Assembly (NCBI GenBank): GCA_965248445.1
Contig: CBDFJG010000004.1
Coordinates: 1,216,001-1,280,000, forward strand
Reading direction: 5' to 3'
Length of the DNA: 64,000 nucleotides
From: Planctomycetota bacterium
GTDB lineage: Bacteria > Planctomycetota > JAJSAM01 > JAJVHW01
Shown here: positions 1-64,000 of the stretch, one piece after another
Layout of the letters: every line of letters begins with the position of its first letter
How positions within the stretch are numbered: the stretch's first letter is position 1
Program-made: the position numbers and the translations under genes
Notes under the pieces: model-generated
What the model was told of the DNA's origin: nothing
Seen by the model: the letters and a program-made list of their open reading frames with translations, nothing else
The model's database searches: none

Positions 1-2
1 GT

Positions 3-989
3 CTCACGAGCGCGGAGATCGACGCGCTTCCCAGGCAGGGTGCCGTCGTTGCGAACGACGTGCTCTGGCGGCGCGCGCTCGCCGCGAACGGGTTCTGGTC
101 CGAACGCGAAGACGCAGTCCTCGCCGCGCTGCCCGAGCGGCTGCGGCGCACTCCATGGGTCGTTGGCGGTCTCGGAGAACTGGCTGCCGCCGGGCGAAGC
201 GGTGACGACCTCGCCACGGTCATCACCGCCACCCCCGCGTTGCGGGACCGCTTCGTCGAGGGTCTGTCCCTCCTCCTCGCGGGACACAGCGTCGCGCACG
301 TCCGCCTGATCGCGGAGCGTGGCGAGCTGGAGCCGGTTGTCAGTCTGCGCGCCCCGGACGGTCCGCCCGACTGGGACGTCGAGAGCATCGCCGTGCAGCC
401 GGGCCAGCGCGTGGAGGCCGGCGCCATCGCGGTCGTGCTCCACGACGCGCGCACCATGTGGATCCATGTCGAGCCGATCGGTGAGGAGGTCGCCGCCGTC
501 ATCGCAGCGTTCGTCGAAGCGGTACCGCTCAGCGCAGCGCCCCTCCTGACGAAGGCCGGACCGGAGCTGACGGGACTGACCGTCGACCGGCTCGCCATCC
601 GCGGCGGCCGCGGCACGGGCGCGTACATAGTCTGCCGGAACGCGCCGCTCGAAACGAGCGGACCGACCGGCACCCGCACGTGGGGCCTGCGCGAAGGCCT
701 GCAGTACGTGGTCAGCGTTCCGGCCACGCGCATGCCGCAGCGCTTCGTGCTGCCCGCCGAGGCCGTCGTGCAGCAGGGCGCTGAGCGCGTCGTGCTCGTT
801 CAGGACGGGGACGCGTTCGTATCGCACCCCGTGCACGTGGAGTACGAGGACGCAGACGTCGCCGTCATCGCGAACGACGGTGCACTCGAGGCGGGTGATC
901 CCGTTGCCGTGACCGGCGCGTTCGCGCTCTCACTCGCGCAACAGGGCTCGCCGGCCGCCGATCGGCACGCGGGGCACGGCCATGACTGA
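3..989 (+). CDS. Efflux RND transporter periplasmic adaptor (CusB/CzcB-like), 5'-truncated by the window edge
   Basis: Frame is open from the window start; lipoyl-like 'VQPGQRVEAG'; C-terminal 'LPAEAVV..GDPVAVTGAFAL' and His-rich tail HAGHGHD; lies directly upstream of an RND pump. Confidence 0.75.
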   Translation, partial: LTSAEIDALPRQGAVVANDVLWRRALAANGFWSEREDAVLAALPERLRRTPWVVGGLGELAAAGRSGDDLATVITATPALRDRFVEGLSLLLAGHSVAHVRLIAERGELEPVVSLRAPDGPPDWDVESIAVQPGQRVEAGAIAVVLHDARTMWIHVEPIGEEVAAVIAAFVEAVPLSAAPLLTKAGPELTGLTVDRLAIRGGRGTGAYIVCRNAPLETSGPTGTRTWGLREGLQYVVSVPATRMPQRFVLPAEAVVQQGAERVVLVQDGDAFVSHPVHVEYEDADVAVIANDGALEAGDPVAVTGAFALSLAQQGSPAADRHAGHGHD

Positions 990-1016
990 GACCTCGTCCC
1001 GCCATGAGGGCACCGC

Positions 1017-4000
1017 ATGCTGAACCGCCTGATCGCGTTCTCGCTCGGCAACCGCCTGCTCGTGCTTCTCTTGGCACTGGCGATCGCGGTGCTCGGCACC
1101 ATCACCGCCATCCGGCTGCCGGTGGACGTGCTGCCGGATCTCAACCGCCCCACGGTCACCATCCTGACCGAGGCGCACGGTCTCGTCCCTCAGGACGTCG
1201 AGCAACTGGTGTCGCGTCCGGTCGAGCAATCCGTGAGCGGTGCGACCGGCGTCATGCGCGTGCGGTCGACGTCGGGGCTGGGCCTGTCCGTCGTGTACGT
1301 CGAGTTCGACTGGGACATGGAGATCTACCGCGCGCGTCAGATCGTGCAGGAGCGGCTGCAGATCGCCAGCGCGAGCCTGCCCGACGACGTCGTGCCACAG
1401 ATGGCGCCCATCTCGAGCGTCATGGGCCAGGTGCAGATGATCGGGCTGCGCAGCAAGAGCGGCGCGATGGACGCCACCGAGATCCGCGCGTTCGCCGATC
1501 AGACCGTCAAGCTGCGGCTGCTCGGCGTGCCCGGCGTCGCCCAGGTCGTGTCGATCGGGGGTGCGCCGCGCCAGCTCCAGGTCATTGTCGACGTGGACCG
1601 GCTACGAGCGCACGACGTCGCGCTGGAGGAACTGGCCGAGGCGATCGGCGCGGCGAACGAGAACGCGTCAGGCGGGATCATGGACGTCGGCACCCGTGGC
1701 ACCGCCGTCTCGGTGACCGGACTGCTGACGTCGGCCGCCGACCTTGCGCAGGCGGTCGTGCGCGACGACCCCGTGCGTCCTGTACTGGTCGGGGACGTCG
1801 CCCGTGTCGAGTTCGGTCCGGCCGCAATCCGGACCGGTGATGCCGGAGTGAACGGCCAGCCGGGCGTCGTGCTGGTCGTGTTCAAGCAGCCCGACGTCGA
1901 CACCGTCAAACTCGCGGAACGCGTGGACCGGGTGCTCGCGGAGATCGCGGCATCTGCCGGGGGAGATCTGGAGATCCTCCCCGGCATCTACCGCCAGGCG
2001 GAGTTCATCGAGCGCGCGGTGGACAACGTGATCGAAGCGCTGCTCGACGGCTCCATCCTTGTGGTGATCGTGCTGTTCCTGTTCCTCGCGAACTTCCGCA
2101 CGACGCTCATCACGCTGACCGCCATTCCGCTCTCCGTCGCGGTCACGGCACTGGTCTTCATGCTGTTCGGGCAGAGCATCAACACGATGACGCTCGGCGG
2201 ACTCGCTGTGGCGATCGGAGCACTGGTCGACGACGCGATCGTCGGCGTGGAGAACGTGTTCCGGCGGCTCCGTGAGAACCAGACACAGATCTACCCGCGA
2301 TCTGGCGTCCAAGTCGTGTTCCGCGCGGTGAGCGAGGTGCGTTCACCGGTTCTGATCGGCACGCTGGTCGTGGCGGCGGTGTACCTGCCGCTCTTCGCGC
2401 TCTCCGGCATGGAGGGCCGGCTGTTCACGCCGATCGGCGCCGCCTACATCGTGAGCATCCTCGCGTCACTGCTGGTCTCGATGAGCGTCACCCCCGTGCT
2501 CTGCGCGTATCTCCTGCCCAACAGCCGAGCGATCGAGAAGGGACAACCGAGCGCAGTGGTGCGTGCCCTGCAGTCGGTCGCCGAGAAGGTAATCCGTCTG
2601 AGCCTCTCGCGGACCGGCGCCGTATCGGCCGCGTTCGCAGGTCTGCTCGTGCTCGCGGTGTTCGCGCTCGGAACGCGCGGCACGGAGTTCCTTCCGCCGT
2701 TCAACGAGGGCGTCGTGCAGGTCAACCTGGTGCTACCGCCAGGCACGGGCCTGACGACCTCCAACGCGTTCGGGCGCCGGCTGGAAGAATCGATCGTGGA
2801 GATCGAGGGGGTGGCCGGGGTCGGCCGGCGCACCGGTCGCGCCGAGGGCGACGAGCACGCCGAGGGCGTCAACGTCACCGAGATGATCGTCTCGTTCGAT
2901 CCCGAGTCCGAGCGCAGCCGCGACGAGATCCTGGCGGACGTGCGCGAGCGCATGCACGATGTGTTGCCCGGTGCATCCACATCCGCGGAACAGCCGCTCG
3001 CCCACCTGCTCTCGCACCTGCTGTCCGGCGTGTCGGCCCAGGTCGCGATCAAGGTGTTCGGCGACGACCTTCCGACGCTGCGGCGGGCAGCGGCGGAGGT
3101 GACGGACGCGATACGTCCCATCGACGGCGTGACGGACCTCATGGTCGAGCCGCAGGTGCTCGTGGAACGCGTGCAGGTGGACCCCCGCCGCACGCGTCTC
3201 GCGCGCCTCGGCCTCACCGTCGAAGACGTCGCGCATACGGTCGAGCTGGCCCTCGAGGGCAGCGAGGTCTCGCGCCTCGTGCAGGGCCGTTTCTCGTACC
3301 CGATCGTGCTGCGACTCGAGGAGGACGACCGACGCGACCTGCCCGCCCTCCGCAACCTGCTCGTCGAGGGCGAGAGCCACGACCACGCGCGGCTGGGTGA
3401 CGTCGCCGACGTGACACTCACCCGCACTCCGAACGGCGTGAAGCACGAGAACGCATCGCGACGCATCGTCGTGCAACACAACGTCGAGGGCCGCTCTCTC
3501 GGCGAGGTCGTGGCCGACGTCGAGCGTGCGCTGGCCGGAGTCCGCGCCACGCTGCCGCCGGGGTACTCGATCCGCGTCGGCGGCCAGTTCCAGGCGCAGC
3601 GCGACGCCCAGCGCGTGATCGGCGTGTTGTCGGTGCTGTCGCTCCTCGTGATGATCGGTCTGATCACGACACACTTCCGATCGGTACGGCTCGCACTGTT
3701 CCCCATCGCCTCCATCCCGATGGCGTTCGTCGGCGCCTCAGCGCTGGTCGTCATCACCGGACAGACCGTGTCCATCGCGACACTTGTCGGGCTGGTGTCG
3801 CTGGGTGGAATCGCGGCCCGCAACAACATCCTCCTGATTGACCACTACCTCCACCTCATGGCGGAGGAGGGCGAGTCGTTTTCGAAGGAGATGATCGTCC
3901 GCGCCGGCCGCGAGCGCGTCGTCCCTGTGCTCATGACTGCGCTCACAACGGGCGTCGCGCTGATCCCGCTGGTGCTCTCACCCGGTGAACCCGGCCGCGA

Positions 4001-4232
4001 ACTGCTCTACCCCGTGGCCAGCGTGATCGTTGGCGGCCTGATCTCCACGACGTTGCTCGACGTGCTGCTGACACCGGGGCTGTTCTGGACGTTCGCCGGC
4101 GGCATGGTCGGTGATGTCGTGAAGTCGCGCGCAGGCGAGCGCGCCGAGGTCGATCGCTACGGCGAGGCGCTGGCCGGCGAGGAAGCGCGCACCGCCGAAC
4201 CGGAGGTGCCGGACGACGTGGACGCCGGGTAG
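1017..4232 (+). CDS. CusA/CzcA-family heavy-metal efflux RND permease
   Basis: 1071 aa; 'LPVDVLPDL', 'GGLAVAIGALVDDAIV.VENV', 'EFLPPFNEG', 'GRAEGDEHAEG', 'ERVVPVLMTALTT'. Confidence 0.95.
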   Translation: MLNRLIAFSLGNRLLVLLLALAIAVLGTITAIRLPVDVLPDLNRPTVTILTEAHGLVPQDVEQLVSRPVEQSVSGATGVMRVRSTSGLGLSVVYVEFDWDMEIYRARQIVQERLQIASASLPDDVVPQMAPISSVMGQVQMIGLRSKSGAMDATEIRAFADQTVKLRLLGVPGVAQVVSIGGAPRQLQVIVDVDRLRAHDVALEELAEAIGAANENASGGIMDVGTRGTAVSVTGLLTSAADLAQAVVRDDPVRPVLVGDVARVEFGPAAIRTGDAGVNGQPGVVLVVFKQPDVDTVKLAERVDRVLAEIAASAGGDLEILPGIYRQAEFIERAVDNVIEALLDGSILVVIVLFLFLANFRTTLITLTAIPLSVAVTALVFMLFGQSINTMTLGGLAVAIGALVDDAIVGVENVFRRLRENQTQIYPRSGVQVVFRAVSEVRSPVLIGTLVVAAVYLPLFALSGMEGRLFTPIGAAYIVSILASLLVSMSVTPVLCAYLLPNSRAIEKGQPSAVVRALQSVAEKVIRLSLSRTGAVSAAFAGLLVLAVFALGTRGTEFLPPFNEGVVQVNLVLPPGTGLTTSNAFGRRLEESIVEIEGVAGVGRRTGRAEGDEHAEGVNVTEMIVSFDPESERSRDEILADVRERMHDVLPGASTSAEQPLAHLLSHLLSGVSAQVAIKVFGDDLPTLRRAAAEVTDAIRPIDGVTDLMVEPQVLVERVQVDPRRTRLARLGLTVEDVAHTVELALEGSEVSRLVQGRFSYPIVLRLEEDDRRDLPALRNLLVEGESHDHARLGDVADVTLTRTPNGVKHENASRRIVVQHNVEGRSLGEVVADVERALAGVRATLPPGYSIRVGGQFQAQRDAQRVIGVLSVLSLLVMIGLITTHFRSVRLALFPIASIPMAFVGASALVVITGQTVSIATLVGLVSLGGIAARNNILLIDHYLHLMAEEGESFSKEMIVRAGRERVVPVLMTALTTGVALIPLVLSPGEPGRELLYPVASVIVGGLISTTLLDVLLTPGLFWTFAGGMVGDVVKSRAGERAEVDRYGEALAGEEARTAEPEVPDDVDAG

Positions 4233-4242
4233 CCTGGCGCGC

Positions 4243-4719
4243 ATGGGAAACGAAGTTGTCCTGCGTGACGTCGCGGACGCGGACCTGCCGGTGCTCTTCG
4301 AGCACCAGCAGGACACAGAGGCCTGCTTCATGGCCGCGTTCACCCACGAGGACCCGAGCGACCGCGCGGCCTTCGACGCGCACTGGGCGAAGATCCGCGC
4401 CGCCGACAGCGTGATCACCCGCACGGTGCTGTGCGACGGCCACGTCGCGGGCAGCGTCGCGAGTTTCGTGATGTTCGGGGGCCGCGACGTCACCTACTGG
4501 ATCGGCCGCGAGTACTGGGGCGGGGGCGTGGCAACGGCGGCCCTGCACGCCTTCCTGGACGTCGACACCACCCGCCCGCTGGGCGCGCGCGTCGCCAAAG
4601 ACAACGCCGGCTCGATCCGCGTGCTCGAGAAGTGCGGCTTCGTCAAGACCGGCGAGGACCGCTACCACGCCCACGCCCGCGGCGAGGAGATCGATGAACT
4701 GATCTTCGCGCTCGCCTGA
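4243..4719 (+). CDS. GNAT N-acetyltransferase (RimJ/RimL-like)
   Basis: 'YWIGREYWGGGVAT' and 'DNAGSIRVLEKCGF' motifs. Confidence 0.9.
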   Translation: MGNEVVLRDVADADLPVLFEHQQDTEACFMAAFTHEDPSDRAAFDAHWAKIRAADSVITRTVLCDGHVAGSVASFVMFGGRDVTYWIGREYWGGGVATAALHAFLDVDTTRPLGARVAKDNAGSIRVLEKCGFVKTGEDRYHAHARGEEIDELIFALA

Positions 4720-4742
4720 CACAGCGACATACTCCCGGAGCG

Positions 4743-5195
4743 ATGCAGGACTCCCTTCCCTCCACGAACGCCAAGCTGCGCGTGCTGTTCCTCTGCACGG
4801 GCAACTCCTGCCGCAGCCAGATGGCCGAGGGATTCGCCCGGTCGCTCCGCGCAGACAGGATCGACGCGTACTCCGCGGGCATCGAGACGCACGGCCTCAA
4901 CCCGCACGCGGTGCGCGTCATGGCCGAGGCGAACGTCGACATCAGCGGTCACACCTCGAAGACGCTCGCCGATCTCGCAGGCGTCGCGTTCGACCACGTC
5001 GTGACGGTGTGCGGCAACGCGCATGATACCTGTCCGGTACTCTCCGGTGACGTACACGTCGTTCACCGTGCGTTCGACGATCCGCCGGCGCTCGCGCAGA
5101 ACGCGGCGACCGAAGAGGAAGCGCTCGGTCACTACCGACGCGTACGCGACGAGATCCGCGCGTACGTCGAGACGCTCCCGGAGTCGCTCGCGTGA
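4743..5195 (+). CDS. arsC: Arsenate reductase, LMW-PTP fold (thioredoxin-coupled)
   Basis: 'LFLCTGNSCRSQMAEG' P-loop, resolving cysteines in 'TVCGNAHDTCP', 'FDDP'. Confidence 0.9.
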   Translation: MQDSLPSTNAKLRVLFLCTGNSCRSQMAEGFARSLRADRIDAYSAGIETHGLNPHAVRVMAEANVDISGHTSKTLADLAGVAFDHVVTVCGNAHDTCPVLSGDVHVVHRAFDDPPALAQNAATEEEALGHYRRVRDEIRAYVETLPESLA

Positions 5196-5905
5196 ACGTC
5201 CTCAAGAAGTGCGTCGCGGAGTTCGTCGGCACGTTCGCCATCGTGCTCGGTGGATGCGGCGCCATGTACTCGGATCGGCTGAGCCATGGCGGGGTTGGCA
5301 ACACCGGAATCGGACTGACCTTCGGGCTGATCGTGATGGCGATGGTCTGCGCGCTGGGGCATGTGAGCGGAGCGCACTTCAACCCCGCGGAGACGCTCGC
5401 TTTCACGGCGTCCCGTCACTTCCCGAAGCGAGAGGTCGTGCCCTACATCGCCGCGCAGTGCGCCGGCGCAATCTCGGGAGCGGCGATTCTCGCCGTGACG
5501 CTCGCGCCCGGGTTGCAGGCGAGGGTCGTCAACCGCCTGAGTCTGGGCGTGACTCTGCCTTACGACGATGCGTTCACGACCGCGCTGCTGTGGGAGTTCC
5601 TCCTCACTTTCCTGCTGATGTTCGTGATCATGGGCGTCGCCACCGACTACCGCGCGGTGGGCAAGTCCGCGGGCCTCGCCATCGGCGGCACGGTCGGATT
5701 CGAAGCGCTGTTCGCCGGCCCCATCAGCGGCGCGTCGATGAACCCCGCCCGCAGCCTCGGCCCGGCGCTCGTCTCCGGCGAGTGGTCGCACTTCGGCGCC
5801 TACGTGATCGGCCCCATCGCCGGAGCCGTCGCCGCCGCCCTGCTCTACCGCGCGATCCGCTGCGACCCGGCAGAACCGAACGGCGAGGTGAAGGGCTGCT
5901 GCTGA
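5192..5905 (+). CDS. MIP/aquaporin family channel (probable arsenite channel)
   Basis: 'SGAHFNPA' and 'GASMNPARS' motifs; GTGA overlap with arsC. Confidence 0.9.
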   Translation: MNVLKKCVAEFVGTFAIVLGGCGAMYSDRLSHGGVGNTGIGLTFGLIVMAMVCALGHVSGAHFNPAETLAFTASRHFPKREVVPYIAAQCAGAISGAAILAVTLAPGLQARVVNRLSLGVTLPYDDAFTTALLWEFLLTFLLMFVIMGVATDYRAVGKSAGLAIGGTVGFEALFAGPISGASMNPARSLGPALVSGEWSHFGAYVIGPIAGAVAAALLYRAIRCDPAEPNGEVKGCC

Positions 5906-5924
5906 GGCCGCGGTCCGCGTTCAC

Positions 5925-6440
5925 TCACCGGCGCGAGCCGGGCGGCTGTTCATTCATCGAGTGGTAGGCCCGCCAGATCCGCCGCTGGATCCCGCGACGA
6001 GGTCGCTTCGTCACGTCACCTTGCAGGGTGTCGACCTCCAGGGGCGCCACGCGGCCGGGACACTGACAGTCCATCCAGAGGCGTTCCGGCGGAGGCTGCA
6101 GCGCAGCGTACCGAGCGAGGTACTCCTCGGAGCCGGCGAGCAGGTCTGCGCGGTCGGACTCGGTCGCGTCGTCGCCGAGCGGGATCTTCGAGAGACGGTC
6201 CCATCGCCACGCCTCGAGTTCAGCGAGTCGCGCCGGCCGCTCCGCCAGGGTGCGCTCTCTCGCCGCGGCGAGCCAGCCGAGGCGCCGGCACCCGTGACAC
6301 GGTCCGGGTCGATCCGGGTACGCAACTGTCGCAGCGATCAGTACCGCGAACGCGATGCGCACGATCGCCCAACCCCGCCGTGTCGCGGGCCGACGCGGCG
6401 GGCGGTCTCCCGCAAGTCGACGCGCGTCAGCCGGAGCCAC
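5925..6440 (-). CDS. Hypothetical protein with one hydrophobic segment and Cys pairs (CHGC, CQC)
   Basis: Fills the gap between the flanking genes; no recognised domain. Confidence 0.4.
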   Translation of the reverse strand: MAPADARRLAGDRPPRRPATRRGWAIVRIAFAVLIAATVAYPDRPGPCHGCRRLGWLAAARERTLAERPARLAELEAWRWDRLSKIPLGDDATESDRADLLAGSEEYLARYAALQPPPERLWMDCQCPGRVAPLEVDTLQGDVTKRPRRGIQRRIWRAYHSMNEQPPGSRR

Positions 6441-6525
6441 TGCGTGAGTCTACTACCCTGCTGTGAGGCCGGCGTCGCGTGGCAGCGGACACCGGGCTCG
6501 ACATCTCGGTATTCTGGAGGATGTT

Positions 6526-6551
6526 GAACCGGTCACGGCCCGGCCGGCGTG
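6526..6551 (+). promoter_or_regulatory. Candidate ECF-type promoter (GAACC-N17-CGTG)
   Basis: Matches the AAC/CGT ECF consensus and ends about 14 bp before the ECF sigma ATG. Confidence 0.4.
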
Positions 6552-6564
6552 AACCACGTAGACG

Positions 6565-8121
6565 ATGAGGACTTCCCGCGCACCTGTTTCAATCGACACG
6601 CTTCTCACGCACCGCGCGTGGGTGCAGCGGCTGGCGCGATCGCTCGTGCACGATCAGGCGTCCGCGGACGACCTGGAACAGAAGGCGTGGCTGGCCGCCT
6701 TGCGCCGTCCTCCGACTCACCAGCCAACCGCCCGGGCATGGCTCGGCCGGGTCGTGCGAAACCTCGCGCGGGATGCGAACCGGTCCGGCGCACGGCGCAC
6801 TCGCCATGAGAGCCTCGCGGCGCGGGCGACTGAGGTCCGCACCACGCCGGAGATCGTGGCCGAAGCGGAGTCGCACCGTCTGGTCGTCCTTGCCGTCCAC
6901 GGACTCGACGAGCCCTATCGCACCGCGGTCTTGCTGCGCTGGTTCGAGAACTTGCCGCCGCGGGAGATCGCCTCACGAACGGGAGTGCCGGCGGAGACGG
7001 TCCGCACGCGGCTCCGCCGCGCACACGGAAGGCTGCGGCAGCGGCTGCAGTCGGACGGTCCGCGCTCGCGCGACTGGGTAGCAGCGCTGGCACCGCTGAT
7101 GGGTCCCGGTTCCGAGTCTGCACCCACATGGATCACGACAGTCACCGCCAAGACCGCGGCGAGCATCGGAGGCGTAGCCATGGGAACGAAGACAGCACTT
7201 GGAGTGGCAGCGGTCGTGATCGTCGGCGCGGCCTTCGTCGGGGGGCGTATCACGGGCGACTCCGACACAGAGTCAGCGCCAGACGAGGCGGCAGCCGAGA
7301 TCGCGGCTCTGCGGAACCGCATCGATCAGCTCGAGCGGGACGAACGACGTCGTGTCGAAACGCACCGGACGCGCACTCCGCGAACGGAGTCAGCGCCCGC
7401 AGCCGACACGCCTGGGATCGCGCCGGACGATCCGCGTCTCGTGGCGCTGGAGAACGCGCTGGACACGATGAAGCAGCAACTCGACGACGCAGAGGCCGCC
7501 AGAGCGGCGCAGAGCGGCACCGGCGCCGCTGCGGCTTCCCGGATGACCCAGCAGGAGCGCGAGGCCCTGCGGGCACTGACCGACGACGAGTTGCTCGGGG
7601 AGCTGCGCAAGCTCGTGTCCTCCGGATCGCGCGGCAAGCAGCTCGACGGCGGTCGAATCGTCGAAATGAGCGAGCTGCTGCTCGGGCGTCCGCTCGACAG
7701 CGGCAGACACTCCGAGACCCTGCGCCAAAAGGGGATCGGTCACCGCGTCCTCGGAGAAGACGAGAACGAGCTGACCGCGTTCCGCGAGGCGGCACGCATC
7801 GCCGGGGCCGGCACTCACGACGCGCGCATGGCCGAGACGCAGCTAGCTTGGTCCGCCGGGAGGCACGGCGATCTGCACGGTGCCGCGCAGGCGTTCCTGC
7901 TCCTGGCCGAAGACACCGACGCCCCCCCGCGCCAGCGCGCGTGGAATCGCTACTACGCCGGATCTCACTTCGAACGGTCTCGCGAGGCCGATCGCGCCAT
8001 CGACGAGTACCGCGTGGTCGTCAACGAGTTCGAGGACGACGACGACCCGAGCGTCGCCATGGCCGTGGGAAGGGCTCGCAAGAGCCTTGAGCGCCTCTCG
8101 AAGTCATCCTCGAGTCGCTGA
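6565..8121 (+). CDS. ECF RNA polymerase sigma factor with TM segment, coiled coil and TPR-like C-terminal extension
   Basis: Region 2 'ADDLEQKAWL..AWLGRVVRNL'; region 4 'LPPREIA...ETVRTRLRRA'; hydrophobic 'ALGVAAVVIVGAAFVGG'. Confidence 0.85.
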   Translation: MRTSRAPVSIDTLLTHRAWVQRLARSLVHDQASADDLEQKAWLAALRRPPTHQPTARAWLGRVVRNLARDANRSGARRTRHESLAARATEVRTTPEIVAEAESHRLVVLAVHGLDEPYRTAVLLRWFENLPPREIASRTGVPAETVRTRLRRAHGRLRQRLQSDGPRSRDWVAALAPLMGPGSESAPTWITTVTAKTAASIGGVAMGTKTALGVAAVVIVGAAFVGGRITGDSDTESAPDEAAAEIAALRNRIDQLERDERRRVETHRTRTPRTESAPAADTPGIAPDDPRLVALENALDTMKQQLDDAEAARAAQSGTGAAAASRMTQQEREALRALTDDELLGELRKLVSSGSRGKQLDGGRIVEMSELLLGRPLDSGRHSETLRQKGIGHRVLGEDENELTAFREAARIAGAGTHDARMAETQLAWSAGRHGDLHGAAQAFLLLAEDTDAPPRQRAWNRYYAGSHFERSREADRAIDEYRVVVNEFEDDDDPSVAMAVGRARKSLERLSKSSSSR

Positions 8122-8157
8122 GCGCGCGTCAGCAACACGTCCGACGCGTTCGCGGGT

Positions 8158-9609
8158 TCACTCGCTGACCCCGATCTCGAACCAGGCGAGAACGCTCATG
8201 TCCAGTGCCGCTCCGGCGTTCGCGCCGGTCTCTGCGAGTTCGCGCGAGAAGAGGATCTCGACGTTGCCCGACAGCTCGAGGACGGGGTCGACGCCCGTAC
8301 GCAGGGTCGTCACCCACGCTCCCTCGGTCACGTAGTAGCCCTCTTTCACATCGGCATCGACCGCGCTCGTTTGCACGAAGACCGACTTCTCGACCCAGGT
8401 CTGCTCGGTCACCGACTCCACTGAGCCAACGTGATGGTCGGGGTGGTTTGCGTGCTCGGGATTGTTGGAATCCCAATCGATCTCCCGCCAGTCGGAGTGC
8501 TCCTCGTCCCAGTAGTAGCCCTTCTCGGCGGCGGCCATCGCGTCGTACGCCGCCTTGTTCTCGGCGTCGACCTCGGCGATCTGCTCCGGGGTCATGGACG
8601 AGATGTCGTCGGCCGAAAACGCGGAGCCCTCGACGCCGTCTCCGACGATCACCGCCCCGATCAGCCGCTTGGACTTGCCGCCGCCCGTCAACTTCAGTGC
8701 GCCCCGCACGAGGAGGGTGCCGGTCCAGGTGAAGTCGCCGGAGATGTGGAGGTCGCCGTTGACGACCAGCGTGCCGCTGCCTCCGCTGTTGCCGGCCAGG
8801 TGCAGGTCCCCGTTGCAGACCGTCACCGGCGTGACGCCGGCCGGCGAGTCGAGGCCGAGGTTCTGCCCAGGATAGGTCCCCGGCTGCAGTTCCTCGTAGC
8901 CGCCGGACATCGCGCCGGCGACGAGCACGTCCATGTCCTGGAGTGGTCGCTGCGCGATCGACGGCGAACCGCCCAGACCGAGGATCTGGTCGTGGAGCGC
9001 CGCGGGAAGCTGTGACAGCAGGTCTGCCGTCGGTCCCCCGGTGCCGAGCCCGGGAGCCGGTGCCGAGTTGACGATCACGGCGCCCTCGGCGTCGTGGTCG
9101 CGTCCGTCGATGACGAACGCGTTGCCGCGGATGGCAGTGACCGGCGTGGGCACGTTGAGCAGGATGGCCGACTCGGTCCCACCAGCCGACGCAGGGCCGC
9201 GCACGATCACGCTCGCGCCACGCCGCGTGCCCGCAACCGTCGCAATGCTGGTGATCTCCGTGAAGCGAGCCTCGTCCCCTTCGTCCGTCGCGCCGTCACC
9301 GTCGTCGTCGCGAGAGTTCCCGTCGCCTCGAACGTAGGCAATGACGACGGATCCGCTGCCGGGGACGGTGAGCGATTCGTCGGAGTCGCCGTCGATCCGC
9401 CCACCGTTGCCTCGCACCGACGCGAGTCCCCAGTCGATCCCCGACTCCGCGAGCCCGAACGCCTCGTCGCGATCGAGAGTCTGTTCGGACTCTCTGTGGC
9501 GTGCGAGGGACGGCGCGAGCACGGAGACCGAGACCGCAGCGCACAGCGAGACGATGAGAATCGCGCTGATCAACGCAGTCCCTTCGTCACCGGAGCGAAC
9601 GCGCCTCAC
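8158..9609 (-). CDS. PilX-like minor pilin/pseudopilin-associated secreted protein
   Basis: N-terminal 'DEGTALISAILIV', 'AFGLAESGIDW', 'GTLVVNGDL..G.F.W.G.LLVRG' beta repeats; GTGA overlap with the upstream gene. Confidence 0.65.
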   Translation of the reverse strand: MRRVRSGDEGTALISAILIVSLCAAVSVSVLAPSLARHRESEQTLDRDEAFGLAESGIDWGLASVRGNGGRIDGDSDESLTVPGSGSVVIAYVRGDGNSRDDDGDGATDEGDEARFTEITSIATVAGTRRGASVIVRGPASAGGTESAILLNVPTPVTAIRGNAFVIDGRDHDAEGAVIVNSAPAPGLGTGGPTADLLSQLPAALHDQILGLGGSPSIAQRPLQDMDVLVAGAMSGGYEELQPGTYPGQNLGLDSPAGVTPVTVCNGDLHLAGNSGGSGTLVVNGDLHISGDFTWTGTLLVRGALKLTGGGKSKRLIGAVIVGDGVEGSAFSADDISSMTPEQIAEVDAENKAAYDAMAAAEKGYYWDEEHSDWREIDWDSNNPEHANHPDHHVGSVESVTEQTWVEKSVFVQTSAVDADVKEGYYVTEGAWVTTLRTGVDPVLELSGNVEILFSRELAETGANAGAALDMSVLAWFEIGVSE

Positions 9610-10034
9610 TGTTCCGCCCCCCCCCCGCCGGTGGACTCGACGGCCGCGTCGCTCGATACGAAGATCGTCCTGGTCATCATGTCGGATGCGGCGTCCAGCG
9701 GGTCGGCGAGACGCACACGGATCTGAAAGACCGGGGCGTCCGGGCTCGTGCCGATCTCGAGGACCTCGAAACGCGCGGTCGTCGTCTCTCCGCCAACGTG
9801 CGCGTCCCTCTCGACATCGGACCACGTCGTGGCGAGGTCCTCGAAGGGGGTGGCCCGGATCTCCTCGGTCAGCGACTGGACAGCCCGGGCGGCTTGGCGC
9901 TTGTTCGTGACCGTGGTGTTCAGGCGGACCGAAGCGAGGACGCTGGCCGCCACACCGAGGGTCGCCCCGGTGAGGATGGTCACGGTCATCGCCAGTTCGA
10001 CTAGCGAGAAGCCTGAGTTTCGATTTCTTCGCAC
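9606..10034 (-). CDS. Prepilin-type N-terminal cleavage/methylation domain protein
   Basis: 'RRNRNSG|FSLVEL' class III signal followed by a hydrophobic helix. Confidence 0.8.
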   Translation of the reverse strand: MRRNRNSGFSLVELAMTVTILTGATLGVAASVLASVRLNTTVTNKRQAARAVQSLTEEIRATPFEDLATTWSDVERDAHVGGETTTARFEVLEIGTSPDAPVFQIRVRLADPLDAASDMMTRTIFVSSDAAVESTGGGGAEQ

Positions 10035-10187
10035 GTGGCCGACCTCCGCGCGCACCATCTGCGGTGCAAAAGGACCCGTCGGGCACTGTGTCTTTAGGCG
10101 GCATCTGCCGTCGGTATAGGCCGCGCGGCCTGTTCTGCACCGCTCCGCCCCTCGCTCAGCCTGCACAGCCGCCGGCGCCCGGAGCCG

Positions 10188-10955
10188 CTACGCCGGAGTG
10201 TCGCGAATCGCGACAGCGCGCGCGGCGACTAAGTCCGTCTCCTGGGAGTTCATGATGACGGGCATCCTGAACTTCCAAGTGCTCCAGAGTTCCGCGGCTT
10301 CGATCAGCTCCGTCATGAAGTGCGCGACGTTCGCTCTCGTCGCGGGACGGCCGGAGAAGATGCCCGTAGTCGGGGATTCCACGATGTCGTAGGGAGAGAC
10401 GTCAGCGTCGCCCAACGAGTCTGGTCGGACACTGCACCACTCGATGTGCCGGTTCTCGGTCCCGACGCTCCGATACAGGTACTCAGCCGCCGTTTCATTG
10501 TCCCGGTGCGGAGGCACGGTGTAGCGCAGGAGCGTAAGGAGTCCCCGCTCGAACCAACTTCGCTTCTCGCCGAGACCGGGGTTCTTGACCCCGACCGTGT
10601 TCATGAGAATGAACTTGGTGGGTCTTGGCGCATCGTTCACTTCGATGGCGTCGCACAGACGTCGCGTTGCCTCTGTGCACAGTTGCCGCGGAGCTCCGAA
10701 TATCCCCTTGAAGCTCACGACGTGTCCCAGACACGAGACAACGGCATCGCACTCGCTCACTTGCTCCGCCATCTCCTCGTCGGTCAAGTCGAGCACACTT
10801 GCCACCGTGACCGTGATGTTCGGGCTCTCCAAGACCTCGGCGGGGAGCCTGTCTCTGGACCTGACAACCACGCGAACTCTGTAGTTCTTGCGCAGCAGTT
10901 GCTCGACCAGGGATCGCCCTGTCTTGCCCGTCGCTCCAACTACCAGCGTGATCAT
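10188..10955 (-). CDS. NAD(P)-binding oxidoreductase (atypical SDR, flavin reductase/BVR-B-like)
   Basis: 'LVVGATGKTG', 'DAVVSCLG', 'WCSVRPDSL', 'RANVAHFM'; GGAGG upstream of the ATG at 10955. Confidence 0.85.
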   Translation of the reverse strand: MITLVVGATGKTGRSLVEQLLRKNYRVRVVVRSRDRLPAEVLESPNITVTVASVLDLTDEEMAEQVSECDAVVSCLGHVVSFKGIFGAPRQLCTEATRRLCDAIEVNDAPRPTKFILMNTVGVKNPGLGEKRSWFERGLLTLLRYTVPPHRDNETAAEYLYRSVGTENRHIEWCSVRPDSLGDADVSPYDIVESPTTGIFSGRPATRANVAHFMTELIEAAELWSTWKFRMPVIMNSQETDLVAARAVAIRDTPA

Positions 10956-11096
10956 CCGTCGTGTCCTCCTTGCGCCCGTCCTCAACATTGCAGAGGGTAC
11001 GGTCAGCACGAATCGGCCGCTCCCAGGCGAAGGAGTGCCGCAAGACACGCGACCCACGCCTCGCCAACCGTCGCGCACGGGTGTCGCGGATCTGCA

Positions 11097-11322
11097 TGGG
11101 CGCGGCGACTGGATTCGAACCGAGCGAAGCGAGGACGCCGAGGTGCGCGACCGAGCAGTCACGCGCTGGTGACTCTCGAACGCCGCGCACCGAAGGACAA
11201 CCGGCGACCATCTGGCGCCCGGGGGCTCGATGCCCCCGGGCCCGGAGGGTCGCGAGGCTCGAATCCAGTCGCCCCGGTCGTGGCCACCTGGTGGGGCACG
11301 CCCGTTCCCCCTCGGGCTGCAA
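11097..11322 (-). repeat. tRNA-linked element: antisense arm, conserved core and duplicated tRNA-Pro 3' end
   Basis: Inverted tRNA-Pro 3' copy 11259-11276 (18 bp exact); direct degenerate copy 11097-11121 (23/25); motifs shared with the element at 48134-48335. Confidence 0.75.
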
Positions 11323-11368
11323 TGGTCGGGGCGACTGGATTCGAACCAGCGACCTCATCCACCCCAAG
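11320..11368 (-). repeat. Displaced 3' half of tRNA-Pro (att site direct repeat)
   Basis: 49 bp identical to 15568-15616; identity starts at the anticodon loop. Confidence 0.92.
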
Positions 11369-11699
11369 CTCAGGCTAGGCTTGCGGCCCGCTGCGAATGT
11401 AAGTCGTTGCGTCGCATTCGGATGCGACACGTTGCACCAGATTGTACTCCGCACGGGTAGTGCTACCCATCTCGGGTCAACCGCTCCGGTCGTCCGAACT
11501 GCACGAGCGCTCGTTCCCGTCGGAGGACCTGCCGAGGGTCGGACTCTGCAACGCGACCCCGCTTCACACACGGTGTCCCGCGCGATCCGGGCGCGGTGCG
11601 CTCACGATTGCGCACGGGCAATGCGCCCCGGGCTCTCGCTACTCTCCCTCTGGCCGCGCAGACCGCGCGGCGGGAGCGTGGGGGAGGAGTGATGCGGAT

Positions 11700-12791
11700 A
11701 GGGGCTCCCCCCTTCGCTCAGGTTGAGCGCCCGATCGGGTGACTAACATCGCACTTACAAGGAGGTGTGATGACCGGTGCCATGATCCCCTTTGCGCGCG
11801 ACGACTCGCTGCCGGGCACACTCGCCGAGTTTGTCGTGAGGTTCTCCGACGAAGATCGGTGTGCAGCCCTGCTGCGCCGGTGGAAGTACGGCGAGGGCGG
11901 CTTCCGCTGTCCAGCGTGCGGCGGCGAGGAGGCGTGGTTCCTGCCGTCACGCCGGCTCGACGAGTGTTGTGCCTGCCACAAGCAGGTTTCGCTCACCGCC
12001 GGCACCGTCATGCACGGGTCTCGCAAGCCGCTACGGCTGTGGTTCCTGGCCATGTATCTGTTCGTGTCGAGCAAGCGAGGCATCTCCGCACTCGAGCTGC
12101 AGCGCGAGCTTGGACTGGCCAAGTACCAGACCGCTTGGACATGGCTGCACAAGTTGCGAAACGCCATCGCGATGCGATCCACCGCGCCGCTGCGCGGACA
12201 CCTCGAGATCGACGAGACCTGGGAAGGCGGACTGCGACATGGCCGGCCGGGGCGTCCCAAGGTCGGCGACCGCAGCGCGCTGGTCATGGGAGCCGTCGAG
12301 ATCTCACCGCGTCACGCCCTCATCGGTCGCATCCGTCTCGAATCCATCGCCGATGGTTCGGCTGACACGGTCAAGGCGTTCCTCGAGCAGCACGTCGCCG
12401 CACGCTCAGTGCTGTTCACCGACGACTGGCGTAGCTATCGAAAGCCGGCTGACGACTTGGAGCACGACCATCGACCGACCAACGTGTCGAAGTCCGACGA
12501 CGAGGCACACGTTGTGCTACCTGCGATCCACCGCGTCTTCTCGCTGCTCCATCGCGTGCTCTTGGGCACGTTCCAGGGCGGCGTGCGACGCAAGTACCTC
12601 CCCAGCTACCTGGCGGAGTTCGAGTTCCGGTTCAACCGACGCACATCGAAGCGACGTGGACTGCTGTTCCAACGACTACTCGCCTGCGCCGTGCGGCGAT
12701 GCCCTCCCTTCCACTGGGAGATCGTTGGGCGAACCGATGCGCGCACGCCACTCGCCGCCGCAGCCTGACCTGAGTGAAGAGGGGATCCCCT
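11700..12791 (+). mobile_element. IS1595-family insertion sequence, 1092 bp
   Basis: 24-bp terminal inverted repeats (11700-11723 and 12768-12791, 3 mismatches); 8-bp target duplication ATGCGGAT at 11692-11699 and 12792-12799. Confidence 0.93.
11767..12768 (+). CDS. IS1595-family DDE transposase
   Basis: Zn ribbon CPAC/CCAC; 'SSKRGISALELQRELG'; 'EIDET', 'FTDDW.SY', 'YLAEFEFRFNRR'. Confidence 0.95.
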   Translation: MMTGAMIPFARDDSLPGTLAEFVVRFSDEDRCAALLRRWKYGEGGFRCPACGGEEAWFLPSRRLDECCACHKQVSLTAGTVMHGSRKPLRLWFLAMYLFVSSKRGISALELQRELGLAKYQTAWTWLHKLRNAIAMRSTAPLRGHLEIDETWEGGLRHGRPGRPKVGDRSALVMGAVEISPRHALIGRIRLESIADGSADTVKAFLEQHVAARSVLFTDDWRSYRKPADDLEHDHRPTNVSKSDDEAHVVLPAIHRVFSLLHRVLLGTFQGGVRRKYLPSYLAEFEFRFNRRTSKRRGLLFQRLLACAVRRCPPFHWEIVGRTDARTPLAAAA

Positions 12792-15329
12792 ATGCGGATT
12801 TCTCGGAAGAGTTCCTTCGTCGCGACGGCGGCGACCGTCCTCCTGTGCGCGAGCGTGGCCGGCGGCGTCGGCACAATCGTCACGACGTGCGCGGTCATCG
12901 ACGCGGGCACCGCCACCAACCAGGGCATCGTCACGATCGACGAGTGCGCCCCGCCGGCCACGCCCCCGCCAAAGCCCTCGCTGGGCGTCCTGACGACGCA
13001 GGGCGCGATCGATGGCCCGCTCCCGGCCAAACCGAGCACCGGTGACGGTTCGCTCGGCGCGGTGTCTCTCGCCAGCTCGCAGACGCTCCCGGGCGGCACG
13101 TACAACTACACCGACTTAGACATCACCGGCGGCGCGACGATCTCCTACTCCGGACCGGTGACGATCCTCGCCACCGGCTCGGTGAACGTCGCGGGCATCA
13201 TCGACATGAACGTCGCGGGCGACCTCGCCATCGTCGCCGGCGACGAGATCAAGATCCTCAGCATGGACGGAGCGCCGGTCACCGGCGTGTTCCACTTCTC
13301 GGTCGGAAACGTGCGGCTCGAGGCGGACCGCGTCGAGATCGGGGTGGAACTGGTCGCACCCGTCACAAGTGCCACTCCGAACGTCGCGGAGGTCCGCAGC
13401 AACCAAGGAGACACGGTCATCCGGTCGCACGGTTCCGACCCGGGCAACCACGCCATCGACATTGCGGACTCGTCCATCAACGTCGCGGACGGCGGCAACA
13501 TCCTGATGCAGTCCTCGACGCGCATCGACGTGTTCACGTCGCTGATCGACACGAGCTTCGGCTCGGTGACGGTCCAGGCGTTCGGTGACGACGTGCGGTA
13601 CTCCGGCTCCGAGAGCTACTCCCGGGACGGGGACACGATCGTCGAGTCCTCGAACGACGTCACGCTGCAGAACGCGACGATCGTCGAGGCCATCCACGGG
13701 GAACTGCGGATCGAGGCTTTCGACGGGGACGTCACCTTCGACGAGGCGGCGGCGTCGGCCGACGACGGCGTGGCGGTCGGGAACGGGAGCGGAACGGGCA
13801 GCATCATCGTCGCCGCCGCGGAGTTCGTGGACCTCAACAACGACTCGTTCATCACATCGGACGGCACGGGCGGTGTCCGCGTGACCGCCCACGGCGGCGA
13901 TGTCGTGCTCGAACGGAGCGGCTCCACGGGACAGTCGTACATCGAGTGCGTGCGGAGGGGCGACGTGCTGGTCGAGGCGTCCGAGAACGTGCGCCTCTAC
14001 GGATCCAGCTACTTGCGGACGCCACGGGACATCAGGGCGGTCGCCTTCGGCGGCGAGGTGCTGCTCCAGGGCCAGCCGTTCATCGACGGGAGCGAGGTCC
14101 TGGTGGGTGCGTCGAACGCGATCGTCGCCCAACAGGACGGTCCGCCGCCCTTGATTCGGGGAGCAGGGGTCGATCTCGTCGCGGGCTCCGGCGGGATCAA
14201 CCTGCAGGCGAGCGTCATGGCGGACGACGGCGACTTCGACCTCAGCATGATCTGCGACGGCGACATCTTCCTGGAGGGATCGGCGGAGGGCAGCGGCGGA
14301 GCCAGTGTCTCGCTGACTTCGGTGGACGGCGACATCCTGGTCATCGACGCGATGGTGACGACGCTCAGCGGAGTGGGGGCACGGTCCGGCAGCGTCCGGC
14401 TCAGGAGCTTCGGCGGCAGCGGGGCACTGATCGACGCGACCAACGCCACCATCACATCCGGCGACGCGTCGTTCAGCAGCGGCGACGTGTCGCTGCTGAT
14501 CCACGGAGGCGGGACGATCCAGTCGTTCGTGCTGCCCAAGACTGTCAAGGTCAAGATCAACGAGAACAGGCCGGAGAAGTCGAAGGTCAACGCAGCCGGT
14601 TTCTTCGACACGGGCCCGGCTCTCGCTTCGCTCGCAGGACCTGCCACCGTCAAGGTCGGCGACCTCGAGTACACCGCGAACCTCGAGCCCAGCAAGAACG
14701 GCAAGAGCTTTCTGTTCAAGTCGGGCGGTGCGCGGCTGCAGATCAAGCCGAACCGCTCCGGCAGTTCCCGCGCGAAGTTCAAGCTGACGATCACCGACGA
14801 CCTCATGGGCGACGTCCCCGACGAGGGCAACATCACGCTCGAGTTCGAGACGGCATCGGCCAACGGGATGGGCACCGTGGAACTCGAGCGCGGCAAGTAC
14901 AAGCTCGGCAAGCGCCGCGGCCTGCTCAGCGAACCGAACGTCTTCCCGTTCAAGGTGAAGCAAGTGCACAAGGGCGACGGCAAGGACGTGCTGTCGATCC
15001 TGGCGGGCCTCGCCACCGGGGGCGGCACGCCCGACAACGCACCGGACGTGACGATCTCGCTCGGCGGCGTCTTCCAGGCGACCGTCCCGGGTGACGAGTT
15101 CACGCGGAAGGGCGACGTCTATATCGCGAAGCACCCGCCGTCGGCACCCGGCGTCTCGAAGCTGCAGATCAACTTCCTGAGGGAGCAGGTCAGTCTGAAG
15201 GCCAAGGGACTGACGCTCGGAGCGCGGCCGGACGAGGGCCCGTACAACATCGAAGTCACCGTGGACAACGAGACCCGCGGCGTCGACATCCGCATGTCGC
15301 CCTCGAACGCCCGCACCATCAAGTACTGA
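12792..15329 (+). CDS. Large secreted/surface protein: acidic beta-solenoid-like region plus Lys-rich C-terminal domain
   Basis: Signal-peptide-like N-terminus; repeated 'GDV.(I/V).A..D(V/I).L' units; strong GC3 bias; original RBS GGAGGAG lies left of the IS. Confidence 0.8.
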   Translation: MRISRKSSFVATAATVLLCASVAGGVGTIVTTCAVIDAGTATNQGIVTIDECAPPATPPPKPSLGVLTTQGAIDGPLPAKPSTGDGSLGAVSLASSQTLPGGTYNYTDLDITGGATISYSGPVTILATGSVNVAGIIDMNVAGDLAIVAGDEIKILSMDGAPVTGVFHFSVGNVRLEADRVEIGVELVAPVTSATPNVAEVRSNQGDTVIRSHGSDPGNHAIDIADSSINVADGGNILMQSSTRIDVFTSLIDTSFGSVTVQAFGDDVRYSGSESYSRDGDTIVESSNDVTLQNATIVEAIHGELRIEAFDGDVTFDEAAASADDGVAVGNGSGTGSIIVAAAEFVDLNNDSFITSDGTGGVRVTAHGGDVVLERSGSTGQSYIECVRRGDVLVEASENVRLYGSSYLRTPRDIRAVAFGGEVLLQGQPFIDGSEVLVGASNAIVAQQDGPPPLIRGAGVDLVAGSGGINLQASVMADDGDFDLSMICDGDIFLEGSAEGSGGASVSLTSVDGDILVIDAMVTTLSGVGARSGSVRLRSFGGSGALIDATNATITSGDASFSSGDVSLLIHGGGTIQSFVLPKTVKVKINENRPEKSKVNAAGFFDTGPALASLAGPATVKVGDLEYTANLEPSKNGKSFLFKSGGARLQIKPNRSGSSRAKFKLTITDDLMGDVPDEGNITLEFETASANGMGTVELERGKYKLGKRRGLLSEPNVFPFKVKQVHKGDGKDVLSILAGLATGGGTPDNAPDVTISLGGVFQATVPGDEFTRKGDVYIAKHPPSAPGVSKLQINFLREQVSLKAKGLTLGARPDEGPYNIEVTVDNETRGVDIRMSPSNARTIKY

Positions 15330-15570
15330 CCGCGGGCGTCGAGGCCCTCGATCCGCACACGGGCAATCCGCCCGGGGCTCCCGCTGTCCTCCCACCGTGC
15401 CTCGCGGTCGGGCGCTGTGATGACCTTCGGTCGGAGGTGGAAGCCGACATCTGCGATCGTCACTCCGCTGTCGCGCTCGCCGAGAGCATGAGGTCGAGGC
15501 CTGGGCGAAGGAGTGCCTCGGTGACGTGCGTTCCGCGGAGACAGCGGGTAGCCGCCGTACGAGTTGTCAA

Positions 15571-15648
15571 TGGTCGGGGCGACTGGATTCGAACCAGCGA
15601 CCTCATCCACCCCAAGGATGCGCGCTATCCAGGCTGCGCCACGCCCCG
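15571..15648 (-). tRNA. tRNA-Pro (GGG)
   Basis: CGGGGCG/CGCCCCG acceptor stem, CATCC-TTGGGGT-GGATG anticodon arm, GGTTCGAATCC T arm, encoded CCA. Confidence 0.97.
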
Positions 15649-16033
15649 ACCGAGATCGCGCGGATCGACCCGACGATGTGCCGGGAGCCGGGTCCGCGCC
15701 CCCGTCCGCGGCGTCTCCGCCGAGTGATCGGCGGGCCCGGACAGGGATCTCCCGGGCGCGCGAAGGGGACGGGGAGAATAGCGCCGGTCCGACCCCCGCA
15801 AGCCAGAAAGAGCGCCGCCCGGCGGAGTGCCGGACCCCCCCGCCCCCGGGGGACTTCGAGGCCCCCGCCAAGACTGCTATCTTCTGCGGCTTCACGCGCG
15901 CGCGTGGGGTGAGCGACGGTGCCGCGCAGCGGCAGTCGAAGCCTCCGGTGGAGGGTTCGACAGGAGCGAACGCGAGGCAGCGGGCCACGGGCCGATGCCG
16001 AAGTGGCACGCGAGGCAGAGCGAGGTACCGACG

Positions 16034-16642
16034 ATGACGGTCGACGAAGCGGCTCCGGAGCAGATCGACGAGACCGCCGCCGACCCTGCAGGCGGCGCAG
16101 AGGACGTGCCGGCCGATCCCCGTGAGGACGGGCGCACGCGGTGCGCCTGGGTGCGCGGACATCCGGACCACTTCTTCTTCCACGACGCCGAGTGGGGACG
16201 GCTGCCGGACACCGACGGGCCGTGCTTCGAGCGCGTCCTGCTGACCTGTCTGAAGAGGGAGGCGCCGCTGGTGGACGCGCTCGATCGCCGGGCCGAGATC
16301 CACGAGGCACTGAACTCCTGGGACCCGGAAGCGCTCGCGGGAGCGAGCGACGAGATGCTCGACGGCCTCCGCGAGCGCGGCGGCCTGTTCGACGACGAGA
16401 CCGGCCTCCGCCGCCTGCGCGACGCCGCCAAGGCGTGCGTGGCCATCGCCGGTGAGTTCAAGGGCCTGCGAGGCTACTTCCTGGTGATGCCCGCCATGAC
16501 GGCGGAGCAGCAGCTCGACGATGTGGTCGAGCGGCTGCCCGGATTCACCAAGCTGGAGGCCGCTGACCTCATCCAGATGATGGGGTGCGTCGGCGGCTGC
16601 CTCGAGACGGACTCACACGACCGGGACTGCTGGATCGCCTAG
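16034..16642 (+). CDS. DNA-3-methyladenine glycosylase I (Tag)-like protein, divergent
   Basis: 'RCAW...FHDAEWG' and C-terminal 'H...C' zinc motif. Confidence 0.7.
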   Translation: MTVDEAAPEQIDETAADPAGGAEDVPADPREDGRTRCAWVRGHPDHFFFHDAEWGRLPDTDGPCFERVLLTCLKREAPLVDALDRRAEIHEALNSWDPEALAGASDEMLDGLRERGGLFDDETGLRRLRDAAKACVAIAGEFKGLRGYFLVMPAMTAEQQLDDVVERLPGFTKLEAADLIQMMGCVGGCLETDSHDRDCWIA

Positions 16643-16737
16643 GCTTCCCTTTCACAGTGGCGGCGGTTCTCCCGTCCCAAATCGACGAACTGGGCTGACG
16701 GGCACGCGCGCCCGCATTGGGACACGGAGACATCGAA

Positions 16738-17742
16738 GTGATCGACGCACGCGGCCTCTCCATGCACTACGGATCCGTCACGGCGCTCGACTCCGCGACG
16801 TTCCGCGCGGAGAAGGGCGAGGTGGTCGGGCTGCTCGGCCCCAACGGCGCGGGCAAGACGACCACGATGCGCATCCTGACCACCTACCAGGTGCCGAGCG
16901 CGGGCGGGGCGACGGTGGCGGGCTTCGACGTGATCGACGAACCACTCGAGGTGCGCCGGCGCATCGGATACCTGCCCGAGTCGCTGCCGCTCTACCTCGG
17001 GATGGAGGTGCGCGAGTGCCTGACGTTCGTGGGGCGCGCCCGCGGGCTGCGCGGACGCGAACTCAAGGAGCGCACGGAGTACGTGGTCGACAAGTGCGGA
17101 CTCAGCCGCATGTTCCACACGCCGGTGCTGGAGCTGTCCAAGGGCTACCGTCAGCGCACGGGCCTGGCCCAGGCGCTCGTGCATGCGCCGGACGTCGTCA
17201 TCCTGGATGAACCGACCAGCGGTCTGGACCCCCACCAGATCCTCGAGATCCGCCGGCTCATCCGCGAACTGGCCGACGACCACACTGTGCTCCTGTCGAC
17301 GCACATCCTGCAGGAAGCCAGCGCACTCGCGGACCGGCTGATCGTGCTCTCTCGCGGCCGCATCGTCGGCGAGGGAACCGTGGCAGAACTGCGCGACGCC
17401 GCCGGTGTGCGTCCGCGCTTGACGGTCACGTTGCATGGCGACGGCGCGTCCGGCGGGATGGGCGCCATCTCGACGATGCCCGCCGCAGGTTCGGTCACGC
17501 GTCTCGACGATTGCGATGTCCCCGGTCTCGCACGCTTCGAGGCGATCGAACGGGAGCCGTCGCTCTCTGCCGACGTGGCGAAGTGGGCTCGCGAGTCCGA
17601 CCTCATGGTGACCGAGCTCGCCCGCGAGCCGGGCACGCTCGAAGACGTCTTCCTGGCGCTCACGAGGCATGCGGAGGCAGAGATCGAGCAGGAGCCCACC
17701 GCAGAACCGGCGCCGGCCGGCGAAGAAGAGGCAGCGGCATGA
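16738..17742 (+). CDS. ABC transporter ATP-binding protein (GldA-like)
   Basis: GPNGAGKT, 'LSKGYRQR', 'ILDEPTSGLDP', 'STHIL'; start could be 16717. Confidence 0.93.
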   Translation: MIDARGLSMHYGSVTALDSATFRAEKGEVVGLLGPNGAGKTTTMRILTTYQVPSAGGATVAGFDVIDEPLEVRRRIGYLPESLPLYLGMEVRECLTFVGRARGLRGRELKERTEYVVDKCGLSRMFHTPVLELSKGYRQRTGLAQALVHAPDVVILDEPTSGLDPHQILEIRRLIRELADDHTVLLSTHILQEASALADRLIVLSRGRIVGEGTVAELRDAAGVRPRLTVTLHGDGASGGMGAISTMPAAGSVTRLDDCDVPGLARFEAIEREPSLSADVAKWARESDLMVTELAREPGTLEDVFLALTRHAEAEIEQEPTAEPAPAGEEEAAA

Positions 17743-20249
17743 GCAACGTCATGACCCTGCTGCGCCGCGAGCTGGGACAGCTGTTCCGCACGCCGCTCGC
17801 GTACGTGTTCCTGATCCTGTTCGTCGTCCTCGTTCAGCTCCCGTTCCTGCTGACGCTGTTCCAGGCGCGCAGCGCCGACATGCGCCTCTTCTTCGAGGTG
17901 CTGCCCTGGATGATCGTCATCTTCGCAGCACTCGTGACGATGCGCTTGTGGGCCGAGGAGCGGCAGGAGAACACCTACGAGATGCTGCTCACGTTCCCGA
18001 TGCGGGATCGCGAGCTCGTCCTCTCGAAGTTCCTGGCCGCGTTCCTGTTCATCGCTATCGGAATAGCATGCACGCTCTCGATCCCGGTCCTGCTCATGAC
18101 CCTCGGGAATCCGGACAACGGGACGATGGTGTCGGGTTACCTGGGCGCGCTGCTCTGCGCCGCCATGTGGTGCGCCGCGGGCGTGTTCTTCTCCGGGCTG
18201 ACCCGCTCGCAGTTGCTCGCCGCACTCGTCACGTTCGTGTTCGGGATGGTCAGCCTCTTCGTCGGCGTGGACTCCGTCGCGGCGCTGATCGACGGAGCCG
18301 CCGACGGGCTCGGCGCGTGGCTACAGTCGATGGTCGGGACCTACACGCACTTCTCGGCGCTCAGCCGCGGTGTCGTCGACCTCGCGAACGTGCTGTTCTT
18401 CGTGGTCTGGATCGTCGCGTTCCTCTACCTGAACACGCTGTTCGTGGGCTGGCGCAGGCGCCCCGGATCCGCGCCGGTCCTGTCGCTCGCGACGGCGTTC
18501 GCGATCGGCTCGGCGCTGCTGGCCGGACGTCTGCTCTCCGAGACGTCCCTGGCCCGCGCCGACCTCACCGAGGACAAGCTCTTCACCCTGTCCGAGGGCA
18601 CGATCACGATCCTCAAGCAGGCCGACGTCCCCGTGCGCGCCACGTACTACGTCTCGCCCCGCGACGAGATGACCTCCGCCTACACGGACATGGAGCGCGA
18701 GGTCGTCGACCGGCTGGACGAGATCCGCATCCGCTCCGGCGGCATGCTCCAGTTCCGCGTCGTGCACATGAAGGCGGCGAACCTCGCGGCGCGGGTGCAG
18801 ACCGACGAGGAGGCCCGCGCCGAGGAGGGGGAGGACCCGCTCAAGCTGAACGACGAGGAGTCGGTCGAGAAGCGGCTGATGGACAAGGGCGTCGCCCCGT
18901 TCCCCGCGCAGGACATCGAGGCGACGGCGGTCACGAGCAAGTACATCTACTCGACACTCGGGATCTCGTACCGCGAGAAGGACGAGGAGCTGATCGCTCC
19001 GCTGCGTCCGACCGACCTGCCGGACATCGAGTACAAGATCGCGAGCACCGTGGCGCGCCTCGTGCGCGAAGCGCCGGCCCGCATTGCGCTGTACCTCGGC
19101 AAGGAACCGCTCGATCCCCAGATTGCGGCGCTCTATCAGCAGCGCGGCATCCCGATCCCCGACCCGCACTCAGAGGTCGGCGACTTCCTGCGCCACGAGA
19201 AGTACGACGTGGTGCGCACGGAACTGACGCAGCACTCCCCCATGCCGGCAAACTACGACGCGTTCATCGCCGTCGGACCGACGAACTGGGGCGAGCGGGA
19301 GCGCTGGGAGCTGAACCGCGCGCTCGCATCGGGCAAGCCGGTGCTGCTGGCCGTGCAGCGCTACACGTGGGACTACCGCGAAGCGCGCGGCGGTGGCGTG
19401 TCGGTGAAGCGACAGGACGCCGCGGTCGGCATCGACGACGTGCTGGGCCCTCAGGGCATCGACGTCTCGCGCCAGATCCTCATGCAGGACAAGAACGCGG
19501 TCCAGCTCACAGTGCCCGGCGGCAGCGGGTTGCGCGCGCTGCTCGGCATGCCGGTCAAGGTGCCGATGCACATCGGCGTCGGACAGGCCGAGATGCACCC
19601 GGAGAGCACGATCGTCGATCGCCTCGGCGACATGCTCTACCTCTGGGGCACAGGGCTCGCTCTCGAGCAGTCGAAGCTGAATGAACGCGGATTCAAGGTG
19701 ACCACGCTCGTCGAGACGACGGACGAGGCGTGGACCATGCCCCCAGACGGGAACCTGCGCGACTACATCGCGAGGGACGGACAGTCGTTCGGGCGCTTCC
19801 CGCTCGTCGCGCTGATCGAGGGACAGTTCGACGACCGTTACGGCGGCCGGGAACGGCCGAAGTGGCCGCCAAAGATCGAGATGTCGCCCGGCGGCCGTCC
19901 GCGGCCCGCACCGCCGGATCTCCCGGAGACGCCTCTCGTCACAGCGCCCGGGAAGCTGCTGCTCGCCGGTTCCTCGCGCATGTGGCAGAACGGCATCGTG
20001 CGGAGTCCCGCCAACGGGAACCTGCTGCTGAACTCCGTCGCCGCGCTGACGCTCGATCCCGCGCTGCTGACCGTGCGCTCCAAGAAGCCGACGCCGCGCT
20101 CGTTCCCCGAGGCCTCGTCGATGACCGCGCTGTTCGGACGGGGTGTGCCGCTCGTGCTCGTGCCGCTGCTGATCATCGCGTTCGGGCTCATCGTCGGTGT
20201 GCTGCGGATGCGCGCCCGCGAGTCCTGGAACAAGGAACACGGGAGGTAG
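17739..20249 (+). CDS. Fused GldF-like ABC-2 permease and GldG-like auxiliary domain
   Basis: 'TMRLWAEER...YEMLLTFP' permease; 'DLTEDKLFTLSEGT' GldG-type start; C-terminal TM helix. Confidence 0.85.
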   Translation: MSNVMTLLRRELGQLFRTPLAYVFLILFVVLVQLPFLLTLFQARSADMRLFFEVLPWMIVIFAALVTMRLWAEERQENTYEMLLTFPMRDRELVLSKFLAAFLFIAIGIACTLSIPVLLMTLGNPDNGTMVSGYLGALLCAAMWCAAGVFFSGLTRSQLLAALVTFVFGMVSLFVGVDSVAALIDGAADGLGAWLQSMVGTYTHFSALSRGVVDLANVLFFVVWIVAFLYLNTLFVGWRRRPGSAPVLSLATAFAIGSALLAGRLLSETSLARADLTEDKLFTLSEGTITILKQADVPVRATYYVSPRDEMTSAYTDMEREVVDRLDEIRIRSGGMLQFRVVHMKAANLAARVQTDEEARAEEGEDPLKLNDEESVEKRLMDKGVAPFPAQDIEATAVTSKYIYSTLGISYREKDEELIAPLRPTDLPDIEYKIASTVARLVREAPARIALYLGKEPLDPQIAALYQQRGIPIPDPHSEVGDFLRHEKYDVVRTELTQHSPMPANYDAFIAVGPTNWGERERWELNRALASGKPVLLAVQRYTWDYREARGGGVSVKRQDAAVGIDDVLGPQGIDVSRQILMQDKNAVQLTVPGGSGLRALLGMPVKVPMHIGVGQAEMHPESTIVDRLGDMLYLWGTGLALEQSKLNERGFKVTTLVETTDEAWTMPPDGNLRDYIARDGQSFGRFPLVALIEGQFDDRYGGRERPKWPPKIEMSPGGRPRPAPPDLPETPLVTAPGKLLLAGSSRMWQNGIVRSPANGNLLLNSVAALTLDPALLTVRSKKPTPRSFPEASSMTALFGRGVPLVLVPLLIIAFGLIVGVLRMRARESWNKEHGR

Positions 20250-20251
20250 CC

Positions 20252-22117
20252 GTGAGACACGTCAGCTTCCTCGCCCTCCTCTTCCTGACGCTCCTCTGCC
20301 TGGTGATCTGGAAGGAGGCCACCCGCCCCGAGGCCGGCGCTCTCTCGAGCGAGGTCGAGCTCGTCCCGGTGCGCGCCATCGAATTCAAAGCGGACGACTG
20401 CGCGCGGATCGAGGTCGCCGGGCCGGACGGAGACGGGTCGTTCGTGCTCGTGAACCGGGACGGCCGCTGGCTCTCCGAGACCCCGTTCGAGGCGCCGGCT
20501 GCCGCGGGCGTGGTCACGTCGCTGATCGAAGGCGTGATCGCGGCCCGCGGTGAGTTGCGGATCGATGACGGAGCGAAGCTCGCCAAGTTCGATGTGTCGC
20601 CGGACCGCGCCACCACGGTGCGGATGACCAACGCGGCGGGCAGCGTGCTCGCCGACCTCGCCATCGGGCGGAACTCCGGACCGAGCGGCGCGTTCGTCCG
20701 GCTCCTGCGGGACGGCGCCAACAAGGGCGCCGTGTACGCCGTGACGGCCGACCTCCGCTCCGCGCTCGGCCTGCCCAGGACCGCCGTTGGTGCAACGGAG
20801 CCCGCGACGCCCGACGTCACGCACTTCTACGACCTCTCGATCCCCGAACTCGCGATCGACGGCACGCAGGAACTGCACCTGTCGACGCCGCTCTGGTCGC
20901 TGAAGCTCGGCAAGGAGTCCGGCGTCTGGAACGTCACCGCGGGCGGTCCTGCGGGTGTCCCGTTCAAGGCGCGCGGTGCACAGGACATCGTGTCGCAGTT
21001 GGCCGGAGCTCTGAGTGCGAGCGGTCTCGTGGACCCGGCCCGCCGCGACGAGGTGGGACTGGACGCGCCCCAGTACGAGGTCGCTGTCGTGCTCGCGGAC
21101 GGGAAGGAACGCCGGGCATTCGGCGCCCGGGACGCTGAGGGCGAGAAGTTCTACGTCCGTCTGGACTCGGAGCAGCAGCCGGACGTCGTTTACGAGTGCG
21201 AGTCGTGGCAGTGGCGGCGTCTGTTCCCGCAGGGCTCGGTGCTGTTCGAGTTCCCCGCTCTCGGCGGCGACGACGCGGACGTCGATCGCGTGGCAATCGC
21301 GCGGCTCGGCACGAGTCAGTCGAGCACGGAGCTCGTCCGCCCGGGTGGTCCGGGCACGGAGTGGACGATCCGGTCGCCGCAATGGGGTCTGGCGCCGGCA
21401 CGCTCCCCCATCAACACGCTCACGTCACTTCTGCGCTCGGCACGTGCCGTGGACTGGTCCTCCACGCCCCCGAGTTCGATGCTCCCGGAGATCACGATCA
21501 GCTACGGCCGCGCGGACGCCGACGACGCGGACCTGCAGCGGATACTGATCGGGCCGACGATCGAGGGCCGCGAGGAACGCCTCGCCGTGCTGCCCAATCT
21601 GCCGAACGTCACGGTCGTCATCGCCAACGCGACGGCAGAGCGGCTGGCGCCCGATGCGCTCGAGTTGTTCGCGGACGACGTTCTTCACGAGCTGACGCAG
21701 GAGGACATCGTCTCCGTGCGCGTGAAGGAGAACGGCGCCGAGTCGTTCCGCATCGACCGCAAGGCAGACAAGTCCTGGGAGCTCGTCACCGGCGAGGTGA
21801 CATCAAAGGCCTCACCGGTCCTCACGACGCTGTGGATGGACGAGCTGTTCTCCCTCGCGGCGACGGACCGCACCGACTACCCGACGCCCGCCGAGGTCGA
21901 AGTCGAACTGGTCGGAGATCTCGGCGCGTCGAAGACGATCGGGCTGTCGAAGTACAACGAGGGCTCCGTCGTGCACTTGACCGGCGCGACGTTCATGGTG
22001 GAGACGACGCTCGACAGGCTCGTGGCTGACCCGGAGACACTGCGCGTCGCCGACGATCCGCCGCCAGAGGACGACACCCCAGAAGACGACACCCCGGAAG
22101 ACGATACGGAGGAGTGA
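20252..22117 (+). CDS. DUF4340-like membrane-anchored protein
   Basis: N-terminal TM; repeated 'W...P..A' and 'GLD.P' units; usual position after gldFG. Confidence 0.7.
   Translation: MRHVSFLALLFLTLLCLVIWKEATRPEAGALSSEVELVPVRAIEFKADDCARIEVAGPDGDGSFVLVNRDGRWLSETPFEAPAAAGVVTSLIEGVIAARGELRIDDGAKLAKFDVSPDRATTVRMTNAAGSVLADLAIGRNSGPSGAFVRLLRDGANKGAVYAVTADLRSALGLPRTAVGATEPATPDVTHFYDLSIPELAIDGTQELHLSTPLWSLKLGKESGVWNVTAGGPAGVPFKARGAQDIVSQLAGALSASGLVDPARRDEVGLDAPQYEVAVVLADGKERRAFGARDAEGEKFYVRLDSEQQPDVVYECESWQWRRLFPQGSVLFEFPALGGDDADVDRVAIARLGTSQSSTELVRPGGPGTEWTIRSPQWGLAPARSPINTLTSLLRSARAVDWSSTPPSSMLPEITISYGRADADDADLQRILIGPTIEGREERLAVLPNLPNVTVVIANATAERLAPDALELFADDVLHELTQEDIVSVRVKENGAESFRIDRKADKSWELVTGEVTSKASPVLTTLWMDELFSLAATDRTDYPTPAEVEVELVGDLGASKTIGLSKYNEGSVVHLTGATFMVETTLDRLVADPETLRVADDPPPEDDTPEDDTPEDDTEE
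22064..22108 (+). repeat. Three 15-bp tandem repeats encoding PEDDT
   Basis: ccagaggacgacacc/ccagaagacgacacc/ccggaagacgatacg. Confidence 0.8.
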
Positions 22118-22118
22118 C

Positions 22119-22664
22119 GTGACGCGCGTGCTGGTACCGCTCGCTCCCGGTTTCGAGGAAATCGAGGCCGTCACCATCATCGACGTCCTGCGCCGCGGCG
22201 GGCTGGACGTGACGACCGCCTCGCTCGGCGACACCGCGGTCCGCGGCGCCCACGACATCGTCGTCAACGCGGACACGACCCTCGACGAGGCGGCCGGTCC
22301 GTTCGATGCCGTGGTCCTGCCCGGCGGGATCCCGGGCGCCACCAACCTGCGCGACGACCAGCGCGTGCGCTCGCTGCTCTGCGACGTGGTCGCGGCCGGA
22401 GGCACCGCCGCCGCGATCTGCGCGGCTCCCATCGCACTCGAAGCCGCCGGTCTCCTGAAGGACCGCCGTGCAACGTCCTATCCGTCGTTCCGCGATCAGC
22501 TCGTCTCGGCCGCGTCCCGCGAGGACGCGCGCGTTGTCGTCGACGGTCCCATCGTCACGAGCGCGGGGCCCGGCACCGCCCTCGAGTTCGCAACTGCGCT
22601 CGTCGAGCGCTTCGTCGGCAAGGAGACGGCCGACGCACTGCGACAAGGCATGCTCGTCGCCTGA
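22119..22664 (+). CDS. DJ-1/YajL/ThiJ family protein
   Basis: 'GFEEIEA..IIDVLRR', 'LPGG.PG', 'AAICAAP', 'TSAGPGTA'. Confidence 0.93.
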   Translation: MTRVLVPLAPGFEEIEAVTIIDVLRRGGLDVTTASLGDTAVRGAHDIVVNADTTLDEAAGPFDAVVLPGGIPGATNLRDDQRVRSLLCDVVAAGGTAAAICAAPIALEAAGLLKDRRATSYPSFRDQLVSAASREDARVVVDGPIVTSAGPGTALEFATALVERFVGKETADALRQGMLVA

Positions 22665-22982
22665 CCGGCGCCCGCGTGCATCATGGGGCAATGCGGCGCA
22701 TGCTGCCTGCCCTTCTGCTCGCATGCGTGCTCGTCGCGTGCGGTGACGAGCCTGCGCCGGTCGGTCCGTCCGCCGGCGACGAGGATGGGGACGTGGTTCG
22801 CCGAGTGGGGCCCGGAACTCGTCCGATCCGATCTGCTGTCCGACGACGCCTGGCAGGAGTACGCACCGCGGCCGCGCGGCATGCGCTGAGCGGAGCCCGC
22901 GCGTCACCAATGCAGGGCTGCGCACGTCCTGTTGCCTGAGGAGTCGGGTCTCCGCTTCAGCGGGAAATGTGACCATAATCTT

Positions 22983-23234
22983 ATGACCATGACGAAGGCA
23001 CCCCGCACGATCCCGGCAGGGAAGTTCAAGGCCACCTGCCTCGCGCTGCTGGACGAGGTGGCCCGGACGGGTCGCCCCCTGATCGTGACCAAGCACGGCC
23101 GGCCGGTCGCGCAGGTGGTGCCTCTGGACGACGCCGAACCTCCGTCGCTGCTCGGAAGTGTCAAGTGGGAAGGCGACCTCACCGCGCCGCTCGACCTCGA
23201 GTGGGAGGTGATGCGCGGCCTGGACGACGAGTGA
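22983..23234 (+). CDS. Phd/YefM-family antitoxin
   Basis: 'FKATCLALLDEV..TG.PLIVTKHGRPVAQVVP'. Confidence 0.9.
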   Translation: MTMTKAPRTIPAGKFKATCLALLDEVARTGRPLIVTKHGRPVAQVVPLDDAEPPSLLGSVKWEGDLTAPLDLEWEVMRGLDDE

Positions 23235-23620
23235 TCGTCGTCGACACGCATGCGTGGATCTGGCTCGCGACCGCGCCCGAGGAACTCAGCCGCCGTGCTC
23301 ATGGCTCGCTGCAACGGGCGCCGAGGATCGGCGTTCCGGCCATCGCGTGCTGGGAGGTGGCCATGCTGGCGGAGCGGGGACGCGTCGAACTCGATCGCGA
23401 GGTCACGGACTGGATCGATCCACCAGGCCCTGGCGCTGCCGACGGTCAATCTCCTCCCCATCACGCCCGAGGTGGCGGTCCACGCCGGGCAGCTTCTCAC
23501 AACGGCGCTCCGGGATCCGATCGACCTGCTGATCGCCGCGACGGGCAGGTGCACGCGGCACCCCTCGTCACGAAGGAACGGAAGCTGCGCGCAACGCCCG
23601 GCATCACGACGCTCTGGTGA
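23231..23620 (+). pseudogene. vapC: VapC (PIN domain) toxin with two compensating frameshifts
   Basis: 'VVDTHAWIW..CWEVAML' in one frame; 'LPITPEVA..RDPIDLLIAAT' only in the +1 frame (about 23421-23543); 'PLVTK..L' back in the first frame. Confidence 0.8.
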
Positions 23621-23667
23621 ACCGACCTCTCAGAGCATCCGCTGGAGGATCGCGCGGTCGCCTTGAG

Positions 23668-25233
23668 TCAGTTCGGATCGATCGGCGACCCGTCGCCGTC
23701 GAGGAGCGTCCTCGTCGTGCTGACGTCTGGGGTGTTCCCGGTGAACGTCGATTCGTCAAGACGGGTACTGAGCGCGAGATTCAGGAGACCCGCACCATCG
23801 CAACCGCGGACGACGCAGTCCTGCACGAGGTTCGAGACACCGGACTGCACGACAATCCCGTTCGCGCCCCCGTTCACGGCCTGGTTGCCCACGATCTCGT
23901 TGCTGTATCCGTCGACGATCACGCTCGATCCGTCGAACCCGGTGAGGTGGTTTTCCGAGATCAGATTGTGCGCGCCGTCGATCGCAAGCCCGTCGCCGGC
24001 GCCGCGACGCAAGGTGTTGTCGCTCACCACGTTGCGGTTGCCCAGGACCGAGATTCCGCACGTCCCGGCGCCGATCACGCGGTTCTCCGTCACCGTGTTC
24101 TCGTTGCCCGTGATCGCGAACGACTCGCCGCCCAAACGCCGCGCTGAGTCCGTGTTCCCGGATACGACGCCGCCGTTCATCTCCACGACGAAACCGTCGC
24201 CACCGACTCGTCGCACGTGGTTGTCGACGACGGCGCCCGCACCCTCCGCGCGTGCGACCACCCCGGGGCAGCCCGGCGCCAAGCCGACGAACACGCGGCG
24301 AGCGCCCTCGCGGTTCGGGTCATCGCGACTCTCGAACACCCGAGCGCCCATCCCCAAGCGGTTGGACTGGATGCGGAACGCATCGCCCTCTACCACCACG
24401 CCCTGCACCGAGAACCGCGTCCGGTTCCCGTCCACGACGGCTCTGTCTCCGGCGATGGTGATCGCGGCGTCGACGTCGGCGAAGCGATTGGACTCCACGT
24501 GCGCGTCGTCCCCGTCGATTCGTGCGGACCAGCCGATGTCGCTGTAGCGGTTCCGACGCATCACCGTCCCGTCCCCTTGCACCGACAGGGCGTCGTCGAG
24601 GTCCGTGAACTTGCACCGTTCGATGCGGTGGCGGTCGCCGCGAAGCGTCACGGCAGCCCCTTCGATGTAACCTTCGCGTGCGTGCAGGCGCTTCAAGGTC
24701 GCGTCATTGCCGCGCACGCAGAGTGTGCTCCCGCGATCGACGATGCTGCGTGAGACACCGGCGTGGTCGCCGCGAATTTCGAGAGCACCGCGGCGCACGT
24801 TGGACCGCGAGAAGGTCGCGTTGTCGCCCACGATCGTCAGCGATGCGATCGAGCGCTTCGGGTCCATCGCCTGGTGCAGTCGAAGCGTCACGTTGCGGAT
24901 CGCGATGCCGTCGCCTCGAAGAGTCGCGGTACCCGTCAGCACGGCGCGGTCGCCGTAACCGTCGCGTGTGTTCTGACGCGGGCCGTGTTCTCCGTACAGC
25001 GTCGGCCGGAAACTGCGGGGTCCTTCGATCGTGACGCCGGACACGTCGTGGACGCCGCTGGGCAGCAAGTGAACTCCGTCGGCCAGCCGGATGCGGTCGC
25101 CCGGCCGGGATATCTCGAGAGCGGTGGCGATGTCCGGCGTCCTCTCGCTCGGAACGCGCAGGGTGTCTGCACGCGCCACACCGGCGAGGCCGGTGACGCA
25201 GACCGTCAGTCCGATGCAAAGCCGCTTGGTCAT
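23668..25233 (-). CDS. Secreted right-handed parallel beta-helix protein
   Basis: Signal peptide 'ARA|DTLRVPS'; 'PGDRI.L.DG'; many 'GI.V.G..N.V..N' repeats. Confidence 0.85.
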   Translation of the reverse strand: MTKRLCIGLTVCVTGLAGVARADTLRVPSERTPDIATALEISRPGDRIRLADGVHLLPSGVHDVSGVTIEGPRSFRPTLYGEHGPRQNTRDGYGDRAVLTGTATLRGDGIAIRNVTLRLHQAMDPKRSIASLTIVGDNATFSRSNVRRGALEIRGDHAGVSRSIVDRGSTLCVRGNDATLKRLHAREGYIEGAAVTLRGDRHRIERCKFTDLDDALSVQGDGTVMRRNRYSDIGWSARIDGDDAHVESNRFADVDAAITIAGDRAVVDGNRTRFSVQGVVVEGDAFRIQSNRLGMGARVFESRDDPNREGARRVFVGLAPGCPGVVARAEGAGAVVDNHVRRVGGDGFVVEMNGGVVSGNTDSARRLGGESFAITGNENTVTENRVIGAGTCGISVLGNRNVVSDNTLRRGAGDGLAIDGAHNLISENHLTGFDGSSVIVDGYSNEIVGNQAVNGGANGIVVQSGVSNLVQDCVVRGCDGAGLLNLALSTRLDESTFTGNTPDVSTTRTLLDGDGSPIDPN

Positions 25234-25360
25234 GTCGGTTCTCCCGTGGTGACGCGACTCCCCATCCCGGTTTAGATCGCGGCAGGCGCCCAATCCGAAC
25301 GTAGATTCTAGATCAAGTTTGCAGGCTTGACCGAGAAGCCGTCCGACGCAGACTGGATGG

Positions 25361-25939
25361 GTGCAGATCGCCTTCGCCGAACTACTGCGACGCGCCAAGT
25401 CGGGTGACGACGAAGCGGTCTCCGAGCTGCACGAGCGCTACGCGCCCCTGGTGCTCGGGAGAGCGAGGAGACGGCTCACCCCGTTCTTGCGGAGGCGCGA
25501 CGACACCGAGGACATCCGGCAGTCGGTGTTCGGGGACGTTCTTCGCGGTCTTACCGGAGTCGAGGACCGCGGCGAGGCGGCGTTCCGGCACTGGCTGCTC
25601 ATCAAGGTGGAGAACAAGATCCGAGATCGACTCCGCCGGCAGCTGAACCGCAACGGGCAACACCGCGAAACGGCCCTGCGGAGCGGCGCGGCTGAGCAAC
25701 TTCGGTGTCAGGAACGGGGGCCGGCATCGGAGGCGGCGCGACTGGACGACCGCGCGCGCATCGCCGGCCTGCTCGGGTCGTTGGACGAGATGGACCGACA
25801 CGTGCTGCAACTTCGTGCACGCCAGTGCCTGCCGTTCGGGGAGGTGGCGCGCGCCGCCGGACTTCCCAGCGCAGACGCTGCGCGCATGCGCTACGTGCGC
25901 GCGCTGGTGGCCTTGCGGGCGGCATGGAAACGCGCCTGA
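25361..25939 (+). CDS. ECF RNA polymerase sigma factor (planctomycete-type)
   Basis: 'LLRRAKSGDDEA', 'DTEDIRQSV', 'FRHWL..KVENKIRD', 'DAARMRYVRAL'. Confidence 0.85.
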   Translation: MQIAFAELLRRAKSGDDEAVSELHERYAPLVLGRARRRLTPFLRRRDDTEDIRQSVFGDVLRGLTGVEDRGEAAFRHWLLIKVENKIRDRLRRQLNRNGQHRETALRSGAAEQLRCQERGPASEAARLDDRARIAGLLGSLDEMDRHVLQLRARQCLPFGEVARAAGLPSADAARMRYVRALVALRAAWKRA

Positions 25940-28900
25940 CCGTCGCGCTGGACGAGGTCGTCCGCGCTCTCGATCGCGGCGAGTCGGTGAGCGCCGGCTG
26001 GCTGCGCGAGAACTTCGCGGATTGCTGGGAAGCCATCGTCGAGGCGCTCGAGTTGCAGCGCACCATGCGCGGCCAAGTGCCCGAAGTGGATTCAATCGGC
26101 CCGTACCGCGTCCTCAGGAAGCTCGGCTCTGGGGGCATGGGCGCTGTGTACCTGGCGCAACATCGCGACGCCGCGGGCCCCGCAGTCGTTGCGATCAAGG
26201 TCATTCGCCCGGACCTGCAGGCCTCGTCGCATGCCCTCTCGCGCTTTCTGGGCGAGGCGGAGCTGGGAGCGCGCGTCGATCATCCCAACGTCGTCCGGGT
26301 GCTCGACTCCGGGATCGCCGAGTGCGACCAGCGGCACCTGTCGTATCTCGTCATGGAGTACGTCGAGGGCCAGACGCTGCACGAGCTCGCAGCAGAGGTC
26401 GGTCCTGTAGGAGAGGAGCTCTGCCGGCACATCGGGCGCGATGTCGCCGCCGGGCTAGCGGCCATCCATGCCGAGGGCGCCGTGCATCGCGACGTCAAAC
26501 CGTCCAACGTGATCATCGCCGACGACCAGACCGTGAAGGTGATGGACCTTGGTGCCAGTGGATTCGTCGAGCCGGCCGGGCGCCCGTCGCGACCGGGAAG
26601 GTTCGTCGGGTCGTTCCTGTACGCCGCCCCAGAGCAACTGGTCGACGCGCAGGGCGAACTGTGCCCGACGTGGGACCTGTTCGCGCTGGGCGTCCTGCTC
26701 GAGGAGTTGATCACAGGCCGCCATCCGCTCGAGCCTCGTCGCGGGGGACGCTGCCCGACAGTGTCGGCGTTCCTCGAGTGCCTGATCCGGAGTCTCGTCG
26801 CGCCCGACCCCCGGGACCGACCCGCGTCGGCGCAAGCTGTCGTGACCATCCTGGACGAGGGAGAGTCCGGCGAATGGTGGCGCGCGCGCGCGCCGTCCTT
26901 CGTCCCGACGCTCGGTCGGGGGCCGCCGGCCCTCTCCGTGTCCCGCGACGCGTCGGTGCGCGGGCGCGACGTGGAACTCGCGTGTCTCCAGGCAGCGTTG
27001 GCCGACGCCGTTGGCGGGCATCCACGCGTTGTTCTCGTCGAAGGCGAGGCCGGGGTGGGCAAGACCCGTCTCGTCGATGAGTTCCTGCACCTCGCGTGGT
27101 CGGACGACGCGGCATTCGACTTCGTCGAGGTGGGTCACGAGTACCCGGGCGCCCGCAGTGCAGAGCCGTGGTTCGAGGGGTTCCGCGAGCTGGTCGGTGC
27201 CGACGCGGACTCCGCGGCCGTCGAGGGGCGGCTGGCGGTGCTCCCGGAGACCGCGTCCGCGGTGCTGCGTGCACTGCGGCCCGATACCGCCGGCGGGGAC
27301 CGACCGGAGTCGGCCGATGCGGTGGAGGGAGTGGTCCGCGCCCTCGCGCGGTCGCTCGGCACGGGTAGGCCGGCCGTCGTGTTCGTGGATGACCTGCACC
27401 TGGCCTCCGACCGAGGACGCGCTGCGCTCCTCTCCGTGGTCAGTGAACTGGGCGACCGCTCGGTGCTGGTCGTCGCCGCGACGCGAGCGTGTCCGCCCGC
27501 ATCGTGGCTGGAGACCGTCCGGGCCGTGGCGCACGTCGACCGGCTCGAGTTGCGCCGGCTGTCTCAACAGGACCTGCGCGAACTGCTCTGCGACGTGTTC
27601 GGCTCGGAACGGATTCACGGGGAGCTGTTCGCGCAGATCGCGGACCGCTCCGGCGGGAACCCGCATTTCGCGCTCGAGATCGTGAGATCGCTGCGGGAGC
27701 ATGGCGCGGTTGTCTGCGGTGCCGACGGTGCGACTCCGACCGCTGCGGTTCCGAGCCCGGTCGACCTCCCGGCTTCCGTCCGCGAGCTCATCGATTCACG
27801 GCTCGGTCTGCTGCGGGACGCCGAGCGCCGTGTCGTCTCTGTCGCGGCGTGTGTCGGATCGTGCTTCGACGGCGCGCTCGTGGCCGATGCGCTGGAAGAG
27901 CCGCGTGTGTCGGTGCTGCGCAGTCTGTCGCGCCTGGAGAGCGCGCACCGACTGTTGCGAGCGGAAGGACGCGCGTTCGAGTTCGACCACGCGGTGGTCC
28001 GGGAGTGCGTCTACGGCTCGCTGCCCGAGGGGTTGCGTGACGCGCACCACGCGGCGCTGGCCAGCACCCTGATCCGGCGCGGTCGTGACGGCGACGCACC
28101 GGAGATCTGTCGCCATCTGGTGCATGCCGGTCGACCGGAAGAGGCGCTCGGTCGTCTCCCCGCCGCTGTTGCGTGGCTGGAACAGCGAGGCGCGCGGAAC
28201 CAGGTGGCGGAGCTGGTCTCGTCCGTCCTGGGGGTGGACGGACTCCTCGTGGGAGAAGCGCGGACCGTGTGGCTTCTGCGTCTGGCCGACGCGCACTCGT
28301 GGATGGCCGATCTCGAGGCCGAACGCGCTGTCCTGCGGACAGCACGCGCCGAGCTGGAGCAGCTCTCGGACGTCGCCACGCTCGCTCGCCTGGCGGTGCG
28401 CGAGGCACGGAACCTGCACCGCGCCGGAGAGACGCGCGCGGCCCGCGCTGCTGCCCGCGCAGCGCTCCGGGAATGCCGCCGGCTGGATGACTCAGTCGGA
28501 GTGGCGGAGTGCGCGGGTGTCCTCGCCGCGGGCGCGCTCCGGCGGGGTCGGATCCCGCTGGGCGAGGCCCGCGCACGCCAGCAACTCGCCGCAGCGCGCG
28601 AAGCCGCGAGCGCCGAGAACGAAGTCGACGCGCTGAAAGCCCTTGGCACCGCGATGCAGTCGCGCAGCGACTACGCCGCCGCGATGGAGTGCGCGCGGGA
28701 CGCGCTGGATATCGCTCGGGCGCGCGGACTCCGCTCCCGTGCCGCTCAACTCACCGGGAACGTCGGCAGCGCGCTCGCCTGCCAGAGGCGGTTCGGCGAG
28801 GCACAGGACTGGATCCGCCGGGGCGCACGCGCCGCGCGGGAGCTGGGGGACCGCTCCGCAGAGATTCGCATGACGGGCAATCTGATCACGCTTGCCACCT

Positions 28901-29619
28901 GGACCGGCGACTACGGCGCGCTCCTCGACTTGGCCGAGAGGCTCGTCGCTCTCGCGCGAAGCACTGGAGACCTTCCGCAGGTCGCGGAGTCACTGAGCCG
29001 CTACGCCGGTGTCCTGCAGCGGCTCGGATACCGTGACAGGGCAACGGAGATGCGGACCGAGGCTCTCTCGCTGTTCCGGCACTGCCAGGACGCCGACGGA
29101 GAGGTGACCGAGCTGATCGCGATCGCCAACGCGGCTGAGGTGGAGAGCAGGATCGAGGACGCCGTGGTGGCATACGAGTCGGCCCTCTCCGCGGCGGTGG
29201 TCGCCGGACGGCAGCGCACGTACTGCGAGACGCTCCTGTTCTCGGGTTTCGTGCTGCGCCAGGCGGGACGACTGGAACTGGCGGATCAACGCGTGTCCTC
29301 GGCACTAACGATCGCCCGTGAACGCGGTTGGAGGGGTCTGGTCACCTACGCCCTCGCGGACCTCGCCACACGGCACTCGAAGTACGTTCCAGAGGCGCGG
29401 GCCGCGGCCGCAGCGAACCGCGAGTTGCTGTCGTCGACCGAGACCATCGATGTCAACTACGCGCTCTGGCTCGCCACCCGCGAACGCGAGTACCTGGTCG
29501 CGTCGCACGCCGAAGTCCTGCGGGTCATCGAACGCGCGCCGACGGAGGCGGCCCGGCGTGGGATTCGGGACATCCCGTTGCACCGGGACGTGCTCGCCGA
29601 CGCGGCTGCTCAGGCGTAA
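25924..29619 (+). CDS. Ser/Thr kinase - STAND-type AAA ATPase - TPR protein
   Basis: 'LGSGGMGAVY', 'VAIK', 'HRDVKPSN', 'DLG', 'APE'; Walker A GEAGVGKT; 'FVDDLH'; 'GGNPHF'; TPR-like helices. Confidence 0.9.
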   Translation: METRLTVALDEVVRALDRGESVSAGWLRENFADCWEAIVEALELQRTMRGQVPEVDSIGPYRVLRKLGSGGMGAVYLAQHRDAAGPAVVAIKVIRPDLQASSHALSRFLGEAELGARVDHPNVVRVLDSGIAECDQRHLSYLVMEYVEGQTLHELAAEVGPVGEELCRHIGRDVAAGLAAIHAEGAVHRDVKPSNVIIADDQTVKVMDLGASGFVEPAGRPSRPGRFVGSFLYAAPEQLVDAQGELCPTWDLFALGVLLEELITGRHPLEPRRGGRCPTVSAFLECLIRSLVAPDPRDRPASAQAVVTILDEGESGEWWRARAPSFVPTLGRGPPALSVSRDASVRGRDVELACLQAALADAVGGHPRVVLVEGEAGVGKTRLVDEFLHLAWSDDAAFDFVEVGHEYPGARSAEPWFEGFRELVGADADSAAVEGRLAVLPETASAVLRALRPDTAGGDRPESADAVEGVVRALARSLGTGRPAVVFVDDLHLASDRGRAALLSVVSELGDRSVLVVAATRACPPASWLETVRAVAHVDRLELRRLSQQDLRELLCDVFGSERIHGELFAQIADRSGGNPHFALEIVRSLREHGAVVCGADGATPTAAVPSPVDLPASVRELIDSRLGLLRDAERRVVSVAACVGSCFDGALVADALEEPRVSVLRSLSRLESAHRLLRAEGRAFEFDHAVVRECVYGSLPEGLRDAHHAALASTLIRRGRDGDAPEICRHLVHAGRPEEALGRLPAAVAWLEQRGARNQVAELVSSVLGVDGLLVGEARTVWLLRLADAHSWMADLEAERAVLRTARAELEQLSDVATLARLAVREARNLHRAGETRAARAAARAALRECRRLDDSVGVAECAGVLAAGALRRGRIPLGEARARQQLAAAREAASAENEVDALKALGTAMQSRSDYAAAMECARDALDIARARGLRSRAAQLTGNVGSALACQRRFGEAQDWIRRGARAARELGDRSAEIRMTGNLITLATWTGDYGALLDLAERLVALARSTGDLPQVAESLSRYAGVLQRLGYRDRATEMRTEALSLFRHCQDADGEVTELIAIANAAEVESRIEDAVVAYESALSAAVVAGRQRTYCETLLFSGFVLRQAGRLELADQRVSSALTIARERGWRGLVTYALADLATRHSKYVPEARAAAAANRELLSSTETIDVNYALWLATREREYLVASHAEVLRVIERAPTEAARRGIRDIPLHRDVLADAAAQA

Positions 29620-29648
29620 GGTCGCCGCGGCCCCGAGGAACGGTCGGA

Positions 29649-31187
29649 CTAGAACATCCGCTGCAGGATCGCGCGGTCGCCCTGGAGTGCGACGCGCTGC
29701 TGGTAGAGGCGTAGGCCGCGGTCCATGCCGAGTTCCTCGCCGCCGCCCGCGCGGCCGGGGCCGCCGTGCACCGACCCGGGCAGCACGGTGCCGCTGCCGA
29801 GAGTCTGGTCCGCGACCTTCGCGGAGCCGATGTAGAGCCGGCCGTGCCACGGGCCGAGTCCGACCACCAGTCGCTTGATCGCGTCCTTGTCGTCGGAATA
29901 GATGCTCGCGACGAGCGAGCCCATGCCCTTGCGGACGAGTTCGATGGCGTGGTCCACGTCGCGGGTCGGGATGATCGTGGCGACCGGCCCGAAGACCTCG
30001 TGGTCGTGGACCAGCGTCGCCGCGTCGGCGTCCCGCACGCGCAGGAGCGCCGGGGCGACGAGGTACGCCGCGTCGTGGTCGATGTCGGTGAACTCCTCAC
30101 CCGCGTAGACGACGTCGGCCTCCTCGGCGAGCTTCGCGATACCGGCGCGCACGTCACGCTGCTGCGCCGCCGTGGCGAGCGGACTGACGATGACCTCGCG
30201 CAAGCGCGGGTTGCCGGTCTTGACGGCGGACAGGCGCTCGACGAGCTCGGCCTGCACCGCGTCGGCCATCTCCTCCGGCACGAAGATCCGCCGCACGGCG
30301 GTGCACTTCTGGCCCGCCTTCTGCGTGATCTCGGTGATCACGTCCTTCAGGAACAGGTTCATGGTCTCGCTGCCCGGCGAGACGTCGGGGCCAAGCACAG
30401 CGGAGTTCAGGGAATCGGCCTCGACGTTCACGCGGACGCTGTTGCGCAGCAGGTTCTCGTTGCTGCGGAGCATGAAGCCCGTGGCTGCGGAACCCGTGAA
30501 AGCGAGTATGTCCTGCGGCCCCATGTTGTCGAGCAGGTCTGCCGTGCCGCCGCAGAGGATCTGCAGGGCGCCGTCGGGAAGGACGCTCTCCTCGACGAGG
30601 ATGCGCACCATCGCCTCGGTGACGAGCGCTGTCGCGGTCGCGGGCTTGGTGACGACGGGGACGCCGGCCAGCCAGGCGCAGGCGGCCTTCTCGGCCATGC
30701 CCCACGCGGGGAAGTTGAACGCGTTGATGTGCACGGCCACGCCTTCGCGCGGCACGAAGATGTGCTCGCCCCAGAAGCGCGGCGTGCGACCGAGCTGCTG
30801 CCCGTCGCCGTCCATGACCACCGTGACGTCGCCGAGCGACTTGCCGAGCGATGCGTACGCGGCAAGCGTGGCCGTCGCCCCGTCGAGGTCGAACTTCGCG
30901 TCCTTGCGCGTGTTACCGCCGTTCTGGATCGCGAGCTCGATGAGCTCTTCGCGCTTGGCGTGCAGCGCCTTGCTGGCCGCCTTGAGCATCGCGCCCCGCT
31001 CGGCGAACGTCATCTCTCGGAGCTTGGGGCCTCCGACAGTGCGCGCGTAATCGAGCACGGCCGGCATGTCGATGCCGGTTGTGTCGCACTGCGCGACGGC
31101 CTCGCCGGTGCACGGATTGTGGAGCGAGCGGGGGCTCCCCTCACCCTGCTTCCAAGCGCCGCAGACGTAGCTCTCGAGAGTTCGCAT
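29649..31187 (-). CDS. PaaZ/BoxD-type aldehyde dehydrogenase (no MaoC domain)
   Basis: 'HINAFNFPAWG', 'FTGSAATG', 'NVEADSLN', 'KAGQKCTA.RR', 'HGGPGRAGGGEELG'. Confidence 0.9.
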   Translation of the reverse strand: MRTLESYVCGAWKQGEGSPRSLHNPCTGEAVAQCDTTGIDMPAVLDYARTVGGPKLREMTFAERGAMLKAASKALHAKREELIELAIQNGGNTRKDAKFDLDGATATLAAYASLGKSLGDVTVVMDGDGQQLGRTPRFWGEHIFVPREGVAVHINAFNFPAWGMAEKAACAWLAGVPVVTKPATATALVTEAMVRILVEESVLPDGALQILCGGTADLLDNMGPQDILAFTGSAATGFMLRSNENLLRNSVRVNVEADSLNSAVLGPDVSPGSETMNLFLKDVITEITQKAGQKCTAVRRIFVPEEMADAVQAELVERLSAVKTGNPRLREVIVSPLATAAQQRDVRAGIAKLAEEADVVYAGEEFTDIDHDAAYLVAPALLRVRDADAATLVHDHEVFGPVATIIPTRDVDHAIELVRKGMGSLVASIYSDDKDAIKRLVVGLGPWHGRLYIGSAKVADQTLGSGTVLPGSVHGGPGRAGGGEELGMDRGLRLYQQRVALQGDRAILQRMF

Positions 31188-31520
31188 CAGATCCTCCGGT
31201 GGAACCGCGCAGGGTAGCGAACGGGGGCGGTGCGGTGTGACCTCTGCCGGGTCCCGCACGTCCTGGTGAGCGGCGCCCCTGAGTCTCCCCCACCGAGCGG
31301 GTCAAACCACCCACTCGTGTCTGCCGGTGCGTCCGTCACGTCGCCCGCGAGCCCGGGAGTTCACCCCCTTGGGAGGGTGGGGGTGAGCGAGGGTGCCGCA
31401 GCGCGGCACGAGGAGCGTCCTGCGGACGGTCCGAGACGAGCGAACGCGGAGCGGAGGCGGTTTGCCGTAGCGGAGTGGAACGCCGAAGCGGAGGGCATGT
31501 GGGTGGGGACGCGCAGCAGC

Positions 31521-32084
31521 TCAGGGGGTCTGGAAGACGCTCTCGCGCCAGTACCGCAGCTCCTCGATGCTCTCGCGGATGTCGGCCAGTGCGCGGTGGC
31601 CCTTCCCCTTGTCGGGGCGCTTGCGATAGGCGTCGGGATACCAACGGCGGGCGAGTTCCTTGACGGAGGACACGTCGATCGAGCGGTACGACAGGTAGCC
31701 CTCGAGCCGCGGCATCTGGCGGTCCAGGAAGCGCCGGTCCGTGCCGATGCTGTTGCCGCAGAGAGGGTGTACGCCGCTGCGCGGGCAGTGCTTCCGCACG
31801 AATGCGAGCGTCTGCTCTTCCGCTTCGGCGACCGAGATCCCCGACTCCCGGATCTGCCTCGTGAGCCCGCTCTTCTTGTGCATGTCGCGCACGATCTTGG
31901 GCATCTGCGCGAGCTGCTCGTCGGTCGCGTGGATGACCAGTTCCGGACCCTCGGCGAGGATCTCGAGCGCACCGTCGGTGACGATCGTCGCAATCTCGAC
32001 GATCACGTGCCGCTGCGTGTCGAGCCCGGTCATCTCGAGGTCGCACCACACCAGGCGGTGTGACTTCGGCTGTCGCTTTCCCAT
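31521..32084 (-). CDS. orn: Oligoribonuclease
   Basis: '[11 protein letters not shown]', '[13 protein letters not shown]', '[12 protein letters not shown]', '[13 protein letters not shown]'. Confidence 0.95.
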
Positions 32085-32161
32085 TCGTGACTCCCGCCAG
32101 GGCACGACAGAGGGCGAGACGCCACGCGCCCCGCCCCCCATTGCGTTGTCCAGTGTGCCGT

Positions 32162-33481
32162 CTAGTACCGGTAGTCGTCGCGCTTGAAGGGACCGTTCTG
32201 CGGAATGCCCATGTACTCCGACTGCTCGGAAGTCAGCGTGGTGAGGTTGACACCCAGCTTGCCGAGGTGGAGCGTCGCCACCTTCTCGTCGAGGTGCTTG
32301 GGCAGCGTGTAGACCTCGAGTCCGTAGTTGTCGTGGTTCTCCCAGAGCTCGATCTGCGCCATCACCTGGTTTGTGAAGCTCGCGCTCATCACGAAGCTCG
32401 GGTGGCCGGTCGCGCAACCGAGGTTCATCAGGCGGCCCTCGGCCAGGATCGTGATGCGCCTGCCGTTCGGCCAGACGACCTGGTCGACCTGAGGCTTGAT
32501 GTTCACGCGCTCGAGCGCCGGATCGTCGAACACGCTCGCGACGTTGATCTCGTTGTCGAAGTGGCCGATGTTGCCGACGATCGCCTGGTCCTTCATCGCA
32601 TCCATGTGCTGGCGGTCGATGACGTTCAGGCAGCCCGTTGCCGTGATGAAGATGTCACCCACCGGCGCCATCGCGTCCATGGTCGAAACCTCGTGGCCCT
32701 CCATCGCCGCCTGCAGGGCGCAGATCGGGTCGATCTCGGTGATGACGATCCGAGCGCCGAGTCCCTTGAGCGACTGGACGCAGCCCTTGCCGACGTCGCC
32801 GTAGCCGCAGATCACCGCGACCTTGCCGGCCACCATCACGTCCGTGGCGCGTTTCAGTCCATCCACGAGCGACTCGCGGCAGCCGTACAGGTTGTCGAAC
32901 TTCGACTTCGTGACCGAGTCGTTGACGTTGATCGCCGGGACCTTCAACTCACCCTTCTCGACCATCTGGTGCAGGCGGTGCACGCCCGTCGTCGTCTCCT
33001 CGGACAAGCCCTTCACGTCGGCCAGCATCTCGGGGAACTCGTTGTGCATGCGCAGCGTCAGGTCGCCGCCGTCGTCGAGCAGGAGGTTCGGGCCCTGCCC
33101 GTTCGGCCAGCGGATCGTCTGGTCGACGCACCACCAGTACTCCTCTTCGGTTTCGCCCTTCCAGGCGAACACCGCGACGCCGGTCTTGGCGATCGCCGCG
33201 GCCGCGTGGTCCTGCGTGCTGAAGATGTTGCACGACGCCCAGCGGACCTCGGCGCCGAGCGCCGTCAGCGTCTCGATCAGCACGGCGGTCTGGATGGTCA
33301 TGTGCAGCGAGCCCGCGATGCGCGCGCCCGCGAGCGGCTTGCTGTCGCCGTACTCCGCGCGCAGCGCCATCAGGCCCGGCATCTCGGACTCGGCGATCGC
33401 GATCTCCTTGCGGCCGTACTCCCACTGGGAGATGTCCGCGACCTTGTAGTCATTGGCCGTCGTCGTGTCGGTGGCGCTCAC
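32162..33481 (-). CDS. ahcY: Adenosylhomocysteinase
   Basis: 'GSLHMTIQT', 'SCNIFSTQD', 'EETTTG', '[13 protein letters not shown]', 'GHPSFVMS'. Confidence 0.98.
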
Positions 33482-34506
33482 TTGTTCCTCCTCGGTGCGC
33501 TTCGCCCCCGCGGCCGTTCACCGACCACGTGGAGCGCTGTAAGTGTGTCAAGAGCGGCGCGACCTGCGGATGACAGGTCGTCTCTTCCGTTCGTACGAGA
33601 GGCCGGCGCGGGAAACTCCACGCGCCGCACGTTCGCAAGTCCGGCCCGCACGAACGCCTTCTGGAGTTCGTCCGGGTCGAAGCCCGCAAATCCGTTTCCG
33701 AGACGCCGTACGAGCGTCTCGTCGCCGTGGTGCTCGACGTCGCAGACCACGACCTGCCCCCCCGGACGCAGTGCGCGGCGGCAGCGGCGCAGCGCGGCGA
33801 CGGGGTCCTTGGTGTGTCCGAGGGCGAGGCAGAGCACGACGCGATCTGCCCAGCGGTCCGGCACGGGCAGTTCCTCGATCCGACCGCGTTCGACGCGCAC
33901 GTTGCCGAGTTGCTTCGCGCGCCGCTCGGCGCGCCGCGCCATGCGGGCGGAGCGTTCGACAGCGATGACCTCGCCGTCCTGACCGGCCAGCGCGGACAGC
34001 CACGGCAGAAGAACACCGGTGCCCGCACCCGCGTCCACGATGCGCAGTCCGCCCGGCACCAGCAGCGACGCGATCTCCGGGGGCGCGAGGCTTCCACCGA
34101 GCAGCCGGTCGCGGAGCGCGTCCCAATCGTCGGCCAGCGCGTCGAACAGCGCCTCGCGATCGCCCTCCCGCTCGGCGCGGACGAGTTCGAGTCGCGTCAG
34201 GTCCTCGGGGTGCTCGAGATCAGCTCCGCGAACCACGTCCATCACCGCGGTGACGAGCGGCGCGACGTCGCCGGGAGGCGCGCTCGCGAGACTCAGGTAC
34301 GAGCGGACTCCCTCGGCCCGCTCGACGACGAGTCCCGCCCGGCGGAGCACGGCCAGGTGGCGGGAAACCGAGCTCTGGGCGAGGTCCGTGATGCTCGCGA
34401 GCTCGCCGACCGAGAACTCGTCCCGGTCCAGCAGACGGAGCAGCCGGAGCCGGGACGGATCGGCCACGGCCTTCAGGGCGGTCAGCGGGCTGGCAACTGT
34501 ATTCAT
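33478..34506 (-). CDS. sahR: ArsR-family HTH plus SAM-binding methyltransferase-fold regulator (SahR-like)
   Basis: '[20 protein letters not shown]' plus 'VDAGAGTG'; translationally coupled to ahcY. Confidence 0.8.
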
Positions 34507-34642
34507 GCGTCAATCCGGATGAAAGCATGGATTTGTATGACCAGCAACCCAATTCGGAGCGGAATGGCCCTGCGGCCAGGCTGGCCTCTCGCAGCGGGTA
34601 CCTTGGGGGCGAAGCGTTCGGGCAAGGCGGAGGACGAGACGG

Positions 34643-35653
34643 ATGCGAACGGCGCGTGCAGGCCTGCTGCTGGGGCTCCTGGCGATCTCGGCCTCCCCCG
34701 GCCACGCGGCGAGCGTGCCCGTGTCGCCCGGGGAGAACCTGCAGGCCGCCATCGACGCGGCGAGCGCCGGGGACGTCCTCGAACTCGGCGCCGGACGCTA
34801 CGACGGCGACATCGACTTCGGCGGCAAGGCGGTGACCGTCCGCGGCGTGGGGACCGAGACCGTGATCCGAGGCACCGGCGACGGCCCCGTCGTGACGTTC
34901 TCCTCCGGCGAAGGCACCGACAGCGTCCTCGACTCGGTCACCGTGACGGGCGGCGAGGCCGCCCGCGGCGGCGGCATCCTGATCGACGGTGCGAGTCCCA
35001 CCGTCCTTCGGTGCGCGATCGTCCGGAATCGCGCAGCCGCTCAGGGCAGCGGCATCCACGTCACCGGTGGATCGCTGGCCCGGATCTACAACAACCTGGT
35101 CTTCCGGTCGCGGCGCCGCGGCAACGCCGATCCGCACGGGATCGAGATCGTGGACGCCTCCCCCACCGTCGTGAACAACACGGTCGTCAAGGGAGACAGC
35201 AACGGACTCATCATTCGCGGCACGTCGTCGCCGCTGATCGCAAACAACGTCTTCGCGATCAACGGGAGCCGCGTCGGGCGCAAGCTGCGCGGGCGCGGGA
35301 TCTGCGACTTCAGCGGCGGCGCGGCCGTCATCCGGCACAACGTGTTCTTCAAGAACCGGAAGTCCGCGATCCTGCGCAGCGGCACGGATTCGAAGAAGAT
35401 CGCCCGCCTCGAGAACGAGCTCGCCGATCCCAATCTCGTAGGCAATACGGACGGCAACCCGCGTTACCACGGGACGCGGGGCCGCAAGGTGCGCTATCGC
35501 GACTTCACTCCGCGGGGCGCCCGAAGTCGCGCGCGCGACGCCGGCGACCCGGCCCCCGAGCACGAAGATCTCGACGGAACCCGCAATGACGCCGGATTCA
35601 CGGGCGGGCCGTACCCCCCCGGATCGACGGCGCTGCCCGGCAACGACTCGTAG
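34643..35653 (+). CDS. Secreted parallel beta-helix protein
   Basis: Signal peptide; 'LQAAIDAASAGD', 'IDFGGKAVTV', 'SPTVVNNT', 'DAGDP...DLDGTRNDAG..GGP'. Confidence 0.85.
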   Translation: MRTARAGLLLGLLAISASPGHAASVPVSPGENLQAAIDAASAGDVLELGAGRYDGDIDFGGKAVTVRGVGTETVIRGTGDGPVVTFSSGEGTDSVLDSVTVTGGEAARGGGILIDGASPTVLRCAIVRNRAAAQGSGIHVTGGSLARIYNNLVFRSRRRGNADPHGIEIVDASPTVVNNTVVKGDSNGLIIRGTSSPLIANNVFAINGSRVGRKLRGRGICDFSGGAAVIRHNVFFKNRKSAILRSGTDSKKIARLENELADPNLVGNTDGNPRYHGTRGRKVRYRDFTPRGARSRARDAGDPAPEHEDLDGTRNDAGFTGGPYPPGSTALPGNDS

Positions 35654-35740
35654 GGGCGGGGTTCCACCCGTGATGGAGCGCCGCGCCCAGCGGCGCGGCC
35701 GAACGCCCGCGACCCGAGTCCGCGTGTCGGCGGACCGGGG

Positions 35741-35767
35741 GCAAACGCCATGAACAATGGCGTTTGC
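35741..35767. terminator. Hairpin between convergent genes
   Basis: gcaaacgccat-gaaca-atggcgtttgc, perfect 11-bp stem; no long U tract. Confidence 0.5.
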
Positions 35768-35787
35768 AGCGGGAGCGCCCGCCCCTA

Positions 35788-37263
35788 CTAGGCGTCGCTG
35801 CGCATCAGCGGGAACAGCACCGTGTCGCGGAGGTTCGTCTGCCCGGTGAGCAACGCCACGATGCGGTCGACGCCCATACCCCAGCCGCTGGTGGGGGGCA
35901 TGCCGTACTCGAGGCAGATCAGGTAGTCGTCCTCGGTCGGCAGCGCCTCGTCGTCACCGGCGGCACGGTGGGCCGCCTGTTCCTCGAAGCGCGCCCGCTG
36001 GTCGTCCGGATCGACGAGTTCGCTGTACGCGTTCACGACCTCCCAGCCGTTCACGAGCAGTTGGAAGCGGTCCGTGATCCCGGGGTCGGCGTCGTTGCGG
36101 CGGGCCAGCGGCGAGAGTTCGATCGGATGCCCGACCACGAAGATCGGCCCGAGCAGATCCGGACGCACGGTCTTCTTGTAGATGAAGTCGACGAGCGTCG
36201 GATAGGCCATCTTGTCGAGTGCGTCGTCGTGGAACCCGCGCTCGCGGCACCACGCGCGCAGCGCGACGGGATCACGGACTTCGAGCACGTCGATGCCCGC
36301 GCGTTCGCGGATCAGGTCGGTCATGCGCACGGCCGGCCAGTCACCGGCCAGGTCCACGGTGCGTTCCGCGCCGTCGGATCCCTCGCACGTGAACGTGAGC
36401 TTGCCCGTTGTCTCCTGCACGACCGACTGGAGCAGTTCCTGCGTGAACCGCATGTTCTCCTCGTAGCTCCAGTACGCGACGTAGTACTCGAGCATCGTGA
36501 AGTCCTGCAGGTGCGATGGGTCCATGCCCTCGTTGCGGAAGCAGCGCGCGAACTCGTACACGCGCTCGTATCCACCTACCACGAGCCGCTTCAGATACGT
36601 CTCGGGCGCGATGCGCAAGACTACGTCCATGTCCAGCGCGTTGTGATGGGACACGAACGGCCGCGCGAGCGCCCCGGACGCCTTCGTCTGGAGGATCGGT
36701 GTCTCGACCTCCTCGAATTCGCGCGCGTCGAGGTAGTCGCGGATCGACTTGGTGAACCGTGCCCGAAAGCGAAAGCGCTCCCGCGTCTCGTCGTTCGTCA
36801 AGAGGTCGAGGTACCGCTGCCGGTAACACGTCTCGCGGTCCTGCACCCCCGCCCACTTCTCCGGCATCGGACGCAGCGCCTTCGAGAGGATCTGCGCGTG
36901 TTCCGCGTCGACGGTGGGCTCGCCGGTGCGCGTCACCCACGTCCGGCCGCTCACGCCCAGGAAGTCGCCGACGTCCAGGGTCCGCCGCAGCACGCGGAGT
37001 TCCTCGCTGTCGAGCGTGTCCTTGCGCAGGGCGATTTGCATGCGGCCGGTGCGGTCCTGCAGCGTCAGGAAGATCATCTTCTTCGAGATCTGGCGCTTCA
37101 GGACGACCCGCCCGGCGACGGACACACCGGCGGTCTCCTCAGGGAGTTCACGTGCATCGGCCAGCCCGTGCGTGCGCTCCCAGCGGTCGGGATAGGGGTT
37201 CTTGCCCTCCTCACGAAGGAGGTCGCGCTTGTTGCGGCGTGCGGCGATCTGGTCCTCGGCCAT
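35788..37263 (-). CDS. lysS: Lysine--tRNA ligase (class II)
   Basis: 'YRQRYLDL', 'EVETP', 'LRIAPE.YLKRL..GG', 'FRNEG', 'YGMPPTSG.G.G.DR'. Confidence 0.97.
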   Translation of the reverse strand: MAEDQIAARRNKRDLLREEGKNPYPDRWERTHGLADARELPEETAGVSVAGRVVLKRQISKKMIFLTLQDRTGRMQIALRKDTLDSEELRVLRRTLDVGDFLGVSGRTWVTRTGEPTVDAEHAQILSKALRPMPEKWAGVQDRETCYRQRYLDLLTNDETRERFRFRARFTKSIRDYLDAREFEEVETPILQTKASGALARPFVSHHNALDMDVVLRIAPETYLKRLVVGGYERVYEFARCFRNEGMDPSHLQDFTMLEYYVAYWSYEENMRFTQELLQSVVQETTGKLTFTCEGSDGAERTVDLAGDWPAVRMTDLIRERAGIDVLEVRDPVALRAWCRERGFHDDALDKMAYPTLVDFIYKKTVRPDLLGPIFVVGHPIELSPLARRNDADPGITDRFQLLVNGWEVVNAYSELVDPDDQRARFEEQAAHRAAGDDEALPTEDDYLICLEYGMPPTSGWGMGVDRIVALLTGQTNLRDTVLFPLMRSDA

Positions 37264-37353
37264 GGGGCGCCATTCAAGCACTACGGCGGGGCACCGGCGA
37301 ACGCTACCCGAGGACACCGCTACCCAAAGACAGGGGGAGCGGCAGTGCGCGGG

Positions 37354-39627
37354 CTACGACGTAGCGGACGACTTGCGCGTCGCGGCGCCGGGCATGGGGT
37401 GCGTTGGCTCGCGCGCTTCGTTCAGCAGCTGCGTGGCGGCCGCCCGCAGCAGGTCGCGCGCGGTCGGGAAGTCCGCGTCGATCGAGAGGATGCGCGTCAG
37501 CGCGACCGCGGCGCGCGCCGTCTGGCCCGCGCGCATGCGAAGCTCGACCAGCGCGGCGAGGGACGCGAGCAACTCGCGCTTCTCGTCGTCCTCGGCTCCG
37601 AGCAGTTCGCAGAGCTCGGCCAGCAAATCGGCGTCGGTGGGACGCATCGCGACGGCCTCGCGCAGGAACGGCACCGCTTCCTCCCGGCGGCCGTTGGCGC
37701 GGTGCAAGAGCGCGGCGCGGTGGAAGTGCTCGGCCGCGCGGGTCTGCTCGCCGGCGTGGTGCAGCGCCATCGCGAGGCTGCGGTGGGCATCGAGGCTCGA
37801 GGAGTCGATATCCAGCATCTCCTCGTACGTCTCGGTGGCCCCCGTCCAGTCGCCGCGCTCTTCGTAGCGCGCTCCGGCCCGGCGGAGCTGGGCCAGCGCA
37901 CGGTTGCGGTCACCCATGTCGGCGTGGCAGCGCGCCATGGCGCGTCGGACGGCGAGGTCGTTGGGGCGCAGTTCGACGAGTTCGTTGAAGCTCTCGATCG
38001 CCGTGCGGTGGCGCTTCGCGTCGCTGAGCGCCGTGGCGGATGCGGCGAACAGGCGCTCGGCGCTCTCGACCGCCCCGGCGTGCAGGAACGCGGCACCGAG
38101 GTGTTGCGATGCGGAGGACGCCATGCCGCCGACGGCGAGCAGACTGTGCTCGACCTCGAGCAGCTTCGCACCGCGCAGGGCGTCGTCTTCGATCGCGCCG
38201 CCGCGGTCGAGGAGCCCGACGAGGTCCGAGAGCTCCTGCACCGCCATGTCGGAGTGACCACCTCGGTGCAGCGCGTCCACGAGACGGAAGCGCACCGACC
38301 ACGCGTGGGGGACCAGCGCCATCGACGCGCGATAGCACTCCTCCGCCGCCTCGAACTCCTCCGAATCGAGGTGCAGATCACCCGCGCGGCGAATGCAAAG
38401 CGCACCGCGGCCCGGTGCGCCCTCCGCCGTGTACGCGTCGCCGAGACGCTGCCAGACGGCCGGGTACATCGGAGACAGGCGGGCCGCGCGCCGATAGGCG
38501 GCACGACTGCCGACGACATCGCCGGCCTCGGTAAGCACATCGCCGAGAACGCCGACCGCTTCCGCCATCTTCGTCTGGTCGCCGCTGCGCTCGAGTACCC
38601 GGATCTCGAACCGGCGGAGCGCCGGATCGTCCGGGACCAGGAGCGTCGCGCGACTCGCGCTGCCGAGCGCGGTCTCGGTGTCGTCGTTGCGGAGCGCGTT
38701 CTTGGCGTGCTTGACGTACGTGCCGGCGGCGTCGCGCCGCCGGCCGAGTTCCTCGTAGGTGCGCGCGAGGGGCTGCAGCACGTCGAAGCCCTCGCCGCCG
38801 AGCTCGATCACCCGCTCGAGCACACGTGCCCGCTTCTGCGGGCTGAACTCGTTGCGGCGGTTCTCCGCCAGCATCAGAAGCTCGAAGCCGTTCTTGCTGC
38901 GCAGCAGGCCGGCCTGGTGGAAGGAGTAGAACAGCTCCAGCACCTCGAACCGGTTCATGCGCATGTCCCGCAGGACCTCGCGCATGTCGCGCACGCCGTC
39001 GATCAGGAGCATGAACTCGCGGTGCGCTGGATCCGGCACCTTCGCCTCGAGCTCGTCGATCGAGTGGATCAGCAGTTCGTACACGTCGCGCAGTGACGGA
39101 GTGACGCTGTTGAACTTCGCGAGGTCGTCCGTGATCTTGGTGCAGTTGATGAGGATCGAGTCGACCGCCACCCTATCGCCGACCAGCTGGTACCCGTCGG
39201 CGAACAACTTCTCGATGACGGCCGGCTCCTCGCCGGCGTGAAACTCGAAGCCGACGTTCGGCCAGTAGAAGAGCTCCAGCCCTTCCTCGATCAGCTGATA
39301 GCGGCGGGCGCGATCAAGTGCGTCGGGCGTGACGTGGTCGTGGTCTCGCAGGAAGCGTGCGACCTCCGCGTCCGTGCGCTTCTCCCCGAGCTCCGCCGCT
39401 GCGGCCTTGAGGTGCGCAACGTCGACGGTGCGGTGGTTGTAGAGGACCTTCTGGAGCGTGACGCGGGGCTTACGCGTGTACACGCCGCGGAGCGTCGCGC
39501 GGTCCAGGTGCAGGTACTTTCGCCGGCCGCCCGAGCTCACCGCGAGCACACCGATCTTCAGATTGCTCGAGAGCGCCTGGAGCAGAACGCCCACGTCGAA
39601 CAGCTGCAGCGAATCCTGGCCCTTCAT
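37354..39627 (-). CDS. DUF4388-like N-terminal domain plus TPR-repeat protein
   Basis: 'L..FDVGVLLQAL..N.K.GVL' start; 'LIDGVRDMREV'; long TPR array. Confidence 0.75.
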   Translation of the reverse strand: MKGQDSLQLFDVGVLLQALSSNLKIGVLAVSSGGRRKYLHLDRATLRGVYTRKPRVTLQKVLYNHRTVDVAHLKAAAAELGEKRTDAEVARFLRDHDHVTPDALDRARRYQLIEEGLELFYWPNVGFEFHAGEEPAVIEKLFADGYQLVGDRVAVDSILINCTKITDDLAKFNSVTPSLRDVYELLIHSIDELEAKVPDPAHREFMLLIDGVRDMREVLRDMRMNRFEVLELFYSFHQAGLLRSKNGFELLMLAENRRNEFSPQKRARVLERVIELGGEGFDVLQPLARTYEELGRRRDAAGTYVKHAKNALRNDDTETALGSASRATLLVPDDPALRRFEIRVLERSGDQTKMAEAVGVLGDVLTEAGDVVGSRAAYRRAARLSPMYPAVWQRLGDAYTAEGAPGRGALCIRRAGDLHLDSEEFEAAEECYRASMALVPHAWSVRFRLVDALHRGGHSDMAVQELSDLVGLLDRGGAIEDDALRGAKLLEVEHSLLAVGGMASSASQHLGAAFLHAGAVESAERLFAASATALSDAKRHRTAIESFNELVELRPNDLAVRRAMARCHADMGDRNRALAQLRRAGARYEERGDWTGATETYEEMLDIDSSSLDAHRSLAMALHHAGEQTRAAEHFHRAALLHRANGRREEAVPFLREAVAMRPTDADLLAELCELLGAEDDEKRELLASLAALVELRMRAGQTARAAVALTRILSIDADFPTARDLLRAAATQLLNEAREPTHPMPGAATRKSSATS

Positions 39628-39801
39628 CCCTGGACCCATCGGAACCCCAGGCTCGGGAAGTGAGCGGAATCCCGCCTCCGAGGCCGCCCTCCCGGGCTCG
39701 GGGACGTGGTATCGTCCGCGGCTCGCGGCCGGGAGGACACGGACGGGGCCGCGAGGGGCCGAGATCGAGCCTGGGTGCCGGACTGCAGGGGTGACCTCGG
39801 A

Positions 39802-41277
39802 GTGACAGCCACGATCGCGATTGTGGGCGGCGGATTCAGCGGACTCGTCTCGGCGTTCCTGCTCGAACGGAGCGTCCGAGACCCACCGAAGATCGTGGTC
39901 CTGGAGGGCGGTCCCCGCTTCGGCGGCCGCATCCGGTCCGGCTCGCTCGGCGCGGGCGGCATCCCCTACGACGCGGGAGCCGCCGAGCTGTACGACATCA
40001 CCGGCATCCCGCAGCTGCGGCGCCTGGTCAACCTGCTGGGTCTGTCGACCCGGACCATGCGCGCGACCCCGACGTTCTTCCACCGGGGCCGCCGGCTCGA
40101 GTCCGATGCCGACTTCACGGACGCGTTCGGCGCCGATGCCGTCGCGCGATACGAGGCATTCTGGGAACGCGGCACGTCGCTCCGGACGCCGCAGGAGTAC
40201 TCGCGCGCGGGCCACCCACAGGACAACGCGCACCCGTGGTCCGGCAGGACGTTTCGCGACGTGCTTCGCACGATCGGCGATCCCGCCATCGAGGCGTTCG
40301 CGGCGATGCAGGTGCACAGCGATCTCGCCGCGTCCCCCGACCGCACGAGCGGCACGTACGGCTTCGACAACCTGCTGATCGACGATCCCCGCTACTGCTC
40401 CATGTACACGATCGTCGGAGGGAACGAACGGCTCATCACGCGACTCGTGGAAGAGGTTCGTGCAGAGAAGCGTCGCGACGCGCCGGTTGCGTCCGTCGCG
40501 CCGCGCCGCGATGGTCGATTCGACATCGCAGTGGGACCGGACGAGATCCTGACCGTGGACGGCGTGCTGCTCACCCCCCCCCCTGCGTACTTGCTCGAGA
40601 TCGACTACCGCGACGAGCGTCTGCGGCGCGCGATCGCAGAACACGTCGAACACCACGACCACCCTGCCGCGTACCTGCGGGTGACGATGCTGTTCGACCG
40701 GCGGTTCTGGGGCGACGACCTCCCCGAGGACTACTGGGTCTCCGACGCGTTCGACGGCGTGACGGTCTACGACCAGTCCCCGGACAGGAGCGACCGTGAC
40801 GCGCCCGGCATCCTCAGCTGCCTCATCGGCGGGCTCCCCGCGGAGCGGCACGAGCGGCGACGCGACGACGACATCGTGCGCGACGTGATCGCGTCGCTGC
40901 CGCAGTCACTCGCGGACGCGGCCGAGCGTCTCGTGGACGCACGGGTCGACCGCTGGACGGGACGCCTCGGGGTGGCGGCGCTACCGGGGGGGCAGCCGCT
41001 GCTGCCGATCCGGCGGCGCCACCAGCCGAGTCTGGCCCATCCGGGTCTCGTGCTCGTCGGCGACTACCTGTACGACGCCACGATCAGCGGGGCGCTCGAC
41101 GGCTGTTCCAACGGTCTCGAACTGTTGCTGCGAGCGATCGGCTCGGCCGAGACACCCGACGCCGCCGACGTCCTCGCCCGCGCCGGGCTCTCCGATGCGC
41201 GCAGGTCGGACGATGAGGCCAGAGTTCGGAACAGCGCGCTGCCGTTCCTGCGGGCGGCCGCCGAGAGTTTGAGTTAG
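39802..41277 (+). CDS. FAD-dependent oxidoreductase (flavin amine oxidase-like)
   Basis: 'IVGGGFSGL', 'GGRIRS', 'GGNERL', 'VGDYL..TISGA'. Confidence 0.85.
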   Translation: MTATIAIVGGGFSGLVSAFLLERSVRDPPKIVVLEGGPRFGGRIRSGSLGAGGIPYDAGAAELYDITGIPQLRRLVNLLGLSTRTMRATPTFFHRGRRLESDADFTDAFGADAVARYEAFWERGTSLRTPQEYSRAGHPQDNAHPWSGRTFRDVLRTIGDPAIEAFAAMQVHSDLAASPDRTSGTYGFDNLLIDDPRYCSMYTIVGGNERLITRLVEEVRAEKRRDAPVASVAPRRDGRFDIAVGPDEILTVDGVLLTPPPAYLLEIDYRDERLRRAIAEHVEHHDHPAAYLRVTMLFDRRFWGDDLPEDYWVSDAFDGVTVYDQSPDRSDRDAPGILSCLIGGLPAERHERRRDDDIVRDVIASLPQSLADAAERLVDARVDRWTGRLGVAALPGGQPLLPIRRRHQPSLAHPGLVLVGDYLYDATISGALDGCSNGLELLLRAIGSAETPDAADVLARAGLSDARRSDDEARVRNSALPFLRAAAESLS

Positions 41278-42956
41278 ACCAAGCGCACGGCGAGGACGGA
41301 GGTGGCGCCGGCAGGGTCGTCGGCGCGTGCGCCGGCCACGAGCACGCGCATGCCCTGCGCCAAGAGCCCGGCATCGACGGCCCCCGCCAGTCCGGCGGCG
41401 AGCGTCTCGCCCTCGGTCTCACCGGTCGCCACGACCGGGCGCACCGAGCCGACCAGTGCGAGCGACCGTGCCGTCCGCGCGTCGGGGACGATCGCGACCA
41501 CGGGAACGAGCGAGAAGAAGCGCGCGATGTTGCGCGCCGTTCGCCCGGAACGCGTGACCGCGACGATCGCCTCGCAGCCGAGGCCTTCGGCGATACGCAC
41601 CGCCTCGACCGTCATTCGGTCGGTGATGCGTTCGGCCTGATCGTTCTCGCCGCGATCCTCGCGCAACTTCGAGACGTCCATGCGCATGTGATTGAGGAGC
41701 ATGCCGCGACCGAAGCGGCTCCCGTCACGCCAGCCGGCCGCCGCCAACGCGACCTGTCGCAGCATCGCCACGGCATCGTGCGGCCTCTGGCCGAGCGCTG
41801 TTTCCCCGGAGAGCATGAGCGCGTCCGCACCGTCGAGCACCGCGTTGAAGACGTCGGACGCCTCGGCGCGTGTCGGCTCCGGCGCCTTCTCCATGCTGCC
41901 GAGCATCTGCGTGGCGACGATCGACGGCCGGCAGAGCAGCGCCGCTCGGTGGATGATGTCCTTCTGCAGCCGCGGCACGTCCTCGGGGCGGCACTGCAGG
42001 CCCAGATCGCCACGCGCGATCATGACGGCGTCGGCTGCGAGCAGGATGCCGTCGAGGTTCTCGGTCGCCGAGCGCGTCTCGAGCTTCGCGACGATCTGGA
42101 TGTCGTCGGGGTCGAGCGGGCCGTAACCGGCGCGCAGGTCTGGCAGCAGCCCGTCCAGCTTGCGCAGCAGTTCGGCGTCCGCGGCGTCCGCCGGCTCCAC
42201 GCCCTCGCGGAAGAACGCGGCTGAAACGCGACAGAACGCGCGGAGCGCCGCGATGTCCGCGGCGCTCCGCGTGAACGACAGCGCGAGGAGGTCAGCGTCT
42301 CCGCGCAGCAGAGCCGGCAGAGCGAAGGCCGCGAGATCGACGCGGTCGCGGAATGGCAACGGCGGCTCTTCGACGAGATCGACGTTCCTGAACGTCACGC
42401 CCTTTCGATGCCGCAGCTTGCCGGGCTCGCTTGCCCGCAGCACCGCAACGTCGTCGTCGACGGCGACGCACGTCAGCATCGGGTCACCGTCGGCGATCGC
42501 GACCTGCACCGAGTCCTGCCGTGACAGCGCGTCGCGCAGCGCCTGACGGACGAGCGGAGACGCGTCGCACGCCAGTTCATCGTCTGAGGGCTCCGCAGTG
42601 AGCCGCATCCGGAACTCCGCGCCCGTGTCGAAGGCCAGTCCCGTCCTGCGCTGCTCGACCGGCAGATAGAGACGCAGTTTGATTCCCTGCAGATCGAGCA
42701 AGACGGCGACGTGGCTCTCCGGCCCGGCCGCGGCCGACTCCCGTTGCACAAGGTCGATACTGCGGGTCTCCCGCGAGTAGTCCGGAGCGCGGCCCGCACG
42801 CAGGTCGGCCGCGCCGCCCGCGTGCGAGAGGTTGATCCGGGCGACGTCCATGCCTGCACGGACCAGCCCGGCGACGTACTCGTCCTTGTCGCGCAGACGC
42901 CGTCCTCCCGGCGCGCCAGGGCCGAGGGTGCAGATGACGCGGATGCGCGCCTTCAC
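41274..42956 (-). CDS. pyk: Pyruvate kinase, divergent
   Basis: 'ICTLGP', 'GMDVARINLSH', 'DLQGIKLR', 'AKLET', 'MIARGDLG', 'ATQML', 'LMLSGETA'. Confidence 0.85.
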   Translation of the reverse strand: MKARIRVICTLGPGAPGGRRLRDKDEYVAGLVRAGMDVARINLSHAGGAADLRAGRAPDYSRETRSIDLVQRESAAAGPESHVAVLLDLQGIKLRLYLPVEQRRTGLAFDTGAEFRMRLTAEPSDDELACDASPLVRQALRDALSRQDSVQVAIADGDPMLTCVAVDDDVAVLRASEPGKLRHRKGVTFRNVDLVEEPPLPFRDRVDLAAFALPALLRGDADLLALSFTRSAADIAALRAFCRVSAAFFREGVEPADAADAELLRKLDGLLPDLRAGYGPLDPDDIQIVAKLETRSATENLDGILLAADAVMIARGDLGLQCRPEDVPRLQKDIIHRAALLCRPSIVATQMLGSMEKAPEPTRAEASDVFNAVLDGADALMLSGETALGQRPHDAVAMLRQVALAAAGWRDGSRFGRGMLLNHMRMDVSKLREDRGENDQAERITDRMTVEAVRIAEGLGCEAIVAVTRSGRTARNIARFFSLVPVVAIVPDARTARSLALVGSVRPVVATGETEGETLAAGLAGAVDAGLLAQGMRVLVAGARADDPAGATSVLAVRLV

Positions 42957-44518
42957 AGGTAGCCCAGCCCTTCGAGCGACTCGCGCAACGCGGCCTCCTC
43001 CTCCGGGGTGAACCCGGGGGCAGTCGACCCGTCGGCGGACTCGAGCGCGCCCGTCGTGGACACCTCGCGGCCGTCGTCGAACGCCTCGAGCAACACCCGT
43101 CCGTCCAGACCCTCGGGCACCGAGAGTCCCATGCTGTGCAGGATCGTCGGCAGGCAATCGACGATGTGCCCCTCGATCGTGGCTCCGGCGCGCACGCCGG
43201 GACCGGCGAGCGCCACGAATCCGCGGGGACTGTGCTGGCCACCCGGCCGCTTGTGGGTGCGCACGACATCGCCACGCTCGAGCGAGATGCCGAACTCGAC
43301 ACCGTCCGCTGGCTCCGTCACAACGTCCGGCGCCAGCTCAGCGTGCGGTCCCTCGTACACGTCTTCGCGGCGCCGCACGCTGCGGAACGCCGGACGTCCG
43401 TCCGGAAGTTCGAGTGCGGTCAGCGCCGCAATCACCTCGTCACGCACCGTCTCGTAGTCGCTGTCGTCCACACATCCGTAGGGATACCGGCTGGCCAGGT
43501 TGACTCCGATCCCCGCCGTGTCGAGCGACCACGTGAACGCCCGCGTGCGCGACCAGTCCATGACCGTCGCCCCGCCGATGCCCACCTTAGCGAGAACGCG
43601 TCCGACCGCGCCCGTCACGCCTGCCCCGCCGCCGCCCTGGAAGTCCTCGAAGTAGTCCGGCCTCCGGCGCGCATACGGGTCCTCGCCCGGCGCTCCCCGG
43701 CCGGTCGCCAGGAGCCCGCGCTCCTGCAACCAGCGGTTCAAGTACACCTTGTGGGTCGCGTCCTGGAACCCGTGGTCGCTCATCAGCATGACGAGCGTGT
43801 CGTCGTCCGCCGCGGCGTTGAGCACGTCGCCGACGCACGCATCCACGAGAGCGAAGAACTCGTCGATCTTCTCCCGCACGGAACGCCAGAGAGAGTGCTG
43901 GATGCGATCGGTGTTGGTGAACACGGTGACCAGTAGGTCCCAGGGCTCGTTCTCCGCCAGATGCACGAACAGGTCGCGTCGCGCTCGCGTCATGGCGGCC
44001 ATCGCGTCGTACACCGTGTCGCTCGCATCGAGCATCTCGCGGTCCACGTCGATGCGGTAACCGGGGACCACCTCCTCGAGCTTCGCCTGGAGTTCCTTCG
44101 GATGCGTCCACTGCACCTTCCGGGACTCGGGGGTGAGCATCCCCGTGACAATCACTCCGTCGAACGCAGGCGGCGGCCAGGTGACCGGGATGTTCGCGAT
44201 CACCGGCCGGCGGCCCTGCGCAGCCACGGCGTCCCAGACCTTCGGGGCCTGCACGTCGCCGATGTTGGCGAGCTGCGTGTCTCCGCCGTCCCCGCGCTCC
44301 ACCACGAAGGAGTAGAGCCCGTGGCCGCCGGGCTGCCGTCCGGTCATGAACGACGCCCAAGCCGGCGCGGACACCGGCGGCAGCGTTGACCGCAGCACCC
44401 CTGAGGCCCCGCGCGCCATCAGCCCGCCGATGTGCGGCAGCTCTCCGCGGGCGACGAGCGGACGCATGACGGCCAGGTCCGCCGCGTCGAGGCCGATCAC
44501 CAGGACCCTGCGCTGCAT
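42953..44518 (-). CDS. Alkaline-phosphatase-superfamily phosphodiesterase/nucleotide pyrophosphatase
   Basis: 'IGLDAA', 'STLPPVSAPAW.SFMTG', 'DRIQH', 'MSDHGF', terminal 'L.GLGYL'. Confidence 0.88.
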   Translation of the reverse strand: MQRRVLVIGLDAADLAVMRPLVARGELPHIGGLMARGASGVLRSTLPPVSAPAWASFMTGRQPGGHGLYSFVVERGDGGDTQLANIGDVQAPKVWDAVAAQGRRPVIANIPVTWPPPAFDGVIVTGMLTPESRKVQWTHPKELQAKLEEVVPGYRIDVDREMLDASDTVYDAMAAMTRARRDLFVHLAENEPWDLLVTVFTNTDRIQHSLWRSVREKIDEFFALVDACVGDVLNAAADDDTLVMLMSDHGFQDATHKVYLNRWLQERGLLATGRGAPGEDPYARRRPDYFEDFQGGGGAGVTGAVGRVLAKVGIGGATVMDWSRTRAFTWSLDTAGIGVNLASRYPYGCVDDSDYETVRDEVIAALTALELPDGRPAFRSVRRREDVYEGPHAELAPDVVTEPADGVEFGISLERGDVVRTHKRPGGQHSPRGFVALAGPGVRAGATIEGHIVDCLPTILHSMGLSVPEGLDGRVLLEAFDDGREVSTTGALESADGSTAPGFTPEEEAALRESLEGLGYL

Positions 44519-44566
44519 CGCGGCGAAGATACCCGTCTCCGACCATCGGCAGCGTAAGTTCGGGTC

Positions 44567-45451
44567 GTGCCACGGGTCAGCGTGATCGTGCCGGTCTTCA
44601 ACCGCCCCGCCTTCGTGGCGGAGGCGCTCCGTTCCGCACTGGCGCAGGAGTGCCCCGGGGGCTTCGAGGTCGTCGTGGTGGACGACGGCTCGACCGACGA
44701 GACACCGCAGGTCCTGGCCGCGCTAGCGGCAGAGGACGAGCGACTGCGCGTCATCCGGCAGGACAACTCCGGGCCCGCGGTCGCGCGCAACCGCGCGTTC
44801 GCCGAGTCCACCGGCGAGTTCCTCGCGCTCCTCGACAGCGACGACATCTGGATGCCGGGAAAGCTGGCCGCCCAGGTCACGCTGCTCGATACGCACCCGC
44901 GCGTCGCGCTGGTGCACGCCGAGGTCGAGGAGTTCTTCGAGGGCGCGGAGCGACAGTGGCGCCACCGGCCGCGGATCGTGTCCGGCGACGTGCTGGCGAC
45001 TCTCCTCAACCGCAACTCGATCCACACCATGACCGTCATGCTGCGGCGCAGCGTGATCGACGAAGTCGGCGGGTTCGATCCGACGTATCCGCCGTGCGAG
45101 GACTGGGACCTCTGGCTGCGCATCGCCGAGCACCACGAGTTCATGGGCGACCGCGAGCCCCGCGTGTGGGTCCGCATCCACGAGGGCGGAATCAGCAGCG
45201 ATCCGCTGGTGGTCTACGCACAGGCAACCCGCCTGCTCGCAGCAGCCGCAAAGCGTCTGGCCGCGCGCGGCAACGATGCCATGGCGTCGGAGGCCCGACG
45301 ACAAGCCGCCCGCTGGTACGTCAAGTACGGACGCCGCCTCGTGCGCGCCAGGCGCTCGGACGAGGCGCGCACGGCATTCGACGCGGCGATCCGCTTGCAC
45401 CCGCCGTCGCGTTTCGCGGTGATCAGGGCGCGGCTCTTCCCGAAGCGCTGA
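44567..45451 (+). CDS. Glycosyltransferase family 2
   Basis: 'VSVIVPVFN', 'VDDGSTD', 'ARN', 'LDSDD', 'EDWDLW'. Confidence 0.93.
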   Translation: MPRVSVIVPVFNRPAFVAEALRSALAQECPGGFEVVVVDDGSTDETPQVLAALAAEDERLRVIRQDNSGPAVARNRAFAESTGEFLALLDSDDIWMPGKLAAQVTLLDTHPRVALVHAEVEEFFEGAERQWRHRPRIVSGDVLATLLNRNSIHTMTVMLRRSVIDEVGGFDPTYPPCEDWDLWLRIAEHHEFMGDREPRVWVRIHEGGISSDPLVVYAQATRLLAAAAKRLAARGNDAMASEARRQAARWYVKYGRRLVRARRSDEARTAFDAAIRLHPPSRFAVIRARLFPKR

Positions 45452-45477
45452 ACCCGCCCGCGCACGTCTCGACCGCC

Positions 45478-46593
45478 CTATCGCTCGACGGGCAGTCCCG
45501 ACGCCTCCCAGCCGTCGGTGCCGCTCGCCACGTTGAACACGCGGCGATATCCCTGTTCGATCAGGAAGAGCGTGGCGCGGGCGGAGCGCTGACCGCTGCG
45601 GCAGATCACGAGCATCTCCGCATCCTTCTGCTGTGGCAGGTCACCGAGCCGCGACGGCAGTTCGCCAAGCGGGACCAGCACGGCGCCGGGCGCGTGGCGC
45701 CCGCGCGGGCCGGAGTACTCCCACGGCTCGCGCACGTCGAGCAGGAACGGTGCAGCGTCACCGGTTGCGGTCCGGCGGCGATGGGCCTCGGCCGGCATCA
45801 CGAGCGGCACGGCGTCGACCGGTCCTGCGGCACACGCACCGCCGGTATCGCAGGCGGCGTCCGCGAGCACAGGATCGAGGGCGGGCATCGCGTGCTCGGC
45901 GTGATGCGCCGCGTGCGTCGGCGCGGTGCCGAGGTTCTTCGCGATGACGTCGAGCATCCAATCCGGCGTCGGTGAAGCGATCGCGCGCTGCCACGCGACG
46001 TACTCCTCCGGCGACAGGTCGGTCAACCGCGGGTTCCGCGTGCGCTCGGCGCCGAGGGTCGCGCTGTCTTCACCGACGTAGTCGTGGCCGGGGTGCACGA
46101 CGTGCTCGTCGTCGAAGCGGCTCAGACGCTGGAGGCTCTCCCAGTGGACGCGCGGATCGCCTCCCGGCAGATCGGTGCGACCGGCGCCGTCCTGCGCCAG
46201 GAACAGGAAGTCCCCGGTGAAGAGGTGATGACCTGCGCGCAGCGTGAGGCTGTCCGGCGTGTGCCCGGGCGTGTGCAGCACCTCGAGGGCGACCTCGCCA
46301 CACTCGATCACCTGTCCGTCGCGGAGCTTCTCGTTGGCGCCGTCGCACTCCGTGTCCTCGTAGAGCGCGTACGGCACACCAGTCGCCTTCGAGACGGCGC
46401 GCCCCCCGCTCAGGTGGTCGGCGTGAGTGTGGGTGTCGACGACGAGATCGAGAGAGAGTCCGCGTGAGTCGATGCCTGTGAGCACGCGGTCCACGTCCTG
46501 AAAGAGTGGATCGATCCAGACCGCACGTCCTGCTCGGGGACACGCCACCAGGTACGAGCGGCACGCAGCGGGTCCGATCTGCTCAATCAGCAT
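45478..46593 (-). CDS. Persulfide dioxygenase (MBL fold) - rhodanese fusion
   Basis: 'THTHADH', 'TPGHT', 'FTGD', 'GRTD', 'PGHDY'; rhodanese 'LDVRE', 'CRSGQRS'. Confidence 0.88.
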   Translation of the reverse strand: MLIEQIGPAACRSYLVACPRAGRAVWIDPLFQDVDRVLTGIDSRGLSLDLVVDTHTHADHLSGGRAVSKATGVPYALYEDTECDGANEKLRDGQVIECGEVALEVLHTPGHTPDSLTLRAGHHLFTGDFLFLAQDGAGRTDLPGGDPRVHWESLQRLSRFDDEHVVHPGHDYVGEDSATLGAERTRNPRLTDLSPEEYVAWQRAIASPTPDWMLDVIAKNLGTAPTHAAHHAEHAMPALDPVLADAACDTGGACAAGPVDAVPLVMPAEAHRRRTATGDAAPFLLDVREPWEYSGPRGRHAPGAVLVPLGELPSRLGDLPQQKDAEMLVICRSGQRSARATLFLIEQGYRRVFNVASGTDGWEASGLPVER

Positions 46594-46743
46594 GTCAGCC
46601 TCCGGGTCGAGAGCCCGACAGTCTACTCCCGCCGATTTCGCCGCTCACGGCTCACGTGACGGGTAGCTTGGCGCGCGGAGTGTGAGGCACGAGTGGCAGC
46701 AGGCGGAGGCGGAGCCTGCTCTGCGAACCGGAGAGCGCACGGG

Positions 46744-47979
46744 ATGCAGGCGACGACACGCGGCGGGACCGACATCGGTCGGCGCCGCGAGCACAATGAG
46801 GACACGTTCCTCGTCGACGACGACATCGCGCTCGCGATTGTCGCCGACGGCATGGGCGGCCACGCGTGCGGCGAGGTCGCCTCGGAGCTCGCCGCTGAGG
46901 CCTTCCGCGACGCGGTGACAGGCGAGCGCGAGACCCTCTCGAAGTACGCCGCCGGAGGCGCATCGTCGGACGAGGTGCACGCGGTGCTCGAGAGCGCGAT
47001 GCTGATGGCGTGCAACACGGTCTACGAGGCCGCGGAGGACGATCCCTCCAAGCACGGGATGGGAACTACGTGCACGGCGGTGGTATTGGCGGGCGACCGG
47101 CTGTTCGCCGCGCACGTCGGCGACTCGCGGTTGTACTTGGTGCGCGACGACCAGGCGCTCCAGCTGACTCGAGATCACACCGTCCTGGCCCAGTTGGTGG
47201 CGCTCGGCCGCATCACCGCGGAGCAGGCCGCGGGCAGCGGTTACGCGGGGTATCGCAACGCGCTCGCCCGTGCAGTCGGCGTCACGCCCGAGGTCGAGGT
47301 CGACACGCTGTCGGTCGATGTGCTGCCGGGCGACGTCCTGCTGCTCGCCTCCGACGGTTTGACGACGTACTGCAAGCCCGCCGAGATCGCGGATCTCGCC
47401 GGTGGTAGCAAGGGCGACCTCGCAGAGAGACTGATCGCCGTCGCAAACGAGCGTGGCGGTCACGACAACATCACTGTCGTCACCGTTCACATGGCCGGCG
47501 ACGAATCGGACAACCTGCGCGCCGAGGTGCTCGCGTCGAAACTCGCCGCGCTGCGTCGCGTTCCGATGTTCGCGCTCCTCGAGCCGGAGAGGCTTCTCGA
47601 AGTGAGTGCACTCGCCGAGATCGTGGCGGTACCCAAGGATACGTACGTCGTCCGCAAGGGCGAGGCCGGCGACGCGCTCTACGCCGTGCTCGAGGGCACG
47701 GCGTGTGTGGCGTCCGAGGACGAAGAGGATCGCGAGCTGAGCGCCGGTGAGTTCTTCGGCGAATTCACTCTGCTCGACGTGCGCCGGCGAGCGACGGACG
47801 TCGTGACGACGGAGCCCTGCCGACTGCTGCGGCTCGACCGCGCCTCTCTGGCAGTGTTCCTCGAACGCTCTCCGCAGGTGGGCGTGCAACTGCTGTGGTC
47901 GCTCGCGCGATTCGTCTCCGGGCACGCGGGTTCAGGCGCCACAGAGGACGATGCGGACACGGCGGAGGACTCAGCGTAG
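46744..47979 (+). CDS. PP2C-type Ser/Thr phosphatase with C-terminal cNMP-binding domain
   Basis: 'NED', 'ADGMGGH', 'HVGDSR', 'SDGL', 'GGHDNIT'; then 'FFGE..LL..RRAT'. Confidence 0.88.
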   Translation: MQATTRGGTDIGRRREHNEDTFLVDDDIALAIVADGMGGHACGEVASELAAEAFRDAVTGERETLSKYAAGGASSDEVHAVLESAMLMACNTVYEAAEDDPSKHGMGTTCTAVVLAGDRLFAAHVGDSRLYLVRDDQALQLTRDHTVLAQLVALGRITAEQAAGSGYAGYRNALARAVGVTPEVEVDTLSVDVLPGDVLLLASDGLTTYCKPAEIADLAGGSKGDLAERLIAVANERGGHDNITVVTVHMAGDESDNLRAEVLASKLAALRRVPMFALLEPERLLEVSALAEIVAVPKDTYVVRKGEAGDALYAVLEGTACVASEDEEDRELSAGEFFGEFTLLDVRRRATDVVTTEPCRLLRLDRASLAVFLERSPQVGVQLLWSLARFVSGHAGSGATEDDADTAEDSA

Positions 47980-48005
47980 ACGGCCGACGGCGGCTCCGGC
48001 AACGC

Positions 48006-48035
48006 TTGACGGCGCTCCGGGGGGGTGGGTACAAG
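48006..48035 (+). promoter_or_regulatory. Candidate sigma70 promoter for tRNA-Met
   Basis: TTGACG-N18-TACAAG ending about 22 bp upstream of the tRNA. Confidence 0.45.
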
Positions 48036-48057
48036 CCGCGGTTCCGACGACTCCGGT

Positions 48058-48133
48058 GGCGGCGTAGCTCAGGGGTTAGAGCGGCGGATTCATAACCCGC
48101 AGGTCGCTGGTTCAATTCCAGCCGCCGCTACCA
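48058..48133 (+). tRNA. tRNA with CAT anticodon, most likely elongator tRNA-Met
   Basis: GGCGGCG/CGCCGCT acceptor stem (paired 1:72, so not an initiator), TTCATAA loop, GGTTCAATTCC T arm, CCA; Ile2 not fully excluded. Confidence 0.92.
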
Positions 48134-48335
48134 CGAGTCGCTCGGGACGCTCGCTCCTCCACCGCGAGAGCCACCTGGCGGCTGGAATCTCCCAGCGCCC
48201 TACGGCACGCCGGCTATGCCGGCGCACCTGGTCGCGGGTTGCCTTCGACGGCTACGCCGCCTCGGCCACGTCGCTGCGCTCCGTTCAATCAAGCCGCCGC
48301 TACCACGAGTCGCTCGGGACGCTCGCTCCTCCACC
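48120..48335 (+). repeat. tRNA-linked element with 44-bp direct repeats and an antisense arm
   Basis: 48120-48163 is identical to 48292-48335; 48177-48188 is the exact reverse complement of tRNA 48115-48126. Confidence 0.85.
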
Positions 48336-48504
48336 ACCACCTTCGTCCGGCGGAATCGGACAGCGTCTCCCGCAGGGGAGTAGAGCAGCGCGGATCGGAC
48401 ACCCCCGCGGCGCCCGGGCGGGGAGCGTTCCGTCGTCAAGGACGCGCGACGGTTGCCCGCGGTTACATCACGTCCGAGAGCGGCCGCGGACGTACGCTGC
48501 GCCG

Positions 48505-49191
48505 GTGCGGACCGGTGTACTACTGCTCGACCTCTTCCACACGCTCGTTCACGTGCGCGCGGGGACGCCGACCTGGTCCATCCTCGGAGTCCCGAAAGAC
48601 GCGTACGAGGAGTCGTTCTACGACGATCGCGACGGACGGGCAGAGGGCCTCGTGCGCGACCCCGTCGAGTGCATGCGCATGGTTGCTCACGCCATCGATC
48701 CCGACATCCCGATGTCGCGGATCCGGACAGCCACCGAGACGCGCGAAGTGCGCTTCGCCGACGCGTTCACGAAGCTGCCCCACGGTGTCGAGGACGGCAT
48801 CCGGCGGCTCTCCGAGTCGGGAGTCCGCCTCGGGCTCGTCTCGAACGTGATGCACGGCGAAGCCGTGGGGTGGGTGGACAGCGCCATCGCGGCCCACTTC
48901 GAGACCGCGGTCTTCTCGTGCGACGTCGGAATCGTCAAGCCAGACCGGGGCATCTACGACCTCGCGCTCGAGGCGCTCGGCACGCCTCCGGAGCAGGCCT
49001 GGTTCGCGGGCGACGGAGGGAGTGACGAACTCCGCGGCGCGCGCGACATCGGGCTGACGAGCGTCCTCGTCACGCACGTCTTGGATGAGATCGCGCCTCA
49101 CCGCGTCGTCGAACGCCGCGCGCACGCACACCACGTCGTACGCGGAATCGACGATCTCGCGGACCTTGTGCTCGAGACTGCATCCGCATGA
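48505..49191 (+). CDS. HAD-superfamily hydrolase
   Basis: 'LLDLFHTL', 'VSN', 'KPD..IY', 'GDGGSDEL.GA'. Confidence 0.85.
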   Translation: MRTGVLLLDLFHTLVHVRAGTPTWSILGVPKDAYEESFYDDRDGRAEGLVRDPVECMRMVAHAIDPDIPMSRIRTATETREVRFADAFTKLPHGVEDGIRRLSESGVRLGLVSNVMHGEAVGWVDSAIAAHFETAVFSCDVGIVKPDRGIYDLALEALGTPPEQAWFAGDGGSDELRGARDIGLTSVLVTHVLDEIAPHRVVERRAHAHHVVRGIDDLADLVLETASA

Positions 49192-49889
49192 CACCCACCG
49201 CGGGTCCGCCGCTGACGCTCACGGGCGGGCTCTCTCCGCAGACCGCTCTCGGCGTCGTCGTCGCGCGCGGGATCTCACTCACGGCCGCGACCTCGACCCT
49301 CGACACGGCGATCGACGAACTCGTGCAGGTGCGGCAGCGTGGCGACTTCCCGCCCGCGGAGTTGAAGGCGGGCGTGCGTGCGCTGCTGCGTTTCGGCGGT
49401 TACAAGCCGTCCGGCCGCGGCAAGCCGGCAAGCGAGTACCTCGCCGGCGCAGCCCGGAAGGGAGCGTTCCCGCGGTTGAGTCCGCTGGTGGACACGGCCA
49501 ACCGTTACTCGCTGCTCACCGGTCTGCCGATCTCGCTGGTCGATCTCGACCTCGCCGCACCGCAGGGAGAGCCGCTCGTCGCGCGACTCGGTCACGAGGG
49601 AGAGCGCTACGTGTTCAACCAGTCCGGGCAGGACATCAACATCGCGGGACTCTTGGTGCTGGCGCGCGAGGGCGGCGACGCATTCGCCAATCCGGTAAAG
49701 GACTCGCTCGCAACACGCACGCACGACGGTACGAAGAACGCGCTCGCCGTGATCTACGGTACGACGGCGGTGGCAACGGCCGACATCATCGAGCGGATGG
49801 CCGCGCAGCTGGGGGCGGAGTTCGCCCGTCACGCAGGCGCGACTGGGATTTCCTCCGTTGTGCTGACCGCTGCTCCGCCGGTCGCGTAG
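49188..49889 (+). CDS. Standalone B3/B4 (PheRS beta editing domain-like) protein
   Basis: 'GYKPSGRGKPASEYL', 'PLVD..N..SL.TGLPISL.D'. Confidence 0.8.
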   Translation: MTPTAGPPLTLTGGLSPQTALGVVVARGISLTAATSTLDTAIDELVQVRQRGDFPPAELKAGVRALLRFGGYKPSGRGKPASEYLAGAARKGAFPRLSPLVDTANRYSLLTGLPISLVDLDLAAPQGEPLVARLGHEGERYVFNQSGQDINIAGLLVLAREGGDAFANPVKDSLATRTHDGTKNALAVIYGTTAVATADIIERMAAQLGAEFARHAGATGISSVVLTAAPPVA

Positions 49890-49904
49890 GATCGCCTGCA
49901 CACC

Positions 49905-52166
49905 GTGTCGCGACACACACTCCCGCTGACGTCCGCGCTGGTTCTCCTGCTCGCAGCTTGCGGCGACGCGCGCGGGCAGGACGACAAGCCGGCGCCCCCG
50001 CCTCCGCCGAGGAACCCTGCGATGGACGATCACGACAACGCGGGCGCTAACACGGCAGCAGAGCACGGCAAGACAGGAGAACACGGGCACACGAACCGGC
50101 TGGCGCAGGAGTCGAGTCCGTACCTGCTGCAACACCAGCACAACCCGGTGGACTGGTACCCGTGGGGCGAGGAGGCGTTCGCCAAGGCCGAGAAGGAAGA
50201 CAAGCCCGTCTTCCTCTCCATCGGCTATTCGACCTGCCATTGGTGCCACGTGATGGAGCGTGAATCGTTCGAGAACGACGACATCGCAGCGGTCCTGAAC
50301 AAGCACTTCGTCGCGATCAAGGTGGACCGCGAGGAGCGTCCCGACGTGGATGCCGTCTACATGGCATCGGTCCAGGCGATCGGCGGCCGCGGCGGCTGGC
50401 CGCTGTCCGTGTGGATGACTGCAGACGGCAAACCGTTCTTCGGGGGAACGTACTTCCCGCCGGAGGACCGCTACGGCCGCGCCGGCTTCAAGACGGTTCT
50501 CCTGCGCATCGAGGAACTCTGGCGCACCGACCGGCTTGGGCTGATCGAGCGTTCGAACCAGCTCCTCGAGCACGTGCGCGCTCAGAACTCGGCGAAGGGC
50601 GGAGCCGAACTCGACGCCGAGGTGCTCGCCCTCGCCGTGCGGCAGTACCAGGGCGCGTTCGACTCGGAGCGCGGCGGCTTCGGACCCGCCCCGAAGTTCC
50701 CGCGGGCGTTCTCCCACTGGTTCCTCCTGCGGCAGGCTGGCGAGCGCCGCACGCAGATCGAACCGATGGTCCGCCGGACTCTCGACGCAATGCGCCTCGG
50801 GGGCATCCACGATCACGTGGGCGGCGGCTTCCACCGCTACTCGACGGACACCGACTGGCTCGTCCCCCACTTCGAGAAGATGCTCTACGACCAGGCGATG
50901 CTCTCGCGTGCGTATGCGGAGGCGTACCAGGTGTTGCACGACGAGCGCTACGCCGAGACCGCGCGCGATGTCCTCGAGTACGTCCTGCGCGACCTGCGCG
51001 ACCCTGCCGGGGGATTCCACTCCGCAGAGGACGCGGACTCCGAGGGCGAGGAAGGAAAGTTCTACGTCTGGACGCGCAAGGAACTCGTCGAGGTGCTCGG
51101 GGCCGAGGACGGCAAGCTCATCGCCGATGTCTACGAGGCGACCGACGCCGGCAACTTCATCGACGAGGCGGCGCGCGCGCGCAACGGCACCAACATCCCC
51201 CACCTCTCACGCGACCTGCGCGAGCACGCTGCGGCCCGGCGCGTGGATGTCGCAGCGTTCGAGACGCGTCTCGCCGGTCTACGCGACAAGCTCCTGGCGG
51301 TGCGGGACAAGCGCATCCGGCCGGGCCTCGACGACAAGGTGCTGACGGACTGGAACGGCCTCATCATCGGATCGCTCGCTTACTCCGGGCGTGTGCTCGA
51401 CGAGCCGCGCTACATCGCGGCGGCGACCGAGGCGGCGGAGTTCGTGCTGCGCGAGATGTGGGACGGCAACAGGCTGCTCCACCGCTACCGCCGCGGGGAG
51501 AAGGGCATCGACGGCTTCCTGGAGGACTACGGCTACCTGGCGCACGGCCTCTTCGAGCTGCACCAGTCGACGCAGGATCCCAAGTGGCTGCGGGCCGCGC
51601 GCGATCTGCTGCACGTGATGATCGACCGCTTCCACGACGCTGAGGGCGGCGGCTTCCACCTGGCGTCGCGCGGCGGCGAGGTTCTGGTCGCGAAGACCAA
51701 GGAGCTGTACGACGGCGCACTCCCCTCGGGCAACTCCGTCGCGCTCCACGAACTCCTTCGGCTCGGGCGGCTGCTCGGGGACGAGCGCATGCTCTCGGTC
51801 GGACGCGCAACGCTGAAGGCGTGGTCCGGCACCATCTCACGGCACCCCATGGGCTACGCGTTCGCGCTGCTCGGCCTCGATCTCGAGGTCGGGACCGCAC
51901 GCGAAGTCGTGATCGCCGGGGATCCGGCGGCGGAGAGCACCAAGGCGATGCTCGCGGCGGTACGACGCCGCTACGCGCCCCGTGATCTCGTGCTCCTGCA
52001 CCCGACGGGCCCTGCCGGCGACGACCTGCGCAAGCTCGCGCCCTTCGTGGCGGCGCAGGGTCCGGTGGACGGGCGAAGCGCGGCCTACGTCTGCACGGAT
52101 CGCGCGTGCCAGGCCCCCGTCACCACCGCAGCGAAGCTCGTAGAGACCCTCAACAGCGCTGAGTGA
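49905..52166 (+). CDS. YyaL/SSP411-family thioredoxin-domain protein, predicted lipoprotein
   Basis: '[17 protein letters not shown]', '[12 protein letters not shown]', '[11 protein letters not shown]', '[11 protein letters not shown]'; lipobox LAAC. Confidence 0.9.
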
Positions 52167-52212
52167 GATGGGGCCGACTGAGGCCCCCGGGGCTCTCGAG
52201 GAACTGCGGTGC

Positions 52213-53250
52213 TCACCACTGGCGCTTGTTGCGGAAATCGTCGTGGCACGACTTGCAGCCGGCCTTGACGTCGGTGTACGCGGCCTCCGACGCGACGGAG
52301 TCACTGCGCCTGAGCGCGTCCTCGAGGCTCTTGGCGGCGGTCTCCGAGCGAGACAGGTGCGCGGCGAACGCATCGCCGAGCTTCTTCGCCTCGTCGGTCC
52401 GCGCGATCTCGCGGAAGTGCTCCCAGATCATGCGCGCCTCGTGCGGCGGGTCGACGTCGGGGTTCTGGGCGGGCACGGTCCACTTCGCCTCGCGGGAGTC
52501 CTGCAGATTGCTGAACCGCTCGTCCACGTGGACCATCGCGTCCACCAGCCCCGCCGGGGCGACGTAGGACGGCAGGTCCGCGGGCACGGCCGCCACGGCC
52601 TCTCGGTCGGGCACGAACGCCTGCACGTCCGCGTAGAGGCCCGTGTACTTCGCGCTCGTGCCGCTCAGCTTCATGGCCGCGACGGCCTCGTCGTTCGAGA
52701 TGCCCTCGAGCGCGATGCGCGCGATCATCGTCGCCGTCGGGCCGCGGTGCAGGCCGTGATGGCAGTGCACGTACACGGGTCCGTCCGACGATTCGACGGC
52801 CTTGGTGATGCGTGCGGCCTGCTCGGCCTCGACGCCGTGGTACCCGATCGGGATGTGCACGTAGCGCAGGCCGTGCTTGGCGGCGTTCTCGAGATCCGGA
52901 CGGGCGCCGTCCACCGACAGCACCGTCGTGTAGCCGAGGGCGGAGAGGTTCTGGAACGCGACCTCGCCGCCGGGCTGCGCCCCCTGGCCGAGCCGGTGTG
53001 TCCAGCGCCGGTGGTGGTGCAGCCCGAGCGGCTCGCCGTGCTCGTCCAGGAGCACCTCGGACGGGGTCTCGAATGCGGTAACGGCACCCGGCCGGTCGTC
53101 CGGAGCCGGCGTGGACGTCCCGGGCGAGTCCGCGCAGGCCGCGGCGGCCAGCACCGCCAGCATCGCCACCAGGCTCCCGGCGAGGAGCCTCGTGCGATGG
53201 CCGCTCCTCTGGTTTCTCTGGGCTCGGGTGGGCTTCTGGCGCGCGCGCAT
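52213..53250 (-). CDS. Exported Cys-phosphatase-like (CX5R) domain fused to a cytochrome c'-like domain
   Basis: 'YVHCHHGLHRG' and C-terminal 'CKSCH' after a helical bundle; signal ending AAAAC. Confidence 0.75.
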   Translation of the reverse strand: MRARQKPTRAQRNQRSGHRTRLLAGSLVAMLAVLAAAACADSPGTSTPAPDDRPGAVTAFETPSEVLLDEHGEPLGLHHHRRWTHRLGQGAQPGGEVAFQNLSALGYTTVLSVDGARPDLENAAKHGLRYVHIPIGYHGVEAEQAARITKAVESSDGPVYVHCHHGLHRGPTATMIARIALEGISNDEAVAAMKLSGTSAKYTGLYADVQAFVPDREAVAAVPADLPSYVAPAGLVDAMVHVDERFSNLQDSREAKWTVPAQNPDVDPPHEARMIWEHFREIARTDEAKKLGDAFAAHLSRSETAAKSLEDALRRSDSVASEAAYTDVKAGCKSCHDDFRNKRQW

Positions 53251-53417
53251 CGTCGTGATCCCTCCGTCACGCACCGGGGTGCGTGGCAGACCAGGCGCAA
53301 GGGACGTACCGCTCGGCCGCCCGGCGGCTCAGGCACCGCGAGCGTATCGTCTCCGGTACACGTCCCGTCGGGGTAACCGCGGGCAGGCGTGGGCGGACAC
53401 GCAGTACGATCCCCTCC

Positions 53418-55211
53418 ATGTGGAGGCTGAGGCTGATCGAGGGTGCCGCCGACCCTGCCGAGATCGACGTCGAGAGCGTCGTCGTCCTCGGCCGGGGCTC
53501 CGGGGTGGACGTGCGCCTGGCGGGCAACAACGTCTCGCGGCGCCACGCCCGGGTCGCGGTGCGGGGGGAGGATCTGCGAGCAGAGGACCTCGACTCCGCG
53601 AACGGGATTGCGGTGAACGACACGGCTGTGGAGAGCGGCGGGGTCGTCGGGCTGGCAGACGGCGACGCACTGCGACTCGGCGACGTGGTCTTCGCGGTCG
53701 AGCGGCTGCTCGACAGCGACTCACGTCCGCGCACGGTCGGCACGGACGCGAACGTACGGGTCGAGGGCAGCGTCAGCAGCGCCGACCACACCGAGTTCCC
53801 GGACCTGCTGAGCTGGGTCTCGGACGCCGCTCGCGGGACGACCGCTGCACAGCGCGTCGCATCGGGCACGTCGGAGTTGCTCCGCGCCGACTCGGTGGTC
53901 GTCCTGGTGCGCGTCCACCGCGGCGGGTCGTACCACGTCGTCGCCTCGCATCCAGCGGGAGACGACGACGCCCCACCCGTGTCGCGCGCACTGCTGGCGC
54001 GCGCGGAAGTGGCGCGTGAGGGACTGCTGCTCTCTGCGGATCTGCCCGACCTGCTGTCGCGCGAGTCCGTCGCCGCCCGCGCTGCCGGCTCCGCCCTCTG
54101 CGCGCCGATCGAGCACGACGGGGAGGTGATCGGCGCGTTCTACGCGGAACGGCGCGCGGACTGGCTCGTCTACGAACAGGCGGACCTGGCGGTGTTCGCG
54201 GCGATCGCGCGCGCCGCGGGCGCCGTGCTGGCGGACGAACTGGTCGCCGCGCGCCGCGGTGCGCGGGAGTCCGCCCTGCTCGTGCCGGAGGGCCGCGCGC
54301 AGCCGACACCGCTCCTGATCGGCGCGTCCCCGACGTACCTCGCCGTGCTGGATGTCGTCGAACGGGTCGCCAGTCTGCCCAGCAGCGTGCTTCTCGTCGG
54401 CGAGCGCGGGACCGGACGCAAGACGCTGGCCCGCACGATCCACCAGGGAGGACGGCAGCAGGCAGGTCCGTTCGTGGTCGTGCCGTGTCCGGAGCTCGGT
54501 CCCAACCGCGAGGCGGAGCTGTTGCTCGGGGAGGTCACGGCGGACGGGGCGCGCACCGGTCTGCTCGCGCACGCCGGCGGCGGCACGGTGTGCCTCGCGG
54601 AGGTCGACCGCCTCGGCACAGAGGGGCAGGCAGCGCTCCTGCGTGCGCTCACCACCCGCGCGCTCACGCCGGTGGGCGGAGGGAGCAGCGAGCCGCTGCG
54701 CGCTCGCATCGTCGCGACCGCGGACCCCTCCGTGGCGAAGCGGGTCGCCGCAGGCGAGTTCTCCGCCGATCTCCACGCGCGCCTCGGACCGGTCCTCGTC
54801 CACGTACCGTCCCTGCGTTCCCGCTCCGAGGACGTCGGGCTGCTGGCGAGGCACTTCGCGTCACTGCACGGACTGCGCATCCGGCACGCGCAAATGCGCG
54901 TTGCGGACGACGTCGTCGAGGCGCTGCGCACCTACTCGTTCGGCGGGAACGTGGCGGAACTCTCCGCGATCATCGAGTGGATGGTGCTGTCGGCGGCAGG
55001 AGACACGCTCGTCATGGACGACGTTCCCGAAGACGTGCGCGCATCGTCCGGCGCGGAACGTCCGAGCGATCTCTCTCTTGCGGCGGCCGAGCGTGCGGCG
55101 GTGGCGCGCGCGCTGCGCGCGACCGGTGGGAGGCGCGGGAAAGCGGCGGAGTTGCTCGGGATCTCCTGGCCGACGCTGACCAAGAAGATCCGGAAGTACG
55201 GGCTCGAGTGA
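53418..55211 (+). CDS. FHA-GAF-AAA+-Fis HTH regulator (degenerate sigma54-activator-like)
   Basis: FHA 'LGR..VSRRHA..DLDSANG'; GAF 'ALCAPI'; 'GERGTGRK'; 'AAELLGIS..TL.KK'. Confidence 0.85.
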   Translation: MWRLRLIEGAADPAEIDVESVVVLGRGSGVDVRLAGNNVSRRHARVAVRGEDLRAEDLDSANGIAVNDTAVESGGVVGLADGDALRLGDVVFAVERLLDSDSRPRTVGTDANVRVEGSVSSADHTEFPDLLSWVSDAARGTTAAQRVASGTSELLRADSVVVLVRVHRGGSYHVVASHPAGDDDAPPVSRALLARAEVAREGLLLSADLPDLLSRESVAARAAGSALCAPIEHDGEVIGAFYAERRADWLVYEQADLAVFAAIARAAGAVLADELVAARRGARESALLVPEGRAQPTPLLIGASPTYLAVLDVVERVASLPSSVLLVGERGTGRKTLARTIHQGGRQQAGPFVVVPCPELGPNREAELLLGEVTADGARTGLLAHAGGGTVCLAEVDRLGTEGQAALLRALTTRALTPVGGGSSEPLRARIVATADPSVAKRVAAGEFSADLHARLGPVLVHVPSLRSRSEDVGLLARHFASLHGLRIRHAQMRVADDVVEALRTYSFGGNVAELSAIIEWMVLSAAGDTLVMDDVPEDVRASSGAERPSDLSLAAAERAAVARALRATGGRRGKAAELLGISWPTLTKKIRKYGLE

Positions 55212-55215
55212 CGAG

Positions 55216-57849
55216 TCAGTTGGCGCGCTTGTAGGCGTTGCGCGCTTCGAGAACCAGTTCGTCCATCTTCCTCTTCGCGACTTCGCAGATGGCCTGAACC
55301 GCGCCGTCGCCCTTGTCCGCGTCGGGCTCGAACGTGCGATCGGCGAGCTCGCCCGCGGCCTTGAGGAACAGGCGTCGTTCGTCGTCGTCCTTCGCGTTCT
55401 CGATGCCGTGTCCGACGCGCCAGGCAGCCTTGTCGCCCATCGCGTCGAGGTCCGTCTTCGCCGACGCCTCGGTGGCGGGCCGGCTGAGCGCCTCCATGAT
55501 GCGTTCGAACTTGGCGCGTTCCTTGTTCGTCCCCGCGCGCGCGGCCGTCAAGAGCCGACCTGCGCGAGCGCGGTCGTCGTCGCCGAGTGCGGACGCCGCC
55601 TCATCGGCCTGCGTCAGCGCAACCAGCGCGCGCCGGGGGTCGCCGAGGCGGAGGAGGACGTCGCCGAGTTCGAGGAACACCCTGACGTGCAACTCGTGCG
55701 GCGTCGTGGCCGCCGCTTCCTCCAAGCCGAGCAGGATGCGGGCGGCTCCCCGCAGGTTCTCGGCGTCGCCGATCGCGTGGGCGGCGCGGGCCTCGAGAAG
55801 TGACCAGCGTGCCTTCGGGTCGTCGTCGCGCGCGGACGTGACGAGTTCGCCGGCGAGTCCCATGGCGCCGGACGGGTCGCCACCGACCAGGAGCCACTCG
55901 GCCAGTTGTTCGCGCGGCATGCCGCGACCGCCCTCCGCCTCCCACGGCCGGTCCCGTGAGGCGACGACACTCGCGAGCAGCGCGACACCCCGCGCGCGGC
56001 GTGCGGCCACGGGTGAGTCCCACAGACTCTGCGCGTCGTCCAGGACAGACTTGATCGGCAGCTCGCGCTCGAGTTCCAAGAGCCGGTTCGCGACGTACAC
56101 CTCAAACACCGCATCGACGTCGATTGCGTCGCCGAGGTGTCCCAGCGCGTCGTCCGGCGCGAGTTCGAGGACGGCGCGGGCGGCCTCCTCGCGCACTCCG
56201 GTGTCCTCGTCTTCGAGGAGGACCCGTTTGAGTGCGGGCAGCGTCTCGTCCAGCCCCTCCTTGGGGCCGCCCTTCAAGTAACCCGCGCTGCTGCTGCGGA
56301 CACGCGGACTGGCATCGCGCAAGCCGAGTTCGACCAGCGCGGCGCGCGCTGCGGGGACGCCGCGCCCCCACAGCTTGCCGAGCGCGGAGGCGGCGCTGTT
56401 TCGCAGACCCGCTTCGCCCTCTGCGGTGCGGACGCGCAGCAGTTCGATGAACACGTCGTGGGAGACGTCTTCGGGCGAGTTCGTGAGCATGATCACGAGT
56501 TGCTCCGCCACTTCGACGTCGCGCTCGCGCTGCAACCGCTCGGTGAGCCACGGCACGATCCGCACGTCCACCGAATCGAGGTTCTCGAGCTTCTCGAGGG
56601 CGCCGAGTTGCAGGCGGCGCAGTTCTGCGTCGGTGTCCGCGAGAAGGTCGTACTGGTCCTGCAGGAACTTGGCGGGGCGCGGGTCGCGCAACGCACGGAT
56701 CATGCGGAGGGCAGACTCACGAACGCGCCGAGACGCCCGCCCCGCGACCTGAGCGCGGACGGTCAGCGTCTCCAGCCCTGCGTCCGTGACGCTCTCCCGC
56801 AGTGAGTCTGCGAATGGGATGAGAGCCGCGAGCAGCGCCTGTTCGACGTCGTCGTGCGTCTCGGCGTCCAGCGCCGCGAGCAACGCGGCCGCTGCAGCGC
56901 TCTTCGTGGGCGTGGCGTCGGGATCGGCAGCGAAGTCGTGCCCGGACACACGCGCGACGGCGGCCACGCGGATACCCGGTGACGGGGAAGCCACCACGAG
57001 CAGATCAAGAAGCTGCTCGAGCGGGAGCGCAGCGACAGCCGCGTGCGCCAGCCGGATGTACTCCTGCTCGAACGCGTCGCGATCGCCGGTTCCCGTTGGA
57101 GCGGCCACCTGGCCGGCGATGCGTCTGCGCAACAACTGGGCGAGCGTAACCCCGGAGCCGAGCTCGGCCACGTCTGAGCGCGCGGTCTCGATGTCGGGCG
57201 TGGCCGGGAGGATTCGTCGGAACGCACGCTGGGCGGCGGCGCGGAGCGCCTCGTCACCCGACGTGCCCCAGATCTGGACCAGTGTCGCGAGGCCGCCGCC
57301 TTGACCGCACTCGCCGAGCGTCTCCACAGCGGTCACCCGGTACGCCACCGGGCGGTTCGAGTTCAGGCAGAGCTCGCTGAGCGCGCGCACCACGGTCTCG
57401 TTCGCGTTCTGCGCCACCGGCGCCCGGATGCGTCGCCCGAGAGACGAGTCGCCCTCGAGCCGGAGCCGCTCGACGAAGGAGCCGAGCAGTTCGGTCGCCC
57501 CCGGATCGGAGATCACGCTGAGTGCGATCTGCTCGACCACGTCGCGAGGCGCCGAGGGGTCCTGCAGCATGGCACCGAACCGCGTCCGTGCGAGGGGCGA
57601 TCCGGAGGCCAAGAGCCGGTCCACAGTCTCGCGCAGCCGCCCGGGCACCTTGCGCGTTACGGGCATGCGCAACCGGTTCAGGAGATCGCTGATCGAGGGC
57701 TCATCCTCCGCGGGCGAAGCCACATCGGCGGCGTCCTGCGCGTGCGCCGGACGCTCGACGACGTCGGTGACGAGCGCCGCTGCGCCGACTGCGGCGAACC
57801 CGCAAGCGAGACGGCGAACGAGACGGCGAACGGGCGTGGATTCGGTCAT
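55216..57849 (-). CDS. Exported HEAT/TPR-like repeat protein
   Basis: RR-containing signal 'AHA|QD'; 'D.SPRVRSSSA', 'DEDTGVREEAA' repeats. Confidence 0.7.
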   Translation of the reverse strand: MTESTPVRRLVRRLACGFAAVGAAALVTDVVERPAHAQDAADVASPAEDEPSISDLLNRLRMPVTRKVPGRLRETVDRLLASGSPLARTRFGAMLQDPSAPRDVVEQIALSVISDPGATELLGSFVERLRLEGDSSLGRRIRAPVAQNANETVVRALSELCLNSNRPVAYRVTAVETLGECGQGGGLATLVQIWGTSGDEALRAAAQRAFRRILPATPDIETARSDVAELGSGVTLAQLLRRRIAGQVAAPTGTGDRDAFEQEYIRLAHAAVAALPLEQLLDLLVVASPSPGIRVAAVARVSGHDFAADPDATPTKSAAAAALLAALDAETHDDVEQALLAALIPFADSLRESVTDAGLETLTVRAQVAGRASRRVRESALRMIRALRDPRPAKFLQDQYDLLADTDAELRRLQLGALEKLENLDSVDVRIVPWLTERLQRERDVEVAEQLVIMLTNSPEDVSHDVFIELLRVRTAEGEAGLRNSAASALGKLWGRGVPAARAALVELGLRDASPRVRSSSAGYLKGGPKEGLDETLPALKRVLLEDEDTGVREEAARAVLELAPDDALGHLGDAIDVDAVFEVYVANRLLELERELPIKSVLDDAQSLWDSPVAARRARGVALLASVVASRDRPWEAEGGRGMPREQLAEWLLVGGDPSGAMGLAGELVTSARDDDPKARWSLLEARAAHAIGDAENLRGAARILLGLEEAAATTPHELHVRVFLELGDVLLRLGDPRRALVALTQADEAASALGDDDRARAGRLLTAARAGTNKERAKFERIMEALSRPATEASAKTDLDAMGDKAAWRVGHGIENAKDDDERRLFLKAAGELADRTFEPDADKGDGAVQAICEVAKRKMDELVLEARNAYKRAN

Positions 57850-57926
57850 GGTGCGGCGCAGGGAACGTGGTCACCTCCATCGTACGGGATCGACTGTCGC
57901 GCCGAGCAGACGCGAGGAGCGCGCCG

Positions 57927-59879
57927 TCACCCGAGCCCGACGCCGCGGTCGGCCGTCGCAAGCCGGTCCGCAAGCCACTCGGCCGTCTCGACGGCGTTCA
58001 TGTCCGACACGTCCACGGTGAGCGTCGCGAGCGCGCGGTAGAGTGGCATTCGTTCCGCCCGCTGCACCCGCACCTCCTCCGACGAGGGACGATCCGAGAG
58101 CGGAGCGCGAGGCGTTTGCTGCCACCGCGCGACCAGTTCGTCGTCCGCGGCGTGCAGCAGCACGACCGTCGCATCATCGCCCAGGGCGCGCAGCGCTGCT
58201 GCGTGCAGTGCGGCGCCGCCGCCCGTTGCGAGCACCACGCCGCGCAGCGAGGCGGCGTGGTGCAGCGCGTCCCCCTCCGCCGCGCGGAAGGCGTCCAGCT
58301 GACCCGCAGCGATGAAGTCGTCGGGCGTGCGTCCGGTGCTCTCCGTCACCAACGCATCCGTGTCGACGAACTCCCGTCCCAGCAGCGCCGCGAGCTCACG
58401 TCCCGTCGTGGTCTTCCCAGTGCAGCGCAGCCCGACGAGGACGATGTTGCGTGCACGCCGGGCGAGCAGCCGCCGGCCGACACGCGCAATCGCGTCGGGA
58501 GACATGGTCGCGCCGACCAGGTGTCCGATCTGCGGCATCGCCTGTTCGACCAGCATCTCGAATCCCGGCACGACGACGTGTCCGGCCTCTCGTGCCGCGG
58601 CGAGTAATGCCGTGTCCTGCGCCGCCACCAGCATGTCGAGGACGGTCGCGGGCCCCGGCAGCTTCGACGGATCGATAAAAGGAGTCCCGCCGGGTGGCCC
58701 GGCCGGCGTGGCGTCGACGACGATCTCCGGAGCGGCTGCGACCGCGTCGTCCGCACTCGTGTGGACCGTACGCGCACCGAGCGTGCGCAGCGACTCGGCT
58801 TGAGCGATGCGCCGCGCGAACACCGACACGCGTGCGCCTGACGTGTTCAGGGCGACAACTGCCGACCGCGCCGCCCCGCCTGCCCCGAGCACGAGCGCGC
58901 GCTTGCCGTCCAACTCCGGCGCAGGCAGCCCCGCACCGGCGAGCGCTCCGAGCAGGCCCGCGCCGTCCGTGCTCAAGCCCTCGAGCGCCGCGTCACGCAC
59001 GCGGACGGTGTTGACCGCGCCTGCCGCCCTGGCATGGCCACCGATCCGCACCTCCGCTGCGACGAGAGCGTCGTGCACGGTCGCCTTGTGCGGGTTCGTC
59101 ACCCCCATGCCGGCCCAGCCGAACTCGTCCAGGGCCCCGAGTAGATGCCGTGGATCGTCGACGGACCACCGCGCCGCCACGATCTGGCTCCCCACGGCAC
59201 GGAATGCCGCATTCAGCATGTCGGGGCTGACGCTGTCCGACACGTCGCGTCCCACGAGGACGAACAACGGCGTGCCCTCCGTGGCGCGCCGGAACTCCAT
59301 GCGGTCGATCACCTGGTTCACCGTCGGGAGCGGCAGTCCGAGCCGTCCACCCGGTCGCAGGGCCGCGTACACGAGCGGAGAACCGAGCGCCGCGCCGGCA
59401 AGCCGCGTGAACGGATGCGACACGATGTGCGCCGCGAGCCGCGGTGCGTGCATGCGCACGGCGCGGAGCACGCGGAGCGCATCGCGCTCGTCGCCACGAT
59501 GCACGACGTACTTCACAAGTCCGTCGCTGCTCAGCAGTCGCGGGATGACCGCCTCGAAATCCTCCGGGACCCTCGTCACGTGAACCGAGTGAACGACCTC
59601 GGCCACGCCGTCGAAGGACTCGGCGTCCAACTCGCTCCCGGCTTCGATGTCGACCAAAGTGGCCCCGGCGTTTGCGGCGCGCAGGAGCAACGCCGCGCGG
59701 TCGGCTTCCAAACCCTCGTACAGTCCGCCGTCACAGAATCGGCGGCACGTGGCGAGCACGTCGCGCCGCGACGACGCCACGAGATCTTCCAGTTCGCTCT
59801 CGATGCCCGGGATCAAGTCCAGCCGCAACTCGATGACGTCGGCACGGGCGGCGGACGGTGCGGCGAGCACGCGCGCCAT
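57927..59879 (-). CDS. Trifunctional type I dehydroquinase / shikimate dehydrogenase / shikimate kinase (AroD-AroE-AroK); true start may be CTG at 59939
   Basis: 'ELRLD..TCR..GG..DIE'; 'VTNPHK', 'GAVNT', 'GAGGAA'; 'GLRCTGKTT', 'DTD', 'ATGGG'. Confidence 0.85.
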   Translation of the reverse strand: MARVLAAPSAARADVIELRLDLIPGIESELEDLVASSRRDVLATCRRFCDGGLYEGLEADRAALLLRAANAGATLVDIEAGSELDAESFDGVAEVVHSVHVTRVPEDFEAVIPRLLSSDGLVKYVVHRGDERDALRVLRAVRMHAPRLAAHIVSHPFTRLAGAALGSPLVYAALRPGGRLGLPLPTVNQVIDRMEFRRATEGTPLFVLVGRDVSDSVSPDMLNAAFRAVGSQIVAARWSVDDPRHLLGALDEFGWAGMGVTNPHKATVHDALVAAEVRIGGHARAAGAVNTVRVRDAALEGLSTDGAGLLGALAGAGLPAPELDGKRALVLGAGGAARSAVVALNTSGARVSVFARRIAQAESLRTLGARTVHTSADDAVAAAPEIVVDATPAGPPGGTPFIDPSKLPGPATVLDMLVAAQDTALLAAAREAGHVVVPGFEMLVEQAMPQIGHLVGATMSPDAIARVGRRLLARRARNIVLVGLRCTGKTTTGRELAALLGREFVDTDALVTESTGRTPDDFIAAGQLDAFRAAEGDALHHAASLRGVVLATGGGAALHAAALRALGDDATVVLLHAADDELVARWQQTPRAPLSDRPSSEEVRVQRAERMPLYRALATLTVDVSDMNAVETAEWLADRLATADRGVGLG

Positions 59880-59935
59880 CTCCCCGGCCGAGCGCGGTCC
59901 GAAGGTCCCGACCAGCAGGTTTCCCGGTGGGCGGG

Positions 59936-60835
59936 TCAGCGTTCCGACTCCGCGCTTGCCCGCGACGGAACGCCGCGCGCGAATCCATGGCCTGCGCCGT
60001 CGGTCAACCCGACGGCCGCCGGCGCTTCATCCTGTCCGAGCGGCAGATACAGCGCCGAGCCGCTCCCGGTCATCTGCACGGCCGAGGAGACGCGGTCGCG
60101 CGCACGGGCAAACACGTCACTCATCTCCGGGGCAACCCGCATCGCCGGCGCGACGAGCGCATTGAACGTGGCGGCGGCGAGCGCCTCGGCATCCCCCGCC
60201 GCAAGCGCAGCGACGACGGCGTCCGGCCGCCGGGGCGGCCCGCCATGCGCGGGGAGCGCGCCGTACACACGGGTAGTGGAGAGGGAGAGGTTGGGGAAGA
60301 GCAGCAGGTAGCGGAGGCCGGTCGCCGCATCGATCCGCTCGAACACGTCGCCCCTGCCGCTTGCGAGCGCGGCGCCACCCGCGAGCTGGAACGGAACGTC
60401 GCTGCCGAGACTCCGTGCGATCGTGAGCAGGTCGTCCTGAGACGCCGCCAGCCCGAGCAGCCGGTTCACGGCGCGCAGTGCGCCGGCGGCATCCGCGGAT
60501 CCGCCGCCCATCCCGGAACCGACGGGGATGCGCTTGTCGATCACGATCTCGAGCGCTGCATCGCTCCCTGCGAGCTCGAGGAGCGCTACCGCTGCACGCG
60601 CGGCGAGGTTCGTCTCGTCCTCAGGCACGCCGGCGGAGAGACCCTGCACGGCGATGCGCACCGAACGCGGCTCGCCGAGCGTCCGGCGCACGGTCATCGC
60701 ATCGGCGTACTCGACCTCGTGGAACACGGTGACGATTTCGTGGAAACCGTCCGCGCGCTTGCCGCGCACGTCGAGGAACAGATTGAGCTTCCCGCGGCAG
60801 AGCTCGCGTTCCTCCGTGAGGTCGAGATGGCTCAC
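59936..60835 (-). CDS. ispE: 4-diphosphocytidyl-2C-methyl-D-erythritol kinase
   Basis: 'KLNLFL', 'KRIPVGSGMGGGSADAA', 'LGSDVPF', 'MTGSGS'. Confidence 0.93.
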   Translation of the reverse strand: MSHLDLTEERELCRGKLNLFLDVRGKRADGFHEIVTVFHEVEYADAMTVRRTLGEPRSVRIAVQGLSAGVPEDETNLAARAAVALLELAGSDAALEIVIDKRIPVGSGMGGGSADAAGALRAVNRLLGLAASQDDLLTIARSLGSDVPFQLAGGAALASGRGDVFERIDAATGLRYLLLFPNLSLSTTRVYGALPAHGGPPRRPDAVVAALAAGDAEALAAATFNALVAPAMRVAPEMSDVFARARDRVSSAVQMTGSGSALYLPLGQDEAPAAVGLTDGAGHGFARGVPSRASAESER

Positions 60836-61695
60836 GCGACCCCGCCGGTGCGAACGACGACATTGTCCAGGAGGCGTGTCGTGCCCACGCGGAGCACGGC
60901 GATGAGCAGGGCACGGGTCTCGATCGTCTCCAGCGGTATGAGAGTGTCCGGATCCACGACGTCGGCGTAGTCCAGCAGGACGTCGTCGCGCACCGACGCC
61001 GTCATCTCGACCATCGCCGCGCGCAACCGGTTCGCATCGCGCTCGCCCTCGTTCGCGAGTTGTTCCGCCCGCGCGAGCGCCTGCGGCAGACGCAGCGCCT
61101 CTTCTCGATCCTCTGGCGAGAGGCTGCGGTTGCGGCTGGAGAGCGCGAGTCCGTCCTCGTCGCGCACGATCGGACACACGACGACCTCGACAGGCACGGC
61201 GAGGTCGGACACCAGCCGTCGGATGACCAGAGTCTGCTGATAGTCCTTCTGGCCGAAGTACGCGCGATCCGGCTGCACCATGTTGAGGAGTGTCGTAACG
61301 ATCGTCGCGACGCCCTCGAAGTGCCGGGGACGGCGGGCGCCCTCGAACTCCTCCGTGACACCGCGCACGACGACGACGGTCGACCGGCCGGGCCGCTGCA
61401 TCTCCCGCACCGTTGGCGCGAACACGACGTCGGCGTTCGCCTCCTCACAGATCCCGACGTCGGTGTCGAGCGTGCGCGGGTACGACTCGAAGTCCTCGCC
61501 CTCCCCGAACTGCAGAGGGTTCACGTAGACGGAGACGATCGTGCAGTCGTTGTCCTGCACGGAGCGGTGCACGAGCGACAGGTGCCCGTCGTGCAGCGCG
61601 CCCATCGTCGGCACGAATCCGAGCGAGAATCGGTTGCGCTTCGTCATCGTCACGTACTCGCGCAACTCGCGCGCTGTGTGGATCACCCGGGTCAC
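60832..61695 (-). CDS. panC: Pantoate--beta-alanine ligase
   Basis: 'FVPTMGALHDGH', 'VNPLQF', 'FGQKDYQQ', 'GLALSSRN', 'RLLDN'. Confidence 0.96.
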   Translation of the reverse strand: MTRVIHTARELREYVTMTKRNRFSLGFVPTMGALHDGHLSLVHRSVQDNDCTIVSVYVNPLQFGEGEDFESYPRTLDTDVGICEEANADVVFAPTVREMQRPGRSTVVVVRGVTEEFEGARRPRHFEGVATIVTTLLNMVQPDRAYFGQKDYQQTLVIRRLVSDLAVPVEVVVCPIVRDEDGLALSSRNRSLSPEDREEALRLPQALARAEQLANEGERDANRLRAAMVEMTASVRDDVLLDYADVVDPDTLIPLETIETRALLIAVLRVGTTRLLDNVVVRTGGVA

Positions 61696-62228
61696 GTCAG
61701 GTCCTCCAGAAGTTCGCGAACGGTGCGGTCCAGCACGGGGTGCCGCATCTGCGGAGCGATCTCGGCGGCCGGTCCCAGGACGAACCTGCGCCGGCTCATG
61801 CGGGGATGCGGGATCTGCAGGCCGGGTTCGTCCACGACCCGATCCTCGTAGAGAAGCAGGTCCAGGTCCACGACGCGCGGACCCCAGCGTGGCCCGCCCG
61901 GCTCTCTCCCTACCTCGCGCTCGATCCGCTGCAGCACGCGCAACAACTCCCGGGGGGCCAGCACGGTGCGGACGAGACATGCGGCGTTGCGGAAGTCCGG
62001 CTGGGGTGGACCGCCCACCGGTGAGGTCGTCATCGCCGCGCTTCGGCTGGAGAGCGTGACTCCCGTCTCGGCGGCGAGCAGGCTGAGCGCGCGGTCAATG
62101 TGCGCGTCGCGGTCGCCCAGGTTGCTGCCCAGCGCGATGAGCGCCCAGCCGGAGCTTGTCGCCCCCCCCGCGCCGGCGGGACCGTCTGCGCCGGACGGGT
62201 CACCCGCGTCGTGCGGCGGTTCGTCCAC
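61692..62228 (-). CDS. folK: 2-amino-4-hydroxy-6-hydroxymethyldihydropteridine diphosphokinase
   Basis: 'IALGSNLG', 'WGPRVVDLDLL', 'IPHPRM..RRFVL.P'. Confidence 0.93.
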   Translation of the reverse strand: MDEPPHDAGDPSGADGPAGAGGATSSGWALIALGSNLGDRDAHIDRALSLLAAETGVTLSSRSAAMTTSPVGGPPQPDFRNAACLVRTVLAPRELLRVLQRIEREVGREPGGPRWGPRVVDLDLLLYEDRVVDEPGLQIPHPRMSRRRFVLGPAAEIAPQMRHPVLDRTVRELLEDLT

Positions 62229-62229
62229 G

Positions 62230-63189
62230 TCAGTCGAAGATCTCGGGCAATCGCGGGCGGCGGCGGCCACGGAGCGCACGCCAGAGGACCATGAACGGCC
62301 CCGAGACGGCGTACGCCACGAAGAGAATCGCCAGGACGTGGGCAATGCTGAGATGGAGCATCACCATGACCGCCAGGACCAGGATGGCGACGCTTCCGAC
62401 CGTCCGCCTCTGGCTGAGCAGCCGGTTGGCGGCATGCATGTAGCGGACACGGCTCACCATCAGCAGGCCGAGCGGCACGAGAACGCCGAACCCGATCACG
62501 TATGCGACCACCGTCAGCGCCCGCGGACTGAGAGTCGCCTGCTCGATGAACCCTCGGTGCAGGATCGCGAGGCCGGCCACGACTCCGGCGGCGCCGGGTG
62601 TGGGCAGTCCGCTGAAGTGGTTCACGCCGTCGGCGGTGGGTTCGTCGTGCTCCGCGCTGTACCGCGCCAGGCGCAGGCAGGCGCAGAGTGCGAAGAACAC
62701 AGCGGTGAGAAACGACGTGCGGTCGTAAGCGAACTCCAGCGGCGCCTCCATCAACGCCTTCGCGATCAACGCGGGGGCGACGCCGAACGTGACGACGTCG
62801 GCCAAGCTGTCGAGCATCCCGCCGAAGCTGGTCGTCGAACGGGTGATGCGCGCGACGCGGCCATCCAGGCCGTCGCACGCCATGCCCGCGAGGATCAACC
62901 AGCCGGCCATCACGAACTTGTGCGCGCCGAGGGCCGCTGCATCCACCGCAGTGGCACCGACGCTGGCGCGCGCGATCGCGTGCGCCGCCACGCCGTCCAC
63001 CACGTACGAGATCGCGAGCACGCCGCACACCAGATTGGCCAGCGTGACAGCCGTCGGCAGCATGCTGAGACGCAGGATGCGCCGGCGACGCTGCGGCGAC
63101 CGCGCCGCGTCCGCCGAACCGGCGGCGTCGCCGTCGGCAGCGGGTGGCGCTGCGGAGGGGACCGGTACGGCTGCGTCGGGTCGTGTCAT
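62230..63189 (-). CDS. pssA: CDP-diacylglycerol--serine O-phosphatidyltransferase
   Basis: 'DGLDGRVAR...FG..LDSLADVVTFGVAPA', 'LRLARY', 'FSGLPTP'. Confidence 0.9.
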   Translation of the reverse strand: MTRPDAAVPVPSAAPPAADGDAAGSADAARSPQRRRRILRLSMLPTAVTLANLVCGVLAISYVVDGVAAHAIARASVGATAVDAAALGAHKFVMAGWLILAGMACDGLDGRVARITRSTTSFGGMLDSLADVVTFGVAPALIAKALMEAPLEFAYDRTSFLTAVFFALCACLRLARYSAEHDEPTADGVNHFSGLPTPGAAGVVAGLAILHRGFIEQATLSPRALTVVAYVIGFGVLVPLGLLMVSRVRYMHAANRLLSQRRTVGSVAILVLAVMVMLHLSIAHVLAILFVAYAVSGPFMVLWRALRGRRRPRLPEIFD

Positions 63190-63199
63190 AAGGTGCGGG

Positions 63200-63895
63200 T
63201 CACTCGTTACCCAGGCCCAACTCACCCAACACAGTCAGCCCCCCCTTGACCGCGTCGCCGATGCCGACGCGCCAGGTGACGGATGCGTCTGCTGGGAGCC
63301 AGACCTCGGTGCGTGACCCGAGCTTGATCATACCGTAGCGATCGCCCGCCCGCAGGCGGGTGCCAGGCTCCACGGGGCACACGATTCGCCGCGCCACGGC
63401 GCCGGTCACCTGCCTGACGATCATGGGCACGCGGCCTGCGAGGACTGTCAGCCGCAGCGCTGCGGCCTCGTTCTCGGTCCGCGCGCGGGGGTCGTACGCG
63501 CGATGCATGGCGCCGCGCCGGTAGTCCACTTGTCTCACTTCGCAGTCCATCGGCACGCGGTTGACGTGGACATTCAGCGGCGAGAGGAAGATGCCCATCC
63601 GGATCGCCCGGCCCCCGATCCACTCGGGCTCCTCGACCTCCTCGAGGTCCGTCACCGTGCCGTCCGCCGGCGAGACGATCAGACCGTCTCCGGCGGGCGG
63701 GGTGCGCTCTGGATCGCGGAAGAAGTTGACCAGCAGCAGCCAGACCACGAACGGGACAGCAGCCGCAGCGAGCCAGAGCAATCGGCGGTCGGGCTGCGAC
63801 GCAGCCAGGGCGACGGCCCCGGCCGTGAGCGGCAGGAGGAGGAGGCTCGCCAGCAGGAGGTCCCGCCGGCCCCAGACGGCAATGGGAAGTCGCAC
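63200..63895 (-). CDS. psd: Phosphatidylserine decarboxylase proenzyme
   Basis: 'FFRDPER', 'SPADG', 'IFLSPLNVHVNR.P', 'YGMIKLGS' cleavage motif. Confidence 0.93.
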   Translation of the reverse strand: MRLPIAVWGRRDLLLASLLLLPLTAGAVALAASQPDRRLLWLAAAAVPFVVWLLLVNFFRDPERTPPAGDGLIVSPADGTVTDLEEVEEPEWIGGRAIRMGIFLSPLNVHVNRVPMDCEVRQVDYRRGAMHRAYDPRARTENEAAALRLTVLAGRVPMIVRQVTGAVARRIVCPVEPGTRLRAGDRYGMIKLGSRTEVWLPADASVTWRVGIGDAVKGGLTVLGELGLGNE

Positions 63896-64000
63896 GGCCG
63901 GGGAAGCTACCGCCCCCGTGCCACGCCCCCGCCTTCCGCTCGCCCCGGCTCCCCGCTGGCCCCCGCTCCCGTTGCTTCTGGCCGGGCGGACGGAATCGAG

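Follow-up and report, generated by a model that had tools for sequence, protein, structure and literature searches.

A putative rtT-type tRNA-operon repeat behind a planctomycete tRNA-Met gene, recognised by its build rather than its sequence

The trailer of a tRNA-Met(CAU) gene in a Planctomycetota genome appears to be a tRNA-operon repeat of the rtT type, recognised by its build and not by its sequence. The host genome (labelled G000; 5.4 Mb, 69% G+C, 4 contigs) contains the window considered here, a stretch of 64,000 nucleotides at C4:1216001-1280000, to which all coordinates without a contig label refer. The gene, which encodes its own CCA, lies on the plus strand at 48058-48133 and was found both by ARAGORN and with the Rfam model RF00005 (67.1 bits); the anticodon CAU is that of Met or of Ile2.

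The locus behind this gene is a succession of tRNA-derived pieces, all on the plus strand. The first copy of a direct repeat (48117-48163; repeat search and BLAST) comprises the end of the T-loop, the 3' strands of the T-stem and the acceptor stem, the CCA and 30 nt of trailer. A spacer of 43 nt, the initial 30 nt of which recur after the second tRNA-end copy, separates the tRNA from an antisense arm (48177-48205), the reverse complement of tRNA-Met positions 69 to 40, which occupies offsets 44-72 of the unit. The initial 12 nt of the arm are exact and its T-loop letters are altered. Next comes a G+C hairpin of 7 pairs with a 3-nt loop (48208-48224; sequence and folds), which in a gapped alignment takes the place of the anticodon arm of an inverted tRNA copy. 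It is followed by a short direct copy of tRNA-Met positions 45-55 (48230-48240; variable region, 5' strand of the T-stem and two T-loop bases), identical at 10 of 11 positions and, on its own, not significant (score 17 versus 15.2 +/- 2.2). The core of a repeat family (48232-48283; nhmmer matches of model R1 and folds of 11 units) then sits where the T-loop would continue, and consists of an outer 3-pair stem round a short hairpin with a 3-nt loop and of a conserved C/T/G-rich tail. The unit is completed by a second direct copy of the tRNA end, from T-loop to CCA (48284-48305), and by a second copy of the 30-nt trailer (48306-48335).

The two copies of the direct repeat, 48117-48163 and 48289-48335, are 98% identical over 47 nt at a spacing of 172 in the repeat search. 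A preliminary description of this DNA had reported an exact 44-bp repeat with a 172-bp period, and BLAST recovered precisely this (44 nt exact, spacing 172). The repeat is truly longer, as copy 2 retains most of the T-loop from 48284 onwards, with one indel. A decayed, older copy of the T-stem, acceptor stem, CCA and start of the trailer is found directly upstream of the tRNA (48032-48053, plus strand), with 73-77% identity to 48118-48139 and 48290-48311 at spacings of 86 and 172 (repeat search).

The preliminary description had also recognised a 3' antisense arm, a 7-mer complementary to the tRNA (48234-48240) and a complement of the first 11 nt of the tRNA (48251-48261), and these were confirmed. 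The arm is co-linear with the tRNA and scores 29 against 15.0 +/- 1.8 for shuffles, its first part forming an exact inverted repeat with the gene (48115-48126 and 48177-48188; 12 nt, 100%). The 7-mer is the reverse complement of tRNA bases 48094-48100, and the 11-mer is the exact inverse of 48058-48068 (11 nt, 100%). The latter overlaps the core hairpin, which is similar in other family members, so that part of this match is a family feature and not specific to tRNA-Met. When the whole interior (48134-48280) was aligned locally in antisense with its own tRNA, the score was 29, as compared with a mean of 15.2 for 300 shuffles (sd 2.2, max 23), and the own tRNA-Met ranked first as antisense match among 56 ARAGORN calls, several of which are plainly false, lacking CCA and lying inside coding sequence. 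A further ARAGORN call in the window, a tRNA-Ala(UGC) at 8032-8109, has neither Rfam support nor CCA and is probably false. In a gapped alignment, the minus-strand reading of 48170-48270 matches the whole tRNA at 57 of 76 columns (score 53 versus 20.5 +/- 4.4, max 36). This co-linear antisense alignment is consistent with the origin that had been offered as an alternative in the preliminary description, namely an inverted copy of the tRNA. The minus strand was also considered as a working tRNA and rejected, since Rfam gave no tRNA match there at E <= 10.

Repeats of 178 bp behind tyrT and tyrV of Escherichia coli have a similar period and likewise a copy of the tRNA end, and the K-12 locus was therefore compared. 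The rtT element (RttR sRNA; Rfam RF00391, RtT) has been known since 1991, and the original paper is reportedly that of Bosl and Kersten (1991). At tyrT of K-12 the period is 178 nt, and each unit includes 22 nt with 86% complementarity to the acceptor/T-arm of tRNA-Tyr and with changed T-loop letters (score 29 versus 14.3 +/- 2.5). The unit runs from antisense positions 77 to 56 at once into a direct copy of positions 54-70, then through hairpins, and closes with the final 19 nt of the tRNA, CCA included. The partner of the arm in the Rfam RtT consensus is this terminal copy of the tRNA end and not the tRNA, and the CCA tail is single-stranded. In passages of several accounts, rtT is described as an RNA that is released from the tyrT transcript in the course of tRNA processing and is loosely tied to the stringent response, its mode of action being called unknown (PMC4986893; PMC3318445; 10.1101/2024.07.17.603846).

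The planctomycete unit resembles rtT in most aspects of this build. Both immediately follow a tRNA gene of the same strand, with periods of 178 nt in E. coli and 172 nt at tRNA-Met, and the units of both end in the 3' end of their own tRNA with CCA. Thus 48284-48305 repeats the T-loop to CCA of the upstream tRNA-Met on the same strand, and the counterpart behind tRNA-Pro (11097-11121) likewise repeats that of its tRNA with 3 mismatches. In both systems an antisense copy of the acceptor/T-arm with altered T-loop letters is followed by a direct copy of the 5' strand of the T-stem and the start of the T-loop, then by hairpins, and then by the remaining T-loop to CCA. Nevertheless, there is no match in sequence or to the covariance model. 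With the RtT model (RF00391), neither 47950-48450 nor any of six family loci had a match at E <= 10, and three genomes (G000 and the relatives G005 and G007) had none at E <= 1. The gathering threshold of the model, 45 bits, is not reached here, whereas E. coli K-12 gives 133-138 bits with it and is the only one of 14 control genomes in which it has matches. At E <= 10, Rfam otherwise returned just chance-level matches to unrelated families in this region and the six family loci. We therefore speak of a likeness of build and not of membership in the family. There are other differences: the E. coli locus has three and a fraction units and the tRNA-Met locus one full unit; 30 nt of trailer are part of the repeat at tRNA-Met; the host is a Planctomycetota MAG and not a gammaproteobacterium; and E. 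coli rtT is known as a released RNA, whereas the Met unit is known from DNA alone.

A sister element on the minus strand of the same window (11097-11319; BLAST, profile matches, fold and alignments) repeats this build at a second tRNA. It follows 49 nt that duplicate the 3' part of tRNA-Pro(GGG) exactly (11320-11368, minus strand; 49/49 identity by BLAST to 15568-15616), while the intact gene lies at 15571-15648 on the minus strand, so that a 4.2-kb insertion (11369-15567) must separate the gene from the copy. This insertion carries an open reading frame (ORF) for an IS1595-type transposase (11767-12768), and Pfam identified no integrase among its tested ORFs. The antisense arm of the sister element (11248-11276) is found at offset 44-72, as in the Met unit, and corresponds to tRNA-Pro positions 74 to 47, 18 nt being exact (score 41 versus 16.5 +/- 2.6). 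A G+C hairpin, positions 47-57 copied in direct orientation, the core (11120-11207) and the terminal tRNA-end copy (11097-11121) follow in the same order. The Met and Pro elements can be aligned over their whole length with 129 identical columns (score 79 versus 14.7 +/- 8.8, max 39.5), a value to which the likeness of the two tRNAs contributes. The common core, the equal offsets and this alignment bear out the kinship with 11097-11368 that had been noted earlier.

The minimum free energy (MFE) structure of the sister element reaches -123.8 kcal/mol (z -6.9; 0 of 200 shuffles as good) and is closed by a helix of 18 pairs between the arm and the downstream tRNA-end copy (17/18), which encloses three inner hairpins and leaves a 7-nt single-stranded tail ending in CCA. 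This is the fold of the RtT consensus, with pairing of arm and copy and a free CCA tail. In the Met unit the corresponding closing helix has 9 of 10 pairs and is present in the centroid, not in the MFE structure; the fold of the unit is no better than those of shuffles (z -1.3), and the energy of the arm-to-copy duplex (z -0.8) is ordinary for the G+C content, in a test that has limited power at 69% G+C. Compared with the sister element, the tRNA-Met unit is more worn.

The preliminary description had suggested that the precursor could fold into a long duplex of tRNA and trailer, and such a duplex is indeed preferred in silico. The MFE structure of 48058-48305 (-119.8 kcal/mol; z -3.1, 1 of 200 shuffles as good) pairs 46 tRNA bases outside the tRNA, the 3' half of the tRNA being paired with the arm. 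Separate folds of tRNA and trailer reach -104.9 kcal/mol, which is 14.9 kcal/mol less favourable, in a nearest-neighbour model that ignores co-transcriptional folding and the tertiary structure of the tRNA. The locus could then be a regulatory misfolding switch, in which the antisense arm would pair with the 3' half of the nascent tRNA and slow or block its maturation, the downstream copy serving as an anti-arm; the three mutually exclusive pairing partners do form an attenuator-like layout. We nonetheless regard such a switch as very unlikely. The tRNA is made, and is able to fold, before the arm exists, and the arrangement is kept at none of the 19 loci of relatives. Moreover, the arm of the sister element is fully kept (18/18) although the intact tRNA-Pro lies 4.2 kb away, and it pairs at 17 of 18 positions with its own downstream tRNA-end copy, as the arm does in the Rfam consensus of the E. 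coli analogue. The lack of conservation in relatives and the preserved sister arm with its distant tRNA lead us to rate the duplex as a side effect of the inverted copy and not as a selected switch. What stands of the earlier suggestion is the computed preference; the missing insert in relatives speaks against a conserved regulatory duplex.

The core of the Met unit belongs to a small family in this genome. A profile built from alignment A2 (model R1) returned 26 nhmmer rows at E <= 10. Each of the eight rows at E <= 0.12 has a tRNA gene or a displaced tRNA 3' fragment no more than about 360 nt upstream, as compared with 0 of the 18 weaker rows. These eight loci belong to tRNA-Arg(CCT), tRNA-Met (48058), tRNA-Val(CAC) together with a partial copy on another contig, tRNA-Pro(GGG) and a second tRNA(CAU) with two units. 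Shorter elements behind tRNA-Ser(GGA) and tRNA-Leu(UAA) have only the last part and a 22-nt tRNA-end copy in common with the family. According to folds of 11 units, the core is a hairpin of 4-6 pairs with a 3-nt loop inside an outer 3-pair stem, and its inner stem has at least six different sequences among these units, all of which pair. This suggests that some constraint, at the RNA or the DNA level, maintains the hairpin. These stems were taken from single-sequence folds; RNAalifold missed the core hairpin on the MAFFT alignment A2 because the stems were misaligned. The antisense arm is less widespread: it is significant in two of eight own-genome elements tested (Met and Pro), weak in the Val element, and was not detected by alignment against shuffles in the Arg, second CAU tRNA, Leu and Ser elements. 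BLAST of the 125-nt insert against its own genome found only the insert itself.

At C1:35150-35900, two family elements and a partial core in inverted orientation lie behind a displaced 3' part of tRNA-Val(CAC), while the intact tRNA-Val(CAC), with its own element, is on a different contig (C2:554399-554473); this split arrangement suggests a rearrangement or the loss of a second gene copy. The trailers of tRNA-Tyr (C2:297229) and tRNA-Leu(CAA) (C3:324471) have another short hairpin-plus-tail motif in common, and that of tRNA-Tyr also has the tail motif of the core. The repeat family may therefore be wider than the profile indicates.

A core shared by elements at Arg, Met, Val, Pro and second CAU tRNAs could be expected of a non-autonomous mobile repeat of the REP/MITE type, the hairpin core of which would insert into T-loop-like targets and leave the tRNA-like flanks as target duplications. 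The core is, like REP and BIME sequences, a short imperfect palindrome with an internal loop and a variable stem, extragenic and downstream of genes, and its compensatory stem variation is of the kind seen in palindromes recognised by proteins. Part of the literature on enterobacteria moreover reports rtT-like sequences as components of BIMEs (PMC2965389). In the relative G007, a related G+C-rich repeat of about 105 nt with the tail motif of the core (C105:1-1000 and C331:2300-2900) is found once behind tRNA-Gln, flanked by 85-nt direct repeats of a 19-pair trailer hairpin, and twice away from tRNAs behind a coding gene, one of these two copies lying between 19-nt repeats. However, the own genome holds merely about 11 units in 5.4 Mb, all beside tRNAs, as compared with hundreds for REP/BIME elements, and a staggered cut of fixed length would not give flanking repeats that range from 19 to 85 nt. 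A search for a partner transposase was negative: the only Y1_Tnp-like gene (25.5 bits) has no copy of the repeat in its flanks, and no association of the eight significant core matches with a RAYT gene was found. Simple insertion would also leave the locus-specific antisense arms unexplained. We thus judge a mobile repeat to be a quite improbable explanation of the locus. It concerns origin, as does integration, discussed below, and neither is fully exclusive of an rtT-type unit.

In the genomes searched, the insert is nearly absent outside its own genome. Among 41 genomes, matches to the query extend past position 110 only in G000 itself and, partially, in G005. The insert is absent at the tRNA-Met loci of all 19 relatives, including three syntenic ones (G007, G003 and G002), in which the same downstream HAD-hydrolase gene lies 45-180 nt from the tRNA versus about 380 nt here. 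The complementarity is thus not kept in relatives, which the preliminary description would have expected of its duplex, and there is no argument from conservation for a function at the tRNA-Met locus. A search of 151 Planctomycetota genomes with model R1, run with stricter filters, gave matches at E < 1e-4 only in G000 (7 places), G005 (1) and G006 (1); the last lies inside an apparent coding sequence and was rejected as a relative. G005, which belongs to another genus, therefore holds the sole true relative in the phylum search. There the orthologue of the second tRNA(CAU) has a displaced 3' part, behind which the unit lies; the unit has the same inner-stem letters as our unit behind that tRNA and, by eye, has an antisense arm as well. 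Pattern scans were otherwise negative: of 21 loci on genome contigs only that of G005 is a true relative, the other 20 being coding or unrelated; at least 117 loci on metagenome contigs have a tRNA context in none of those listed, one of them lying near a tRNA-Asp but without the element; and all 19 loci on viral contigs are due to chance. ARAGORN found no tRNA at locus L022 of genome G015, and blastn against phages gave no match. Contigs from the source sample break at the repeats and offer no joint that bypasses the insert; three other sequencing runs contain just the tRNA and a short stretch upstream of it, and none of the runs listed as containing the locus is an RNA run.

A direct repeat from T-loop to CCA is also what an integrated element would leave. 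An element with a tyrosine integrase might have entered the T-loop of tRNA-Met, restored the gene, displaced its old 3' end to 48284-48335 and later been gutted to 125 nt. According to parts of two studies, integrases that use the T-loop sublocation classically leave displaced fragments beginning in the T-loop as their footprint (10.1101/2020.11.02.365908; PMC4383910). The host genome is rich in tRNA 3' copies and harbours real islands, among them the 4.2-kb insertion at tRNA-Pro, and relatives contain many copies of the 3' half of tRNA-Arg. Still, copies that bracket the insert are present at tRNA-Met but no integrase-coding or once-coding DNA lies between them. The 125-nt interior is non-coding, shows no trace of a recombinase and, unlike the contents of Islander-type islands, consists of tRNA-derived inverted and direct pieces and the core. 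Nor does the repeat stop at the tRNA: it extends at least 30 nt into the host trailer, which is also present in a relative. E. coli rtT and a second tRNA of this genome have the same geometry, and the core is on no phage or viral contig in the collections scanned. Finally, at all three sites with larger insertions (tRNA-Pro, the tRNA-Val fragment on C1, and G005) the small element is on the host side of the displaced fragment and not inside the island. All these observations make an integration scar an unlikely origin for the unit.

We favour, with moderate confidence, the reading that the tRNA-Met trailer is a unit built like rtT, which likely arose by a local inverted-plus-direct duplication of the 3' part of the tRNA and which, if read-through occurs, would be set free as a by-product RNA by the enzymes that process tRNAs. 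Genes for tRNAs are built of short inverted repeats. Replication could have switched template (snapped back) at such palindromes of the tRNA itself, and we propose this origin because a sense-antisense-sense order of one short segment is the product of template switching at short inverted repeats, as parts of one study describe (PMC4689423). In the same study, inverted triplications, or tandem inversion duplications, have this order and have junctions near short palindromes (PMC4689423); they are of kilobase scale and under selection, whereas the pieces here are shorter than 100 nt and heavily remodelled, and a shared mechanism would be conjectural. It should be noted that near-palindromes lie just 5' of both arms (48171-48183 and 11284-11296) and read like a collapsed tRNA 3' end that abuts its own reverse complement; a snap-back junction at the CCA end would fit them. 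Roth and colleagues are said to have worked on tandem inversion duplication (TID) in bacteria.

As for its expression, the unit would be co-transcribed with the tRNA; no consensus terminator was found between tRNA-Met and the arm, in a scan that is weak for such a genome. With read-through, a tRNA-like 3' end would lie on either side of the unit. Its arm could then pair with the downstream copy of the tRNA end to give a helix that resembles an acceptor/T-arm and leaves the CCA tail free, as the RtT consensus of Rfam does, and the RNA may thereby become a substrate for tRNA end-processing, with release of the unit as is the case for rtT. Several results argue against this proposal: the RtT model has no match, the Met unit folds no better than shuffles, a significant arm is limited to two of the eight own-genome elements, and the global MFE structure favours pairing of the arm with the tRNA over pairing with the copy.

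The same order of parts is thus found in a distant phylum, with unrelated sequence, at two tRNAs and at identical offsets; the origin and role of rtT are still called unknown in part of the literature (PMC3318445). It is tempting, if quite a long shot, to suggest a recurrent class of rtT-type by-product RNAs of tRNA operons, made of inverted and direct copies of tRNA 3' halves, which would be uncharged mimics of the acceptor/T-arm with a CCA tail and would have evolved independently, or been kept, in Planctomycetes. If this were true, mimics processed by tRNA enzymes could feed into the sensing of uncharged tRNA. A testable rule is gained in any case, namely to find rtT-type elements by build instead of sequence, and one may ask whether they are produced by a replication error common to tRNA genes or by a use that they share. 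There is also a practical warning: a short repeat of the tRNA end downstream of its gene need not be an integration scar.

Other tRNA 3' copies were encountered along the way. The last 30 nt of tRNA-Pro(CGG) recur with 97-100% identity at six further sites of the host genome (C4:90175, C4:1286135, C4:1978704, C4:288090, C3:295347 and C2:855259). The 3' half of tRNA-Arg(CCT), from anticodon loop to CCA, is present in many copies of 96-100% identity in G005, G006, G007 and G001, with at least eight in G005, which points to a prolific family of integrative elements using that site.
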